DNA of 64,000 nucleotides from Alphaproteobacteria bacterium (GTDB taxonomy: Bacteria > Pseudomonadota > Alphaproteobacteria > GCA-2731375), in the NCBI GenBank assembly GCA_965232515.1, contig CBDDPY010000002.1, positions 3,648,001 to 3,712,000 on the forward strand, given 5' to 3'. Position numbers and translations under genes: made by a program. Under the pieces are notes generated by a model that had not been told where the DNA came from, searched no databases, and saw nothing but the letters and a program-made list of their open reading frames with translations. Positions within the stretch are counted from its first letter, which is position 1; every line of letters begins with the position of its first letter. Shown here piece after piece: positions 1 through 64,000 of this stretch.

Positions 1-34
1 TCCAGAAACCTGCTCAAGAGACCTCGACGGGCAG

Positions 35-481
35 TCAATAGACGTCTCGAAAAAACTGCAAGATCGCTATCACCAGTAGCCCAAAAGCGGCCGCGGCAGC
101 AGCCCGTGCAGCTCGCGCGGCGGAACGCGCTGTATCGTGCTGTTCCTCGGCAAGCTGAAGCTGCTTTGCCGCTGTCTCGCGCTGCGCGGCTTCACGCCGG
201 TCCTCGAGCTCGAGAGCAAAAGCCTCACGGCGGTCCTGCATTCCATCTTCGAACTTGCGCCGCCCAACCTCTCGCCGTTCGGCCACGTTCTCGAGCTCTA
301 TCCGGTCTCGATGTTGACGGCGGTAGAGCTCGGCTTTGCTCTTCGCAGCACGAGCCGGCGCCCGCTCGTCGCTATCGATATAATAGTGAAGCTCGGCAAG
401 CGTCAGGTCTGCATAGTTCCCATCTACTTCATCGATAGGGCTTCGTCTGATCTCAAAATCATCGCGTCCACTCGTCATCAA
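35..481 (-). CDS. hypothetical protein, charged coiled-coil with C-terminal hydrophobic anchor
   Basis: 148-aa ORF with an E/R-rich helical middle and C-terminal AAAAFGLLVIAILQFF; no family recognised. Confidence 0.55.
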   Translation of the reverse strand: MMTSGRDDFEIRRSPIDEVDGNYADLTLAELHYYIDSDERAPARAAKSKAELYRRQHRDRIELENVAERREVGRRKFEDGMQDRREAFALELEDRREAAQRETAAKQLQLAEEQHDTARSAARAARAAAAAAFGLLVIAILQFFRDVY

Positions 482-651
482 TCACCTCTCCGCTTGCCCC
501 GTCCCTTGCTCCGTAAAATTTTGGCATGGAAACGCAAGCGCCAAAATCCGCGAGATTTGCCCCGTCAAAACGGAGCAAGCGTACGGACAAAGTTCCGGCG
601 CCGTTTCAGATGGCAAAACCACTAAGTCGTTGGGAATGTTCGGAGAAGGAT

Positions 652-728
652 TGGCGCGCTCGGGAAGATTCGAACTCCCGACCCCCAGATTCGTAGTCTG
701 GTGCTCTATCCAGCTGAGCTACGAGCGC
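652..728 (-). tRNA. tRNA-Arg (anticodon ACG)
   Basis: Reverse complement reads GCGCTCGTAGCTCAGCTGGATAGAGCACCAGACTACGAATCTGGGGGTCGGGAGTTCGAATCTTCCCGAGCGCGCCA: cloverleaf, TTCGAAT T-loop, encoded CCA. Confidence 0.97.
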
Positions 729-1026
729 GCATCCCTTACGTTCCGCGCATCTTTGTCACGGAACCGCAAAGACGAGACTACCTACTGAAAACTTAACGGT
801 ATGGCAAGATCCGCGTGGCTGAGATGCAACACGAATTGTGTTTGGAATTCGTCGCTTGTCCGCTGTGGGCGGTTTGGCTAATATCACGCCGCCTTAAAAG
901 ATCAAAAGGTTAGCGTCGTTTTTTCGCACGCCGTTTTGCCGCCTGATGTTTTGTCGCCCAAAGATGAGACCGGCTTGACCCGCGCCACTGACAACGGCTC
1001 CGTAGATTGGGCTGGGGGAACCTATT

Positions 1027-2271
1027 TTGCATAGATCGACACTCGCTCTGTTCAGCGTGGCAGCGCTGCTGTCCGGCTGTTCGTTTGCATCCGATGCCTT
1101 GTGGCCGTCGCTGACCGGCGACGAACCGGCCGGCGAGGCTTCGCAGCAAGTCCCGATTCAACCCAGCGCCGCAGAGGCGAACCAGCAGCCGACGCTGGGT
1201 CCGACGGCGCAGGCGGCACCCGCGCCGCCCGGCCTGCCGGCGCCGCCACCGGCGCTCGGCACGACCAACTTCGCGCCGCAGCCGATCACCAACACGCCGA
1301 CCACCGGCACCTTCGTCGGCCAAAAGGTGGGCCAGTTGCGCGGCGAGCTGCGCCAGCTGCAGGGCCGCCTGAGCCAGCAGAACAGCGAACTGCAGCAGAT
1401 CCGTCAGACCACGACGCAGAACGCGCAGCGTTATCACGGCACCGTCGCCGCCGTCACGGCGCGGCTGCAGCTCGGCACCACGCCCGGCAATCCGGTGCTG
1501 GTCAGCCAGTGGAACGCCGCCCAGGCCGAGCTCGACCGGCTGAACGCCGATATCGCGGCCATGAACTCGCTCGCCAACCTGGTGGCGTCCAATTCGTCGC
1601 TCGCGGCCTACATCCTCGAATCGGCCCGCGCGTCCTACAGCCTGTCGGGCGCCATTGATGAGGATCACCGCCAGCTCGCGATCCTGGAGGACGAGACCAA
1701 CCGCACCGTGGTGCTGGTCGACCGGCTGCTGGCCGAGCTGAACGAAGACGTGTCGCGCCAGACCGCCTATGTCGGCAACGAACGCGCCAACCTGACGACG
1801 CTCTCGAACTCGATCAAGAACGGCGAGCTGTTCGGCAGCAGTCTGCTGGCGCGCGCCTACAGCACCGGCAGCGCCGGTGCGGGCGCGGGCGCCGGTATCG
1901 CCCCGGCCGCGGCGGCGCCGTCGCCGTTCGCGACCTCGTCGACGCCGCGCAGCGGCTTCAGCACCACGGGCCGGCGGCCGCTGGTGGTGATCCGCTTCGA
2001 CCGGCCCGATGTGCCCTACGAGCAGGCGCTTTACACCGCGGTGTCGCGTACGCTCGACCGCCGTCCGGACGCCCAGTTCGATCTGGTCGCGGTGGTGCCG
2101 GCGGTCGGCACCGCGTCCGAGGTCGCCGCGACCCAGTCACAGTCCAAGCGCAACGCCAACCGGGTGCTGCGCACGCTGACCGACATGGGCCTGCCGGCCA
2201 GCCGCGTGTCGCTGGCGTCCACTACCAGCCCGAACGCGTCCTCCAGCGAGGTGCACATCTACCTCCGCTGA
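1027..2271 (+). CDS. lipoprotein with coiled-coil core and possible OmpA-like C-terminal domain
   Basis: TTG start, signal peptide with lipobox LSGC, Pro/Ala linker, Q/L heptads, C-terminal VIRFDRPDV...NANRVLRTLTDMGLPASRV; host-like codon usage. Confidence 0.75.
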   Translation: MHRSTLALFSVAALLSGCSFASDALWPSLTGDEPAGEASQQVPIQPSAAEANQQPTLGPTAQAAPAPPGLPAPPPALGTTNFAPQPITNTPTTGTFVGQKVGQLRGELRQLQGRLSQQNSELQQIRQTTTQNAQRYHGTVAAVTARLQLGTTPGNPVLVSQWNAAQAELDRLNADIAAMNSLANLVASNSSLAAYILESARASYSLSGAIDEDHRQLAILEDETNRTVVLVDRLLAELNEDVSRQTAYVGNERANLTTLSNSIKNGELFGSSLLARAYSTGSAGAGAGAGIAPAAAAPSPFATSSTPRSGFSTTGRRPLVVIRFDRPDVPYEQALYTAVSRTLDRRPDAQFDLVAVVPAVGTASEVAATQSQSKRNANRVLRTLTDMGLPASRVSLASTTSPNASSSEVHIYLR

Positions 2272-2300
2272 CGGCCGCCGCTGTCACCTGAACAAACGAA

Positions 2301-2340
2301 ACCCCGCCGCCCGCGTGCAAGCGGACGGCGGGGTATTTTG
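2301..2340 (+). terminator. probable intrinsic terminator
   Basis: Stem accccgccgcccgc / gcggacggcggggt followed by attttg, 30 bp after the stop codon. Confidence 0.65.
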
Positions 2341-2355
2341 TTGGATGCGAGCTTT

Positions 2356-2481
2356 GCCCTCACCCCAACCCTCTCCCGCAAGCGGGAGAGGGAGCTGCTA
2401 TTGCCGCGGTTTGTAACCCCTCTCCCGCACGCGGGAGAGGGAGGGACCCAATCAGCGCTAGCTGGTTGGGAGGGTGAGGGC
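2356..2481. repeat. intergenic multi-hairpin repeat (CCCTCACCCCAACCCTCTCCCGCAAGCGGGAGAGGG type), copy 1
   Basis: Terminal IR gccctcaccc/gggtgagggc and two internal cctctcccgc..gcgggagagg hairpins; near-identical left half at 45353. Confidence 0.85.
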
Positions 2482-2498
2482 CGACGCCAGTAGCCGGC

Positions 2499-3980
2499 TT
2501 AGCTCTCCCAGCGCATGGTCGCGACTTCGTTGATGAAGGCGGGCCAGTTGTTCCAGAGGCCGGTCAGGCCTTTCTTGGCGACGCCCAGCTTCGACAGCTC
2601 GTACATGAAGCCGTTGACCGCGTCTTCCGCCAGCTTGCGCTGCGCGGCCTGCAGATACTTGGTCTGCTCGTCGACCGTGGTGGCGCTGTCGGCCTTGGCC
2701 AGGATCGCGCGGAACTCGGCGCTGTCGTAGTTGAAGTAATAGTTCTCGCGCGCGTAGATGCCGAGGTCCATGGGCTCGACATGGCTGATGATGGTCAGGT
2801 CGTACTGCTTGTTCTTGTAGACCTGATCCAGCCAGACCGGCCATTCGACATTCTCGATCTTGGTGGCGATGCCGACCTTGCCGAGCATGTCGGCGACGAT
2901 CTCGCCGCCACGCCGGGCGTAGGAGGGCGGCGGCAGCTTCAACGACAGCTCCAGCCCATCGCCATAGCCGGCCTCGGCCAGCAATGCCTTGGCCTTCTCC
3001 GGATCGTAGGCCGACATCGCGGTCAGATCGACATAGGCCGGATGGTGCGGCGCGAAGTGCGTGCCGATGGGCGTGCCGTAGCCGCCGGACGCGCCCTCGA
3101 TCACGGCCTCGCGGTCGACGGCGTGCATGATCGCGCGGCGCACCCGCACATCCGATAGCGCCTCGCTGCCGTTGTTCATGGCGATGATGGTCTCGCCCTC
3201 GGTCGTACCTTGGAGGGTGTTGAATTCCGGATGGGTCTCGAACTGGCCGAACATCTCGGACGCGCTCAACGCCGGCATGTAGTCGAGGTCGCCGGCCAGC
3301 AGGGCCGCGACCTGCGCCGCCGAGTCATTGATGAAGCGGAAAGTCGCCCGTTCCATCTGCACATCAGCGGCGTTGCGGTGGTCGGCGAACTTGACCATGG
3401 TCACCGAGTCGCCCTTGACCCACTTGTCGAACTTGTAGGGGCCGGTGCCGACCGGATTGGTCTCGTTGCTGGCGGCCGTCTCCGGCGCGACGATGGCCGA
3501 GACCGCCTGGGCCAGATCGAAGGTCAGCAGGCTGTAGGGCGCGTCCAGCGTGATCTGTACGGTGTGCGAATCCGGCGCCGAGATCGAGATCATCTTCTCG
3601 AACGTCTTCTTGCGCTTGTTCTTGCTGTCCGGGCCCTTGTTGCGCTCGAAGGTAAAGACCACGTCCTCCGCGTCGAAATCGCTGCCGTCGTGGAACTTCA
3701 CGCCCTTGGCGAGCTTGAAGGTATAGCTCAGGCCGTCATCGGAGATGGTCCAGCTCTCGGCCAGCATGGGGTGCACCTTGCCGGTGTTGTCGAGCTTGGT
3801 CAGCGTTTCGAAGATGTTGTAGGTGGTGACCTGGCTGATCGCGGCCGCCGCGCCCGTGGTCGGGTCCAGCGCCGGCGGCTCCAGCCGCATGCCGATGGTT
3901 ACGGTCTTGCCGGCGGCCTGCGCCGCGATCGGCAGCGCGAATGCCGCGGCCACCGCCACGGTCATGAGAATACGCCTCAT
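2499..3980 (-). CDS. ABC transporter substrate-binding protein, family 5 (DppA/OppA-like)
   Basis: Signal peptide MRRILMTVAVAAAF; LAESWTISDDGLSYTFKL..GVKFHDG and PVGTGPY motifs. Confidence 0.92.
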   Translation of the reverse strand: MRRILMTVAVAAAFALPIAAQAAGKTVTIGMRLEPPALDPTTGAAAAISQVTTYNIFETLTKLDNTGKVHPMLAESWTISDDGLSYTFKLAKGVKFHDGSDFDAEDVVFTFERNKGPDSKNKRKKTFEKMISISAPDSHTVQITLDAPYSLLTFDLAQAVSAIVAPETAASNETNPVGTGPYKFDKWVKGDSVTMVKFADHRNAADVQMERATFRFINDSAAQVAALLAGDLDYMPALSASEMFGQFETHPEFNTLQGTTEGETIIAMNNGSEALSDVRVRRAIMHAVDREAVIEGASGGYGTPIGTHFAPHHPAYVDLTAMSAYDPEKAKALLAEAGYGDGLELSLKLPPPSYARRGGEIVADMLGKVGIATKIENVEWPVWLDQVYKNKQYDLTIISHVEPMDLGIYARENYYFNYDSAEFRAILAKADSATTVDEQTKYLQAAQRKLAEDAVNGFMYELSKLGVAKKGLTGLWNNWPAFINEVATMRWES

Positions 3981-4011
3981 CGTCCTAGTCCTCCCTTTGG
4001 CGCCGGCCGTC

Positions 4012-5010
4012 TTACCCGGCATGGACGGTTCGATAGCTTGGAATCTCGCCTAAATCCTCGGCCGCGTAAACCGCGCGCGCGACGGCCCGGGCGACGCAGT
4101 CGGCGGCGATCATGCCGATACGCGCGATTTCGCCTTCCGCCGCCGCCCTCGGCGGCCGCGCGCCCGTCGCCACCACGAACAGGCAATCGCCGTCGAAGGG
4201 CGTGTGCACCGGCCGGATCGCCCGGGCGAGACCGTCATGCGCCATCACCGCGACGCGCTTCGCCTCGGCCTTGCTGAGCTCGGCATTCACCGCCACCGCG
4301 CCGATCGTGGTATGCGCCTGCAGCCGGGCTTCCGACGGCATTTCCAGCTCGGCCGGGCCGTAGCCGGCGGGCGGCCGGCGGCCGCCGAATTCACCGTTCT
4401 GCTCCAGCGGCCAGGCCCAGAAGGCATCGCAGCCCGGCATCACGACCGAACCGGTCGGATTGGCCGCGATCAGCGCCCCCACCGCCAGGCCATCATCGTC
4501 AATCGCCGATGCGCTGCCGAGCCCGCCCTTCAGGTTGCCGGCGCGCGCGCCCAGGCCGGCGCCGACATTGCCGAGCGCGAAATCGGTCGCGGCATTGTCC
4601 GCCGCCCGCCGGCCGAGTTCGCGGTAGGGCGGATCCGCGCCCCAGTTCTTGTCGCCGCCACTCGCCATATCGAACAGGATCGCGCCCGGCACGATCGGCA
4701 TGCGCCAGGCGCCGACGGCGAAGCCGCGCTTGCGCTCGGCCAGCCAGGAAACGACGCCGTCGCCGGCGGCAAGCCCGAAGACCGACCCGCCGCTCAAGAC
4801 GATGGCGTCGACCCGGTCGACCTTGTTGTCGGCGCGCAGCAGCTCGGTCTCGCGCGTGCCCGGCGCGCCGCCGCGCACGTCGACCGCCGCCACCGCCCGT
4901 TCGTCCGGCAGCAGTACCGTGCTGCCCGTATGCGCGGCAGGGTCCTCGGCATTGCCGACCCGGATTCCGGACACGTCGGTGATCAGATTGCGGGGGCCCG
5001 GCCGGATCAT
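4012..5010 (-). CDS. P1/S58 family peptidase (DmpA-like)
   Basis: NLITDVSGIRVG, DVRGGAPGTRET, LSGGSVFGL, HTTIG and AHDGLARAIRPVHTPFDGD motifs; true start MIRPGPRN at 5010. Confidence 0.9.
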   Translation of the reverse strand: MIRPGPRNLITDVSGIRVGNAEDPAAHTGSTVLLPDERAVAAVDVRGGAPGTRETELLRADNKVDRVDAIVLSGGSVFGLAAGDGVVSWLAERKRGFAVGAWRMPIVPGAILFDMASGGDKNWGADPPYRELGRRAADNAATDFALGNVGAGLGARAGNLKGGLGSASAIDDDGLAVGALIAANPTGSVVMPGCDAFWAWPLEQNGEFGGRRPPAGYGPAELEMPSEARLQAHTTIGAVAVNAELSKAEAKRVAVMAHDGLARAIRPVHTPFDGDCLFVVATGARPPRAAAEGEIARIGMIAADCVARAVARAVYAAEDLGEIPSYRTVHAG

Positions 5011-5735
5011 GTGGCGATCCCGACCTCGGCGCCGAGGTCCAGGTTCAACACATCGGCGGCGCGGCCGCGATTGACGGCGATCTCGGCCAAGCCGTTGGCG
5101 TTTTCGTACCAGAAGGCCGTGCCCTCGGGCACGTCGGAGAAGATCCGCGCCCGCTGCAGCCGCCGACCGGCGACCTCGAGCAGCGCATCGGCCGGCACCT
5201 CCGACGCGCGCAGGCCGGTCATGGCGTTGCCGAAGCGGTCGAAGTAGACGATTTCCGCCAGATCGTCCGGCCAGTCCGGCCGGTCGAGCGCCGACGCCGG
5301 CTGTGGCGGTTCGGTGGGGGTCTGCCCGCAAGCCAGCCGCGCGGCTGTCGGCGCGAACAGATCGCGGCCGTGGAACGAGGCCGACAGACGGTCCGGCCGC
5401 CAGTCGATCGGCCACCAGCGCACGTCGACGGCCCGCCGCGCGATCATCGCGAACAGCCCGTTCTCCGGACCGACAAACCAATGGCCGTCGGCCATGACCA
5501 TGGCCGGCGTGCGGTCGCCGCCGACGCCCGGATCGACCACACACAGGAAGACGGCGTCGGCCGGAAACCCGGCCGCATAGGCCGGCAGCAGATAGGCGGC
5601 CGCCCGGGGATCGTGCGTCGGCGCATCGGCGAAGAGATCGATCACCGGCACGCCGGGCGCACCGGCCTGCAACACCGCCTTCATCTGGCCCACGTAAGGT
5701 CCTTCCAGCCCGAAATCTGTGAACAAGACGATCAT
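5007..5735 (-). CDS. SAM hydrolase / SAM hydroxide adenosyltransferase (DUF62 family)
   Basis: FTDFG, VVDPGVG, SASFHGRDLFAP and DRFGN motifs. Confidence 0.9.
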   Translation of the reverse strand: MIVLFTDFGLEGPYVGQMKAVLQAGAPGVPVIDLFADAPTHDPRAAAYLLPAYAAGFPADAVFLCVVDPGVGGDRTPAMVMADGHWFVGPENGLFAMIARRAVDVRWWPIDWRPDRLSASFHGRDLFAPTAARLACGQTPTEPPQPASALDRPDWPDDLAEIVYFDRFGNAMTGLRASEVPADALLEVAGRRLQRARIFSDVPEGTAFWYENANGLAEIAVNRGRAADVLNLDLGAEVGIAT

Positions 5736-5751
5736 TTCGGCGGCGCGGCGG

Positions 5752-6522
5752 TCAAGCGCCGGCAATCGCGATCATGAACAGGCGGCGGAACGGGAACAGC
5801 GTGCGGCCGTCGGACTGCGGCGGATAGGCCGCCGCGATGCGGCCGGCATAGTCTGCCTCGAAATCGGCGCGCTGGTCGGCCGGCAGCGCATCCAGCAACG
5901 GCTTCAACGCCGAGCCGCGCGTGAACTCGACCACCGGATTGTCGCCGTCCAGCACCTGGATGTAGTCGACCTCCCAGATGTCGAGGACGGCGCAGTGCGG
6001 CCGCAGGATGTCGTAGTAGACCGCCGGCGCGGCCACAGGCGACGCGCGCAGCAATGGCCGCAACGTCTCGGCCCAGGGCCCGGCCTCGGCCGCGGCGACC
6101 ATCTCGGTATGCGACGGCGCGCCGTGATTACGCGGCATCTGCACCGCCAGCACCCCGTTCGGCGCCAGCATGCCCAGCAGGCGCGGAAACAGCCCGGCAT
6201 GGTTGTCGAGCCAGTGCAGCGCGGCGTTGCTGTAGATCACGTCGACCGCCGCGGCCGGCCGCCAGTCGGCCACGTCGATCTGCTCGAACCGGGTGTCGGG
6301 CAGAACCTTGGCCGCCTTCGACAGCATCTCCGGCGAGGAGTCGACCCCCGTCAGGTCGGCCGCCGGCCAGCGCTCGCGCAACAGCGCCGTGACGTTGCCG
6401 GGCCCGCAACCGAGATCGTAGACGACGGCCGGATTCCCGGCCGGCACGCGCGCCAGCAACTCGGCCGCCGGCCGCAGCCGCAGGTCGGCGAAGCTCAGGT
6501 ATTTCTCGGGGTCCCAGGCCAT
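5752..6522 (-). CDS. tam: trans-aconitate 2-methyltransferase
   Basis: WDPEKYLSF..RPAAELLARV, DLGCGPGN, SNAALHWL and FPFRRLF motifs. Confidence 0.88.
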   Translation of the reverse strand: MAWDPEKYLSFADLRLRPAAELLARVPAGNPAVVYDLGCGPGNVTALLRERWPAADLTGVDSSPEMLSKAAKVLPDTRFEQIDVADWRPAAAVDVIYSNAALHWLDNHAGLFPRLLGMLAPNGVLAVQMPRNHGAPSHTEMVAAAEAGPWAETLRPLLRASPVAAPAVYYDILRPHCAVLDIWEVDYIQVLDGDNPVVEFTRGSALKPLLDALPADQRADFEADYAGRIAAAYPPQSDGRTLFPFRRLFMIAIAGA

Positions 6523-6555
6523 GGCGCGCGATTGTGGCGCGCGCCGCCGCGCATA

Positions 6556-6933
6556 TCAATCCTGGGAGAACAGGCGCTCCCAGACCGGCCGTTTCTCCGC
6601 ACCGGCGGCGACGCCGGTCTCGCCGGCATTGACCCACATCTCGCGACTTTCCTGCTCTTCTACGGTCGGTCCAGTGGACCGCCGGCCGCCCGGGTCGGGC
6701 ACGTCGTAACATTCGACGTCGCCAAGGGTGTTGTAGCAATAGACCGGCGGCGGCGCGCCGACGGAACGCTTGTTGCAAACCGCCTCGCCGAACAGCAGGT
6801 TCTTGGCCGCGCAGTCCGCCTCGGCATAGGCCGATAAGGTTTCGTCAACCACGTTTTCGACCACGACGGACGTGCAACTGGTCGAACCGACCATAACCAG
6901 CACGGCAAAGGCAAACAAACGGCCCCCAGGCAT
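6556..6933 (-). CDS. small Cys-rich exported protein / lipoprotein
   Basis: Hydrophobic N-terminus ending TSC, then C..C..YCYNTLGDVECY; start could be 6975. Confidence 0.6.
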   Translation of the reverse strand: MPGGRLFAFAVLVMVGSTSCTSVVVENVVDETLSAYAEADCAAKNLLFGEAVCNKRSVGAPPPVYCYNTLGDVECYDVPDPGGRRSTGPTVEEQESREMWVNAGETGVAAGAEKRPVWERLFSQD

Positions 6934-6996
6934 CGCGAGCGGCTCCGCTTCGAGAAAAGATTGGCCAGAAACCAAGCTATTCTGGCGTTGGGCGCC

Positions 6997-7012
6997 CTAA
7001 TGACGGGTTAAC
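6997..7012. promoter_or_regulatory. near-consensus CtrA box (CTAA-N7-TTAAC)
   Basis: ctaa tgacggg ttaac, one mismatch from TTAA-N7-TTAAC, upstream of 6556..6933. Confidence 0.4.
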
Positions 7013-7013
7013 A

Positions 7014-8438
7014 TCATCCAGCCTGCCGCGCCGGTTGGCTGGCAGCCGCGGCGCCTGGCAGATGAATCCGGAAGGTGGTGCCGCTGGCGTCGCTTTTCGC
7101 CAGCGCCAGATCGCCGCCATGCGCCTGCACCAGCTCGCGGGCGATCACCAGGCCCAGGCCGATACCCCCCGCCCGAGCCGAACCGGCAAAGGGCTGGAAC
7201 AGGTTTTCCTTCGACTTCTCCGGCAGTCCCGGGCCGGTATCCACGACCTCGATGATGACATCAGTGCCGTCGCTCTTTGCCCGGATGCAGACCTCGCCCG
7301 TCGTCTGCATCGCTTCCACGGCATTGCGGCCGAGGTTCAGCAGCACCCGGAACAGGTGCTCCCTGTCGGCGTCGACGGCGAAGTCGCCGACCACCTCGTT
7401 GCACCATTGCACGTGCCCGTCCGGCGGCAGGCCGACATGCGCGGCGACGTCGTCGATCAACTCGGCCAGCACGAAGGTCCGACGGTTCGGCGGGCTCTCA
7501 TCGGCCCGCCCGAAATTGAGCGTCTGCGTACACAGACCGATGGCCCGGTCGATCGCCCCGATCAGGGTCGGCGTCACCCGGCGGACCTCGGGATCGTCGC
7601 TGCCGCTCAGCCGGTCCGAGACCAGATGCGCCGTCGCCAGCATGTTGCGCAGATCGTGGTTGATCTTGCTGACGGCCGAGCCGAGCGCCGCCAGCCGGGT
7701 CTTCTGCTTCAACGCCGTCCTGAGATCGCCCTGCATGGTCGCCAGCTCGCGCTGCGCCGTGCCGATCTCGTCGCCGCGCGTGCTTTGGGCGATGACGCTG
7801 CTGCCGGCCTCGGGCGCCTTGCGGAACGCCACCATGCTTTCGGTGATCCGGCGCATCGGCCGGACCATCAGGATATGCAGAGACAGATAAACCAAGGATG
7901 CCGTCAGCAGCGAGATCACGATCGACAGATTCAGGATGTTGACGGAGTATTCGATCATGGCCGCGCGCAACGGCCCCTCGTCCATCACCACCTCGATGAA
8001 GCCCTCGCCCTCCGGCACGTGGCCGACGACGCGGATCACGCGCTCGCCTTCCAACAGTGCCTCGAAGGCATCCACGATCAGGCCCATGGGCTCGGCGCCA
8101 CGCATGTCGAAGGTGGCGTCGATCGTCGGCGGCATTTCCTCGCCCAGCATCAGGGTGCGGAATTCCGGCCGCTTCAGCACGATCATGTGCACATCGGCAT
8201 TCTTCAACAGCTCGCCCTCGAGCTCGGCGCTGACCATGTAGTCCGGCGTCGCCTTCAGGGCCAACGAGGCGAGAAAGGCGGAGTCGAGCTGCGCATCGAA
8301 GTAGGTCATGCGGAAACGCGCGATCGACGGCACGTAGATCAGCACTTCGCTCAGCATGACGAAGAAGATCGTCAACACCAGCAGCCGCGACGACAGGCCG
8401 GTGGTCCATGACGGCAACGCGTGGCGCTCCCCACTCAT
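7014..8438 (-). CDS. membrane HAMP-domain sensor histidine kinase
   Basis: Two TM segments, HAMP (RGDEIG), H-box INHDLRNML, N-box NLGRNA, DTGPG and GLGLVI. Confidence 0.93.
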   Translation of the reverse strand: MSGERHALPSWTTGLSSRLLVLTIFFVMLSEVLIYVPSIARFRMTYFDAQLDSAFLASLALKATPDYMVSAELEGELLKNADVHMIVLKRPEFRTLMLGEEMPPTIDATFDMRGAEPMGLIVDAFEALLEGERVIRVVGHVPEGEGFIEVVMDEGPLRAAMIEYSVNILNLSIVISLLTASLVYLSLHILMVRPMRRITESMVAFRKAPEAGSSVIAQSTRGDEIGTAQRELATMQGDLRTALKQKTRLAALGSAVSKINHDLRNMLATAHLVSDRLSGSDDPEVRRVTPTLIGAIDRAIGLCTQTLNFGRADESPPNRRTFVLAELIDDVAAHVGLPPDGHVQWCNEVVGDFAVDADREHLFRVLLNLGRNAVEAMQTTGEVCIRAKSDGTDVIIEVVDTGPGLPEKSKENLFQPFAGSARAGGIGLGLVIARELVQAHGGDLALAKSDASGTTFRIHLPGAAAASQPARQAG

Positions 8439-8501
8439 GCCGCAAACAATAGCCTGAAAAGGCTTGCGAATTAAGGCTTTAACCCGAATTCACAGGCACG
8501 T

Positions 8502-9926
8502 TCAGCCGAAGGCGTTCAGGAAACGGACGATCTTGCGGGTCCGGTCGCTGAACAGCGACGGCGTGAAGTAGCTGCCGGCGGCGCGCTTGCTGACCTCGCC
8601 CAGCGTCGGGTAGGGCGCGATCATCGAGGCCAGCTTCGAGATCTTCATCTTGTTCGACACCGCCAGCACCCAGGGCTGGATCAGCTCGCCGGCATGCGCG
8701 CCGGCGATCGTCGCGCCCAGAATGCGGCCGTTCTTGGCCGTGATCGCCTTGATCAGACCGTCGGTCAGCCGCTCGGCCTGGGCCCTGTCGTTCTCGGCAT
8801 AGGGCCAGCGCAGCACCCGGATATCGCCGTGCTTCTCTTTCGCGTCCGCCTCGTTGAGGCCGACATGGGCCAGCTCCGGATCCGTGTAGGTGACCCACGG
8901 CACGGCCGAGTGGTCGGCCTTGGCCGGCAGGCGGAACAGGATATTGCGGATCGCGATGCCGGCGTGATAGCCGGCGACATGGGTGAACTGATGGCCGCCG
9001 GCACAGTCGCCGATGGCCCAGATCTTCTTGTTTGTCGTGCGCAGCCGCGCATCGACCTCGATGCCCGTCGGCGCATAGGAAACACCGGCGGCTTCCAGGC
9101 CAAGATCCTCGACATTGGCCTTGCGGCCGGCCGCCAGCAGCAGATGCGTGCCCTCGACCGCGCGCCCGCCGTCGCCGTTTTCGACATCGACGCCGATGCC
9201 GGTGGCGGTCTTGCGCACGCCGACGACGCGGCTGCGTTCCTGAATATCGATACCGTCGCCACGCAGCCGGTTGCGGATCACGGCGACCAGTTCCGGATCG
9301 TCCTTCGGCAGGATGTCGAACATCTCCAGCACCGTCACTTCGGCGCCGAGGTTGCGGTGCGCCTGGGCCATTTCCAGCCCGATCGGGCCGCCGCCGATGA
9401 CGATCAGGTGCTCGGGCACGGCCGTGTTGTCGAAAATCGTCTCGTTGGTGGCGTATGGCACGTCGTCGAGGCCCGGAATCGGCGGCACCAGAGGCCGCGA
9501 GCCGGTGGCGATGACGAAACGCCGGGCCTGGATTTCGCGGTCGTCGGCCCTGATCCTGTCGCGGGCGATGAACTGGCCGGCGGCCTCGATCACGTTGACG
9601 CCCAGGCCCTCGAAGCGTTCGACCGAATCCTGCGGCGCGATGGCGGCGATCACGCCATGCACATGGTCGTGCACCTTCTGGCCGTCGATTACCGGCGCCG
9701 CGCCGTTGACGCCGAAGGCGGCGCCGTGGCGGTGCGCGGCCGCGGCGTGCCCGGCCGCCAACAGCGCCTTCGACGGCACACAGCCGTAGTTCAGGCAGTC
9801 GCCGCCCATCTTGTGCTTTTCCAGCAGCACCACGGAGGCGCCCAACTGACTGGCGCCGGCCGCGACCGAGAGGCCGCCCGAGCCGGCGCCGATAACGCAG
9901 AGATCCACCTTCAGCGCGTCGGCCAT
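8502..9926 (-). CDS. FAD-dependent pyridine nucleotide-disulfide oxidoreductase (Lpd/MerA-like)
   Basis: GAGSGG, GGDCLNYGCVPSK, GGGPIG, AIGD; PYPT near the C-terminus; no C-terminal CC pair. Confidence 0.9.
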   Translation of the reverse strand: MADALKVDLCVIGAGSGGLSVAAGASQLGASVVLLEKHKMGGDCLNYGCVPSKALLAAGHAAAAHRHGAAFGVNGAAPVIDGQKVHDHVHGVIAAIAPQDSVERFEGLGVNVIEAAGQFIARDRIRADDREIQARRFVIATGSRPLVPPIPGLDDVPYATNETIFDNTAVPEHLIVIGGGPIGLEMAQAHRNLGAEVTVLEMFDILPKDDPELVAVIRNRLRGDGIDIQERSRVVGVRKTATGIGVDVENGDGGRAVEGTHLLLAAGRKANVEDLGLEAAGVSYAPTGIEVDARLRTTNKKIWAIGDCAGGHQFTHVAGYHAGIAIRNILFRLPAKADHSAVPWVTYTDPELAHVGLNEADAKEKHGDIRVLRWPYAENDRAQAERLTDGLIKAITAKNGRILGATIAGAHAGELIQPWVLAVSNKMKISKLASMIAPYPTLGEVSKRAAGSYFTPSLFSDRTRKIVRFLNAFG

Positions 9927-9979
9927 CTACACTCCCTAATAAACAAACGAATGCTAGGTGCCGGGAAATTAATCTCGCG

Positions 9980-10720
9980 TCAACCGGCCGCCTGTTTCCG
10001 CGCCTTGATGCGCTTGTAAACAACCGGGATCAGCGCCAGCACGGCGAGGCCGATAATCGGGCCCAGAATTTCCGGCTTGAAGATGATTCCGAGATCCGGC
10101 GTCTCGCCGGCGTCGAACACCGCGCCCAGGCCGTTGCCGACGCTGGCATAGACGAACGTGCCGGGCATGATGCCGAAGAAGGTGCCGATCACGTAGGTCC
10201 TGAGCGGCACGCCCAGGAACGCCGGCACCAGATTGACCACGAAAAAAGGAAACAGCGGCACCAGGCGCAGCACCAGCAGATAGCTGAGCGCGTTTTCCTG
10301 GAACCCTTCTTCCATCTTCCGCACCCAGGGCCCGGCCTTGGCGCGCAGCACGTCGCCAAGCGCGGTCTTTGCGGCGATGAACAGGATGGTGGCGCCGATG
10401 GTGGCGCCGATGACGACACATATCCCACCCAGCCAGACGCCGAACAGAAAACCGCCCAGCAGGGTCATGACCGCGCCGCCCGGCAGCGAGAACGCCACCA
10501 CCACGATGTAAGCCGCGAGAAAAATCACAACTGCCAGCACGGCATTGGCGGCGACATAGTCCGTCAATGCCACCCGGTGCTCGCTCAGCACCTCGAATGA
10601 CAGGTAACGCTGGCCGCCTGCGGCAAAGAACGCAACCAGACCCGCCGCCAGGATCAATACCGGCAACAGGCGCTTGAACGAAAAGCCTCCCTTGTCGCCG
10701 TCGGAGGATGGCTCGCTCAT
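9980..10720 (-). CDS. TVP38/TMEM64 (DedA/VTT superfamily) membrane protein
   Basis: SLPGGAVMTLLGGFLFG and LRLVPLFPFFVVN motifs. Confidence 0.9.
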   Translation of the reverse strand: MSEPSSDGDKGGFSFKRLLPVLILAAGLVAFFAAGGQRYLSFEVLSEHRVALTDYVAANAVLAVVIFLAAYIVVVAFSLPGGAVMTLLGGFLFGVWLGGICVVIGATIGATILFIAAKTALGDVLRAKAGPWVRKMEEGFQENALSYLLVLRLVPLFPFFVVNLVPAFLGVPLRTYVIGTFFGIMPGTFVYASVGNGLGAVFDAGETPDLGIIFKPEILGPIIGLAVLALIPVVYKRIKARKQAAG

Positions 10721-11586
10721 GGTTCCACCTTTTTGTCCATCATGACGAATTCGGCGTGGTTATTCACGTCGTTCAGCATCCAGTCGTAGCTGTCGCCGCT
10801 GATCCGGCGGATGCCGTCAAGCTGGGCCAGCAGATCGGGCTTGGCGTACTTCTTGATATGCGCGATGACGCCCGCGTCGTTGCCGCCGAAGTCGACTTCG
10901 AACCAGTCATAGATGCTCGAGACCCTGAGTTTGCCCCGCCGCACCCGCACACCGCGCGGATTGTTGATGAAGGCAACCGCGCCCGCGTCCAGCATCGTGT
11001 CCAGGGTGGCGCTCGTATAGGCCGTATCGGCCAGGTTCGGACAGCCGACGGCGGCGCAGTTGACGCCATAGTGAATGCGGGGATCTTGCCATATCGGCCG
11101 CAGGATGCGGTGCTCGATGTCGTCCAGGCTCAGCTTTTCACCCTCGACCGTCACCAGCTTGGCGCCCCAGGGGCCGGACGAGAAGAAGCCCGGCGAGATG
11201 CGGATGTCCTTGATCGACTCCACCGGATAGTGCTCGAGAACGGTCTGGATGGTCAGTGCGTTGTAGAGGTTAATCCAGTAGGCCTTCTGCTCGGTCCGGT
11301 TCAGCTTGCTGACCTCGGTCCGGGCGAGGCCGTCGATATAGCTGTCCAGCACCTTGCTTTCGTCCCGATCGACGGCCTGGTAGTCGAACCGGTTGACGCC
11401 GCTGATGTCGGTCTTGATGTAGCGACCCAGCAGCCGCGACCAGACCGAGTGGTCGATGATTTGGGTGGAATTGGCGTCATGCGCCGTCCAGCGCTCCCAC
11501 AGATCCGGCTTTGGCGCGGCCTGCGCGGAATTCACGACCAGAAAAAAGACGGCGGCGGTGGCGACAGCGAAGCTACGAATACGCAT
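10717..11586 (-). CDS. DUF547 domain-containing exported protein
   Basis: AYWINLYNALT, SLDDIEHRILR and DPRIHYGVNCAAVGCP motifs; signal peptide. Confidence 0.88.
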   Translation of the reverse strand: MRIRSFAVATAAVFFLVVNSAQAAPKPDLWERWTAHDANSTQIIDHSVWSRLLGRYIKTDISGVNRFDYQAVDRDESKVLDSYIDGLARTEVSKLNRTEQKAYWINLYNALTIQTVLEHYPVESIKDIRISPGFFSSGPWGAKLVTVEGEKLSLDDIEHRILRPIWQDPRIHYGVNCAAVGCPNLADTAYTSATLDTMLDAGAVAFINNPRGVRVRRGKLRVSSIYDWFEVDFGGNDAGVIAHIKKYAKPDLLAQLDGIRRISGDSYDWMLNDVNNHAEFVMMDKKVEP

Positions 11587-11932
11587 CACGATTACGGCCC
11601 TCATTTAGTGACTACAGTCATGTCTGCCGGGAACTTGCCGTTTTCGTACGCGGATCGCACGGTTTGCTTTCCGTGACCGCGGCGGTCGTCCCCTTCCACC
11701 CAGATGTATTATGCATTTCGGCGCCCGATTTCAGCGACGATAAAGCAAACGTGAAAGTACGGGCGGCAAGCGTGAGCGGGCCGTGAGACCCGCCGGATCC
11801 GGCGGTCCCGGCCAGCGTCGGCACGCCCGGGGACGACGGTGGGCGGCGTTGACTCGGCCCTGGCGAGCGCTTATACAGCGGGCCTTGATTTCGGCGCCAT
11901 GGGGCCGAAGTCGGAACCACGGAGTCGTACCG

Positions 11933-12067
11933 GTGAAACGGACCTATCAACCGAGCAAACTCGTGCGCAAACGGCGCCACGGCTTTCGGGCCCGCATGGC
12001 GACCGTCGGCGGCCGCCGCATCGTGGCCAACCGCCGCGCCAAGGGTCGCAAGCGCCTCTCGGCCTGA
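11933..12067 (+). CDS. rpmH: 50S ribosomal protein L34
   Basis: GTG start; [44 protein letters not shown]. Confidence 0.97.
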
Positions 12068-12071
12068 CCGC

Positions 12072-12488
12072 ATGCCGGCCGCCGTCGGCCGCCTGAAACG
12101 GCGGGCGGAATTCCTGCGTGTCGCCGGCGCCAAGCGCCGGTTCATCACTCCCGGCCTGGTCTTGCAGATGCGTCCGTGGGCCTCGGACGCGCTGGAAGGG
12201 GACGAACAGGTGCAGCACAGCCTCCGGCTCGGCTTTACCGTCAGCAAGAAGGTCGGCAACGCGGTCGAACGGAACCGCGCCCGCCGCCGGCTGCGCGCGG
12301 CGGCCGCCGACGTCATGGGGCATTGCGCCGAACCGCGTCGCGACTATGTAATCATCGGACGGCGGGCCGCCCTCTCGCGACCGTATCCGGCTTTGCTGCA
12401 GGATCTGAAAACGGCGTTGCGCAGGCTGAAGGCCTGCCGGGCCGATGCGGGTGGCGAGGCTGGGCCGGCCCCTGACCGCCAGCCGTGA
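12072..12488 (+). CDS. rnpA: ribonuclease P protein component
   Basis: RLKRRAEF and RLGFTVSKKVGNAVERNRARRRLR (RNR motif); follows rpmH. Confidence 0.95.
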   Translation: MPAAVGRLKRRAEFLRVAGAKRRFITPGLVLQMRPWASDALEGDEQVQHSLRLGFTVSKKVGNAVERNRARRRLRAAAADVMGHCAEPRRDYVIIGRRAALSRPYPALLQDLKTALRRLKACRADAGGEAGPAPDRQP

Positions 12489-12500
12489 GGCCATGATCCG

Positions 12501-12737
12501 ATGAGTCTCCTCGCGCATTTTCTGACGCTGCTTGTCCGCGGCTATCAGCTGTTGCTGTCGCCCTATCTCGGCGGCACCTGCCGATATCAGCCGAGCTGTT
12601 CCCGCTACGCCCTCGACGCGCTGCGTCGGCACGGCGCGCTGCGTGGCGGCTGGCTCACGTTGCGCCGCCTGGGGCGCTGTCATCCACTCGGCGGCATGGG
12701 CTACGACCCGGTGCCGCCGGCCAAATCAGCCGAGTAG
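12501..12737 (+). CDS. yidD: membrane protein insertion efficiency factor
   Basis: [10 protein letters not shown] and [14 protein letters not shown]. Confidence 0.95.
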
Positions 12738-12742
12738 AACGC

Positions 12743-14482
12743 ATGGCCGACCAACGCAACCTGATCATGGCGATCGTGATTTCGCTCGCGATCCTGGTCG
12801 GCTGGACGATGTTCTTCGAACAGACGCTGGTGCCGCCGCCGCCCACGACGGAACAGCAGGCCGGCACGCAGCAGGCGCCCACGGGCGACGCCACGGTTCC
12901 AGTGCCGACCGCGCCGACGGGCGCGCCCACCGTGCCGGGCGTACCGCCGACTGCCGATCCTTCGGCCGTCCGCGACGCGGCGCTCGCCGAGGTGCCGCGA
13001 ATTCGCATCGAGACGCCCCGGCTCAGCGGCTCGATCTCGCTGCGCGACGGCCGCATCGACGACCTGACGCTCAACGAATACAAGGTCAACCAAACACCCG
13101 ACAGTCCCGACGTGACGCTGCTGTCACCGCGCGGTAGCCAGTTGCCCTACTTCGCCCGCTTTGGCTGGGTCGCGCCGGCCGGCGCCGAGCTCAAGCTGCC
13201 CGACGGCGATACGGTCTGGACCGCCAACCGCGACGTACTGACGCCCGAGACGCCGGTCACCTTGACTTGGGACAATGGCGAGGGCTTACGCTTCGTCCGC
13301 GTCTACGAGCTGGACAAGGACTACATGTTCACGATCCGCCAGCGCATTGTGAACAACTCGGACCAGCCGATCAGCCTACACCCGTTCGGCCTGGTGCAGA
13401 GGACCGGTCAGCCGGACACGTTCCAGCTCTACATCCTGCACGAAGGGCCGATTGGCGTCATGAACGAGACGCTGGACGAGGTCGACTACGACGACGTGCA
13501 GGACGCCGGCAAGATCGAATACCGGACGCCGAACGGCTGGATCGGCATCACCGACAAATACTGGCTGACCGCGCTGGTGCCGGACCAGGACAGCGAATTC
13601 ACCGCCGCCCACCGCTATCTTGAGGGCGACCGGTTCCAGTCCGACTATCTGAGAGACCTGGAGACCGTGCCGGCCGGCGGCAGCGCCGAGGTCGTCAACC
13701 GGCTATTCGCCGGCGCCAAGGTCGTCAATCTGCTCGACAGCTATCGCGACCGCTACAACATCCCGCTGTTCGACCGTGCCGTCGACTTCGGCTGGTTTTT
13801 CTTCCTGACCATTCCGCTGTTCCACGTCCTGCACTACTTCTACCTGCTGATCGGCAACTTCGGCCTGGCGATCCTGCTGCTGACGGTCTGCGTCAAGCTG
13901 GTGTTCTTCCCGCTCGCCAACAAGTCCTACAAGGCGATGAGCAAGATGAAGGCGCTGGCGCCGGAGATGACCAAGCTGCGCGACAAGTACGGCGACGACC
14001 GGCAGAAGATGAATCAGGAGCTGATGGCCCTCTACAAGAAGGAGAAGGTCAATCCGGCCTCCGGCTGTCTGCCGATCCTGATCCAGATCCCGGTGTTCTT
14101 CGCGCTCTACAAGGTGCTCTACGTCACCATCGAGATGCGGCACGCGCCGTTCTACGGCTGGATCCAGGATCTGTCGGCGCCCGATCCGACGACCATGTTC
14201 AACCTGTTCGGCCTGATTCCCTGGTCGCCGCCGGACTTCCTGATGATCGGCATCTGGCCGCTGCTGATGGGCATCAGCATGTTCGCCCAGCAGAAGCTGA
14301 ACCCACAGCCGACCGATCCGGTGCAGGCCAAGGTCTTCCTGCTCATGCCGATCCTGTTCACCTTCCTGCTGGCGCAGTTCCCGGCCGGTCTGGTGATCTA
14401 CTGGACCTGGAACAACCTGCTGTCCATGGCCCAGCAGTACCTGATCATGAAACGCATGGGCGTGCCGATCGGAAACAGCTAG
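12743..14482 (+). CDS. yidC: membrane protein insertase YidC
   Basis: DFGWFFF, GNFGLAILLLT, NPASGCLPILIQIPVF and YWTWNNLLS. Confidence 0.97.
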   Translation: MADQRNLIMAIVISLAILVGWTMFFEQTLVPPPPTTEQQAGTQQAPTGDATVPVPTAPTGAPTVPGVPPTADPSAVRDAALAEVPRIRIETPRLSGSISLRDGRIDDLTLNEYKVNQTPDSPDVTLLSPRGSQLPYFARFGWVAPAGAELKLPDGDTVWTANRDVLTPETPVTLTWDNGEGLRFVRVYELDKDYMFTIRQRIVNNSDQPISLHPFGLVQRTGQPDTFQLYILHEGPIGVMNETLDEVDYDDVQDAGKIEYRTPNGWIGITDKYWLTALVPDQDSEFTAAHRYLEGDRFQSDYLRDLETVPAGGSAEVVNRLFAGAKVVNLLDSYRDRYNIPLFDRAVDFGWFFFLTIPLFHVLHYFYLLIGNFGLAILLLTVCVKLVFFPLANKSYKAMSKMKALAPEMTKLRDKYGDDRQKMNQELMALYKKEKVNPASGCLPILIQIPVFFALYKVLYVTIEMRHAPFYGWIQDLSAPDPTTMFNLFGLIPWSPPDFLMIGIWPLLMGISMFAQQKLNPQPTDPVQAKVFLLMPILFTFLLAQFPAGLVIYWTWNNLLSMAQQYLIMKRMGVPIGNS

Positions 14483-15141
14483 TGGCGGATCCAGCCACCG
14501 AAGCCGAGGCGGCGGCCGCCGCCGCGATCGAACGCGGCCGTCTGCTGTTCGCCCGCGCGAGCGAATTCGTCACCGGCGTCGCCCGCATCGATCAACTGCC
14601 CGATTCCGACCTGGTGGAGGTGGCCTTCGCGGGCCGCTCGAACGTCGGCAAATCGAGTCTTTTGAACGCCGTGACCGGCCGCAAGGCGCTGGCCCGCACC
14701 TCGCACACGCCGGGCCGCACGCGCGAGATCAACTTCTTTTCCGTCGATGGCCGGCTCCACCTGGTCGACCTGCCGGGCTACGGCTATGCGCGGGCGTCGA
14801 AGACCGACATCGCCCGCTGGACCCGGCTGATCCACGACTACCTCAGAGGCCGGCCGCAGCTCCGGCGCGCCTTCCTATTGATCGACGCCCGCCACGGCAT
14901 CAAGGACACCGACAACGCGGTCATGGACCTGCTCGATACGGCGGCCGTCAGCTACCAGGCGGTGCTGACCAAGGCCGACAAGGTGAAACCGCAGGCGCTG
15001 GAAGCGGTCGTCGCGGCCACAGCGGCGAAACTCGCGAGCCACGGCGCCGCTCATCCCGAGATCATCGTCACCAGCACGGTCAAAGGCGCCGGCATTGCCG
15101 AGCTCAGGGCCGCGCTGGCGCCCCTGGCGGACGGGGCCTGA
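14482..15141 (+). CDS. engB: ribosome biogenesis GTP-binding protein YihA/YsxC
   Basis: GRSNVGKSS, PGRT, DLPGYGY and TKADK. Confidence 0.95.
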   Translation: MADPATEAEAAAAAAIERGRLLFARASEFVTGVARIDQLPDSDLVEVAFAGRSNVGKSSLLNAVTGRKALARTSHTPGRTREINFFSVDGRLHLVDLPGYGYARASKTDIARWTRLIHDYLRGRPQLRRAFLLIDARHGIKDTDNAVMDLLDTAAVSYQAVLTKADKVKPQALEAVVAATAAKLASHGAAHPEIIVTSTVKGAGIAELRAALAPLADGA

Positions 15142-15210
15142 GGGGCCGATCGATCCCGCGCCGGCAACGGCATTTCCAATCGGACACCGACTGCGCTATA
15201 AGGCGCCGCC

Positions 15211-16113
15211 ATGAGCACTGGCGCCCACGATAGCGACCACCTCGCGACCGCCCGGACCCTGTCCGAGGCGTTGCCGTATATGCGCGAGTATGCCGGCGCG
15301 ACCTTCGTTATCAAGTATGGCGGCCACGCCATGGGCGACGACGACCTGGCGGCCCGTTTCGCCCGCGACGTCGTGCTGATCAAGCAGGTCGGCATCAATC
15401 CGGTCGTTGTGCACGGCGGCGGGCCGCAGATCGGCGACATGCTGGAACGGCTGGCGATCAAAAGCGAGTTCGTGGACGGCCTGCGAGTCACCGACAAGGC
15501 CACCGTCGAGATCGTCGAGATGGTGCTCTCCGGCTCGATCAACAAACAGGTCGTCACCGAGATCAACCGCGCTGGCGGCACCGCCATCGGCCTCTCCGGC
15601 AAGGACGGCCGCCTGATCGAGGCCCGGCGGTTGCGGCGCAGCAAACGCGATCCGGATTCGAATATCGAGCGCGTGCTCGATCTGGGCTTTGTCGGCGAGC
15701 CGAGCCAAGTCAATCCCAAGCTGCTGCGCACGCTTGCCGAATCCCACGTGATCCCGGTGATCGCGCCGATCGGCGTCGGCAACAACGGCGAGACCTACAA
15801 CATCAACGCCGACACCGCGGCCGGCGCCGTCGCGGCGACGCTCGGCGCAGCCAAGCTGATCATGCTGACCGATGTCGCCGGCGTGCTCGACCAGGACGGC
15901 GAATTGATTTCCGAGCTGACGCCCGAGCAGGCCGCGACCCGCATGACCGACGGCACCATCACCGGCGGCATGATCCCGAAGCTGGAGACCTGTCTGCAGG
16001 CGGTGGATCAAGGCGTCGATGCGGCCCACATCCTGGACGGCCGCCTGCCGCACGTCCTGTTGTTGGAAATCTTCACCGAAGCCGGCGCCGGCACGAAAAT
16101 CCACCGGTTCTAG
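15211..16113 (+). CDS. argB: acetylglutamate kinase
   Basis: [22 protein letters not shown] and GGMIPK. Confidence 0.96.
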
Positions 16114-16142
16114 CTAGCGCTCGGCAAACGCTTCGGTCGCGT

Positions 16143-16220
16143 CTGGATTGCCGGGTCAAGCCCGGCAATGACGAACTTGTGCGACTTGCGCTAACCCATT
16201 CGTCATGCCCGGACTTGATC
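16143..16220. repeat. CGTC-type REP doublet 1; second REP split by the IS, its other half lies at 17483-17502
   Basis: ctggattgccgggtcaagcccggcaatgacg (identical to 27683-27713), then cgtcatgcccggacttgatc|IS|gacttgatccgggcatccag. Confidence 0.9.
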
Positions 16221-17482
16221 CACTGTTGTCCGGTTTAGCCATGGGTGAAGTTGATTTTGAGCTGGCCATTGGATTTGGGCTTGTCGGGCGGTGGGTCGAA
16301 GAGGTGGGCGAGCGGCCTGCGCTGGAAGCTCGTCTTGGCGACCAGTCGGGCGATGGCTTGGAGCCCAAGGCTGGTGCCGGTTCTGATCTGGGCCAGACGC
16401 AGCAGCAGATAAGCGATCAGCGCGGTGAGGATCTGGATGCGCACGGCATTCTCGTTGCTGCCCAGGAAGTGCCGGATCTTCAGGTTCTGCTTGATCCACT
16501 TGAAGAACAGCTCGATCTGCCAGCGTTGTTTGTAAAGCGTGGCGATCTCGCTGGCCGGCGCCGTCAGATCGTTGCTGACGAGCGTGATCTCGCGGCCGCT
16601 GTCGATCACCACGCGGACCAGCCGGACCGGCTTGTCGAACGGGTTCCGGCGGTTGCGCGCCAGCCGTTCGGACAATCGCACGACCTGATCAGCCCGCACC
16701 GGCCCCTCGGCCGCCAGCGGCCGGGTCTCGATCAGCCGCACCGGCGAATTGCGCTTTAGCCGGGTGACGAACCGGCAACCGCGAGCATCGAGCGCGGCCC
16801 AGAAGCCGAAGTCGTAGTAGCCCTTGTCGAACACATAGGTGGCGCCGGCCTCAAGCGGGAAGCGCTTGGCCGGCGTGATGTCGTTGACCTGGGCCGAGGT
16901 CACGGCAAAACACACCGGCCCCGCTACCTGCGGGTCGTAGACCACGTGCAGCTTCACACAGCCATCGGCCTGCCAGCTGCTGATCCGCTTGCCGACCACG
17001 ACCCGGGTCGCATCGATCAACCGCAGCATCTCCCGGCGGCAACGCCCCGACACCTGCTGGTCCAACTGCGCCACCAGCGCCTGCAACACAGCCTCGAACA
17101 ACGCCACAGGCCGCTGCCGATTGGCATCCGACAAGGTCGACCGCCGCACCGGCTTCAGACCCAGATGTGCATGACTGCCCGGAAACCGCTCCATCGCGCC
17201 GACCACCTCGCGCAGAGACTGCGACCCCGACAGCTGCGCAAACACCATGCTCAGAAACTGCGTCCAGCAGGGCAGACGCCGTACCCGGTGGTCGGCTCCG
17301 TGAGCGGTGACAAACTTTTCAAACCGCCAGCGCGGAAAGGCCTTCATCAAGCCGCCGAAAACCGTATCCTGATAGCGCATGGCTTGGGCTCCTCACCGAG
17401 CTTCAATTCAACCGATCGTTCCCAAAATCAGTTGAATCCAAGCCATGCAGCCTGTCCACAAATTCTAAACCGGACAACAGTG
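16221..17482 (-). mobile_element. IS4-family insertion sequence, 1262 bp
   Basis: Perfect 18-bp terminal IRs cactgttgtccggtttag / ctaaaccggacaacagtg; 9-bp direct repeat gacttgatc at 16212-16220 and 17483-17491. Confidence 0.95.
16235..17380 (-). CDS. IS4 family DDE transposase
   Basis: LIDAT, FDKGY and YKQRWQIELFFKWIKQ (YREK signature); stop codon inside the IR. Confidence 0.95.
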   Translation of the reverse strand: MRYQDTVFGGLMKAFPRWRFEKFVTAHGADHRVRRLPCWTQFLSMVFAQLSGSQSLREVVGAMERFPGSHAHLGLKPVRRSTLSDANRQRPVALFEAVLQALVAQLDQQVSGRCRREMLRLIDATRVVVGKRISSWQADGCVKLHVVYDPQVAGPVCFAVTSAQVNDITPAKRFPLEAGATYVFDKGYYDFGFWAALDARGCRFVTRLKRNSPVRLIETRPLAAEGPVRADQVVRLSERLARNRRNPFDKPVRLVRVVIDSGREITLVSNDLTAPASEIATLYKQRWQIELFFKWIKQNLKIRHFLGSNENAVRIQILTALIAYLLLRLAQIRTGTSLGLQAIARLVAKTSFQRRPLAHLFDPPPDKPKSNGQLKINFTHG

Positions 17483-17535
17483 GACTTGATCCGGGCATCC
17501 AGCGGCATTGATGGCCGGCCAACGCCCGCGCGTCC

Positions 17536-18786
17536 TCACGCGAACGCGTCGAGCTGCCACTTCATGTCTTCTTCGCTCATCGGATAATCGGTGCCGTTGC
17601 GCGCGTAGAGCATCTTGTTCGGCGGCACCTTGCCGGCCTTGCTTTGCAGGCGCATGGCCGTGCGCATGGACAGCCCGGCCTTCCAGCTCAACGCGGTGAT
17701 GGCCTTGGCGCTGCCGGAATTCAGCAGCTTGCGGACGCTCTCCAACGACACCTGGCCGCGCATCGACAGCGCGTGCACGACGAAATCGATCTGACCGACA
17801 TCGATCGCGCCGCTGATGGTTTCATCGTCGAGCTGGCCGGACTTGAACAGCTCCCGGGCACGGGCCTCGTCGGCCGCCTCGACTTCACCGCCAGTCTGAT
17901 CCAGGCGTTTCTTCACGGCCTCCGCCAGCTCGGCCGCCGTATGGTCGTCCAGGTCGTTGCGCTCGGCCAGAATGCTGACCAGGGAAGAGGCGACAAAGCC
18001 GGCGATCCGCCGCACCGCCCGCATCGACAGTTCCGGGCGCATGACCAGGGGCTCGTGCCAGCTGTCGACCTCGGCGGCGTTGTCGATGATGCGGTCCAGC
18101 GTCTCTTCCCGGATCTGCGCGCCCTTGTTGGTCAACAGCGCCGCCACGGCCGGCACGTCCAGCGACGCGACAACCGCATCGGCGACATCGGCGCCAACGT
18201 CGCTGCGCCTGGCGATCGCCGTCATCGCGCCCTGGGCGGTGCCGGCGGCGATGATTTCCAGCAGATCGGCGTCGTTCAACAGCGGCGAGTATTCCAGCAC
18301 CGGCGCCGAGACGATCAGCTCGACGTCCCTGGCGAGCCGGGTGATCACGTTCTTCGGCACATTCGCCGCGGCCTTCAATTGATCTGACAGGATCGCGCGG
18401 ACCCGCGGCAACTGGTCCTGCGCCAGCAAGTCCAGCACCTCGATCGCCTGTTCCCGAACCCGGTTCTGTTCGTCCTCCGGCATATCCGGCACCAGCCGGG
18501 CGATCTTGAGCGCCAGGTCGCAGCGCACCTGGTCGTCGACATCCGTCGCCAGCAGCGCGTCGGCCTGCGCGGGCGTCGACTCGTTGGCGGCGATCGCCCG
18601 CCGGACATCCGGGGAATCGTCCTCGGCCAGGTAATACAGGATCTCCGGCCGGGCATCCGTCCGGCTCGCCAGGTCCAGGCGGACGCTGGCATCGGCATTC
18701 TGAATCTGCTGCCGCTGCTCCTCGTAGCTCAAAGACAGCTGCTCGTCGGCCAGTTTACGCTTGCGGCTGAAAAGCTTCCTCAGCAT
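17536..18786 (-). CDS. DUF2336 domain-containing protein (HEAT-like repeats)
   Basis: LARDVELIVSAPVLEYSPLLNDADLLEII and AIARRSDV; N-terminal DVRRAIAAN repeats. Confidence 0.85.
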   Translation of the reverse strand: MLRKLFSRKRKLADEQLSLSYEEQRQQIQNADASVRLDLASRTDARPEILYYLAEDDSPDVRRAIAANESTPAQADALLATDVDDQVRCDLALKIARLVPDMPEDEQNRVREQAIEVLDLLAQDQLPRVRAILSDQLKAAANVPKNVITRLARDVELIVSAPVLEYSPLLNDADLLEIIAAGTAQGAMTAIARRSDVGADVADAVVASLDVPAVAALLTNKGAQIREETLDRIIDNAAEVDSWHEPLVMRPELSMRAVRRIAGFVASSLVSILAERNDLDDHTAAELAEAVKKRLDQTGGEVEAADEARARELFKSGQLDDETISGAIDVGQIDFVVHALSMRGQVSLESVRKLLNSGSAKAITALSWKAGLSMRTAMRLQSKAGKVPPNKMLYARNGTDYPMSEEDMKWQLDAFA

Positions 18787-18798
18787 CCGGTTTCCCCA

Positions 18799-20502
18799 CT
18801 ACCTCTCGGTATCCTCGTCAACGCCGGCCAGCACCACGGCGCCCTTGCCGGCTTGCTTCGCCCGGTACATGGCGGCGTCGGCGGCGGCGATCAGGCTGTC
18901 GACGCTGCAGTCGGCGTCGGGCGCGGCGACCGCGACGCCGATCGACACCGTCAGCGGCCGATCGTCGCTGCCGGAATGGCGTCGCAGCTTGGCGGCGTCC
19001 GCCAACAGCGCCGTCGCCTTGGTCATGGCGCCCTCGGCGCCGGTTTCCTCCAGCCAGATCGCGAACTCGTCACCGCCAATGCGGCCGGAAATGTCGCCGC
19101 GGCGCGTGCTGTCGTTGCTCATCAGCCCGGCCAGCTCGCTCAGGGCCGCGTCGCCCCGGGCATGGCCGTGCATGTCGTTGACCGCCTTGAAATTGTCGAG
19201 ATCGAGATACAGCAGCGCGCCGACCCGACCCATGCGGCGATGCTGCGCGATCCGCTGCGACACCGCCTCGACGAAGGCTCGCCGGTTCAATAGCCCGGTC
19301 AGCTCGTCGGTGCGCGACAGGTATTCCAGTCGGTCCTGCACTTCGGCCTGGGCGATGGCAATGCCGATATGGCCGGCGATATCGGCCAGCACCGACTTGT
19401 CCTCGGCCTCGTCGCGCGGGGCGTCGCCCTGCCAGACCACGCACAACCGGCCCTTCAACTCATGTTGATAGCGGCACCGCGCGATCAGCGTCCGACGCGC
19501 GCCGTGGGCAATCAGATCGACATCGGCCCCGTCGCCAGCGTCGGCGGCCGGCAACTCATCGGGCGCTGGCGCCAGCCCGGCATCGCCGAACGTGGCCGCC
19601 ACCTCGGCCGCGCCGCGGTCGCCGTCGCGAATGATCGTCACCTGGGACGCCTGCATGGCCTGCGCCGTCAGCTTCGCGGCGGCGGCGAACATGGCGTCCG
19701 GCGTCAGTTCGTTGCGGATCGAGTCGACAATCCCGCGGGTCAGCTCCTGGCGCGTCCGGGCGCGGCTCAGCTCGGCCTCGCGCTCCCGCGCATCCGTCAC
19801 GTCGCGGCAGACGCCGCGCCCACCGCACCAGTTGCCGTCGTCGTCCAGCACCGGCAGGCTCGACACCAGCACGCAGGCCGGACGCCCATCCGACCGCTTC
19901 AGCCAGACCTCGACGCCATTCTGCGGCTCGGGGCTCTCGAACGGCCAGGGTTCCGGCGGCGAGTCGGGATCGGGCGCCAGCAGACGCGCGGGATGGTCGG
20001 CCAACTCACGCGCGTCGTAGCCGAGCGCGCCCTGCGGCGAGACGAAGGCGAAATTGCGGTCGGCCCCGATCTCCCAGGCGAAATCGGCCGAGCAGGTCAC
20101 CAGATCCTTGAACAATTGCCGCGACAGCACCACGGCCTCGGTGAAATGCACGTCCAGCGTGCTGTCGCGCCCGACCGCCAGCACCGCCGCGTCGCCGCCC
20201 TCGGCGACTGGCAGAAAGGCGAGATCGAAGACCCGGCCGGCATATTCGCCGGTCAGCTTCAGGCGCTCCAGGCTCGGGCGCCGGTCGCGGATCACCCGCA
20301 GCAAGGTGTGCTTGATCGTCGGATTTGTCTCGAGCACCGAGATCACCGGCTCGATGGCCGGGTTGCAGGCCAGCACCGCGCCGTTCGCGTCGACGCAGAA
20401 CGCCGGTCCCGGATAGGCGGCCACCAGGCCCGCGGGCGAGTGATCGGCCACCCCCGTCGACGCCCCCTCGAGCAGCTGTTGCGACTGGGAAAGTGGCGGC
20501 AT
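18799..20502 (-). CDS. PAS/GAF-containing diguanylate cyclase
   Basis: DELTGLLNRR, DLDNFKAVND, I-site RRGD five residues before GGDEF, ADAAMYRAK. Confidence 0.92.
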   Translation of the reverse strand: MPPLSQSQQLLEGASTGVADHSPAGLVAAYPGPAFCVDANGAVLACNPAIEPVISVLETNPTIKHTLLRVIRDRRPSLERLKLTGEYAGRVFDLAFLPVAEGGDAAVLAVGRDSTLDVHFTEAVVLSRQLFKDLVTCSADFAWEIGADRNFAFVSPQGALGYDARELADHPARLLAPDPDSPPEPWPFESPEPQNGVEVWLKRSDGRPACVLVSSLPVLDDDGNWCGGRGVCRDVTDAREREAELSRARTRQELTRGIVDSIRNELTPDAMFAAAAKLTAQAMQASQVTIIRDGDRGAAEVAATFGDAGLAPAPDELPAADAGDGADVDLIAHGARRTLIARCRYQHELKGRLCVVWQGDAPRDEAEDKSVLADIAGHIGIAIAQAEVQDRLEYLSRTDELTGLLNRRAFVEAVSQRIAQHRRMGRVGALLYLDLDNFKAVNDMHGHARGDAALSELAGLMSNDSTRRGDISGRIGGDEFAIWLEETGAEGAMTKATALLADAAKLRRHSGSDDRPLTVSIGVAVAAPDADCSVDSLIAAADAAMYRAKQAGKGAVVLAGVDEDTER

Positions 20503-20553
20503 GTACTTGATCTGCGGCGGAATTTCGTATTTCCGGACCCTAGCCGGGGAAGC

Positions 20554-20569
20554 TTAAGGCGGCCTTAAC
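20554..20569. promoter_or_regulatory. CtrA-binding consensus TTAA-N7-TTAAC
   Basis: ttaa ggcggcc ttaac, about 50 bp upstream of the diguanylate cyclase start in otherwise GC-rich DNA. Confidence 0.65.
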
Positions 20570-20643
20570 CCGTCCCGCGTTTGATCAGGACAACCGCCGG
20601 TTTTCCCTTGCCCTCGGCGACGCCAGCCACCAGAGTCCTTCGC

Positions 20644-21324
20644 ATGCCGCAAGCCGCCTCCACCGACCCCGACAGCTTCGATCATGTCGAGGTCTGGATC
20701 TTCGATCTCGACAACACGCTTTATCCGCGCCGCTGCAATCTGTTCGATCAGATCGACCGGCGCATGGGTGAGTTCATCGCCGGCTATATGGGCGTCGACT
20801 TCGACGAGGCGCGCCGTCTGCAGAAGGATCATTTCCGCCAGCACGGCACCACGCTGCGCGGCCTGATGGTCGAACAGGATATGGACCCGCAGGCCTTCCT
20901 CGATTACGTGCACGAGATCGACCTGTCGGGCATCCCGGCGGACATCGCGCTCAACGCCGCGCTCGACCGCCTGCCCGGCCGCAAGCTGATTTTCACCAAC
21001 GGCACCCGCGAACATGCCGCCCGCGTCACCGATCGGCTCCGCATCCGGCATCATTTCGAGGACGTGTTCGATATCGTCGATTCCGACTATCTGCCGAAGC
21101 CGACCATGGATCCGTACGAGAAGATGCTGGCCCGGCACGGCATCGATCCGCTGAAGGCGATCATGTTCGAGGACATGGACCGCAACCTGGCGCCCGCCGC
21201 GGCGCTCGGCATGACCACGGTCTGGGTCTCCGACGCGCCCGACAGCCCGGCCCGCGCCGCCGACGCCGACCACGTCCACCACCACACATCAGACCTGACG
21301 ACCTGGCTGACGGCGTTGCCCTGA
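20644..21324 (+). CDS. pyrimidine 5'-nucleotidase (HAD superfamily)
   Basis: WIFDLDNTLY, IFTNG, PKP and MFEDMDRNL. Confidence 0.9.
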   Translation: MPQAASTDPDSFDHVEVWIFDLDNTLYPRRCNLFDQIDRRMGEFIAGYMGVDFDEARRLQKDHFRQHGTTLRGLMVEQDMDPQAFLDYVHEIDLSGIPADIALNAALDRLPGRKLIFTNGTREHAARVTDRLRIRHHFEDVFDIVDSDYLPKPTMDPYEKMLARHGIDPLKAIMFEDMDRNLAPAAALGMTTVWVSDAPDSPARAADADHVHHHTSDLTTWLTALP

Positions 21325-21391
21325 CGCCGGTTGACTGGCGCGGCGCTGTCACTATGGTGCGCCCGTTCGCCAACGCGTGAGAGGGGCCGCC

Positions 21392-22237
21392 ATGAGCACC
21401 GACAGTCTGCAAACCGCGATCGACGCCGCCTGGGAAGACCGCGAGAACATCGGTCCCGGCACCACGGGCGCCGTGCGCGACGCCATCGAGACGGCGCTGA
21501 CCGCGCTCGACGGCGGCGAGATGCGCGTCGCCGAGAAGCGCGACGGCGGCTGGCAGGTGAACCAGTGGCTGAAAAAGGCCGTGCTGCTGTCGTTCCGGCT
21601 CTACGACATGGCGCCCATCGACGGCGGCCCCGGCGCACGCACCACCTGGTTCGACAAGGTGCCGTCGAAGTTCGAGGGCTGGGGCGACAACCAGTTCCGC
21701 GCCGCCGGCTTCCGCGCCGTGCCGAACTGCGTGGTCCGCCGTTCGGCCTATATCGCGCCCGGCGTGGTGCTGATGCCGAGCTTCGTCAACCTCGGCGCCT
21801 ATGTCGATTCCGGCAGCATGGTCGACACCTGGGCCACGGTCGGCAGCTGCGCCCAGATCGGCAAGAACTGTCACATCTCCGGCGGCGCCGGCATCGGCGG
21901 CGTGCTGGAGCCGCTGCAGGCCAATCCCGTGGTCATCGAGGACGACTGCTTCATTGGCGCCCGCTCGGAAGTGGCCGAGGGCGTCATCGTCGAGCAGGGC
22001 GCGGTGCTGTCCATGGGCGTCTATATCGGCGCCTCGACCAAGATCGTCGACCGCGCCACCGGCGAGGTGCATTACGGCCGCGTGCCGGCCTATTCGGTCG
22101 TCGTGCCGGGCTCGCTGCCGGGCCAGCCGTTGCCCGACGGCAGCCCCGGGCCCAGCCTCTATTGCGCCGTTATCGTCAAGCAGGTCGATGCCGGCACCCG
22201 GGCCAAGACGTCGATCAACGAACTGCTGCGCGATTGA
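21392..22237 (+). CDS. dapD: tetrahydrodipicolinate N-succinyltransferase
   Basis: [26 protein letters not shown] and [10 protein letters not shown]. Confidence 0.97.
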
Positions 22238-22314
22238 TTCAATCGGCGATAGTCGACCGGCTGGCCCTTTAAGGACAGTTGACCGGATTTCGGGCAGAAG
22301 CTAAGACCCGAAGC

Positions 22315-23472
22315 ATGGATGCAAACGCGCGGATCGATCCGCTGGATCTCGCCCGCGCGCTGATCCGTCGGCCCAGCGTGACGCCGACGGACGCCGGCGC
22401 GCTCGACGTCTTGCAAACGACGCTCGAAGGACTGGGCTTCGTCTGCCACCGGCTGGTGTTTTCCGAGCCCGGCACGGCCGACGTCGACAATCTCTATGCC
22501 CGGTTCGGCGACGGCCGGCCGAATTTCTGCTTCGCCGGCCATACCGACGTCGTGCCGGTCGGCGACGCGGCGGCCTGGCAGGTCGATCCCTTCGCCGGCG
22601 AACTGATCGACGGCGCGCTCTGGGGCCGCGGCGCCAGCGACATGAAAGCGGCCATCGCCTGCTTCGCCGCCGCCGCCGCCGGCTTCCTGACCGACCACGG
22701 CGAGGGCTTCGGCGGCGCCATCAGCCTGCTGATCACCGGCGACGAGGAAGGCCCGGCGATCAACGGCACCGAGAAGGTGCTGGCCTGGCTCGACGAACGC
22801 GGCGAGGCGATCGACCATTGCCTGGTCGGCGAGCCGACCAATCCCGGCACGCTCGGCGAGATGATCAAGAACGGCCGCCGCGGCACGCTCGGCGGTAAGC
22901 TCGTGGTGCGCGGCACCCAGGGCCATGTCGCCTACCCACACCTTGCCGACAATCCGATCCCGCGCCTGCTCGCCATGCTCGACCGGTTGCTGGCGCGCAG
23001 GTTCGACGACGGCAACGCGCATTTTCAGGCGACCAACCTCGAGATCACAACCGTCGATGTCGGCAACCCGGCCAGCAACGTGATTCCGGCCGAGGCGACG
23101 GCCGCCTTCAACATCCGTTTCAACACCAGCCAGCGCGGCGACGAGCTGTGCGACTGGCTGCGCCGCGAGTGCGCCGACGTCGGCGGCGACTATGACCTCA
23201 GCCTGCGCGTCGGCGGCGAGCCGTTCCTGACCGCGCCCGGCGACTTCACCGACATGCTGCGCCAGGCCATTGAGGCCGAGACCGGCGTCGCGCCCGAGCT
23301 CAGCACGACGGGCGGCACGTCGGACGCGCGCTTTATCAAGAACCATTGCCCGGTGGTCGAGTTCGGCATGGTCGGCCGCACCATGCACAAGGTCGACGAG
23401 CATGTCGCCGTCGCCGACATCGAAACCCTGACCAGGATCTACCGGCGCGTGCTGCAGCGCTATTTCACCTGA
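22315..23472 (+). CDS. dapE: succinyl-diaminopimelate desuccinylase
   Basis: [34 protein letters not shown] and GGTSDARF. Confidence 0.96.
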
Positions 23473-23473
23473 C

Positions 23474-24052
23474 ATGCCGCCGCGCAGCGAGATCGAAGGA
23501 TCGCTCTACGGCGCCTGGCGCCTGGTCCTGCGGGATCCGGACAGCCTCAACTATTTCAACATATCAGCCGACGGCTTCTGGCGTTCGTTCTTCGCCGCCG
23601 CCATCGTCGCGCCCCTGTTTTTCATCAGCAGCCTGCTGTCGTTGAATCTCGTCGCCGACGACGCCGCCGCGGCGGCACCGGCATTCAGCTTCGTCGCGCT
23701 CGCGTTCAACTTCGTCGTCGCCTGGGTCGGCTACGTGGTGCTCATGTTTCCGGTCACGCGGCTGCTCAATCTCGAGTCCCGCTATGCCGCCTATGTCATC
23801 GTCTGGAACTGGACCGCCGTCCTGCAGGTCGCGTTGCTGTTCGCGGCCGCGCTGTTGCGGGGCTCGGGACTGTTTTCGGGCGGTGTCGGCGACGCGGCGC
23901 TGATCGCCGCCGTGCTGACCTCGCTCTACATCGCCTATCTGGTCGCGCGCGCCGCGCTCGGCTGCGATATCCCGGTCGCGATCGGCCTGGTGATCTTCGA
24001 GAACCTGCTTCACCTGGCCATCGACCGCACCGGAAACGCGCTATTCGGCTAG
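23474..24052 (+). CDS. hypothetical membrane protein
   Basis: Multiple TM segments, [12 protein letters not shown]; starts 1 bp after dapE. Confidence 0.8.
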
Positions 24053-24820
24053 CTCTTTGAGTTCGGCGGAATCGGCGTCGCCAGGATAGAACACGGCGTC
24101 GAGATAAAGCCCGTCCGGCGGCGCCACGGGGCCGCACCGCGCGCGGTCGCGGGCCGCCAGCGCCGCCGCGATCTCGCCTTCGGCCCAGCGGCCCTCGCCG
24201 ACCTTCTTCAAACTACCGACCATGGACCGGACCTGGTTGTGCAGGAACGACCGGGCCAGCGCCGTGATCCGCACCTCCTGGCCGTCCCGACTGACGTCAA
24301 GCGCGGTCAACGTCTTCAGCGGCGACTTCGCCTGACATTGCACCGAACGGAAGGTCGTAAAGTCGTGCCGGCCGACCAGCGCCTGCGCCGCGCGGTGCAT
24401 GGCGTCGGCGTCGAGCGGCGGCACCACGTGCCAGGCCCGGCCGCGCAGATAGGTCAGCGGCGCCCGCCGGTTGACGATGCGGTAGACATAACGCCGGCCG
24501 ATGGCGCTGAACCGGGCATGGAAGTCGTCGTCGACCTCGACCGCGGACAGCACGGCCACTGGCCGCGGCTTCAGGTGGAAGTTGGCGGCGTCCCGCACGT
24601 TGTCGGCCGGCATCGCCTTCGCCAGATCGACATGCACGGTCTGCGCCGCGGCATGCACGCCGGCATCCGTGCGGCCCGCCGCGAAAACCGCCGCCTCGTG
24701 CCCGCAGAAGGCGCCGATCGCGGCTTCCAGGGCGGCCTGTACCGACGGCCCGTTGTCCTGTCGCTGCCAGCCGACGAAGTCCCGGCCGTCATATTCGACC
24801 GTCAGTCGGTAGCGTGGCAT
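24041..24820 (-). CDS. truA: tRNA pseudouridine(38-40) synthase
   Basis: [23 protein letters not shown] and [12 protein letters not shown]. Confidence 0.97.
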
Positions 24821-24840
24821 GGCTCCCCCGGAGACCGTCG

Positions 24841-25767
24841 TCAGCCCAGCCGCGTGCCGGCCGGGATCGGGAAGCCCCGCAACAGCGCGTCGGCCGCCAT
24901 CGGCGCCTTGCCGGCCCGCTGCAGCTCCAGCAGCCTGAGCGCGCCGTCGCCGCAGGCCACCGTCAGGCGATCGTCCATCGCCGTGCCCGGCGTCCCCGAA
25001 ACGTCGGCCACCGGTTCGGCCAGCAGCACCTTGATGCGGGCGCCGTCATGTTCGAACCAGGCGCCGGGAAACGGCGACAGGCCGCGGATCTGGCAATCGA
25101 GCGCGGCCGCCGGCCGCGACCAGTCGATGCGCGCCTCCGACTTGTCGATCTTGTCCGCGTACGTCACGCCCCTCTCGGCCTGCGGCCGGGACGTCAGCCG
25201 GCCGTCTGCCAGTCCCGCCAACGCCTCGACCATCAGCGGCGCGCCGAGGCGCGCCAACGCGTCGTGGAGATCGCCGGCCGTGGTCTGCGGCCCGATCGAC
25301 ACCCGTTCCTCAAGCAGTATCGGTCCGGTATCGAGTCCCGCCTCCATCTGCATCACGGCAATGCCGGTTTCGCCGTCGCCGGCCATGATCGCGCGCTGGA
25401 TCGGCGCCGCCCCACGCCAGCGCGGCAGCAGCGACGCATGCAGGTTGAGGCAGCCGAGCCGCGGCGCCGCCAGGACCGGCGGCGGCAGGATCAGGCCATA
25501 GGCGACGACGACGGCGGCATCCAGTCCCAGATCGGCGAACGCCGCCTGCGCCTCGGCATCCTTCAGATGGACGGGTGTCCTGACGTCGATGCCGCGAGCT
25601 TCTGCGACCCGCTGGACCGGCGACGGTCGTGGCTGCTTGCCCCGGCCGGCCGCGCGCGGCGGCTGGGAATAGACGGCGGCGATGTCGTAGCCGGCCTCGA
25701 TCAGCGCCGTCAGCGTCGGCACCGCGAAGTCCGGCGTTCCCATGAAGGCGAGCCGAAGGCGGCTCAT
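24841..25767 (-). CDS. fmt: methionyl-tRNA formyltransferase
   Basis: FMGTPDFA and [20 protein letters not shown]. Confidence 0.97.
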
Positions 25768-25773
25768 ATCGCG

Positions 25774-26292
25774 CTAGGCGGACGCTTTTTGCCGGCGGGC
25801 CTTCACCAGCTTGCGGAGGATCATGCTGCGCTTTATGGCCGAGAGATGATCGACGAACAGAATGCCGTCGAGATGGTCCATCTCGTGCTGAATGCAGCGC
25901 GACAGCAGGCCGGTGGCGTCCAGTGACTGCGGCCTGCCGTCCCGGTCCAGGAATTCGACCGTGATCCCTTCCGGCCGTTCGATCTCTGCGTAGTGCTCCG
26001 GCAGCGACAGGCAGCCTTCGTTGTAGAGCGCCATGTCGTCGGAGAACCGCACGATCTGCGGATTGACCAGGAACAGCGGCTCGCGTGGTTTGTCGTCGGG
26101 CGCGACGTCGGTCACGATCACGCGTTTCGTCACGCCGACCTGGATCGCCGACAGCCCGATACCCGGCGCCGCGTACATCGACTCCAGCATGTCGTCCATC
26201 AGCTTCCGGACGTGGTCGTCCACGGTCCCGACGGCCTCGGACAGCACCTTCAAGCGCGGGTCGGGCGCGGTAATGATCGGCATCAACGCCAT
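25774..26292 (-). CDS. def: peptide deformylase
   Basis: GIGLSAIQ, EGCLS and QHEMDHLDG; start MALMPII at 26292. Confidence 0.97.
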   Translation of the reverse strand: MALMPIITAPDPRLKVLSEAVGTVDDHVRKLMDDMLESMYAAPGIGLSAIQVGVTKRVIVTDVAPDDKPREPLFLVNPQIVRFSDDMALYNEGCLSLPEHYAEIERPEGITVEFLDRDGRPQSLDATGLLSRCIQHEMDHLDGILFVDHLSAIKRSMILRKLVKARRQKASA

Positions 26293-26441
26293 GATTCGCT
26301 GGCCACCCTGAAAACTCCTTGCCATGCAGTACCTAGTATCTGCCTGGAAAACCGTCAAGTTCGCGGGAAAACCGGCAATTTCCGGCACGGCGTGCTAGGC
26401 TTGTTCCGGTTTTGATCCACAGATTCGAGGCCTGCCGTTCG

Positions 26442-27599
26442 ATGGAGCCCACTCTGCTGATCATCGGCGTCGTCGCGGCGCTGCTCGTGGCCGCCGCGGC
26501 CGTCGCCGCCGTGCTGATCGTCGGCCGACAGGACCGGCGGGCCCGGCAGGACGCCGAAGCCCGCATCGCCCAGCTCGGCGACGCCGCCGCCGCCCTCGCC
26601 GCCGCGCAGCAGGAGATCGGCGGCCGGCTGTCGCAGATGGCCGAGCAGAACGCGGCCGAACGCGCCGAGCTGACGCGCAGCCTGCAGGAACGCCTCGACG
26701 GCGTCAGTAAGCGCATGGGCGACAGCCTCGAGCAATCCTCATCGAAAACGGCGGCCAGCCTCGGCGAGCTGCGCAAGCATCTGGACGTCATCGACCACGC
26801 CCAGAAGAACATCGCCGAGCTCACCGGCCAGGTCATCGGCCTGCAGGACATCCTCGACAACAAGCAGGCCCGCGGCGCCTTCGGCGAGGTGCAGTTGCAG
26901 GATCTGGTGGGCGCCATCCTGCCGCCGTCGGCCTACGCCTTCCAGGCCCAGCTCGAGAACGGCCGGCGGGTCGACTGCCTGGTGCGCCTGCCGCAGCCGC
27001 CGGGGCCGATCGGCATCGATTCCAAGTTTCCGCTGGAGAGCTATCACGCGCTGCGCGCGGCCCAGGACGAGACGTCCGAAAAGCGGGCGCAGCGCGACTT
27101 CCGGACCGCGATCCAGAAGCACATCACCGATATCCGCGAGCGTTACATCGTCGCCGGCGAGACGGCGGATTCGGCGCTCATGTTCCTGCCCTCGGAGGCG
27201 GTCTACGCCGAGCTGCACGCGAACTTCGCCGATCTGGTCGAGCTGTCCTACCGCGCCCGAGTCTGGATCGTCTCGCCGACGACGCTGATGGCGACACTCA
27301 ACACGGTGCGCGCGGTGCTGAAAGACGCCCGCATGCGCGAGGCCGCCGGCGTTATCCAGACCCAGGTCCAGCTCCTGCTCGATGATGTGCGCCGGCTCGA
27401 CGACCGGGTCGACAATTTGAAGCGGCACCATGCCCAGGCCGAGAAGGATCTGAAGGACATCGGCATCTCCTCGACCAAGATCATCAACCGGGCGGAAAAG
27501 ATCGAGGACCTGCAGCTCGACGACGACACCGACGCCGCCGAAGCCGTCGAGGATGCCCTCGCGGCCCCCCGCCCCGCCACCGCCCTGTCCGGCGGCTGA
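26442..27599 (+). CDS. rmuC: DNA recombination protein RmuC
   Basis: N-terminal TM, RGAFGEVQL, IDSKFPLE, MFLPSEAVY and VSPTTLMA. Confidence 0.93.
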   Translation: MEPTLLIIGVVAALLVAAAAVAAVLIVGRQDRRARQDAEARIAQLGDAAAALAAAQQEIGGRLSQMAEQNAAERAELTRSLQERLDGVSKRMGDSLEQSSSKTAASLGELRKHLDVIDHAQKNIAELTGQVIGLQDILDNKQARGAFGEVQLQDLVGAILPPSAYAFQAQLENGRRVDCLVRLPQPPGPIGIDSKFPLESYHALRAAQDETSEKRAQRDFRTAIQKHITDIRERYIVAGETADSALMFLPSEAVYAELHANFADLVELSYRARVWIVSPTTLMATLNTVRAVLKDARMREAAGVIQTQVQLLLDDVRRLDDRVDNLKRHHAQAEKDLKDIGISSTKIINRAEKIEDLQLDDDTDAAEAVEDALAAPRPATALSGG

Positions 27600-27682
27600 T
27601 GCCTCTGCGGTGAAGAATCAGAGCGGTTCCGCGAGCGCCGCGGCGCAGACGGACTACGCCCACCTGAAAACGCCTCACCATT

Positions 27683-27771
27683 CTGGATTGCCGGGTCAAG
27701 CCCGGCAATGACGGATTTGCGAGTTTTTTCAACGTGTTGATGTCATCACCGGGCTTGACCCGGTGATCCAG
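27683..27771. repeat. CGTC-type REP doublet 2
   Basis: ctggattgccgggtcaagcccggcaatgacg ... tgtcatcaccgggcttgacccggtgatccag. Confidence 0.9.
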
Positions 27772-27923
27772 GGCGGGCGCGCCAACGGCTCTGATCACAT
27801 TTCGTTTTATATATCATTTCGATATATTGATTAACGCGATATGTGAGTCATATCTAGTTAGCCAAGGCCGCGGTCTGGCCTGGCGGCACGGGCGGCGGAT
27901 ACGCCCGATTTGGAGATGATGAG

Positions 27924-28145
27924 ATGAGTAGCAACGACCCGAAAGCCTTCGCCCTTTGGTTCGGTCTTTGGCTCTTGGGCTTGGTCGTTCTGGGCCTGGT
28001 TTCACTGGTCGGCAGCAGCGCCGCCGACGAGATGAACGACGCCGGCCGCGTTTATGTGACGACGGGACTGTCCTCGGTCGAACAGACGATCGACGGCGGC
28101 CTGACCGTTTATTCGCGCGCCATTCGGCCGGTAATCGGCTGCTGA
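27924..28145 (+). CDS. small membrane-anchored hypothetical protein
   Basis: 73 aa with one TM helix; ggag RBS and AT-rich upstream region. Confidence 0.55.
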   Translation: MSSNDPKAFALWFGLWLLGLVVLGLVSLVGSSAADEMNDAGRVYVTTGLSSVEQTIDGGLTVYSRAIRPVIGC

Positions 28146-28155
28146 GCCGGCCGCG

Positions 28156-28749
28156 TCAGAGCGACTTGCGCGCCTTCAGCGCGGCGGCCAGCGTACCGTC
28201 GTCGAGATAATCGAGCTCGCCGCCCACGGGCACGCCGTGGGCCAGTCCCGACACCTTCACATCGCAACCGGCCAGACGTTCGGTGATGTAATGCGCCGTC
28301 GTCTGGCCGTCGACCGTGGCGTTGGTGGCCAGGATCACCTCGTGCACCTCGGGCGCGGCCGCGCGCTCCAGCAGGCCGGCGATGTTGAGGTCCTCCGGCC
28401 CGACGCCGTCTAGCGCCGACAGCGTGCCGCCCAGCACGTGATAGCGGCCGCGGAACACCGCCGCCCGCTCCAGCGCCCAGAGGTCGGCCACGTCCTCGAC
28501 CACGCAGATCGCCGCCGCCTCGCGGCGCGGATCGCGGCAGATGCTGCAGGGATCGCTGGCGTCGAGGTTGCCGCAGGTTGCGCAAGCGCGCACGTTCTCG
28601 GCCGCCGCCCGCAGGCTCTCGGCCAGCGGCGCCAGCAGCGTATCCTTGCGTTTGATCAGGTGCAGCGCCGCCCGCCGCGCCGACCGCGGCCCCAGCCCCG
28701 GCAGCTTGGCGAGCAACTGGATCAGCCGCTCGATCTCCGGTCCCATCAT
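28156..28749 (-). CDS. recR: recombination mediator RecR
   Basis: [12 protein letters not shown]4 zinc finger, YHVLGG and GGELDYLD. Confidence 0.97.
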
Positions 28750-28778
28750 GACGCGATATCGGTGCCCTGGTCCCTATC

Positions 28779-28859
28779 CGTCATACCCGGACTTGATGCG
28801 GGCATCCATGCGGCATCTCAAAAAGCACCTGGATTGCCGGGCCAAGACCGGCATTGACG
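28779..28859. repeat. CGTC-type REP doublet 3 (degenerate, opposite arrangement)
   Basis: cgtcatacccggacttgatgcgggcatcca ... ctggattgccgggccaagaccggcattgacg. Confidence 0.8.
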
Positions 28860-28873
28860 GATGGTTGAGCCGT

Positions 28874-28897
28874 GAAAATGGGGACGGTCCCCGTTTC
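28874..28897. repeat. short GGGGAC-N-GTCCCC palindrome
   Basis: gaaaatggggacggtccccgtttc; shares GGGGACGGT with the IR at 60592-60616. Confidence 0.55.
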
Positions 28898-28912
28898 GGT
28901 GGGCATAGAGCG

Positions 28913-29236
28913 CTAGAACGGCAGCTTCATGCCCGGCGGCAGCTGCAGGCCGCCGGTCAGCTTCTGCATTTCCTCGGCCGTACGCTCCTCGACCCGGCGC
29001 TTGGCGTCGTTGTGGGCGGCGACCAGCAGGTCTTCCATCACCTCGGCCTCTTCCGGCTTGCACAATGACGGATCGAGCTTGATGCTCCGCATCTCGCCCT
29101 TGCCGTTCAGCGTTACCTGGACCATGCCGCCGGCGGCGCTGCCGACGATCTCGATATTCTCGAGCTGCGCCTGCATTTCGGCCATCTTGGTCTGGAATTC
29201 CTGCGCCTGCTTCAGCATCTGGCCCAGATTCTTCAT
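28913..29236 (-). CDS. ybaB: YbaB/EbfC family nucleoid-associated protein
   Basis: [20 protein letters not shown] and [11 protein letters not shown]; lies between dnaX and recR. Confidence 0.95.
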
Positions 29237-31068
29237 CGTCCGTCCTTATCGCTCGCCGTCTGTTTCAAGGCCGGCGCGTCCTCCGGCGGTGCGTCTTCGT
29301 CCGCCTCGTCCGCGCCTGACCCGTGCATATCACGCACGGCGCCGATTTCCGATCCCGGAAACACGTCGAGCGTCGCCTGCACCAGGGGATGCGCCGCGAT
29401 CTCGGCCGCCGCCGCCTCGGCCGCCGCCCGGCTCTGTTCGGCCAGCGTCGGCGCGCCGTCCGCCTCGTTGTTGATGGTCACGACCCAGCTGTCGCCGGTG
29501 CACGCCTCGGCGAAGTTCTTCAGCATCACCGCGAGGTTCGCGGGCGCGTTCGGCCCCGGATGGAACTCGAGCTGACCCGCCGAGAAGCTGACGAGGTGCA
29601 CATCCTCCCAAATGTGGTGGAACAGGATGCCCTGCTTGCGTTCCTCGGCCAGCGCCGCGAGCTGCGCGAAGTCGCGCAGAACAACTGTCGGCGCCGCCGG
29701 CGCGATCGGTTCGGCCGGCTCCAAGTCGGCGGGTGGCGGTTCGATCGGGGGCGGTTCTTCGACCGGTGGCATGTCCGCGGGCGGCGCTTCCACGGGTGTC
29801 TGCGCGACCGGCGCTGTCGACGCCGGCGCGGTCGCAGCGGTCGGCACGGCCGGCGCGCGCGCGGCGGCCGGATCGTCCTGCAGTTTAGCGACCAGATCGC
29901 CCGGCGGCGGCAGGTCGGCGCTGTAGGTCAGCCGCACCAGTATCATCTCGGCCGCCGCCAGCGGCGTCGGCGCCACGCGCACTTCGCCCAGGCCCTTCAG
30001 CAGCATCTGCCAGGCCCGTGCCAGCACCGGCATCGACAGCCGCCCGGCCATGTCCCGGCCACGGTCGCGTTCCTGCGCCGAGACCGTCACGTCGTCGCCG
30101 GCGTCCGGCGTCAGCTTCAGCCGCGTCAGCCAGTGCGTCAGCTCCAGCATGTCCTGCAGCACCACGACCGGATCGGCGCCGAGGTCGTATTGCGCCTTCA
30201 GCGAGGTCAGCGCGCGGCCCGTGTCGCCCGCCATCACCGCGTCGAACAGATCGAACACCTGGGCCCGGTCGGCGAGCCCCAGCATGTCCCGCACCTGCCC
30301 GGCATCGACCTTGCCGCCGGCATGCGCGATCGCCTGATCCAGCAGCGACAGGCCGTCGCGCGCCGAGCCGTCGGCCGCCCGCGCGATCAGCCGCAGCGCC
30401 TCGTCGTCGGCCGTGGCGCCTTCCTGCGCCAGAACGTGCGTGAAATGCGCGACCAGCGCGTCCGGTTCGATGCGGCGCAGATCGAAGCGCTGACAGCGCG
30501 ACAGCACCGTCACCGGCACCTTGCGGATTTCGGTGGTGGCGAAGATGAACTTCACATGCTCGGGCGGCTCCTCCAACGTCTTCAACAGCGCGTTGAAGGC
30601 CGCCGTCGACAGCATATGCACTTCGTCGATGATGTAGACCTTGTAGCGGGCCGAGACCGGCAGGTAGCGCACGCCGTCCAGCAGCTCGCGCATATTGTCG
30701 ACGCCGGTGCGGCTGGCCGCGTCCATCTCCAGCACGTCGACATGGCGCGATTCGGCGATGCCGACGCAGGCGTCGCAGATACCGCAGGGCTGCACCGTGG
30801 GCCCGCCATCGCCGTTTGCGCCGGTGCAGTTCAGCGCCCGGGCGATGATCCGCGCGGTCGTGGTTTTACCGACGCCGCGCACGCCGGTCAGGATGAAGGC
30901 GTGCGCGATGCGGTTCTCGGCGATCGCATTCGAGAGCGTCCGCACCATGGCGTCCTGGCCGATCAGCGCGTCGAAGGACTGCGGCCGGTACTTCCGGGCC
31001 AGGACCTGATAGGCGGGCGCCGCGGTCTCGGACGTTGGCTCAGGCGGACTGCTGGAAAGATCCGTCAT
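29233..31068 (-). CDS. dnaX: DNA polymerase III subunit gamma/tau
   Basis: [24 protein letters not shown] and SRCQRF. Confidence 0.97.
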
Positions 31069-31137
31069 GCGGGCTGCAGGTGTCGGCCTCCGGCCTGCCG
31101 TCGATTGGTTTTGGCTTCGGTATTCTGGCAGGCAGCT

Positions 31138-31232
31138 GGGAGATTGGACAACGACCCGAACCGGTCTCGTTACGGCTGCTTCCTTCCGGACCTGACCGGG
31201 TTGGCGAGGGGTCCGTCCGCCACCAACCTCCC
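31138..31232 (-). ncRNA. ffs: signal recognition particle 4.5S RNA
   Basis: Reverse complement contains CCGGTCAGGTCCGGAAGGAAGCAGCC (helix 8) closed by GGGAGGTTGG/CCAATCTCCC; upstream of dnaX. Confidence 0.95.
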
Positions 31233-31383
31233 AACCGCACTATATCAGCTTTTCCGCGCGCCGATGCAAGGCCGCCGGCGAGCACGATTGCCCTTGTCGG
31301 CTGCTTTGTGCCACCCTGCCGGCCCGCCCCGCGAACCGGTCCAAAACCAAACCCGGAACGTCCGAAGGAACGCCGTCATCGTC

Positions 31384-32316
31384 ATGGCCCATATTCATAC
31401 ATTCGCCGGCAGTCCACTGGACCGCGCCGGCAATCAGCGCCGCGACCCGGACTGGCTGGCGCAGCAATACGCCGCGCCGGACAGCCGCTTCCTGCCGCTC
31501 TGGCAGTTGCGAGCGCTGATGCGCACCGACGGCCAGCCGACGATATCCTGGCTGCCGGCGGCCGAGGTCCAACCGTTCGTCGAGCAGGGCGCCATGCTGC
31601 TGTTCCTCGGCCTGAACGACGGTCGCGCGCATTTCGCCGTCGACGTCTCGGGCGCCGGGTCCGAGCGCGAGCACCAGCCGTTCCGCGAGCACGGCCGCTG
31701 GCTCGACGTGCGCAGCGCCGCCATGCAGTGCCCCGGCCCCGACGCGGCGATCTTGGCCCAGGCGCGTTCGCTGATCGACTGGCATGCCCGGCACGGTTTC
31801 TGCGCCGTCTGCGGCCAGCCGACGGCGCCCAAGGAGGCCGGCTATGCGCGGCAGTGCACGGACGAGGCCTGCAAGGCGCAGCACTTTCCCCGCACCGATC
31901 CCGTCGCCATCATGCTGGTGTTCCACCAGGGTGACGTGCTGCTCGGCCGGCAGCAATTCTTCCCCAAGAACTCCTATTCCGCGCTCGCCGGCTTCCTGGA
32001 GCCGGGCGAGAGCCTGGAGGAAGCCGTGCGCCGCGAGGTCATGGAAGAGGCCGGCGTGCCTGTCGGCGAGGTGCGCTACCACTCCTCGCAACCCTGGCCC
32101 TTCGTCTCGAACCTGATGATCGGCTGCTACGCTTACGCCGAATCCCGCGAGATCACCCTCGACCCGCACGAGCTGGAGGAGGCCCGCTGGTTCACCCGGC
32201 CCGAGATCGCCGACATGGTCGCGAACGCCGGCCCGGACGAGTCGCTCCTGCGCATGCCCCCGCCACTGTCGATCGCCCACCAGCTCGCCAAGGCCTGGCT
32301 GCAGGAAACCGCCTGA
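31384..32316 (+). CDS. nudC: NAD(+) diphosphatase
   Basis: HGFCAVCG, FPRTDP, Nudix box GFLEPGESLEEAVRREVMEEAG, SQPWPF and SIAH. Confidence 0.95.
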   Translation: MAHIHTFAGSPLDRAGNQRRDPDWLAQQYAAPDSRFLPLWQLRALMRTDGQPTISWLPAAEVQPFVEQGAMLLFLGLNDGRAHFAVDVSGAGSEREHQPFREHGRWLDVRSAAMQCPGPDAAILAQARSLIDWHARHGFCAVCGQPTAPKEAGYARQCTDEACKAQHFPRTDPVAIMLVFHQGDVLLGRQQFFPKNSYSALAGFLEPGESLEEAVRREVMEEAGVPVGEVRYHSSQPWPFVSNLMIGCYAYAESREITLDPHELEEARWFTRPEIADMVANAGPDESLLRMPPPLSIAHQLAKAWLQETA

Positions 32317-32333
32317 GGCCGCGTGATGTGTCC

Positions 32334-32422
32334 CTGGATCGCCGGGTCAAGCCCGGCGATGACGATAAGATATTGATATCAATAAGACTTCCGTCATGGC
32401 CGGGCTTGACCCGGCCATCCAG
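32334..32422. repeat. CGTC-type REP doublet 4
   Basis: ctggatcgccgggtcaagcccggcgatgacg ... cgtcatggccgggcttgacccggccatccag; spacer contains the palindrome tattgatatcaata. Confidence 0.9.
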
Positions 32423-32447
32423 ACGGCGGCACGGCGGTGCCGGACGT

Positions 32448-33356
32448 TCAGCGGAAATTCAAGAGCAAGATAATCCCCGCGACGATCAGCAGGATGCCGC
32501 CGATCTCGCTGGCGCTGGAGCGTTCGCGGAACACGAAATACGAGACCAGGAAGGTGAAGACCAGCTCGATCTGGCCCAGCGTGCGCACATAGGCGGCGTT
32601 CTGCATGGTCATGGCCGTGAACCAGCCGATCGAGCCCAGCACCGCGGTCACGCCGACCAGCCCCGACCGCCGCCAGGTCGACAGCACCAGCGGCAGCTGC
32701 GGCCGCTCCCGCCAGATCATGTAGGCGCCCATGATCGCGGTTTGCAGGCCGATCACCCAGAGCAGCGTATAGGCCGCCGCGATCCAGGCTCCGACATCGC
32801 CCAGTGACAGCGCGGCGGCGCGGATCGAGACCGCGGTCACGCCGAAAAAGGCGCCGGACAGCAGGCCGATCATCGCCGCCCGCTCGGTCCAGGCCGTGAA
32901 CAGCCGGGTCCAGCCGGTCTGGCTCTTGACGATCGACAGCACCATCACGCCGACCATGCTGACGATGATGGCGAACAGGCCGCCGACGCTCACCGGCTCG
33001 GCCAGGATGACGATGCCGAAGACAGCGGTCTGCACCGACTCGGTCTTGGAATAGGTGGTGCCAACCGCGAAGTTGCGCAGCCCGAACAGATAGATCAGCA
33101 GCGAGGTGGCGATGATCTGGCAGATCCCGCCGAGCAGCGCGAAGCCGAGGAAGGTCGGGTTGACCGGCGGCAGCGTCATGCCGGCAAAGGCCACCAGGCC
33201 GACCACGTAGACCACCGCGACCGGCAGGCCATAGAAGAACCGCGTGAAGGTCGCGGCATTGGTGCTGAGGTCGGCCTTCAGCTGTTTCTGGATCGCCGTG
33301 CGCACGCACTGCAGGAACGCCGCCGCGATGGTGATGGGGATCCAGAGTTCGGTCAT
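32448..33356 (-). CDS. DMT/EamA family transporter
   Basis: About 10 TM segments; RNFAVGTTYSKTE and AYVRTLGQIEL. Confidence 0.88.
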   Translation of the reverse strand: MTELWIPITIAAAFLQCVRTAIQKQLKADLSTNAATFTRFFYGLPVAVVYVVGLVAFAGMTLPPVNPTFLGFALLGGICQIIATSLLIYLFGLRNFAVGTTYSKTESVQTAVFGIVILAEPVSVGGLFAIIVSMVGVMVLSIVKSQTGWTRLFTAWTERAAMIGLLSGAFFGVTAVSIRAAALSLGDVGAWIAAAYTLLWVIGLQTAIMGAYMIWRERPQLPLVLSTWRRSGLVGVTAVLGSIGWFTAMTMQNAAYVRTLGQIELVFTFLVSYFVFRERSSASEIGGILLIVAGIILLLNFR

Positions 33357-33468
33357 GTCGCCACGCCGGCGGCGGAGTCCCGCTGCCGGCCTTCAGTGTC
33401 GCTTAAGCAAGACCGAATGCTCTACGTTGTCGGATGCCGCAAGACAAGTTAGATAATGTCGATACTCC

Positions 33469-33483
33469 ATTAGCTCATCTAAT
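33469..33483. promoter_or_regulatory. LysR/GcvA-type operator (ATTAG-N5-CTAAT)
   Basis: T-N11-A palindrome containing CTAAT, between the divergent DMT and LysR genes. Confidence 0.6.
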
Positions 33484-33492
33484 ACACAGCTT

Positions 33493-34383
33493 ATGACCCG
33501 TCGCCTTCCGCCGTTGACCGCCCTACGCGCTTTCGAGGCCACGGCCCGGCATTTGAGCGTGTCGGACGCCGCCCGCGAGCTGCACGTGACACAGTCGGCG
33601 GTCAGTCAGCAGGTGCGGGCGCTGGAGTCGCATCTGGGCCTGTCGCTTTTCCGGCGCGCGGGTGGGCGGCTGCATCTGACGCCGGCCGGCCGGGACTTCT
33701 ATCCGGCCCTGCAATCGGCCTTCGACAGCATCGACGCCGCGGCGGCCCGGCTGACGGCGACGCGGGCCGCCGGCGCGCTGGCGGTCAGCCTCTTGCCCAC
33801 CTTCGCCGTGCGCTGGCTGATCCCCCGGCTCGGCCGGTTTCAGGACCGGCACCCCGAGATCGAGGTCCGCCTGATCGCGACCGTCAAGCTCGCCGACTTC
33901 ACGACCGACGACGTCGACGTGGCGATCCGCTACGGCGCCGGCCGCTGGCCCGGTCTCCGCGCCGACATGCTGATGGCCGAAGACATGTTCCCGGTCAGCG
34001 CGCCCGACCTGACGCTGGCCAATCCGGCCGACCTCGCCCGCCACACGCTGCTGCAGGTCGACGCCGACCCGCGCCGCGACGACTGGCAGCGCTGGCTCGC
34101 CGCCGCCGGCACCGCGGACCTGCAACCGGCCGGCCTCATGCGCTTCGACAGCTCGGCCCAGGCGCTGGAAGCCGCCGCCGCCGGCCTCGGCCTGGCGCTG
34201 GCGCACCGGCCGTTCGTCGTCGACGACCTGGCCCACGGCCGGCTCGTGGCGCCGTTCGACATCACCGTGCCGGCCCAGGACGCCTATTATCTGGTCTATC
34301 CCGCCGACACCGCCGACCTGCCCCGCATCGCCGCCTTCCGCGACTGGCTGATGGCGGAAGCGGCGCCGCCGGCCGCCGGCTAA
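33493..34383 (+). CDS. LysR family transcriptional regulator (GcvA-like)
   Basis: RRLPPLTALRAFEATARHLS..AARELHVTQSAVSQQVRALE and WLIPRL. Confidence 0.92.
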   Translation: MTRRLPPLTALRAFEATARHLSVSDAARELHVTQSAVSQQVRALESHLGLSLFRRAGGRLHLTPAGRDFYPALQSAFDSIDAAAARLTATRAAGALAVSLLPTFAVRWLIPRLGRFQDRHPEIEVRLIATVKLADFTTDDVDVAIRYGAGRWPGLRADMLMAEDMFPVSAPDLTLANPADLARHTLLQVDADPRRDDWQRWLAAAGTADLQPAGLMRFDSSAQALEAAAAGLGLALAHRPFVVDDLAHGRLVAPFDITVPAQDAYYLVYPADTADLPRIAAFRDWLMAEAAPPAAG

Positions 34384-34483
34384 CGCAATTCACGCATGAC
34401 AATTGCGCCGAACAAGACGTCTAATGCCGCTCGTTTGCCCACCGACCGGGGGCCGCGATCAGGAAACGAAGGAATTTACAGTA

Positions 34484-35248
34484 ATGCAGGCACTTGAAGG
34501 CCGGGCCGCCGTTGTGACCGGCGCCAGCCGCGGTATCGGCGCCGCCACGGCGCATGAACTGGCGAAACATGGCGTCGCGGTGGTGCTCGCCGCCCGCGGC
34601 CTCGGTGAGATCGAAGCGGTGGCGGGAACGATTCGCGGCGCCGGCGGCAGGGCCGAGGCCATGGCCTGCGACGTCAGCCGCTATGACGATGTCACCGCCC
34701 TGATCGAACGCTGCCGGAGCGCCTTCGGCCGGCTGGACATTCTGGTCAACAACGCCGGCGTCATCGAGCCGATCGCGCGGCTCGCCGACTCCGATCCCGA
34801 GCACTGGGACCGGATCGTCGACATCAATTACAAGGGCGTCTACCACGGCCTGCGGGCGGCGATCCCGGTGATGCTGGAACAGGGCGCGGGCATCATCATC
34901 AATATCAGCTCCGGCGCCGCCACCAGCGCCATGGAAGGCTGGAGCCATTACTGCTCGACCAAGGCCGCGGTGCTGTCGCTGACCCGCTGCGCCCACAAGG
35001 AATATGCCGACCAGGGCATCCGCGTCGTCGGCCTGAGCCCGGGCACCGTCGACACCGGCATGCAGGTCGCGATCCGGGCCTCAGGCATCAACCCGGTCAG
35101 CCAGCTCGATCCGTCGGTCCACATTCCGACCGAATGGGCCGCCCGCGCCGTCGCCTGGCTCTGCACCGAGGACGCGGCCGAGTTCGCCGGCGACGATTTT
35201 TCGCTCAAATCAGAAGACGGCCGCCGACGTGTCGGCCTGCCGACCTGA
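34484..35248 (+). CDS. SDR family oxidoreductase
   Basis: TGASRGIG, NNAG and YCSTK. Confidence 0.92.
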   Translation: MQALEGRAAVVTGASRGIGAATAHELAKHGVAVVLAARGLGEIEAVAGTIRGAGGRAEAMACDVSRYDDVTALIERCRSAFGRLDILVNNAGVIEPIARLADSDPEHWDRIVDINYKGVYHGLRAAIPVMLEQGAGIIINISSGAATSAMEGWSHYCSTKAAVLSLTRCAHKEYADQGIRVVGLSPGTVDTGMQVAIRASGINPVSQLDPSVHIPTEWAARAVAWLCTEDAAEFAGDDFSLKSEDGRRRVGLPT

Positions 35249-35254
35249 CGCGCG

Positions 35255-36115
35255 TCAGCTTTCGTAGCGCGAGGGGTGCTGGGGATAGGTGCCGAGCGTC
35301 TTGAACTTGGTGCAGAAGAACTGGATCTCCTCGAAGGCCAACTGCACGCGGCGCTCGTCGGGATGGCCCTCGATATCGGCGTAGAACTGCGCCACCTCGA
35401 ACGAGCCGCCCTCCATATAGCTTTCCAGCTTGGTCATGTTGACGCCGTTGGTGGCGAAACCGCCCAGCGCCTTGTAGAGCGCCGCCGGCACGCTGCGCAC
35501 GCCAAAGAAGAACGTCGTCATCACCGGCCCGTCCTTGACATGCGGCGTTATGCGCTCGCGCGCCATGATCAGGAACCGGGTGACGTTGTTGTTCACGTCC
35601 TGCACGTCCTCGCGCAGGGTCTCGAGGCCATAGGTCTCGGCCGCCAGCGACGAGCCGATGGCGGCAACCGTGGGATCGCCCAGCTCGGCGACCATCTGGC
35701 TGGCGCCCGCGGTATCGGCATGCACCACCGCCTTGACGCCGAGCTCGCGGATCAGCCGGCGGCACTGCGACAGCGCGTGCACGTGGCTGTGTATCTCGCG
35801 CAAGCCATCCAGTTTGGCGTCCTTCGGCGCCAGCAGCCGGTGGTTCACGGTCTGGAAATGCTCGCCGATGATATGCAGGTCCGAGCGCGGCAGCAGGTGG
35901 TGGATATCGGCCACGCGCCCGGCGACCGAGTTCTCGATCGGGATCATGCCGCGCGAAGCCCGGCCTTCCGACACCGCCGCGAACGCATCCTCGAAGGTCT
36001 CGCACGGCAGCGGCGTCATATGCGACAGCGCCTCGCGACAGGCGAGGTGCGAATAGGCCCCGACGATGCCCTGGAAGGCGACGGTGTTTTTCGGATCGGA
36101 CGATGTTTCAGCCAT
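35255..36115 (-). CDS. pheA: prephenate dehydratase
   Basis: AFQGIVGAYS, PIENSVAGRV, NVTRF and ACT domain TKLESY. Confidence 0.93.
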   Translation of the reverse strand: MAETSSDPKNTVAFQGIVGAYSHLACREALSHMTPLPCETFEDAFAAVSEGRASRGMIPIENSVAGRVADIHHLLPRSDLHIIGEHFQTVNHRLLAPKDAKLDGLREIHSHVHALSQCRRLIRELGVKAVVHADTAGASQMVAELGDPTVAAIGSSLAAETYGLETLREDVQDVNNNVTRFLIMARERITPHVKDGPVMTTFFFGVRSVPAALYKALGGFATNGVNMTKLESYMEGGSFEVAQFYADIEGHPDERRVQLAFEEIQFFCTKFKTLGTYPQHPSRYES

Positions 36116-36166
36116 GACGGTTTTCCGCGCCGCGGGCGCTCGCTTCTATTCTGTTGCCGGAGACTC

Positions 36167-36913
36167 TTAGCGGCCGGCCAGTATGCGCCGGGCGCGCTCG
36201 AGGTCGGCCGGAGTATCGACACCGAAGGGGACGGAGTCAACGAGCGCCACGTCGATGCGCATGCCGGCCTCCAGCGCGCGCAACTGTTCCAGCTTCTCAC
36301 GCCGTTCGAGATGCCCCGGTGGCAGCGCGATAAACCGCTCCAGCGCCGCGCGCCGATAGGCGTAGATGCCGAAATGATGAAAGTGCGGGCCGTCGCCGCT
36401 GGGCGCCAGGACGCGGGTGAAATACAGTGCCCGCCCTGTCCGGCTGCCCGGCGGCAGCGACACCACGGCCTTGACCACGTTCGGCGCCGTTCGCTCATAG
36501 TCCTCGGTTATCGCCGCCATCAACGTCGCGATATCGACGTCAGGCGTTTCCAGCGGGGCCAGCACGCTCTTCAGATAGGCCGGATCGATGGTCGGCAGGT
36601 CGCCCTGCAGGTTGATCACGGCGTCATGGTCGCCGGCCGGGTCGACCTTCTGCACGGCCTCGTACACACGGTCCGAGCCCGTGGCATGGTCCGGATCGGT
36701 CAGCACCGCGTCGCCGCCCGCGGCCTCCACCGCCGCCGCGATCTCGGCTTCCGCGCAAGCCACCAGCACCGGGCCGACGGCGGCCTCGACCGCCCGCCGC
36801 CAGACCTGCACGATCATCGGCTCGCCGGCGATCTCGGCCAGCGGCTTGCCCGGCAGACGCGTCGATGTCATACGCGCGGGGATCACGATTAACGGTCTGT
36901 CAGGACCACGCAT
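36167..36913 (-). CDS. kdsB: 3-deoxy-manno-octulosonate cytidylyltransferase
   Basis: [25 protein letters not shown] and [10 protein letters not shown]. Confidence 0.95.
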
Positions 36914-37101
36914 GCCCTATTCCGGTTCTGTTGCTGCGACGCCGTGCCGCATCCCGCTTCCGCGGCCGCCGGCTAGTATCCGGCGCCAGCATGGTGGGGG
37001 TCTGCGAACTGGCACGGCCAAAGCAGCGGTGTTATACGGGTTGCGGCCAATACGGGGAAGCCGTTAGGGTGCCGGCGCGGTGAATCGAGGACCGGAAAGC
37101 A

Positions 37102-37641
37102 ATGGATTCGTTTGAGCTCAACAAAATCGCGGGCGCCATCCTGGGCGCGGGCCTCCTGCTCATGGTGATCAACGAAATCGGCAACATCCTGGTGCATCCG
37201 GTCACCGACGTGTCGGTGTTGGGTATCGAAACCGAAGGCGCGGATACGGCCGTGGCCGCCGCGGCGCCGGCCGAGGAGACCGAGCCGCTGCCGGTGCTGC
37301 TGGCCGCCGGCGACGCCGAGAGCGGCGCCAAGGTGGCGCGCAAGTGCACGGCCTGCCACACCTTCGATCAGGGCGGCGCCAACAAGGTCGGTCCGAACCT
37401 GTGGGGGGTTATCGGCCGGACCAAAGGCGCGGTCGACGGCTTCGGCTATTCCTCGGCCATGGCCGATCATGGCGGGGACTGGGGCTATCAGGAAATGTTC
37501 GATTTCCTGACCAAGCCCAAGGATTACCTGCCGGGCACCAAGATGGCCTTCGCCGGCCTGCGCAAGCCCGCCGACGTCGCCGACATCATCGCCTATATGC
37601 GCGAAAACGCCGATTCCCCGCCGCCGTTGCCGACGGAGTAA
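37102..37641 (+). CDS. membrane-anchored cytochrome c (CycM-like)
   Basis: MDSFELNKIAGA anchor, CTACH, GPNL and PGTKMAFAG. Confidence 0.93.
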   Translation: MDSFELNKIAGAILGAGLLLMVINEIGNILVHPVTDVSVLGIETEGADTAVAAAAPAEETEPLPVLLAAGDAESGAKVARKCTACHTFDQGGANKVGPNLWGVIGRTKGAVDGFGYSSAMADHGGDWGYQEMFDFLTKPKDYLPGTKMAFAGLRKPADVADIIAYMRENADSPPPLPTE

Positions 37642-37654
37642 GGTTCAAACCGGC

Positions 37655-38437
37655 ATGAGCGCCGCCTGCCCGCCCGACCTGGTCGATCTGGCGGGCCGGC
37701 TTGCCGATGCCGCCGCTGATATCGTTCGCCCGCGCTTCCGCGTTCCCATTACCGTCGACATCAAGTCCGACGCCAGTCCCGTGACCGAGGCCGACCGCGA
37801 GGCGGAGCTGGCCATGCGGCATCTGATCGAGGCCGAACGCCCCGATCACGGCGTCCAGGGCGAGGAATTCGGGCATCGCGACGGCGATGGCGAGTGGCAC
37901 TGGATCCTCGATCCGATCGACGGCACCAAATCCTTCGTCACCGGCTCGACCATGTTCGGCACGCTGATCGCGCTGACCCATCGAAACGAACCGGCGCTGG
38001 GCCTGATCGACCAGCCGATCACTAACGAACGCTGGCTGGCGCACGGCGACGCGCCGACCACGCTGAACGGAAATCCCGTACGCGGCCGCGCCTGCGGCCG
38101 TCTCGGCGACGCCGTGGTCTTCACCTCGGGCCTGGAGTATTTCCGCAGCGACGACAAGCGCGCCGCCTTCGACCGGTTGTATGACGCGACGCGTTTCACC
38201 CGCTTCAGCGGCGATTGCTACGCGGTCGGCCTGCTGGCCATGGGTTTCGTCGACATCGTCATCGAAGGCGCCATGCACGTGCACGATTTCGCCGCCCTGG
38301 TGCCCATCGTCGAGAATGCCGGCGGCCGCATCAGCGACTGGCAGGGCCGGCCGCTCGACATGCAGAGCCAAAGCGAGGTCATCGCCGTCGGCGACCCGGC
38401 GCTTCACGAAGCCGTCATCAATGTGTTGGCGGGATAG
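37655..38437 (+). CDS. hisN: histidinol-phosphatase, inositol monophosphatase family
   Basis: SPVTEADR, GEEFG, WILDPIDGTKSF and GDCY. Confidence 0.85.
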   Translation: MSAACPPDLVDLAGRLADAAADIVRPRFRVPITVDIKSDASPVTEADREAELAMRHLIEAERPDHGVQGEEFGHRDGDGEWHWILDPIDGTKSFVTGSTMFGTLIALTHRNEPALGLIDQPITNERWLAHGDAPTTLNGNPVRGRACGRLGDAVVFTSGLEYFRSDDKRAAFDRLYDATRFTRFSGDCYAVGLLAMGFVDIVIEGAMHVHDFAALVPIVENAGGRISDWQGRPLDMQSQSEVIAVGDPALHEAVINVLAG

Positions 38438-38510
38438 GCTCGCGAACCTAAATCCTTTGCACCGGCGGCGTCTGCCGGACATGCTGGTTCAAGCAACCGG
38501 AAGGTCGATC

Positions 38511-40346
38511 ATGAAGCGGCCCGCAATCGCCCTCATCCTGGGACTGTTGTATGCCGGCGGCGCTGTCGCGGCCGACAATATCCGCACCACGCACGCGCTC
38601 TCGTTGTTCGACAGCGTCAAGTACGGTCCCGACTTCAGCCATTTCGAATATGTCAATCCGGACGCGCCGAAGGGCGGTCAGTTGCGGATGGAAGCGATCG
38701 GCACCTTCGATACGCTCAATCCCTTCGTGCTCAAGGGTTCGGCCGCCATCGGCCTAGGCCTGGTCTACGATACGCTGCTGACCTCGTCGCAGGACGAGGC
38801 CTCGACGAGCTACGGCCTGCTGGTCGAGAGCATCGAGCTCCCCGACGACCTGTCCTCAGTCGTCTTCAAGCTGCGCGAGGAGGCCCGCTGGCACGACGGC
38901 AAGCCGATCACGCCGGCCGACGTGATCTTCTCCTTCAACGCATTGAAGGAGAAGGGCGTGCCGCTGTTCCGCTATTACTACGCCAACGTCGTGTCCGCCG
39001 ACGAACTGCCCGGCAACAAGGTCAAATTCAGCTTCAGCGGCGGCGTGAACCGCGAGCTGCCGAGCATCCTCGGCCAGCTGCCGGTGCTGCCGAAGCATTA
39101 CTGGGAAGGCCGCGAATTCGACGCCACGACGCTGGAACCGCCGCTCGGCAGCGGTCCCTACCGCATCGCCGGCTTCGAGGCCGGGCGCGCGATCACCTAC
39201 GAACGCGTGCCGGACTATTGGGGTCGCGACTTGGCCGTCAACAAAGGCCGTCACAACTACGACCGCATCCGCTTCGACTATTACCGCGACCGCACGATCT
39301 CGCTCGAAGCCTTCAAGTCGCACGGCCTCGATTTCCGCAACGAGAACTCGGCCAAGACCTGGGCGACGCAATACGCTTTCCCGGCCGCCAGGGACGGCCG
39401 CGTCATCGTCGAGACGCTGACCGACAACAGTCCGGCCGGTATGCAGGGTTTCGTCTACAACACCCGCCGGCCGAAGTTCCAGGACCCCCGGGTGCGCCAG
39501 GCGTTGGCCCATGCCTTCGACTTCGAATGGTCGAACAAGAACATCTTCTACGATCAGTACATCCGCACCCGAAGCTATTTCGAGAATTCCGAAATGGCCG
39601 CGACCGGCCTGCCAAGCGCGGCGGAGCTGAAATATCTCGAGCCGCTGAAAGGTCAGATCCCCGACGAAGTGTTCACGGCCGAATACCAGCCGCCGGTGAC
39701 GGACGGCTCCGGCAACAACCGCCGCGGCCTGCGGACGGCGAACAAGCTCTTGCAGGACGCCGGCTGGCGCATCACCGACGGCAAGCTGACCAACACCGAG
39801 ACCGGCGAGGTCATGACCATCGAATTCCTGATCACGCAGGCCAACTCCGAACGCACGATCGCGCCCATGATCCGCAACCTGAAGCGTCTCGGCGTCGAGG
39901 CCAACATCCGCCTGATCGACACCTCGCAGTACCGCAACCGGCTCGACCAGTTCGATTTCGACATCGTCACCAGCTGGTTCCGGCAATCGCTGTCGCCGGG
40001 CAACGAGCAGCGCGATTTCTGGGGCAGCGAAACGGCCGACCGGCCGGGCAGCCGCAATCTGATCGGGATCAAGGATCCGGCCATCGACCGGCTGATCGAG
40101 CAGGTGATCGCGGCCCCGAACCGCGATGAGCTGGTCGCCGCGACGCGGGCGCTCGATCGCGTGCTGCAATGGCAGCATTTCATGATTCCGCAGTTCCATC
40201 TGAATAAATACCGCATCGCCTACTGGGACCGCTTCGGCCGGCCCGAGATCAAGCCGAAGTACGGCTTGGGCTTTTCCGATACCTGGTGGATCGACCCGGC
40301 GAAGGACACAGCCATGCAGGCGAAGAAGGCCGCGGCGCGGGAATAA
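38511..40346 (+). CDS. YejA-like peptide ABC substrate-binding protein, paralog 1
   Basis: [27 protein letters not shown] and PGNEQRDFWGS. Confidence 0.92.
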   Translation: MKRPAIALILGLLYAGGAVAADNIRTTHALSLFDSVKYGPDFSHFEYVNPDAPKGGQLRMEAIGTFDTLNPFVLKGSAAIGLGLVYDTLLTSSQDEASTSYGLLVESIELPDDLSSVVFKLREEARWHDGKPITPADVIFSFNALKEKGVPLFRYYYANVVSADELPGNKVKFSFSGGVNRELPSILGQLPVLPKHYWEGREFDATTLEPPLGSGPYRIAGFEAGRAITYERVPDYWGRDLAVNKGRHNYDRIRFDYYRDRTISLEAFKSHGLDFRNENSAKTWATQYAFPAARDGRVIVETLTDNSPAGMQGFVYNTRRPKFQDPRVRQALAHAFDFEWSNKNIFYDQYIRTRSYFENSEMAATGLPSAAELKYLEPLKGQIPDEVFTAEYQPPVTDGSGNNRRGLRTANKLLQDAGWRITDGKLTNTETGEVMTIEFLITQANSERTIAPMIRNLKRLGVEANIRLIDTSQYRNRLDQFDFDIVTSWFRQSLSPGNEQRDFWGSETADRPGSRNLIGIKDPAIDRLIEQVIAAPNRDELVAATRALDRVLQWQHFMIPQFHLNKYRIAYWDRFGRPEIKPKYGLGFSDTWWIDPAKDTAMQAKKAAARE

Positions 40347-40372
40347 CGCGCCGCCAGACCCCGAGGACCGAC

Positions 40373-42205
40373 ATGCGAACCGCGACCATTCTGCTCACCA
40401 CTCTGTTGGCCCTGATTGCGGTCCCACTGACCGCGGCCCGCGCCGAAAACGGCGGCGTCACAAAGACCTGGGCCATCGCCGAGTTCGGCGAGCCGCTCTA
40501 CCGCGAAAACTTCACCCACTGGCCGTATGTGAATCCGAACGCGCCCAAGGGCGGCCGCGTGGTGCTGGGCGCCTTCGGTTCGTTCGACAGCCTCAATCCC
40601 TACATCCTGCGGGGCGACTGGGTGCGCAGCATCGGCGTGACCACGGATTCGCTGATGACCGGGTCCGGCGACGAGCTGTCGAGTTCCTACGGTCTGATCG
40701 CCGAGACCGTCGAGTATCCGGCCGACAAGAGCTGGATGATCTTCAATCTCAGGCCCGAAGCGCGGTTCCACGACGGCGTGCCGATCACGGCGCACGATTT
40801 CGTCTTCGCCTTCGAGATGATCCAGGAACACGGCCGGCCGTTCCTGCAATCCTTCTATCGCGACGTCGAGGGCGCGGAAGCGCTCGACGACCACCGGCTG
40901 CGCTTTACCTTCAAGACCCGCGACAACATGAAGCCGCTGATGATCGTCGCCGGCACCTCGCCGCTGCCGCGACACTACTGGAAGGACCGCGAATTCAACG
41001 CGACGACGCTGGAGCCGCCGCTCGGCTCCGGCGCCTACCGCATCAAGGACGTCGTGCCCGGCCGTCGCATCACCTACGAGCGCGTGCCCGACTATTGGGC
41101 GGCCGACCTGCCGGTGAACCGCGGTCTGAACAACTTCGACGAAATCCAGTACGAGTACTACCGTGACGACTCCGTCCAGTTCGAGGCCTTCAAGGCCGGC
41201 AAGATCGACTTTCGCCAGGAAAACCGCGCCCAGCGCTGGTCCACGGGCTACGACTTCCCGGCCGTGAACGACGGCCGCGTGATGCGCCGCGCCGTGCCGT
41301 CGGAGACGCCGCGCGGCCTGCAGGGCTATTTCTTCAACATGCGCCGGCCGCACCTCTCGGATGTGCGCGTGCGCCAGGCGATCAGCTATCTCTACGATTT
41401 CGAGACGACGCAACGGCTGCTGCTGTTCGGCCAGTACAGCCGCAGCAAGAGCTTCTTCCCGAACTCAGATTTCGGCGTCAGCGGCCCGCCGACGCCCGAG
41501 GAGATCGCCATCCTCGAGCCGTTCGCCGACCAGTTGCCGCCGTCGGTGATGACCGAAGCCTTCGAGCCGCTGGTCACCAAGGGCGACGGCCGCATCCGCC
41601 AAGGCCTGCGCCAGGCCCAGCGTCTGTTCAAGGCGGCCGGCTGGCAGATCAAGAACGGCAAGCTGACGAACGCCGCCGGCGAGGTCATGCGGGTCGAGAT
41701 CCTGATGGTCTCGCAAGCCCAGGAACGGCTGGCGGCGCCGTTCGTGAAGAACATGCAGCGCGCCGGCATTGACGCCAGCCTGCGCATCATCGACACCGCG
41801 CAACGCGAGGTTCGGCTCGACGATTTCGACTTCGACATGGTCTCGGTCGCGCTCAACTTCTTCCCGCCGCCGGGTCCGGAGCTGCGCTCCTATTTCGGCT
41901 CCGGCGAAGCCCCGGTCCGCGGCTCGGCCAACCTCGCCGGCATTCGGAACCCGGTCGCCGACGCGCTCATCGAGCAGATCATCGCGTCCCGCGACCTCGA
42001 TGCGCTGAAGGCGACGACGCGGGCGCTGGACCGGGTGCTGCTGTCGGAATATGCCGCCGTGCCGCTGTTTCACGCCGACGAGGCCTGGCTCGCCTATTGG
42101 GATTTCTTCGGCTATCCCGAACGCAAGCCCCGCTACGCCGTCGGATTCCCCGGCTCCTGGTGGGTCGACGCGGACAAGTTCGCCGGGCTGCGCGGCAGCA
42201 ATTGA
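40373..42205 (+). CDS. YejA-like peptide ABC substrate-binding protein, paralog 2
   Basis: YVNPNAPKGG, FDSLNPY and PPLGSGAY; signal peptide; gagga RBS. Confidence 0.92.
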   Translation: MRTATILLTTLLALIAVPLTAARAENGGVTKTWAIAEFGEPLYRENFTHWPYVNPNAPKGGRVVLGAFGSFDSLNPYILRGDWVRSIGVTTDSLMTGSGDELSSSYGLIAETVEYPADKSWMIFNLRPEARFHDGVPITAHDFVFAFEMIQEHGRPFLQSFYRDVEGAEALDDHRLRFTFKTRDNMKPLMIVAGTSPLPRHYWKDREFNATTLEPPLGSGAYRIKDVVPGRRITYERVPDYWAADLPVNRGLNNFDEIQYEYYRDDSVQFEAFKAGKIDFRQENRAQRWSTGYDFPAVNDGRVMRRAVPSETPRGLQGYFFNMRRPHLSDVRVRQAISYLYDFETTQRLLLFGQYSRSKSFFPNSDFGVSGPPTPEEIAILEPFADQLPPSVMTEAFEPLVTKGDGRIRQGLRQAQRLFKAAGWQIKNGKLTNAAGEVMRVEILMVSQAQERLAAPFVKNMQRAGIDASLRIIDTAQREVRLDDFDFDMVSVALNFFPPPGPELRSYFGSGEAPVRGSANLAGIRNPVADALIEQIIASRDLDALKATTRALDRVLLSEYAAVPLFHADEAWLAYWDFFGYPERKPRYAVGFPGSWWVDADKFAGLRGSN

Positions 42206-42331
42206 CCGGGCGGAACAGCCTCACAATCATGTGTTGCCGCGCCGCCCTATTCACGCCCCATATCGGTGCGAAGTGTCAAATGGCGCAACGCGAACGCTGA
42301 CGCGCACGCGGAAACTGGTATGATCGCGGCA

Positions 42332-44197
42332 ATGAAAGCAGTCTTCTTCGTCCTGCTGGGGTCGGTCCTGCTCGCCACGGCGACAGTCGGATCCGCGACC
42401 GCGGCCAGCGACGGCGAACAGGGCGGACGGCATGGCTTCGCCATTCTGGGCGAGCTGAAATACCCGCCCGATTTCGCGCATTTCGACTACGTGAATCCGG
42501 ACGCGCCCAAGGGCGGTTCGGTGCGTCTCAATTATCACGGCAGCTACGATTCGCTGAATCCGTTCATCCTCAAGGGCGTCGCCGCCGCCGGCAACAACCC
42601 CTTCGGCGCCGGCGGCAGCGTGATCAGCTTTCAACCGCTGATGGTCGCCGCCGGCGACGAGCCGGATTCCTTCTATGGACTGATCGCCGAGAGCGTCGCC
42701 TTTGCCGACGACCGCCGCGCCGTCACCTTCACCATCCGGGAGACGGCGAAATGGCATGACGGCACCCAGGTCACGGCCGAGGATGTGGCCTTCTCCTTCG
42801 ACACGCTGAAATCCGAGGGCCGTCCCATCTTCCGCGTGTTGTACCAGGACATCCTGGAGGCCAAGGTCGTCGGCCCGCGCCAGGTCCGCTTCCTGTTCCG
42901 TGACGGCGTCAACGTGCGCGATTTGCCGGGCTACGTCGCCGGCATGCCCGTGCTGTCCAAGGCCTACTACACCGCGAACACCTTCAACGAGACGACGCTC
43001 GAGCCGCCGCTGGCGAGCGGCGTCTACCGCGTCGCCAAAGTCGACGCCGGCCGTTCCATCACCTACGAACGCATCAAGGGCCACTGGGCGGAAAACCTGC
43101 CGGTCTATCGCGGCCGCTTCAACTTCGACACGATCCGCTTCGACTACTACAAGGACCGCGAGGTCGAGTTGGAGGCGTTTTTCGCCGGCAAGATCGATTT
43201 CCGCGAGGAATTCACCTCCAAGAGCTGGGCCACGAAATACGACGTGCCGCCCGTGCGCGACGGCCGCATCAAGCGCGCCGTGCTGCCCGACCAGAGCCCG
43301 TCCGGTACCCAGGCGTTCTTTCTGAACTCGCGCCGGGCTAAGTTCGCCGACCCGCGCGTGCGCCGGGCGCTGGCCTACGCCTTCGATTTCGAATGGTCGA
43401 ACAAGAACCTGTTCTACGGTCTCTACGACCGCTCGACCAGCATCTTCGAGAACACCGAGCTGTCGGCCGACGGACCGCCGACGCCGGCCGAGCTGGCCTT
43501 GCTCGAGCCGTTTCGCGACCGGCTGCCGGTGGAGGTCTTCGAAGCCGCCTATCGGCCGCCCATCACTGACGGCTCGGGCCGCATCCGCCGCCACCTGCGC
43601 ACGGCGACGGACCTGCTGGCCGACGCCGGCTGGACCGTGCGCGACGGCCGACTGGTGAATGCGGCCGGCGAGGGCATGAATATCGAATTCCTGTCCTACA
43701 ACCGCGGCTTCGAGCGCATCGTGCTGCCCTATGTGCGCAATCTCGAGCGCCTCGGCGTCACGGCCAGCTTCCGGCTGGTGGAGCCGGCGCAGTACCAGAA
43801 CCGACTGCAGACCTTCGACTACGACGCCATCACCATGCGCTTCGGCGGCAGCCTGACGCCCGGCGTCAGCCTACGCAATCTCTGGGGCTCGGCCGCCGCC
43901 GGCGTCCAGGGCAGCCAGAACTTCACCGGCATCAAGGACCCCGTGGTCGACGCGCTGATCGAAAAGGTGATCGCGGCCAAAGACCGCGACGAACTGATCG
44001 CCGCCACGCGCGCCCTCGACCGGGTCGTCATGTGGGGCCATTACCTGGTGCCGCAGTGGTACAAGGGCGCCCACCACGTCGCCTATTGGGACATGTTCGG
44101 CTTCCCCGAGACCAAACCGAACTACGATCTGACCACCTTTAACCTCGGCTTCTTCGACACCTGGTGGGTCGATCAGGACAAGGCCGTCCGCCGCTGA
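42332..44197 (+). CDS. YejA-like peptide ABC substrate-binding protein, paralog 3
   Basis: [19 protein letters not shown] and [13 protein letters not shown]; start could be 42320. Confidence 0.92.
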
Positions 44198-45321
44198 TGC
44201 TTGCCTATATCGTCCGCCGCCTGCTGCTGATGATCCCGACGCTCTTCGGCATCATGCTGGTGAACTTCCTGGTATTGCAGTTTGTGCCAGGCGGACCGGT
44301 CGAACAGATCATCGCCCAGCTCACCGGCACCGCGGTCGACGCCACCGCCCGCGTCAGCGGCGGGTCCGGCGGTGATGTCGGCACCGGTCAGGTTCAGGGC
44401 GGCGAGGCCGGCGGCGGCGGGTCAGCCGCCATTACCAGCAAGTATCGCGGCGCCCAGGGCCTCGATCCCGAGCTGATCGCCGACCTGGAACGACAGTTCG
44501 GCCTCGACAAGCCGGCCTGGGAACGTTTCGTCCAGATGATGGGCAACTACCTGCAGTTCGACTTCGGCGAGAGCTTCTTCCGCGACCAGGACGTCGTCGA
44601 TCTCGTCATCGACAAGCTGCCGGTCTCGGTCTCGCTCGGGCTCTGGACGACGCTGCTGACCTATCTGATCTCGATCCCGCTCGGCATTGCCAAGGCCGTG
44701 CGCGACGGCACGCGCTTCGACGTCTGGACCTCGACGGTGATCATCGTCGGCTACGCCATCCCCAGCTTCCTGTTCGCGGTGCTGCTGATCGTGCTGTTCG
44801 CCGGCGGCAGCTTCTGGGATGTCTTCCCCTTGCGCGGCCTCACGTCGGAGAACTGGGAGGATCTCAGCTGGCCGGCCCGCATCGCCGACTATTTCTGGCA
44901 CATCGCGCTGCCGATCATCTCCATGGCGATCGGCGGCTTCGCGACGCTGACCATGCTGACCAAGAACTCGTTTCTGGACGAAATCAACAAGCAGTACGTG
45001 GTCACCGCGCGCGCCAAGGGCCTGGCCGAGCGGCAGGTGCTCTACGGCCACGTCTTCCGCAACGCCATGCTGATCGTTATCGCCGGCTTCCCCGGCGCCT
45101 TCATCTCGATCCTGTTCACGGGCTCGCTCTTGATCGAGGTGATCTTCTCGCTCGACGGCCTTGGCCTGCTCGGCTTCGAGGCGGCGCTCAACCGCGACTA
45201 CCCAGTCGTGCTCGGCACCCTCTACGTGTTCACGCTCCTGGGCCTGATCATGAACCTGATCGGCGACCTCATGTACGTCGTCATCGACCCCCGCATCGAC
45301 TTCGAGAGCCGGGAGGTCTAG
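44197..45321 (+). CDS. yejB: microcin C / peptide ABC transporter permease
   Basis: [36 protein letters not shown] and DPRIDFE. Confidence 0.93.
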
Positions 45322-45352
45322 GGCGAGAGATGGTGCACGGATCACACTTGAC

Positions 45353-45491
45353 CCCTCACCCCAACCCTCTCCCGCAAGCGGGAGAGGGGGCCGCCACCTC
45401 TGCGGTTTGGTTGCCCCTCTCCCGCTTGCGGGGTTGGACGCATGCGTCCAACGAGGGACCCGCGAGAGCGAGCTCGTGGGAGGGTGAGGGC
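45353..45491. repeat. intergenic multi-hairpin repeat, copy 2, with a 20-bp palindromic insert
   Basis: ccctcaccccaaccctctcccgcaagcgggagaggg ... gggagggtgagggc; gttggacgcatgcgtccaac at 45433-45452. Confidence 0.85.
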
Positions 45492-45530
45492 TATCTGGAT
45501 CTGCTGTCTTCCACGGCGGCAACCTAACCC

Positions 45531-46649
45531 ATGCACGGCCACGCCACCTTCCTCGGCATCCGCATCACGCCGCTGACGCAACGGCGCTGGCAGAACTTCC
45601 GCGCCAACCGCCGGGGATTCTGGTCGCTGTGGCTGTTCCTCGGCCTGTTCGGCGTCAGCCTGTTCGCCGAGTTCATCGCCAACGACAAGCCGCTTTATGT
45701 CAGCTTCGCTGGCGAGTCCTACTTCCCGGTCTTCGTCGCCTATCCCGAGACCGCCTTCGGCGGCGATTTCGAGACCGAAACCGAGTACCGCGACCCCTTC
45801 GTCATCGAGCTGATCGAGGAGCAGGGCTGGATCCTCTGGCCGCCGATCCGCTACAGCTATCGCACCATCAACTACGACCTGCCGGTGCCGGCCCCGGCGC
45901 CGCCGTCGACCGAGAACCTGCTTGGCACCGACGACCAGGCGCGCGACGTGTTCGCCCGGCTGATCTACGGTTTCCGCATCTCGGTGCTGTTCGGGCTGGT
46001 GCTGACCATCTTCAGCACCGTCATCGGCGTCGCCGCCGGCGCCGTGCAGGGCTATTTCGGCGGCTGGACCGACTTGCTGTTCCAGCGTTTCATGGAGATC
46101 TGGTCGGGCCTGCCGACGCTTTACCTGCTGATCATCCTGGCGAGCTTCGTCGAGCCGAACTTCTGGTGGCTCTTGGGTCTGATGCTGCTGTTCAGCTGGA
46201 TGTCGCTCGTCGGCGTGGTCCGCGCCGAGTTCCTGCGCGCGCGCAACTTCGATTACGTGCGCGCCGCACGCGCGCTCGGCGTCTCGAACGGCGCGATCAT
46301 GTTCCGCCACGTGCTGCCGAACGCCATGGTCGCTTCCATCACCTTCATGCCGTTCATTCTCTCCGGCTCGATCACCACGCTGACCGCCCTCGACTTCCTC
46401 GGCTTCGGCCTGCCGCCGGGCTCGCCGTCGCTCGGCGAGATGTTGCAGCAGGGCAAATCGAACCTCCAGGCCCCCTGGCTCGGCATCACCGCCTTTGTCG
46501 TCATCTCGCTGATGCTGACGCTGTTGATCTTCATTTTCGAGGGCGTGCGCGACGCCTTCGATCCGCGCAAGGGCATCGCCGCCACCACGCCGGCCGCGGC
46601 CGAGCGCACCCAACAGGCGACGGCCACCGCCAAGGAAGCCGCCGAATGA
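45531..46649 (+). CDS. yejE: peptide ABC transporter permease
   Basis: FRANRRGFWSL, LGTDDQARDV and VRAEFLRARNFDYV. Confidence 0.93.
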   Translation: MHGHATFLGIRITPLTQRRWQNFRANRRGFWSLWLFLGLFGVSLFAEFIANDKPLYVSFAGESYFPVFVAYPETAFGGDFETETEYRDPFVIELIEEQGWILWPPIRYSYRTINYDLPVPAPAPPSTENLLGTDDQARDVFARLIYGFRISVLFGLVLTIFSTVIGVAAGAVQGYFGGWTDLLFQRFMEIWSGLPTLYLLIILASFVEPNFWWLLGLMLLFSWMSLVGVVRAEFLRARNFDYVRAARALGVSNGAIMFRHVLPNAMVASITFMPFILSGSITTLTALDFLGFGLPPGSPSLGEMLQQGKSNLQAPWLGITAFVVISLMLTLLIFIFEGVRDAFDPRKGIAATTPAAAERTQQATATAKEAAE

Positions 46650-48262
46650 GCGCGCCGCTGCTGCAGCTCCGCGAACTGTCCGTCGCCTTCAGCGGCAACA
46701 CTGTCGTCGACCGCGTCTCCTTCGACATCGACGCCGGCGAGACCCTGGCGCTGGTCGGCGAGAGCGGCTCCGGCAAGTCGGTGACGGCGCTCTCGGTGAT
46801 GCAGCTCCTGCCCTACCAGACCGCGAGCCACCCCTCGGGCTCGATCCTGTTCCGGGGCGAGGAGCTGGTCGGCGCCGACGAGACGGTCCTGCGCAAGGTG
46901 CGCGGCAACGAGATCTCGGTGATCTTTCAGGAGCCGATGACCTCGCTCAACCCGCTGCATACGGTCGAGAAGCAGATCAACGAAGTGTTGCTGCTGCACA
47001 AGGGCATGACCGGCGATCAGGCGCGCGCGCGCGTGCTCGAGCTGCTGCACCTCGTCGGCATCCGCGAGCCGGAAAAACGGCTCGATTCCTACCCGCACCA
47101 GCTCTCCGGCGGCCAGCGCCAGCGCGTGATGATCGCCATGGCGCTCGCCAACGAACCCGACCTCCTGATCGCCGACGAACCGACGACGGCCCTCGACGTC
47201 ACCATTCAGGCGCAGATCCTCAAGCTGCTGGGCGAGCTGCAGCAGCGCCTCGGCATGGCCATGCTGCTGATCACCCACGACCTCGCCATCGTGCGCAAGG
47301 TGACGAACCGGGTCTGCATCATGACCGACGGCCAGATCGTCGAGCAGGGCGCCACGGCCGGGATCTTCGAGAGCCCGCAGCACGCCTATACCCGGCACCT
47401 GCTGGCGGCCGAGCCGAAGGGCAAACCGATCCAGGCCGCGCCCGACGCGCCGGCCGTCATGGCGGCCGACAACCTCAAGGTCTGGTTCCCGATTAAGGCC
47501 GGCGTGTTCCGCCGCACCGTCGACCATATCCGCGCCGTCGACGACGTCACGATCGAAGTGCGCGAGGGTCACACCGTCGGCGTCGTCGGCGAGAGCGGCT
47601 CCGGCAAGACCACGCTCGGCCTGGCGCTCCTGCGGCTGATTTCCAGCGACGGCCCGATCCGCTTCGACGAGGACGTCATTCAGGGCTGGAAGTCGAAGCA
47701 GATGCGCCCGCTGCGCCGCGAGATGCAGATCGTCTTCCAGGACCCCTTCTCCAGCCTCAGCCCGCGCATGTCGATCGCCCAGATCATCGAGGAGGGCATG
47801 CTGGTGCACGGCCTCGGCAGCAGTTACGAGGAGCGCCGCGAGATGATCGCCGCCGCGCTCACCGAGGTCGGCCTCGATCCCACGACCATGGACCGCTATC
47901 CGCACGAATTCTCCGGCGGCCAGCGTCAGCGCGTCGCCATCGCCCGGGCCATGGTCCTCAAGCCCCGCTTCGTCGTGCTTGACGAGCCGACCTCGGCGCT
48001 CGACATGTCGGTCCAGGCGCAGATCGTCGATCTGCTGCGCGACCTGCAGCAGGCGCACAGCCTCGCCTACATGTTCATCTCCCACGACTTGAAGGTCGTG
48101 CGCGCGCTCGCCGACGAGGTCATCGTCATGCGCGCCGGCCAGGTCGTCGAGCAGGGCGACGCCGACCAGATCTTCGACGCGCCCCGCAGCGACTATACCC
48201 GCGCCCTCATGGCCGCCGCCTTCGACCTCGAAGCCGTCGAAACCGGCGCCGTCGCCACCTGA
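46646..48262 (+). CDS. yejF: peptide ABC transporter ATP-binding protein (two ABC domains)
   Basis: Two GESGSGK Walker A motifs, [16 protein letters not shown]; start MSAPLLQ. Confidence 0.92.
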
Positions 48263-48264
48263 CA

Positions 48265-48321
48265 AATTCCGGTGACAGTAACCTTAATTCACTTCAAATT
48301 GAGGTTACTGTCACCGGAATT
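48265..48321. mobile_element. 57-bp non-autonomous element made of two 25-bp inverted repeats matching the ends of the Y1 transposase element
   Basis: AATTCCGGTGACAGTAACCTTAATT-cacttca-AATTGAGGTTACTGTCACCGGAATT; left arm 24/25 identical to 59819-59843. Confidence 0.8.
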
Positions 48322-48380
48322 AGCCGCCGCCGAGCGAGAAATTCCCCGTAACAGCACAAGCAACCTGCTATAACCCCGCC

Positions 48381-49313
48381 ATGACCGTTCTCTTGTTCCA
48401 TTCGCCCGAGGATCCGGTCGATCTCTGGATCCCGGCACTCAAGGAAAACCTGCCCGAGGTCGAGATTCGGGTCTCGCCCGACGTCGGCGATCGGACCGAG
48501 ATCGACTACGCGCTGGTCTGGAAGCCACCGACGGGCATGCTCGCCGGCCTGCCGAACCTGAAGGCGGTCTTCTCGATCGCCGCCGGCATCGACCACATTC
48601 TGGCCGACGCCGAGCGGCCAGTTCATCTCCCCATCGTGCGTATGGCCGATCCGTACCTCAAGGCGATGATGACGGAATACGCGGTCTACGCCGTGCTGCA
48701 CTATCACCGCAACATGGGCGACTACCGCATCGACCAGGCGAACGAGGTCTGGGACCGGCGCTGGCCGCTCTACACGCCCGAGACCACCGTGGGCATCCTC
48801 GGCATCGGCGCCATCGGCGCCGATTGCGCCGCCGCCTTCCGCGCGCTCGGCTTCGACGTGCACGGCTGGAGCCGGACGCCGAAACAGCTCGACGGCGTCA
48901 CCTGCCACCACGGGCCGGCGGGCTTAAGCGACATGTTGCGCCAGACCCGATATCTCGTCTGCGTCCTGCCGCTGACCGACGCGACCCGCGGCATCATCGA
49001 CAAGGACACGCTCGCGCAACTGCCGGCCGGCGCCGTCGTCGTCAATATCGGCCGCGGCGGCCACGTGGTCGACGACGACCTCCTGGCGGCCCTCGACAGC
49101 GGCCACCTCGGCGGCGCCTTCCTCGACGTCTTCAACGACGAGCCGCTGCCCAAGGGCCATCCCTACTGGCAGCACCCCAAGGTGATGATGACGCCGCACG
49201 TCGCCGGCGAGCTCGTCCCCCGCAGCTGCGCCAAGGCCGTCGCCGCCAACCTCCGCCGCCACCTCGCCGGCGAACCCATGCAGAACGTCGTCGATCTCGA
49301 TCGCGGCTACTGA
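48381..49313 (+). CDS. ghrA: glyoxylate/hydroxypyruvate reductase A
   Basis: AGIDH, GILGIGAIG, NIGRG, LDVFNDEPLP and TPHVA. Confidence 0.85.
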   Translation: MTVLLFHSPEDPVDLWIPALKENLPEVEIRVSPDVGDRTEIDYALVWKPPTGMLAGLPNLKAVFSIAAGIDHILADAERPVHLPIVRMADPYLKAMMTEYAVYAVLHYHRNMGDYRIDQANEVWDRRWPLYTPETTVGILGIGAIGADCAAAFRALGFDVHGWSRTPKQLDGVTCHHGPAGLSDMLRQTRYLVCVLPLTDATRGIIDKDTLAQLPAGAVVVNIGRGGHVVDDDLLAALDSGHLGGAFLDVFNDEPLPKGHPYWQHPKVMMTPHVAGELVPRSCAKAVAANLRRHLAGEPMQNVVDLDRGY

Positions 49314-49464
49314 CGCCAATCCCCAGGTATTTGGCGGTCACGCGGCCGTGAACGGCGCGTATTTGCGTTCATGCTAGGCTGAAGCTCGTACGTACGCGCG
49401 CTCCCGGAGAGCGCAAGTGTCGGTGCCGCGTTTCGACAGCAACCCGTCACGGAGGCGTACCACG

Positions 49465-50079
49465 ATGCCTAACGACACCATTCGCGAAGCGGTCGGCGTA
49501 TTCCACGACGAGGAAACGCTGCGGGCGGCCGCCGACGACCTGATGCTCAACAATTTCGACCGTTCGGCCTTGAGCATTCTCGCGGGCCACGACGCCGTCG
49601 CCCGCGGCCTGGGCCACGACTATGCCCGCGTCGCCGATCTCGAGGACGATCCGCAGACCGCGCGGCTCGCCTATATGGGCACGGATTCCCGCACCATCGC
49701 CAAGGGCGTGATTCCCGGCGGTCTCGCTTATGTCGGCGCCATGATCGCGGTCGGCGTGGTCGTGGCTTCCGGCGGCGGCATGGCCGCGGCGCTGGTCGCG
49801 GTAACGGCGGGCGTGCTCGCCGGCGGCCTGATCGGCCTCGGCCTCAATCGCCTGATCGACCGCCGCCACGCCGACTATCTGCGCGCCCACATCGACCGTG
49901 GCGGCATATTGCTCTGGGTCAACACCGAGGACGCCGACCACGAGGCCCGCGCCGTCGAGATCTTGAAACGGCACTCGGCCGAGGACGTGCATATCCACGC
50001 GCTGCCGAAGGCCGCGCCGGCCGCCAACGCCGACGGCGTCTCGCACGAACTCAGCTTCATGCAGCGCCTCGGCATGTAA
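49465..50079 (+). CDS. hypothetical membrane protein (general-stress-like, glycine zipper)
   Basis: REAVGVF, Gly-rich TM hairpin and GGILLWV; ggagg RBS. Confidence 0.75.
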   Translation: MPNDTIREAVGVFHDEETLRAAADDLMLNNFDRSALSILAGHDAVARGLGHDYARVADLEDDPQTARLAYMGTDSRTIAKGVIPGGLAYVGAMIAVGVVVASGGGMAAALVAVTAGVLAGGLIGLGLNRLIDRRHADYLRAHIDRGGILLWVNTEDADHEARAVEILKRHSAEDVHIHALPKAAPAANADGVSHELSFMQRLGM

Positions 50080-50138
50080 ACGCGGAAGCCGGACGCAATC
50101 GGTCCGGCGCTGTATATGACCGCGAGCGGATCGTCCGG

Positions 50139-50297
50139 TCAGTCCTCGCGCGGCGGCTGCACCTCTTCGGCCTGCTCGGCTTCGGCCTTGCGGGCGTCCG
50201 CCCGTTCCTTCTTGGCCGCCTCGCGCGCCGCTTTCTTCGCCGCCTTGGCCTTCTCGCGCTCGAGACGCTCGAATCGATAGTTCGGCTTGCGGGGCAT
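50139..50297 (-). CDS. small Lys/Glu/Ala-rich protein (52 aa, below the ORF-track cutoff)
   Basis: MPRKPNYRFERLEREKAKAAKKAAREAAKKERADARKAEAEQAEEVQPPRED; aagga RBS; host-like codons. Confidence 0.7.
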   Translation of the reverse strand: MPRKPNYRFERLEREKAKAAKKAAREAAKKERADARKAEAEQAEEVQPPRED

Positions 50298-50378
50298 ATC
50301 CGTCCTTTCGCTGTCGCTTTACACCCTTATAACACGGCAATCCCAACGACGCAGAAAACCGAGAAGCGAACCGAAGAT

Positions 50379-50627
50379 CTAATGCAGCTGGGCGCGGACC
50401 AGCAGGGCGGGAATGGTCTCTTCGCCCAGCGCCCGCACGGCCTCCAGCCGATGCAGACCCTCGACCAGCACGTAGCGGTCCTTGTCGCGGCGCACCTGAA
50501 TCGGGGTCTGCTGCCCCTCCTCCAGGATGCTCATCGCCAGCGCGTCGACCTTCGCCGCATCCAGCGTGCGGCGACGTTTGATCGGCACGTAGATCTCGTC
50601 CAACGGCACCATGACGGTTTCGAGCAC
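50379..50627 (-). CDS. stand-alone ParB/Srx N-terminal domain protein
   Basis: LAMSILEEGQQTPIQV and YVLVEGLHRLEA. Confidence 0.82.
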   Translation of the reverse strand: MLETVMVPLDEIYVPIKRRRTLDAAKVDALAMSILEEGQQTPIQVRRDKDRYVLVEGLHRLEAVRALGEETIPALLVRAQLH

Positions 50628-50732
50628 GATCCGGACCCTCCGATACCCATCCTAGCGGGATCGCGCGCAGCCGTCGATTGACGCTCGGCGACTCCAAGCC
50701 CTATCGTCGCGTCGTGTTTTTGGAGGACGAGC

Positions 50733-52082
50733 ATGCAGCATGACGAACACGGCTTCGCGGTGACAACGGGCTCGGCCGAGGCGGCCGCGCATTTACGGCG
50801 CGCGGTGCACAGCTTCAACCACTGGGACGCCGACCTGATGGTTCATCTCGACGCCGCGCTGGCCGCCGACGGCGATTTCGTCATGGCGCACGCGCTGAAA
50901 GGCCTGGCCATGGCGGGCGGCCGCAACCGCCGCTTCCACCCGGTGATCGAACAATCGCTCAACGCGGCGCGGGCCGGCCTGGCCGACGTCAGCCCGCGCG
51001 AACGCGGCTATGTCGCGGCGCTGACGCACATGGCGGCGGGCCGGCTGACCGACGCGGCCGCGGCCTACGAGGCCATCCTGCTCGACCATCCGACCGATGT
51101 CCTGGCGCATCGGTTGGTGCAGCAAGAGCTGTTCTGGATGGGCGAGGCTGGCTGGATGCGCGACGTCGCCGAGCGCGCGGCGCCGGCCTGGTCCGAAGAT
51201 GTGCCGGATTACTCCCTGTTTCTGTCGGTGCGCGCCTTCGGCAACGAGGAAGCGCTCAATTACGCCGACGCCGAGCGTTTCGGCCGCGGCGGCGTCGAGA
51301 TCGACCCGAGCGACGCCTGGGGCGCGCACGCCGTCGCCCATGTCCTGATCATGCAGGACCGCATCGACGACGGCATCCAATGGCTCGAGGGCCTGACCAG
51401 CAACTGGGCCGGCAAGAACCAGATCGTGCATCACCTCTGGTGGCACCTCGCCCTGTTCCTGCTGGAACGCGGCGACCACGACCGCGTGCTGGCGCTCTAC
51501 GACAGCGACATCCGCAATCCCGACTCGCCGCTGGTCCAGGCCGTGCCCGACGCCTATATCGACATCCAGAACGCCGCCGCCATGCTCATGCGGCTGGAGC
51601 TGCGCGGCGTCGATGTCGGCGGCCGCTGGCAGGCGCTCGACGACGTCGCCGAGGCCCGCATCGGCGATCCCGCCAGCCCCTTCACCAACGCGCATGCCGC
51701 CATGATCCTCGCCGCCAACGGCCGCTTCGAGAAAGCCGACGAACTGGTGGCATCGATGCAGGACGCCGCCGCCATCGACCCCGGCCCGCTCGGCACCGCC
51801 ATGCGCGCGTCCGCGATCCCGGCGTCGGTCGCCGCCATCGCCCACCGCCGCGGCGATCACGACGCCGTGCTGGCCGCCCTGCTGCCGGCCCGCCGCCAGC
51901 TCTGGCACATGGGCGGCAGCCACGCCCAGCGCGACATCTTCGTGCAGCTCCTGGTCGATTCCGCCCGCCGCCTCGGCCGCAAAGACCTGCTGTCGATGCT
52001 GCTGCCGGAAATCACCGAGGTCGGCTTCGCCGACGTCGCCGACCGCACCCTCTACCGCGACGCCGCCGCGCTGATCAACTGA
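50733..52082 (+). CDS. tetratricopeptide repeat protein (TTC38-like)
   Basis: AFGNEE, DAWGAHAVAHV, HLWWHLAL and GGSHAQRD. Confidence 0.85.
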   Translation: MQHDEHGFAVTTGSAEAAAHLRRAVHSFNHWDADLMVHLDAALAADGDFVMAHALKGLAMAGGRNRRFHPVIEQSLNAARAGLADVSPRERGYVAALTHMAAGRLTDAAAAYEAILLDHPTDVLAHRLVQQELFWMGEAGWMRDVAERAAPAWSEDVPDYSLFLSVRAFGNEEALNYADAERFGRGGVEIDPSDAWGAHAVAHVLIMQDRIDDGIQWLEGLTSNWAGKNQIVHHLWWHLALFLLERGDHDRVLALYDSDIRNPDSPLVQAVPDAYIDIQNAAAMLMRLELRGVDVGGRWQALDDVAEARIGDPASPFTNAHAAMILAANGRFEKADELVASMQDAAAIDPGPLGTAMRASAIPASVAAIAHRRGDHDAVLAALLPARRQLWHMGGSHAQRDIFVQLLVDSARRLGRKDLLSMLLPEITEVGFADVADRTLYRDAAALIN

Positions 52083-52091
52083 CTGTCGGCG

Positions 52092-53006
52092 CTATTCGGC
52101 GGCGACGGCGTGTTCCGCGGCCGCCGCCTCGAGCCGTCGGATCAGGCCCTGCGCCAGCTCGAGTCCGGCCAGCGACAGCGTGTCCTCGCCCCGGCTGACG
52201 ACGGCGATCGGAAAGCTCAGGTCCTGGGCCAGCGGCCGGCTGACGACGCCGCCCATGGCGCGGGCCACCTGCGCCGTGAACGGATCGACGACGGCGAGCG
52301 CGCCGGTGGCGCGGGCGATCGAGGCGACCGCGGGCACGGAATGGGAACTCAGCCGTGAACGGCGGCTCAGCCTGTCGGCCACATCGCCGTGCCGGCCGAA
52401 CGGATTGAGGAAGGAGCGCGGCAGGGTCACGAACTCTTCGTCGGCGACCTGATCGAGATCGAGCGGCCGCCGGTCCCCCGCCAGCGCATGCCCTTCCGGC
52501 ACCAGACAGACATAGGGCACGGCGGTTTCGTACAGCAGGTGCAGGCCGTCCAACGGGTGCAACGAACTCACCACCCCGACATCGGCCCGCTGCATCAGAA
52601 CGGCATCGATGATCGCCGTGTTGGTCCTGACTGTCACGGCGATCCTGAGGCTGTCCCGCGACCGGTGCAGGTCCCGCACCGCCATCATCAGGTCGCTGTG
52701 GGCGAAGACGGCGATCAGACCCAGGGTCAGTACGCCGTCCGCGGTGGTGCGAATCAGTTCGGCCGTCTCGCGCAGACGGTCGACGCCGATGAACATGCCT
52801 TCGACTGCTTCGTGAAAACGGCGCGCCTCGGGCGTGGCGACCAGGCCGCGCCCGGCGCGCGCGAACAGACGGAAGCCCACCGACGCCTCCAGATCGGCGA
52901 TCAACCGGCTGACGCTCGGCTGGGTGATGTACAGCAGCTTGGCGGCGCCCGTGATGGAACCGGTCCGCATGGTGGCCCGAAAGGCCTCGAGTTGACGTTG
53001 ATTCAC
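52092..53006 (-). CDS. LysR family transcriptional regulator
   Basis: RQLEAFRATMRTGSITGAAKLLYITQPSVSRLIADLE. Confidence 0.92.
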   Translation of the reverse strand: MNQRQLEAFRATMRTGSITGAAKLLYITQPSVSRLIADLEASVGFRLFARAGRGLVATPEARRFHEAVEGMFIGVDRLRETAELIRTTADGVLTLGLIAVFAHSDLMMAVRDLHRSRDSLRIAVTVRTNTAIIDAVLMQRADVGVVSSLHPLDGLHLLYETAVPYVCLVPEGHALAGDRRPLDLDQVADEEFVTLPRSFLNPFGRHGDVADRLSRRSRLSSHSVPAVASIARATGALAVVDPFTAQVARAMGGVVSRPLAQDLSFPIAVVSRGEDTLSLAGLELAQGLIRRLEAAAAEHAVAAE

Positions 53007-53036
53007 GACCCGCCCCGACGCCGATCATTCCTGATG

Positions 53037-53053
53037 CATAGGATTTAGCTATG
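53037..53053. promoter_or_regulatory. LysR recognition site (CATAG-N7-CTATG)
   Basis: T-N11-A palindrome in the AT-rich divergent promoter. Confidence 0.6.
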
Positions 53054-53179
53054 AATTAGCATAAATAACGAATTTGTTCTATGCAAAAGCCTTTGCTAGC
53101 GTCGAGACACCATGCAGTCTTCAACGCAGCATTGTGGCGGCGCGACCTGCGCCCTGCCGTTTCGGCGCGGCCTGCGGTG

Positions 53180-54439
53180 ATGTCGGCGGCGGACGGCCTG
53201 CACTGCATCGAAGATGCGCGCATCAGGGCCAAACGGCGGCTGCCGCGCATGATGTTCGACTTCATCGACGGCGCGGCCGGCGCCGAGATCGGCCACCGCC
53301 TCAATTGCAGCCACCTCGATCAGGTGCGCCTGCAGCCAAGCATATTGGTCAATGTCGAAGACCGGCGCCTTGGCCGCCCGTTCCTGGGGCATGACTGGGG
53401 CCTGCCGTTCGGGATCGCGCCGATGGGCATGTGCGACCTCGCCTGGCCGGGCGCCGACCGGTTGCTGGCCGCCGCCGCGGTCCGCCACGGCATCCCCCAC
53501 TGTCTGTCGACCGCCGCGTCCACCTCGCTGGAAGATGCGCGGCGGCTGGCCGGCGAGCATGCCTGGTTTCAGCTCTACGTCAAGGACACCGAAGACGCCG
53601 CCTTCGACCTGGTGCGGCGCGCCGAGCAGGCGGGCTACCGGCACCTGCTGCTGACCGTTGACGTGGCCAGCCTCGGCCCGCGCCGCCGCGAGCTTCGGCA
53701 TGGCTTCAAGGTGCCGTTCCGGCTCGGCGCCCGACAAGCCCTCGATTTCGCCCTCCACCCCCGCTGGTCGATCGAGACGCTGTGGCGCGGCGTTCCGACA
53801 TTCGCCAACTATCTGCCGCCGGACGACGGCAAGGGTGGCCGGCGCGGCCGGACCGACTTCGACCGCGGCAAACGCGGCGGCTGGATCGACTGGGCCTTCC
53901 TCGACAGGCTGCGCCGGCGCTGGCCGAACAAATTGATCGTCAAGGGCGTGCTGTCGCCGGACGAGGCCGTGCGGATCAGGGATGCCGGCGCCGATGCCGT
54001 CTACGTCTCCAACCATGGCGGCCGTCAACTCGACAGCGCGCCGGCCGCCATCGGCGCCCTGCCGCTGATCCGGCGGGCCGTGGGCGATGCCTATCCGCTC
54101 ATCTTCGATGGCGGCGTCCGCTGCGGCGAGGGCGTCGTCAAGGCCCTGGCGCTCGGCGCCGACTTCGTCATGCTCGGCCGTCCCTTTCTCTACGCCTTGG
54201 GCGCGGCCGGCGAGCAGGGGTTGGCGAAGATCATCCAGCTGCTCGCCGACGAGATCAGCCATACGCTGGCCCTGATTGGCCGGCCCGATGTCGCCGATAT
54301 CGACGGCGGCGTGATCGCCGCGCCGGCGATGGACCCGGTCCCGATGCGCCCGTTTCGGGGACCAGAGCGAACACCGTCGCCCGAAAAGCCCGTCGAACAT
54401 CGACAGCCAACGCCCGTGGCCCAGGGGAGCAAGCAATGA
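53180..54439 (+). CDS. FMN-dependent alpha-hydroxy-acid oxidase/dehydrogenase
   Basis: IAPMG, WFQLY, LTVD, IVKG, SNHGGRQLD and DGGVRCG; start position approximate. Confidence 0.9.
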   Translation: MSAADGLHCIEDARIRAKRRLPRMMFDFIDGAAGAEIGHRLNCSHLDQVRLQPSILVNVEDRRLGRPFLGHDWGLPFGIAPMGMCDLAWPGADRLLAAAAVRHGIPHCLSTAASTSLEDARRLAGEHAWFQLYVKDTEDAAFDLVRRAEQAGYRHLLLTVDVASLGPRRRELRHGFKVPFRLGARQALDFALHPRWSIETLWRGVPTFANYLPPDDGKGGRRGRTDFDRGKRGGWIDWAFLDRLRRRWPNKLIVKGVLSPDEAVRIRDAGADAVYVSNHGGRQLDSAPAAIGALPLIRRAVGDAYPLIFDGGVRCGEGVVKALALGADFVMLGRPFLYALGAAGEQGLAKIIQLLADEISHTLALIGRPDVADIDGGVIAAPAMDPVPMRPFRGPERTPSPEKPVEHRQPTPVAQGSKQ

Positions 54440-56157
54440 AAGTACGTGGCGGAACGATCCTGGCCCGCGCGCTGCGCGAAAAAGGCATCAAACAGGTCTT
54501 CACGCTCAGCGGCGGTTTCTGCAACCCCGCGCTCGAGGGCTTCATGACCTGCCAGATTCCGGTCATCAATTCGCCGCACGAGCAGGTCGCCGGCCATCTC
54601 GCCGACGGCTATACCCGGGTCACGCGCGAGCCGGCCGTCTGCCTGGTCGGACCCGAGGGTTTCGCCAACGCCTTACCGGCGGTCATGGAGGCCTATGGCG
54701 AGCGCTCGCCGGTCATCTTCATCACCGGTTCCAGCACACTGAAACGCAAGGGCAGCGGCGGCTTCAAGGAGATCGACGACGTCGCCATGGCGGCGCCCGT
54801 GACCAAGTACAGCGCCATGGTCACCGACGGCGACCGCATCTCCGAGTTCGTCGACCGTGCCTACAAGATCGCCACCGGCGGCTATCCCGGGCCGGTGCAC
54901 TTGAGCGTGCCCGTCGACATCATGTTCAGCTCTTTTGAGGAGGACGCCGGGCTGGCGGAACGGCCCTTCGACCGCACGCCGAAGCAGCCGCCGCGAGCCT
55001 GGCCCTGCCCCGACGACCTCGAAACCGTGCTCGAGTTATTGGCGAACGCCGACCGCCCCATGCTGATCGGCGGGCACGGCGTCTGGTGGTCGGGCGCCGA
55101 ACGCAAGCTCGAGGCCGTCGGCCGCGCCCTGAACATTCCGGTGTTCAACGTCCCCTATCACCAGAAGCTGCTGGGGGAGGACAGCGAGGCCTATATGGGT
55201 CTGGCCGACATCCATCAATATCCACCCGCGAAATTCGCGCTCGAGGCGTCCGATGTCGTGGTCCTCGTCGGCGGGCGGCTCGACAACCAGATGAACTTCG
55301 GCAACCCGCCGCTGTTTCCGCGCTCGACCCGGCTGGTCTGCGTCAATGGCTCGCACGAGGAAATCGAGCTCAACCGCGCCGCGGACCTGACGCTGCTCAG
55401 CGATCCCGGCGCCTTCTTCGACGCCGTCATGGACTTGCGCGACGGCGGCCAGTGGCGACTCGGCCGCGCGTGGTTCGAGACAAATCGCGACAAGCGCCGG
55501 CAATGGGTCGAGGAGACCCTGAACGGACTCGCGACGCCTGACCGGCCCGGTGAGAAGATGCATCCGCTGCAGCTGTCGCTGGACGTGCAGGCGGTGCTGG
55601 GTGAAGCCGACTGGCTCGTGTTTGACGGCGGCAACACGCATTTCTGGTCCGAGATCGCGGTCAACGTCGCCGGCTACCAGGGCAGGAAACTGCGCCGCAT
55701 CATGCATCCCGGCTCGTTCAGCCTGCTGGGCGTCGGCGTGTCGCTGGCGCTAGCCGCCAAGCTGACGCATCCCGAGGACAACGTCGTGCTGATCAGCGGC
55801 GACGGTGCCTTCCTCTCCGGCGGCCTCAGCATCGAGGCCGCCTTCCAGGAGCGCGCGCCGATCACGGTTGTTATCGACAACAATGGCGGTCTGGACTGCA
55901 TCTCGCAGCAGCAGGAGCGCCTGTTCGACAGCGGTCAGCACTTCGCCACCGACTTCCGCGACATCCCCTTCCACGGCATGTTCGAAGGCTTGGGCGGCCA
56001 CGGCGAACTGGTCGAGCACCGCGATCAGCTCGCGCCGGCGCTCAAGCGCGCGATGGCCAGCGGCAAGACCGCCTGCCTGAACGTCAAGACCCGGGGCGAG
56101 ATCAGCCCGATCGTTCTGGCGACCACCAACAAGCGCGACAAGGCGTCGATCGAATAG
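54436..56157 (+). CDS. thiamine diphosphate-dependent enzyme (AHAS-like / 2-hydroxyacyl-CoA lyase superfamily)
   Basis: FTLSGG, PHEQ (catalytic Glu), PGPVHL and GDGAF...DNNGG; ATGA overlap with the upstream gene. Confidence 0.9.
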   Translation: MKVRGGTILARALREKGIKQVFTLSGGFCNPALEGFMTCQIPVINSPHEQVAGHLADGYTRVTREPAVCLVGPEGFANALPAVMEAYGERSPVIFITGSSTLKRKGSGGFKEIDDVAMAAPVTKYSAMVTDGDRISEFVDRAYKIATGGYPGPVHLSVPVDIMFSSFEEDAGLAERPFDRTPKQPPRAWPCPDDLETVLELLANADRPMLIGGHGVWWSGAERKLEAVGRALNIPVFNVPYHQKLLGEDSEAYMGLADIHQYPPAKFALEASDVVVLVGGRLDNQMNFGNPPLFPRSTRLVCVNGSHEEIELNRAADLTLLSDPGAFFDAVMDLRDGGQWRLGRAWFETNRDKRRQWVEETLNGLATPDRPGEKMHPLQLSLDVQAVLGEADWLVFDGGNTHFWSEIAVNVAGYQGRKLRRIMHPGSFSLLGVGVSLALAAKLTHPEDNVVLISGDGAFLSGGLSIEAAFQERAPITVVIDNNGGLDCISQQQERLFDSGQHFATDFRDIPFHGMFEGLGGHGELVEHRDQLAPALKRAMASGKTACLNVKTRGEISPIVLATTNKRDKASIE

Positions 56158-56226
56158 GGAGACGGCCATGGCAACGGCATGCATCGCCCATCCGCCGACG
56201 TCGCTGCGCGAATCGGAGAAAGACCC

Positions 56227-56583
56227 ATGGCGGTAGTTTCGTCACACGTTCTCGACGCGGTCACGGGCGCCCATGCGGGCGAGGTCCGCGTGGAATGCCG
56301 GCGCCTTGCGGCCGACGGCACCCGGCAGACGATCTTCGACGTGCACAGCGGCCAGGACGGCCGCATCAGCGAGACCGTGGACCTGGATGTCGGCGAACCG
56401 GCGGACGTTTTCGAACTGGTGTTCTACAGCGGCGAATATTTCGCCCGTCAGCAGCTCCCGACAGCGGATCGCCAACCCGTACGCCGCGTCGTGATCCGCC
56501 TGGCGATGCCGGATCCGGAGGCCCGCTACCACGTCCCGGTCATCGTCTCGCCGCACGGCTACTCGGTGTGGTGGTCGGGCTAA
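56227..56583 (+). CDS. transthyretin-like / hydroxyisourate hydrolase-like protein with non-canonical C-terminus
   Basis: SSHVLD, DGRI and YHVP..SPHGYS; ends WWSG rather than YRGS. Confidence 0.85.
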   Translation: MAVVSSHVLDAVTGAHAGEVRVECRRLAADGTRQTIFDVHSGQDGRISETVDLDVGEPADVFELVFYSGEYFARQQLPTADRQPVRRVVIRLAMPDPEARYHVPVIVSPHGYSVWWSG

Positions 56584-56661
56584 GGCCGCCGGCCGGCGGC
56601 AGACAACAACGAGGCGGCGCGCAACGACGACCCGCCCGATAAGTCGACAGGAGGAAGCGAC

Positions 56662-57603
56662 ATGAGAATTCTCTATGCACTCTTTATCGGTCTGTTTGTC
56701 CTGCCCGCGTTTGCGACCGCGGGCGACTTTCCCGAGAAGAACCTGGTCTATCAGATCACCTTCGCGCCGGGCGGCGGTTCGGACATCCGGGCCCGCCAGC
56801 AGCAGCCGTTTCTGGAAGACGCCTTCGGCGTCAAGGTGCTGATCCAGTACAAACCCGGCGGCGGCGGCTCGCTCGGCTGGTCGAACCTGGTCAAGCAGAA
56901 AGCCGACGGCTATTTCATGTCGGGCATCAACATTCCGCACATCGTCCTGCAGCCGCTGGCGCGCAAGAACGCCGGCTATCAGACCGAGCAGATCCAGCCG
57001 GTGATCCTGTTCCAGCAGATCCCGTTCGGACTGACCGTGCTCGCGGATTCGCCGTTCCAGACGCTGGAGGACCTGGTGACGTTCGCGAAGAAAAATCCGG
57101 GCAAGGTCACCGTCGGCGGCTCGGGAAGCTGGGACGCGACCCATATCGCGCACCTGCAGTTCGAGCAGATGGCCGGCGTCAAGATGACTTACATACCGCA
57201 CAAGGGCGGCAAGCCGAAGCAGACCTCCCTGCTGGGCGGCCACACCATGGTCAGCTGGTTCGGCACCAGCGAATGGCTGCCCCATGGCGACAAGGTCCGC
57301 AATCTCGCGGTCGCCTCGGCCGAGCCCGTGCCGACCAATCCGGACCTGCCGACGTTCCGCTCCAAGGGCTATGACCTGCTGTCGTCCGTCTATCACGGCG
57401 TCGGCGTGCCCGCCGGCACGCCACCGGACGCCGTCGAGGCCTTGCAGAACGTCTTCCTGAAGATCGCCAACGACCCGGCGGTCCGAAAGCGCAAGCTGGC
57501 CGACGGCATCATCCCCATCGCCATGCCCGCCGCCGATGCGAAGACCCTGATCGAGGATCGCGTAACGGCCTGGAAACCGATCGTCGAGCAGTTCGCGAAC
57601 TAG
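56662..57603 (+). CDS. tripartite tricarboxylate transporter substrate-binding protein (TctC/Bug family)
   Basis: FAPGGGSDIRAR, KPGGGG, ADGY and PDLPT; signal peptide; aggagg RBS. Confidence 0.92.
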   Translation: MRILYALFIGLFVLPAFATAGDFPEKNLVYQITFAPGGGSDIRARQQQPFLEDAFGVKVLIQYKPGGGGSLGWSNLVKQKADGYFMSGINIPHIVLQPLARKNAGYQTEQIQPVILFQQIPFGLTVLADSPFQTLEDLVTFAKKNPGKVTVGGSGSWDATHIAHLQFEQMAGVKMTYIPHKGGKPKQTSLLGGHTMVSWFGTSEWLPHGDKVRNLAVASAEPVPTNPDLPTFRSKGYDLLSSVYHGVGVPAGTPPDAVEALQNVFLKIANDPAVRKRKLADGIIPIAMPAADAKTLIEDRVTAWKPIVEQFAN

Positions 57604-57615
57604 GCGATCAGCTGT

Positions 57616-57647
57616 GATGACGGCCGGCAAAAAGACCGGTCGTCATC
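57616..57647 (+). terminator. stem-loop after the binding-protein gene (mRNA stabiliser or terminator)
   Basis: gatgacggccgg-caaaaaga-ccggtcgtcatc; no U tract. Confidence 0.45.
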
Positions 57648-57711
57648 GCCAGCCCCGCCATCGGAGCGCACATGCGAGACCTCCGGCATCCACCCGGCCC
57701 GGAACTGGATT

Positions 57712-57760
57712 CCCCTCTCCCTTTCAGGGATTGGACGTCTGCGTCCAATTGCTGGGAGGG
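57712..57760. repeat. degenerate remnant of the multi-hairpin repeat with TTGGACG..CGTCCAA insert
   Basis: cccctctccc...attggacgtctgcgtccaat...tgggaggg. Confidence 0.55.
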
Positions 57761-57832
57761 CGTGTCTGATACGAAGCTGTTGCGCGGCCGAATTGCTGAG
57801 GCGCACGGCTCGTCCGAACGCGGCGATACGGC

Positions 57833-59812
57833 ATGACCCCCGGCCTCATCGACGGCGCGCTGCAGGCGATTGCGCTGCACCATCTGCTGTTGCTGTTTCT
57901 CGGCGCGGCGCTGGGCATTGTCTTCGGCGCGATCCCGGGTCTGACCGCGACCATGGGGCTGGCGTTGCTGGTGCCGTTCACCTTTACCATGGAGCCGGCC
58001 GCCGGGCTGCTGATGTTGGCCGGCATCTATGTCGGCGCCATGTATGGCGATGCCGTCCCGGCGATCCTCATCAACACGCCGGGAACCCCGGCCGCGATCG
58101 CCACAACGTTCGACGGCTATCCGCTCGCCCAGAAGGGCATGGCGCAGCACGCGCTGGTGACGGCCGCCTTCGCCTCCTGCATCGGCAGCCTTGTCGCGAA
58201 CGTCGTGCTGGCGACATCGGCGGAGCCGCTCGCTGACATGGCCCTCAAGTTCGGGCCGGCGGAATATTTCTGGCTCGGCGTCTTCGGCCTCACCATCATA
58301 TCGGTGCTCTCCAGCGGCAGCCTGCTGAAGGGTTTCGTCGCCGGCGCCATCGGTCTCCTGTTCTCGACCGTCGGCATGGCGACGCTGTCGGGCGACGTGC
58401 GTCTGACCTTCGATTTTCCCGAGCTTCAGGGCGGGATCGGCCTCGCCGGCGCGCTGATCGGTTTCTTCTGCCTGCCTGAAATTCTGTCGAACGTGATTGG
58501 CGGCCGTCGCGAGCATGTCTCGGCCAAACGCGTGCGGCCGAGCGCGGCGGTGATCGTCGACACCGTCGTCGACCTGGTCCGCCGCCCGGTCCTGCTCCTG
58601 CGATCGTCGATTATCGGCCTGGTGGTCGGGATCGCGCCCGGCGCCGGCGGCAACATCGCCAGCATGGTCTCCTACAGCGAGGCCACACGCTGGGAACCCG
58701 ACAACGAGGAGTTCGGCAAGGGCACGATCCGCGGCGTCGCGGCATCGGAAGCGGCCAACAGCGCCATGGCGCCGGGGTCCCTGATCCCGCTGCTCACGCT
58801 CGGTATCCCCGGATCGCCGCCGGCCGCGATCATCCTCGGCGCCCTGCTGCTACATGGCATGAAACCCGGCACCGAGCTGTTCTCCGCCCATGCCTCGGCC
58901 ACCTACGCCTTTATCGTCGGGCTGGCCATCGCGGCCGTCGCCGTGCTGGTTCTGGGCGTGCTCGGGTCGTTCGTCTACGCGCGGATCGTCAACATTTCCT
59001 CGCGTTCGCTGGCGCCGGCCATCCTGCTGATGACGGTGCTCGGCTCGTTCGCCATCCGTAACAACATGCTCGATGTCTGGGTGATGTTGCTGTTCGGCGC
59101 GCTGGGTTTCATCCTCAGCCGTCTGAACTACCATCCGGCGCCGCTGGTACTCGGTTTCATCCTGGGCCCCTATATCGAGGACGGCATCGTCCAGTCGACG
59201 ATGATCGGCGGCGCGTCGGGCAGCGTGCTGGCCTATATGGCGCTCCGGCCGATCAGCATGGTCTTGATCGCGCTGTGCCTGATTTCTGCGCTCTGGCCGA
59301 TCGTCGCCCGTCGGCTCAAGGCCGCCGAAGAACAGCCCGCCCCGGCATCCGGGCCGGCGCCGCGCGCCGGCGTCAACGCCGACCTGATCGTCGGCCTGGC
59401 GACGCTGGCGGTGGCCGCGATCGCCTACCTCAACACCCGCGACCTCAGCCACTTCGGCGGCCTGTTCGTCGATTTCTGCGCGACCGCGCTGGCCGTGCTC
59501 GGCCTTCTGACGACCGCCAAGAGCTGGCTGAAGCCCGAGCATGCACGGTTCTTTGCATCGGCCGCGGAAGGCCGCCGCGTGCTCGCCGGCATCGGCATTC
59601 TGGCGCTCTATTTGCTGCTGATCCCCTATGCCGGCTTCCTGCTGGCGAGCGTGTGCTTCTACTTCGTCATGCACACATCGCTGCGCCCGGAGCCCGACGC
59701 GGCCGGCGCGCTCGCCGCCAGCGCCGGCCTCGCGCTCGCGGTGACGGCGTCCCTATACCTGCTCTTCCAACACCTCCTCGGCGTCCCCCTGCCGCCTGGA
59801 ATTTGGGGCTGA
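57833..59812 (+). CDS. tripartite tricarboxylate transporter permease, TctA with fused TctB-like domain
   Basis: GAIPGL, NTPGTP, TTFDGYPLA, EAANSA and LTLGIPG; about 4 extra C-terminal TMs ending LGVPLPPG. Confidence 0.88.
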   Translation: MTPGLIDGALQAIALHHLLLLFLGAALGIVFGAIPGLTATMGLALLVPFTFTMEPAAGLLMLAGIYVGAMYGDAVPAILINTPGTPAAIATTFDGYPLAQKGMAQHALVTAAFASCIGSLVANVVLATSAEPLADMALKFGPAEYFWLGVFGLTIISVLSSGSLLKGFVAGAIGLLFSTVGMATLSGDVRLTFDFPELQGGIGLAGALIGFFCLPEILSNVIGGRREHVSAKRVRPSAAVIVDTVVDLVRRPVLLLRSSIIGLVVGIAPGAGGNIASMVSYSEATRWEPDNEEFGKGTIRGVAASEAANSAMAPGSLIPLLTLGIPGSPPAAIILGALLLHGMKPGTELFSAHASATYAFIVGLAIAAVAVLVLGVLGSFVYARIVNISSRSLAPAILLMTVLGSFAIRNNMLDVWVMLLFGALGFILSRLNYHPAPLVLGFILGPYIEDGIVQSTMIGGASGSVLAYMALRPISMVLIALCLISALWPIVARRLKAAEEQPAPASGPAPRAGVNADLIVGLATLAVAAIAYLNTRDLSHFGGLFVDFCATALAVLGLLTTAKSWLKPEHARFFASAAEGRRVLAGIGILALYLLLIPYAGFLLASVCFYFVMHTSLRPEPDAAGALAASAGLALAVTASLYLLFQHLLGVPLPPGIWG

Positions 59813-59818
59813 ACCGCT

Positions 59819-60616
59819 AATTCCGGTGACAGTAACCGTAATTATCGCCGACCGGTGCGGCGCTTGGTCTTTGCCGCCGGCTTTTTCTTCGCCTTGGGCG
59901 CCTGCTTCGGTTTCGGGCCGGGCTTGCCGCGGACGAACGAGCGGTCGAACCGCCGTTCCAGACGCCGGACGAAGGCCGTGGCGCCGAACGGCCGACCGGT
60001 GCGCGTGCCCATGCGGATCGCCTCGACCGCGTCGTCGTCCGACGGCTCGGCGAGATAAGCGGGCCAGTCCGGCACCATCTCCAAGAGCGGCGCGACGCGC
60101 ACCAGCTCGTCGTCCCGGCCGGCGAGATGCGCGCGCGCGCTCGACCACTTCCAGTCCCGCGCCCGGCGTTTCAGGCGCGCACGCACCGGATTGACCTCGA
60201 CATAGCGGGCGCAGGCGAGCGTGTGCGCCTCATCCATGGGCACGGAATAGAACCGGTCCTGCCAGAGATGCCCCTGCCAACCCTCTCGCCCGTTGATGTG
60301 CCGCGTATAGCGGCGGTGCGTCTCGCCCAGCGCGGCGCGCAGGCCGTCCGCATCGGACGGCACCAGGACCAGGTGCACGTGGTTCGGCATCAGGCAATAG
60401 GCCCAGACCTCGACGCCGACCTCTTCGCAACGCTCGGCCAGCAGTGCGCGATAGAGCGCGTAGTCGTCGTCGTCGAAAAACGTCTCCAGCCCGCGGTTGC
60501 CCCGCTGGGTCACATGGTGCGGATATCCCGGCACCACCACGCGCGCGATTCGAGCCATGCGGTCATGCTGGCACGCCGCATCGAGCCCGTCAATTAAGTA
60601 TACCGTCCCCGCAATC
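59819..60616 (-). mobile_element. HUH/Y1 transposase element bounded by 25-bp imperfect inverted repeats
   Basis: Left IR AATTCCGGTGACAGTAACCGTAATT; right IR (reverse complement) GATTGCGGGGACGGTATACTTAATT; 18/25 match. Confidence 0.75.
59842..60558 (-). CDS. RAYT-like HUH (Y1) tyrosine transposase
   Basis: PHHVTQRGN, AYCLMPNHVHL (HUH), GHLWQDRF, YVEVNPVRA and WKWSS. Confidence 0.92.
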   Translation of the reverse strand: MARIARVVVPGYPHHVTQRGNRGLETFFDDDDYALYRALLAERCEEVGVEVWAYCLMPNHVHLVLVPSDADGLRAALGETHRRYTRHINGREGWQGHLWQDRFYSVPMDEAHTLACARYVEVNPVRARLKRRARDWKWSSARAHLAGRDDELVRVAPLLEMVPDWPAYLAEPSDDDAVEAIRMGTRTGRPFGATAFVRRLERRFDRSFVRGKPGPKPKQAPKAKKKPAAKTKRRTGRR

Positions 60617-60621
60617 CAGCT

Positions 60622-62313
60622 CTAGTCACGGCGTTTGAAATCGAAGCGGCACTTATTCATGCGGCCCTCGATCCTGGCGGCGTCGGTCGCCAGGCTGGCG
60701 GTCACGCTGAAGTTTTCGTTGTGTTCGTTGAACCGCAAATCGATTGTGCCGTCCTCGACAACCTTGCCCTCGACCAATCGCTCCGGCGTCGCCGTAAACT
60801 CGCCGTCACGTCCTATCCTGAGGCTGACCGCGCCGTTTCGGGCGATCAATTCAAGGTCGAAGAAGACCGGTACGGAATTGCCCAATGTGGTCAGCACTTT
60901 GCAGGTAAACGACGCCTTCCAGCGACCGTCATAGCGGCTCAGATCGACGACTGCGGACCGTGGCGCCAAAAGCGCGACCTTCGGGTCTTCGTCGGCCGAC
61001 GTCGACCGCGCATCGGCTGGCGGCGGTTGACTGGCCCGCGCCCGGGCCAGGGCCGCATACCGGCCCTGCGGATAGGCGTCGAGATAGGCACGGTAATCGG
61101 CCGGGCTGCGGCTGTTCTTGACCTGATTCCAAAATGCGTCCTCGGCGGCGTGAGCGGCCAGGCGCCGTTCGGATTCGCGTCTGACCTTATCCGCCAGCGC
61201 CTGCGCCTCGATCGCGTGCCGGCCGTTTGGATAGCGTTGCAGGTAACTCTCGTAGGCCGTTGCCGTGCCGACGCCCGCGGCCGCCTGCCAGGCCGTATCG
61301 TCCGCGGCGCTGGCCGCGTCCAGGCCGGCCCGACGCGTGGCGGCAAGCTGGGCAAAACGACCCCGCGGATAGGTTTCCAGATAAGCGGCGAAGTCGGCCG
61401 GGTTCCTGCTGTCCTTGATCGACGCCCAGAACGCCAGCTCGACGGCGAGATCGGCGTCGGGCTGCGCAGCCGCCGGCGGCGCGGCTTCCGCCGGCGCGGG
61501 CGGGTTGGTCTTGGGGACGAACAGAAACGCGCCGCCCTCGTGGTCGGCGCGGCGGATGTCGGAATATTGCGGCGTCTGGTCGGCGTTGACCACGACCTGC
61601 CGGCTGACCTGGCGGAACAGAGAATTGCCGTCGAGGATGTCGTCGTTTTCCTGCAATGTGCGCAGGAACGCGCCGGCGAACACCGAGTGCCCGTCGGCGC
61701 CGCCATCGACAACCGGTTCGAGGCCGCCGGAGACGATGGCCGTGCGCGAGCGGCGCTCGGCCAGACGCCGTAACCAGGCCTCACGCTCGCGACCGGTCGC
61801 CGGAACCGCCTGCGCGGCCCGTACCAGCGTGCCGGAATAACAGCTGTCGGCGACAACCATGACATGGCGGGCGCTCATGCCCTTCAGCCGACGGGTCAGG
61901 GAATCGTTGGCGATCCAGTTGAGATCGTCGTCCTCGTCCGCGTCCACCGGCAGCCAATAGCCGGTGCCGGTGGCACGGTCGAGCGTGCCATGGCCGGCAT
62001 AATAAACCAGCAGGTTGTCCTGCTCCGTAAGCTCGGCGCGCAGCTTGTTCACGCTGCGCACGATGTCGTCGCGCGTCGCATTGACCAGCAGGGTGACCTG
62101 GAAACCGTATTTCTCGCGCAAGAGTTCGGCCGTCGCCTGCGCGTCATTGACCGCGGTCTCCAGGTCGGGCAGCGTCCGGTAGTCGTTGTTCCCGATCACG
62201 AGCGCGTGGTAGCGGCCGAAATCCAGATCGTCGATCGCCGCTCGCGTTTCGGCGCCGCCAGCCAGCAACGCCACGATAACAAAATAAACACCAATCAATC
62301 GACTAATAAACAT
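60622..62313 (-). CDS. exported caspase-family (peptidase C14) protein with helical repeats
   Basis: ALVIGNNDY, YYAGHG (His), ADSCYSG (Cys), GHSVF; three W..AYL..YP.G repeats; signal peptide; start could be TTG at 62319. Confidence 0.88.
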   Translation of the reverse strand: MFISRLIGVYFVIVALLAGGAETRAAIDDLDFGRYHALVIGNNDYRTLPDLETAVNDAQATAELLREKYGFQVTLLVNATRDDIVRSVNKLRAELTEQDNLLVYYAGHGTLDRATGTGYWLPVDADEDDDLNWIANDSLTRRLKGMSARHVMVVADSCYSGTLVRAAQAVPATGREREAWLRRLAERRSRTAIVSGGLEPVVDGGADGHSVFAGAFLRTLQENDDILDGNSLFRQVSRQVVVNADQTPQYSDIRRADHEGGAFLFVPKTNPPAPAEAAPPAAAQPDADLAVELAFWASIKDSRNPADFAAYLETYPRGRFAQLAATRRAGLDAASAADDTAWQAAAGVGTATAYESYLQRYPNGRHAIEAQALADKVRRESERRLAAHAAEDAFWNQVKNSRSPADYRAYLDAYPQGRYAALARARASQPPPADARSTSADEDPKVALLAPRSAVVDLSRYDGRWKASFTCKVLTTLGNSVPVFFDLELIARNGAVSLRIGRDGEFTATPERLVEGKVVEDGTIDLRFNEHNENFSVTASLATDAARIEGRMNKCRFDFKRRD

Positions 62314-62592
62314 TAACAATCCTTAACATTCCATTCGATACTGGATCCATACTACTGGATAATTTGGAGAGTTTGCAGCACTTATCTTGATTTATACTTG
62401 ACGATATCTGCCTTTAAATTTACAGACGCGCTGCCGCGACGGCGGCAGAAGGCCGGTTCCGCGCATCGTTCCGATCCGGATTTCGACACTTCCGGAACAA
62501 TCGAAGCGGCTTGCATTTCCGCCGATTTTTTTCCTTGACGTCTCTGTGCATGGGGTTGTTCCGCGATCTGCCCCGGACCTACCCCCCCTTTT

Positions 62593-63450
62593 CTATTCGA
62601 CAATGCGACGGAGGGCGGTGATGGCGGTCACGTCGGTTTCGCCGCCGCGGCCCAGCACATCCGCCAACGGCTCGGCCACGACCTGCATCCAGGTGGCGTT
62701 GGCGTGCAGGAGCCGGCCGTCGCCCAGCACGATGCCGACATGGCCCGGCCAGTAGACCAGGTCGCCCCGTCTGAGGGCGGTCAGGTCGTCCGTCTCGACC
62801 GGCGCGCCGAGGGCGCGCTCCTGCTGGTCGCTGTCGCGCGGGCAATCCCGGCCGGCGCGCTGCAGAGCGAGCTGCACCAGCGCCGAGCAGTCGAGGCCGT
62901 CGGCCGAGCGGCCGCCCCAGAGATAGGGCGTGCCGGCGAGCGACAACGCCGTCGCGATCCAGTCCGGTTCGGGCGTCTCGATCTCGGCCAGATGGCGGGC
63001 ATAGACCCAGTCGCCGCTCTGTAACCGGCTGTAGCCGTCCGCCTCGTCGACGATGCGCAGGCGGGCGCCGAGGCTCAGGCCGAAGCGGATACGCGTCTTC
63101 ACGGCGGGGGCCGGATAGAGATGGGTATGCGGTACGGCGACGACATGGGTCGCCTGTCCCTCCCAATCGCCGAGTGCCGCCGAAGGTACGTATCCGACAT
63201 AGCCGTCGAGCGTCGCCTGGCCCCAGGCCCAGCCGGCCTTGTCCTCATAGACCATGAAGCGCTCGCCGAACAGCAGCTCGCTCTCGAGCCGGGCGTCGGC
63301 GGCCGGCGTGAAGCTGAGCGGCGCGGCCGGCGCGATCACCTGCCGCGCCTCGCCCGCGACATACCGAGCCGCCTCGACCTCGCCCGCCAGCTCGGCCGCG
63401 GCCAGATCGGGCCGGGCCGGCGTTACGCGGGCATCGAAGGCCGCCGCCAT
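62593..63450 (-). CDS. NlpC/P60 (C40) family peptidase with SH3-like N-terminus
   Basis: GTPYLWGG, DCSALVQ, PRDSDQQ, GHVGI and LHAN. Confidence 0.92.
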   Translation of the reverse strand: MAAAFDARVTPARPDLAAAELAGEVEAARYVAGEARQVIAPAAPLSFTPAADARLESELLFGERFMVYEDKAGWAWGQATLDGYVGYVPSAALGDWEGQATHVVAVPHTHLYPAPAVKTRIRFGLSLGARLRIVDEADGYSRLQSGDWVYARHLAEIETPEPDWIATALSLAGTPYLWGGRSADGLDCSALVQLALQRAGRDCPRDSDQQERALGAPVETDDLTALRRGDLVYWPGHVGIVLGDGRLLHANATWMQVVAEPLADVLGRGGETDVTAITALRRIVE

Positions 63451-63455
63451 CGTGG

Positions 63456-64000
63456 TCAGCCGCCGAAACGCTCGGCGATGGCGGCATAGAGCGTACGCAT
63501 GGCCAGCGGCTCGCCGCCCTTCGGCCGTCCGGGGCGATCGGCGTCGTTCCAGGCATAGGTGTCGAAATGCGCCCAGGCCTTCGCCTCGCCCACGAACGAT
63601 TTCAGATAGAGCGCGGCCGTCACGGCGCCGGCGAACGGGCCGTCGCCGACGTTGCTGAGATCGGCGACCGGGCTTTTCAAGCGCTCGGCATAGGGGGCGT
63701 AGAGCGGCAGGCGCCAGACCGGATCGCGCTCCGCCTCGCCGTGCCGCGCGAGATCGGCCGCCAGGCCGTCGTCGTCGGTGAAGAGCGCCGGCAGGTCGGG
63801 GCCGAGCGCCACGCGGGCCGCGCCTGTCAGCGTCGCGCAGTCGATCATCAGGTCGGGCGCTTCGGCATCACCGTCGGCCAGCGCGTCGCAGAGCACGATA
63901 CGGCCCTCGGCATCGGTGTTGCCGACCTCGACGCTCAACCCCTTGCGCGTGGCGATGATGTCGCCTGGCCGGTAGGCGTTGCCGGCGACGGCATTCTCGA
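63456..64000 (-). CDS. leucyl aminopeptidase (M17), C-terminal part; 5' end lies outside the window
   Basis: NTDAEGR, ATLTGAARVALG and WAHFD. Confidence 0.92.
   Translation of the reverse strand, partial: ENAVAGNAYRPGDIIATRKGLSVEVGNTDAEGRIVLCDALADGDAEAPDLMIDCATLTGAARVALGPDLPALFTDDDGLAADLARHGEAERDPVWRLPLYAPYAERLKSPVADLSNVGDGPFAGAVTAALYLKSFVGEAKAWAHFDTYAWNDADRPGRPKGGEPLAMRTLYAAIAERFGG

Follow-up and report, generated by a model that had tools for sequence, protein, structure and literature searches.

A TIRtron in an alphaproteobacterial genome and a dispersed family of arm pairs as candidate substrates of its Y1 enzyme

Introduction

The window analyzed here, a 64,000-nt stretch of alphaproteobacterial DNA, contains a gene for a RAYT-like HUH/Y1 enzyme that is tightly enclosed by two 25-nt inverted repeats. 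The question raised by this locus is on which DNA the enzyme acts: on its own two ends, so that the gene and its flanks move as a unit, on repeats dispersed elsewhere in the genome, or on none of them. A first-pass annotation, made from the letters of the window, regarded the locus as an autonomous element and as a candidate for a new system. The second suggestion does not hold. The class is known, having been named and described in 2013 (PMC3733652) and reclassified in 2018 (PMC6006769), and the locus adds no new kind of system.

The TIRtron/TIRYT class was described by Di Nocera, De Gregorio and Rocco (2013, BMC Genomics 14:522; PMC3733652), whose gene lists include TIRYTs from A. phosphatis. 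The class corresponds to TnpA-Y1 subclass 2.1 of Quentin, Siguier, Chandler and Fichant (2018; PMC6006769), which these authors equate with Bertels group 1. The annotation had also remarked that such genes were noted bioinformatically only, and the literature bears this out: in the literature searched, the terms TIRYT and TIRtron are confined to these two papers and the preprint of the second, and the available sections of neither paper report an experiment.

The Enzyme and Its Class

The TIRYT gene (59842–60558, minus strand) encodes a 238-aa protein assigned by profile, motif and fold matches. It contains the Pfam domain Y1_Tnp (E = 3e-11). In NCBIfam, the REP_Tyr_transpos score is 69.5 bits against a cut-off of 80, so that the equivalog level is missed, and the transpos_IS200 score is 22.1 bits against a cut-off of 55. 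The HUH motif PNHVHL occupies residues 58–63 (NHVH, 59–62) and is followed by WQ (99–100), YVEVNP with Y119 (119–124), WSS (138–140) and a basic tail. The best match of the AF2 model (pLDDT 90.6), and the closest solved fold, is E. coli TnpA-REP (4er8_A; E = 2.6e-8, TM 0.70 on target; Messing et al., 2012; PMC3479197), followed by the TnpA proteins of IS608 and ISDra2. In an alignment with 4er8, PNHVHL and Y119 coincide with its HUH motif and tyrosine, and H62 and Y119 are invariant across 85 sequences.

The members of subclass 2.1 are characterized by NHVH, W[EQ], YIELNP or Y[IV]HLNP, a median length of 238 aa, and a C-terminal SS motif (PMC6006769). The present protein agrees with them in its length, in NHVH, W[EQ] and Y-x3-NP, and in a C-terminal extension with SS; low copy number and the lack of GTAG REPs are shared as well. 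YVEVNP fits Y-x3-NP, but is not letter-identical to YIELNP or Y[IV]HLNP. Judged by these motifs, the TIRYT most likely belongs to TnpA-Y1 subclass 2.1, that is, to Bertels group 1. The tail of subclass 2.1 is reported as HTH (Bac_DnaA_C, HTH_23, HTH_28; PMC6006769), an assignment that was not reproduced for the extension of approximately 100 aa in the present protein. Pfam returned no family for residues 127–238 at E up to 10. A separate model of residues 130–216 is helical (pLDDT 85.7), and Foldseek returned nothing for it at E up to 0.001. For the C-terminal part, the best VIA Z was only 2.8, and the clusters obtained from the protein atlas were all unnamed or Y1 ones, under 0.9.

The locus as a whole is, with little room for doubt, a member of the TIRtron class. 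As in the described TIRtrons (PMC3733652), a RAYT-like Y1 gene lies between inverted repeats unrelated to GTAG REPs, a core resembling GGGGWSAS is found at similar distances from the CDS, the gene runs with its 3' end into one of the arms, and moderately abundant dispersed repeats occur as single units, pairs and clusters. Unlike in that description, both cores here, GGTGACAG and GGGGACGG, deviate from GGGGWSAS at one position (7 of 8 match), and the stop-proximal arm type alone is amplified. To what the available sections of that paper describe, the present locus adds promoter geometry, a strain polymorphism and, in a sister species, an empty site.

Two better-known systems offer a comparison. 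With the TnpA proteins of the IS200/IS605 family (IS608, ISDra2) the TIRYT shares the HUH/Y1 core fold, and it is presumed to act by a single-strand 'peel and paste' chemistry like theirs. It differs from them in having Y-x3-NP and not Y-x3-Q, in being single-copy, and in lacking both subterminal imperfect hairpins with guide sequences and tnpB. Inspection of the neighbouring genes, which encode a TctA-TctB fusion and a Peptidase_C14 protein, indeed found no tnpB beside the gene, as initially annotated. The second system is the REPtron, or RAYT-REPIN, in which a single-copy Y1 gene likewise stands between inverted copies of a dispersed extragenic repeat, and the repeats are largely inverted pairs that fold into long hairpins; REPINs reportedly go back to Bertels and Rainey in 2011. 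Unlike in REPtrons, there is no 5' GTAG/GTGG tetranucleotide here, a single unit forms an unstable hairpin, the protein falls below the REP_Tyr_transpos cut-off and carries the long C-terminal extension, and the arm sequence is kept across phyla instead of co-diverging with each host.

The Two Flanking Arms

The left, stop-proximal arm, AATTCCGGTGACAGTAACCGTAATT (59819–59843, plus strand; core GGTGACAG), shares its last 2 nt with the stop codon at 59842–59844. The right, promoter-proximal arm (60592–60616, minus strand; reverse complement GATTGCGGGGACGGTATACTTAATT) contains the core GGGGACGG, which starts 52 nt before the ATG. Compared in inverted orientation, the two arms are identical at 18 of 25 positions and differ at the other 7. 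The enclosure of a RAYT-like gene by 25-bp inverted repeats, with the stop codon overlapping the left one, was thus correctly annotated. None of 500 flank shuffles reaches the 18/25 match, and 16 of 500 equally spaced segment pairs of the GC-rich window do; taken alone, the match is modestly unusual. The arm pair of the gene is real because the sequence and the position of the arms are conserved in homologues, as described below.

Neither gene flank contains a GTAG- or GT[AG]G-footed hairpin of the kind that flanks classical RAYTs (TnpA-REP, subclasses 2.2 and 2.5), whose REPs are imperfect hairpins. Together with the Y1_Tnp match, this agrees with the initial description of a Y1/HUH gene flanked by inverted repeats instead of GTAG-type REPs. 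An Rfam search of the whole window yielded tRNA and SRP RNA only, with no match at the arms. The repeats had further been described as not being self-hairpins, which is correct in that single arms fold poorly as DNA (−2.7 kcal/mol for the left arm, 0.0 for the right one). However, the left arm is self-complementary at 20 of 25 positions, and the gene-less arm pair discussed below is a perfect 25-bp hairpin, so that the contrast with 'REP hairpins' is weaker than was stated.

Upstream of the gene, a stretch that from its sequence may be a promoter, TTGACG-N17-CAGCAT (60565–60593, minus strand), ends 6 nt before the ATG, and its initial TT coincides with the final two bases of the right arm. A scanner for strict consensus promoters found 0 sites in 59700–60750. 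Among homologues, TTGAC-N17-19-TAnnnT occurs in 12 of 38 distinct upstream regions, compared with a shuffle mean of 0.06, and it is this geometry in homologues that leads us to call the stretch promoter-like. As to expression, a run of raw poly-A RNA reads gave 0 reads, and a library labelled as RNA yielded a 175-kb contig, which does not indicate transcription. The inner end of the promoter-proximal arm overlaps the −35-like TTGAC, which may let the protein repress its own transcript; the latter is possibly leaderless. Autoregulation via the upstream arm is put forward tentatively.

Arms Beside Homologues

At least 577 relatives in many phyla were confirmed. Among the matches listed, Alpha-, Gamma- and Deltaproteobacteria, Planctomycetota, Nitrospirota and Acidobacteriota are represented in a patchy manner at 53–75% identity; these matches include homologues from Candidatus Accumulibacter MAGs (L033 and L067, 61–62% identity). 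The nearest relatives among the matches listed are alphaproteobacterial MAGs, whereas group 1 has been called rare in Alphaproteobacteria (PMC5581495).

The arms accompany these genes at preferred positions, in agreement with the expectation that homologue flanks would carry the inverted repeat. The consensus of the upstream arm in homologues is AATTCCGGGGACACnATACTTAATT, 48–62 nt upstream. Counts of the exact GGGGWSAS core were drawn from 92 distinct homologous loci: upstream and in forward orientation it is found at 42 of 90 loci (6 of 90 in the opposite orientation), with 31 of the 42 sites located 48–62 nt before the start, and downstream and inverted at 31 of 84 loci (5 of 84 in the opposite orientation). 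The arms of the present locus, 52 nt before the start codon and approximately 17 nt past the stop, fall within the homologue peaks. In two homologues, L002 and L010, full hairpin pairs flank the gene on both sides. When mapped on the protein tree, the arm type changes 8 times, compared with a mean of 13.8 for shuffled assignments (0 of 500 shuffles as low), a result that relatedness alone can yield. The right arm of the present locus represents the older, ancestral type found across phyla.

This joint distribution would suit an autonomous transposon, in which the gene and its two arms move as a unit after the ends pair in ssDNA, gene-less arm pairs such as the one in the window being deletion derivatives. 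The sequence and position of the arms travel with the gene across phyla, the arm type follows the protein tree, and the family is patchy across classes of Proteobacteria and other phyla. One Thermoguttaceae contig carries three near-identical gene copies (L071, L083, L099), and of the RAYT groups 1–5 it is group 1 in which duplicates are reported to be most frequent, with some copies on plasmids (PMC5581495). In the present genome there is a second TIRtron, broken and with arms of its own. Since the whole gene is multi-copy in some other lineages, our reading of a resident, immobile gene is specific to the present genome.

The Dispersed Repeat Family

A census of the 7.3-Mb chromosome with a 25-mer identical to the left arm, a pattern that would miss other arm types, yielded 65 units at 32 loci, all of the left-arm type. 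They form 22 inverted ('+-') pairs; the locus architectures are +- (14 loci), + (5), ++- (4), +-+ (3), -- (2), - (2), +-- (1) and ++ (1). The left-arm 16-mer TTCCGGTGACAGTAAC occurs 35 times in the chromosome. Flanking 16-mers of group 1 are reported as moderately repeated, with 12 occurrences on average (PMC5581495), and in the available sections of PMC6006769 the genes of subclass 2.1 have no REP-like sequences nearby; in contrast, the flanking 16-mer is found 35 times here and the arm pairs fold into strong hairpins. A search for the right-arm type at up to 5 mismatches yielded no dispersed copies in the genome.

The gene-less arm pair in the window, which we refer to as the mini-element (48265–48321), consists of arms at 48265–48289 (plus) and 48297–48321 (minus) separated by a 7-nt loop. 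It had been annotated as a gene-less copy of the ends of the element. The pair is indeed present, but both its arms copy the left arm (24/25 and 23/25), not the right one. Nor is it unique, being one of the 22 pairs among the 65 units at 32 loci. It forms a perfect 25-bp DNA hairpin (−24.4 kcal/mol). Arm pairs in general fold as DNA hairpins of approximately 25 bp with a median of −26 kcal/mol.

Arms within a pair are more alike (2.0 differences) than arms taken from different pairs (3.2 differences; 0 of 10000 permutations), and spacers within pairs are far more variable than arms. The variability of the spacers misfits simple whole-pair copying without extra assumptions. In the flanks of the 32 loci, neither a shared target sequence nor a target-site duplication was seen, and no T-run was seen 3' of the hairpins. 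Partial outer-end copies, or stutters, have inner boundaries that vary from just after GGTGAC to approximately 12 nt past GGGG. They were considered as indicators of the cut site, and no position is claimed from them, as the boundaries differ among loci.

Could the repeat family belong elsewhere, with one unit standing beside a Y1 gene by chance? The control segment pairs that reach 18/25 and the absence of the right arm from the dispersed family would suit such a coincidence. On the other hand, the sole intact Y1 gene has its stop codon within an arm that matches the census 25-mer perfectly, with 65 units across 7.3 Mb, and homologues from many phyla are accompanied by this arm core at equivalent positions. 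Moreover, one cluster (G000:C2:1703730) joins right-arm-type units (GTATAC) to an amplified-type arm pair. A chance association seems extremely improbable, and on these comparisons it appears already close to refuted.

Comparison with a Related Strain and Other Genomes

In a related strain diverged by approximately 2.4%, the TIRYT gene is found at the identical site, with 25 differences over 1045 nt. Within the gene, 13 of the 14 differences are synonymous and 1 is non-synonymous; the gene is under purifying selection. The only change in the arms is an insertion of 9 nt, located at the outer tip of the left one. The GC3 of the gene (0.86) is close to that of the neighbouring genes (0.88 and 0.80).

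These data, together with the repeat census, argue against an autonomous transposon in the present genome, and the corresponding claim of the first-pass annotation is unsupported. There is one intact copy of the gene, it occupies the same site in the diverged strain, and its codon usage is host-like. Its ends match at only 18 of 25 positions, and the type of the right arm has no dispersed copies. The centres of mini-elements do not resemble gene-proximal sequence. The substrate had been proposed to arise by pairing of the ends in ssDNA. Arm pairs are indeed capable of such folding, but the use of the gene's own two ends is unsupported. These ends are mismatched and approximately 750 nt apart, and pair far less readily than arms separated by 7–19 nt; pairs with a short spacing at other loci of the genome make much better hairpins. 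We therefore regard an autonomous transposon as rather improbable here.

Comparison with more distant genomes shows a partial association of the repeats with the gene. Among related genomes, at least three arm pairs are found in 7 of the 23 that have a protein match, versus 1 of the 18 that have none. The other 16 of the 23 have fewer than three pairs, as counted with a one-type arm pattern, and one genome (G034, 77% complete) contains four arm pairs and no detectable family member. The predicted co-occurrence of mini-elements and gene across genomes is thus only in part observed. A genome of the same genus (G001) has 0 arm pairs and no close orthologue of the TIRYT, and its intergenic site orthologous to the mini-element locus is empty. 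At the TIRtron locus of this genome, 265 nt replace the whole 8.5-kb stretch 52090–60615, and homology resumes approximately 5 nt past the stop codon of the neighbouring gene, where coding conservation ends. This replacement is uninformative on the mobility of the TIRtron.

Another scenario is that of a domesticated enzyme that moves nothing. The arms would then be protein-binding sites, one being an operator at the enzyme's own promoter and the dispersed ones being host hairpins that serve as 3'-end structures, terminators or stabilisers, or as nucleoid-protein sites. Host roles such as 3'-end structures, terminators and nucleoid-protein sites have been proposed for REPs. The strong purifying selection on the gene fits this scenario, as does the upstream arm, which in many homologues stands next to a promoter-like site, the distance being fixed. 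So does the location of the repeats. Two neighbours were called, in a crude manner, for 29 of the repeat loci; 18 of these are situated between convergent genes, 11 between genes of one direction and 0 between divergent ones. Host co-option of RAYTs in general has been argued by Bertels et al. (2017; PMC5581495). Yet binding sites leave the origin of 65 near-identical units unexplained, a genome of the same genus has none of these units and an empty site, no T-run follows the hairpins, and the catalytic HUH and Tyr residues are conserved. A purely domesticated enzyme seems unlikely, but host use of the arms is compatible with the explanation that we prefer, and the two are not mutually exclusive.

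Proposed Mode of Action

The explanation that we prefer, and consider likely, is that of a TIRtron whose resident TIRYT acts in trans on REPIN-like arm pairs. The TIRYT would be a RAYT-like HUH/Y1 ssDNA endonuclease/ligase encoded by a single-copy, long-resident gene, on either side of which stands an inverted copy of the enzyme's own recognition arm of approximately 25 nt. Its HUH metal site and Tyr119 would nick and rejoin ssDNA at the arms. In the present genome, the natural substrates would be the 22 closely spaced inverted arm pairs; that these pairs are substrates of the enzyme is, on balance, favored. In single-stranded form, for instance on the template of the lagging strand, a pair would form a hairpin of approximately 25 bp with the GGKGACAG core in the stem. 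Probably, the gene-less pairs were spread in trans by the resident enzyme, as REPINs are, while the gene with its own flanks is presumably no longer mobile.

A further and more doubtful proposal is that TIRYTs use a mode of Y1 transposition not yet described, in which one arm is both a transposition end and a regulatory site. If this were true, the substrate would be a long perfect two-arm hairpin with the GGKGACAG core in the stem, lacking the guide tetranucleotide at the hairpin foot, and cleavage and rejoining would take place at the outer arm tip. The recurrent 'stuttered' partial outer-end copies, which also differ between the two strains at the TIRtron locus, would be products of abortive cycles.

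Significance

The class is large, with relatives in many phyla, and the literature searched contains no bench study of any TIRYT. The present locus is convenient for such work, as it combines one intact gene under clear purifying selection with a well-delimited family of moderate size, 22 hairpin pairs of one arm type. The unamplified second arm of ancestral type provides a natural specificity control, and the empty site in the sister species and the strain polymorphism exactly at the arm tip are further assets. The questions that can be tested are thereby sharpened: whether a hairpin or a duplex is recognized, where the cut is made, and whether the enzyme regulates itself. If the doubtful proposal above were true, the TIRYT would read the promoter-proximal arm as the operator of its own leaderless mRNA, and one 25-nt sequence conserved across phyla would serve as both a transposition end and a regulatory site.

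TIRtron arrangement of the locus

The TIRYT ORF (59842-60558, minus strand; 238 aa, Y1_Tnp match) lies between a TctA-TctB fusion gene (57833-59812, plus strand) and a Peptidase_C14 gene (60622-62319, minus strand). As the first-pass annotation described, it is enclosed by inverted 25-mers, the stop-proximal left arm at 59819-59843 and the promoter-proximal right arm at 60592-60616, identical at 18 of 25 positions. The left arm shares its last two bases with the stop codon, and tnpB is absent among the frames between the two neighbors, where the TIRYT ORF is the only long one. None of 500 flank shuffles reaches 18/25, but among 500 pairs of 65-nt segments taken at the same spacing from this GC-rich window, 16 do. 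Taken alone, the arm match is only modestly unusual.

Exactly such an arrangement, a RAYT-like Y1 gene between inverted arms, was named TIRtron, and its enzyme TIRYT, by Di Nocera et al. (2013; PMC3733652), who described a GGGGWSAS core at similar distances to the coding sequence and, in some genomes, moderately abundant TIR families occurring in pairs or clusters. Thus, the locus is not the new system that had been proposed. In the literature searched, the two terms appear only in that paper and in Quentin et al. (2018; PMC6006769), where most TIRYTs are assigned to TnpA-Y1 subclass 2.1 and this subclass is equated with group 1 of Bertels. The subclass signature in their Table 1 agrees with the PNHVHL, WQ, YVEVNP, and WSS motifs and the 238-aa length of the window protein. 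Group 1 is described as rare in Alphaproteobacteria (Bertels et al., 2017; PMC5581495).

The neighboring fusion (57833-59812) joins two components of the tripartite tricarboxylate transporter, TctA and TctB, in a single 659-aa frame that ends a few bases short of the left arm. In G001, a genome of the same genus, 265 nt with two unrelated palindromes stand in place of the ~8.5 kb at 52090-60615, which contain TctC, the TctA-TctB fusion, further frames, and the TIRtron.

The TIRYT protein

The protein matches Pfam Y1_Tnp with E 3e-11, and its scores against NCBIfam REP_Tyr_transpos (69.5 bits) and transpos_IS200 (22.1 bits) fall under the curated cut-offs of 80 and 55, respectively. Across 85 aligned sequences (82 distinct), H62, Y119, P124, W138, and S140 are invariant, and H60, N123, and S139 are conserved in at least 90%. 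The AlphaFold model is confident (pLDDT 90.6, pTM 0.84). Its best match among solved structures is E. coli TnpA-REP in complex with a REP (4er8_A; E 2.6e-8, target TM 0.70, 156 columns), followed by the TnpA proteins of IS608 and ISDra2; a sequence search retrieves 4er8 at E 2.5e-4, and the alignment pairs both the HUH motif and the tyrosine. Residues 130-216 are modeled as five short helices, for which Pfam, structure, and protein-cluster searches gave no fold or family assignment.

TnpA-REP is a monomer that needs a 5' GTAG (Messing et al., 2012; PMC3479197). Two homologs from related genomes, L014 and L015, are full-length and otherwise well conserved but carry a replacement of the first HUH histidine (PNRVHL and PNQVHL, respectively), and they may encode inactive or altered enzymes. 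We know of nothing comparable to the TnpA-REP monomer and 5' GTAG findings for TIRYTs, and the earlier caution that the mechanism of TIR-flanked Y1 enzymes is not established was justified.

Conservation of arms in homologous loci

A search over species-representative genomes confirmed at least 577 relatives. The best 80 of them, at 53-75% identity, belong to MAGs and to a small number of isolates labeled as Alpha-, Gamma-, and Deltaproteobacteria, Planctomycetota, Nitrospirota, Acidobacteriota, and Armatimonadota. Arms were analyzed in these 80 together with the loci of related genomes (96 rows, 92 distinct). The exact GGGGWSAS core is present upstream in forward orientation in 42 of 90 loci, 31 of them 48-62 nt before the start (opposite-orientation control, 6/90), inverted downstream in 31 of 84, 25 of them 5-30 nt past the stop (control, 5/84), and on both sides in 18 of 82. 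For the relaxed core GGKGACRS, the respective counts are 56/90 (38 at the same upstream distance; control, 9/90), 39/84 (32 at the same downstream distance; control, 13/84), and 28/82. The flanks of homologs thus do carry the inverted repeat, above the controls. A recognizable arm of this type is missing in a third to half of the loci, and other arm types exist, for example GTGACGTA in L004 and L008.

The upstream-arm consensus, aligned on the core, is AATTCCGGGGACACnATACTTAATT. The right arm of the window, GATTGCGGGGACGGTATACTTAATT, belongs to this cross-phylum type and has its core 52 nt ahead of the ATG. A derived type (…GTAACCnTAATT) is represented by the left arm and by the 65 dispersed units of this genome. 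Arm type (…ACAC vs …ACAG) tracks the protein tree among 50 labeled rows (35 rows had no label), with 8 changes compared with a mean of 13.8 in shuffles and none of 500 shuffles as low. Relatedness alone can produce such a fit, which therefore demonstrates no more than joint inheritance of arms and gene. Complete hairpin pairs flank the gene on both sides in L002 and L010 and upstream in L003, a REPtron-like layout.

The upstream arm is also positioned relative to a promoter-like site. Twelve of 38 distinct upstream regions with an arm at 48-60 nt (L011, L027, L032, L038, L046, L060, L061, L062, L075, L088, L089, and L091) contain TTGAC-N17-19-TAnnnT starting 17-23 nt after the GGGG, and in 11 of these 12 a gap of 6 nt separates the second hexamer from the start codon; shuffles give a mean of 0.06 sites, and 0 of 1000 reach 12. 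In the window, TTGACG-N17-CAGCAT-N6-ATG (60565-60593, minus strand) begins with the TT of the right arm's inner end; a strict promoter scanner called no promoter at this site. Since the promoter-like site extends from the inner end of the arm to 6 nt before the start, the geometry suggests a leaderless or near-leaderless mRNA across the family and a possible operator role of the upstream arm.

Dispersed arm family in the genome

The genome comprises 7.39 Mb, and contig C2, which carries the window, has a G+C content of 65.5%. With the left-arm 25-mer as query and at most five mismatches, C2 contains 65 arm units at 32 loci, arranged as '+-' (14 loci), '+' (5), '++-' (4), '+-+' (3), '--' and '-' (2 each), and '+--' and '++' (1 each). 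The gene-less copy of the ends reported at 48265-48321 does consist of two inverted arms with a 7-nt loop, matching the left arm at 24/25 and 23/25 positions, but it is one of many. The motif CGG[T/G]GACAGTA at unit positions 6-16 is invariant in all units, partly by construction, as units were selected by similarity.

The 22 adjacent '+-' pairs fold as single-stranded DNA with a median of -26 kcal/mol, and the pair in the window forms a perfect 25-bp hairpin (-24.4 kcal/mol). A single left arm folds at -2.7 kcal/mol despite 20/25 self-complementarity, and a single right arm at 0.0 kcal/mol. Arms differ on average by 2.0 positions within a pair vs 3.2 between pairs (0 of 10000 permutations), and 20 deviations from the consensus are common to both arms of one pair. 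Spacers are far more variable than arms, many being variants of a CGAAC/CGCG-type loop.

The two arms of the gene differ in their spread. The most frequent left-flank 16-mer occurs 35 times in the chromosome, compared with a mean of 12 for flanking 16-mers of group 1 (Bertels et al., 2017), whereas each right-flank 16-mer occurs at most twice, and no dispersed copies of the right-arm type were found at up to five mismatches. According to Quentin et al. (2018), REP-like sequences were not found near 2.1 genes; in view of the hairpin pairs described above, that statement needs qualification. None of the open frames spanning repeat loci has a gene-like GC3 (at most 0.73 vs 0.80-0.88 in real genes here). 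By a crude call, the neighbors are convergent at 18, co-directional at 11, and divergent at none of the 29 loci with both neighbors called.

A cluster at C2:1703730-1703834 begins right after a stop codon and has two tandem 'GTATAC' units of the ancestral, right-arm type directly before a 'GTAACC' pair of the amplified type; it looks transitional, linking both arm types. Directly to the right of the mini-element, the intergenic stretch 48322-48360 contains AAATTCCCCGTAACAG, which resembles a core-deleted arm and may be an arm remnant.

In three pairs (C2:3147602, 3439347, and 4326493), the outer 11-13 nt recur as a partial copy in tandem. Similarly, 16 of the 96 homolog rows have two or more same-orientation cores within 30 nt, often as partial outer-end copies (L006, L011, L012, L022, L024, L044, L085, and others). 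The outer boundary of these repeats is constant and the inner one variable, which hints at DNA processing at the arm tip and is not a mapped cut site.

Co-occurrence of gene and arm pairs

Pairs were counted in 41 related genomes with the pattern GGKGACAS-N20-50-STGTCMCC, which misses other arm types. This genome has 22, followed by G014 (17), G013 (11), G002 (10), G020 (7), G011 (5), G034 (4), and G017 (3); six genomes have one and 27 none, and with a reversed control pattern no genome exceeds one. At least three pairs are present in 7 of 23 genomes with a protein match vs 1 of 18 without, the genomes being related to each other. The single exception, G034, is 77% complete and also lacks a family-profile match. 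The proposed co-occurrence of mini-elements and gene is therefore seen in part: pairs are found mostly in genomes with the gene family, but most gene-bearing genomes have few or none, as Di Nocera et al. (2013) likewise reported.

History in this lineage

A 175-kb contig from the RNA-labeled sequencing run X4, whose length makes it no evidence of transcription, contains the complete locus of a related strain. It differs from the window by 25 substitutions in 1045 nt, none of them in either arm. Fourteen lie within the gene: 13 synonymous changes and a single replacement, G236S, in the basic tail. Apart from substitutions, there is one indel, 9 nt inserted immediately after 59819, the first base of the left arm; these 9 nt repeat part of that arm's outer tip.

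The only further family copy in the genome (C2:5932554-5933157, in a TIRtron at 5932495-5933205, outside the window) is 57-59% identical and broken, with residues ~25-48 lost and a frame change. Its arms, GGGGACAC upstream at 54 nt and GGGGACAT inverted downstream, stand at canonical distances and are unique within the genome; the upstream arm carries a tandem duplication of its outer tip (CAGTTAGAAT twice). Just upstream of this TIRtron lies the end of an unrelated open frame.

G001 (81% complete) has no close ortholog and no arm pairs; its one family member is 39% identical and has arms of its own. At the site orthologous to the mini-element, the flanks are 90-93% identical, the intergenic region is short, and the element is absent; the intergenic alignment is too poor to place an insertion point.

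Origin of the arm pairs

Movement of the whole unit of gene and arms as an autonomous element, as proposed in the first-pass annotation, is unsupported in this genome. Three near-identical gene copies (L071, L083, and L099) lie on one Thermoguttaceae contig, two of them ~5 kb apart, and the whole TIRtron seems to have been recently duplicated there; given these copies, whole-unit movement is probable in other lineages. The evidence best supports another scenario for this genome, in which the TIRYT gene is resident and under selection and arms of its stop-proximal type have multiplied as REPIN-like hairpin pairs, presumably by the enzyme working in trans on single-stranded DNA.
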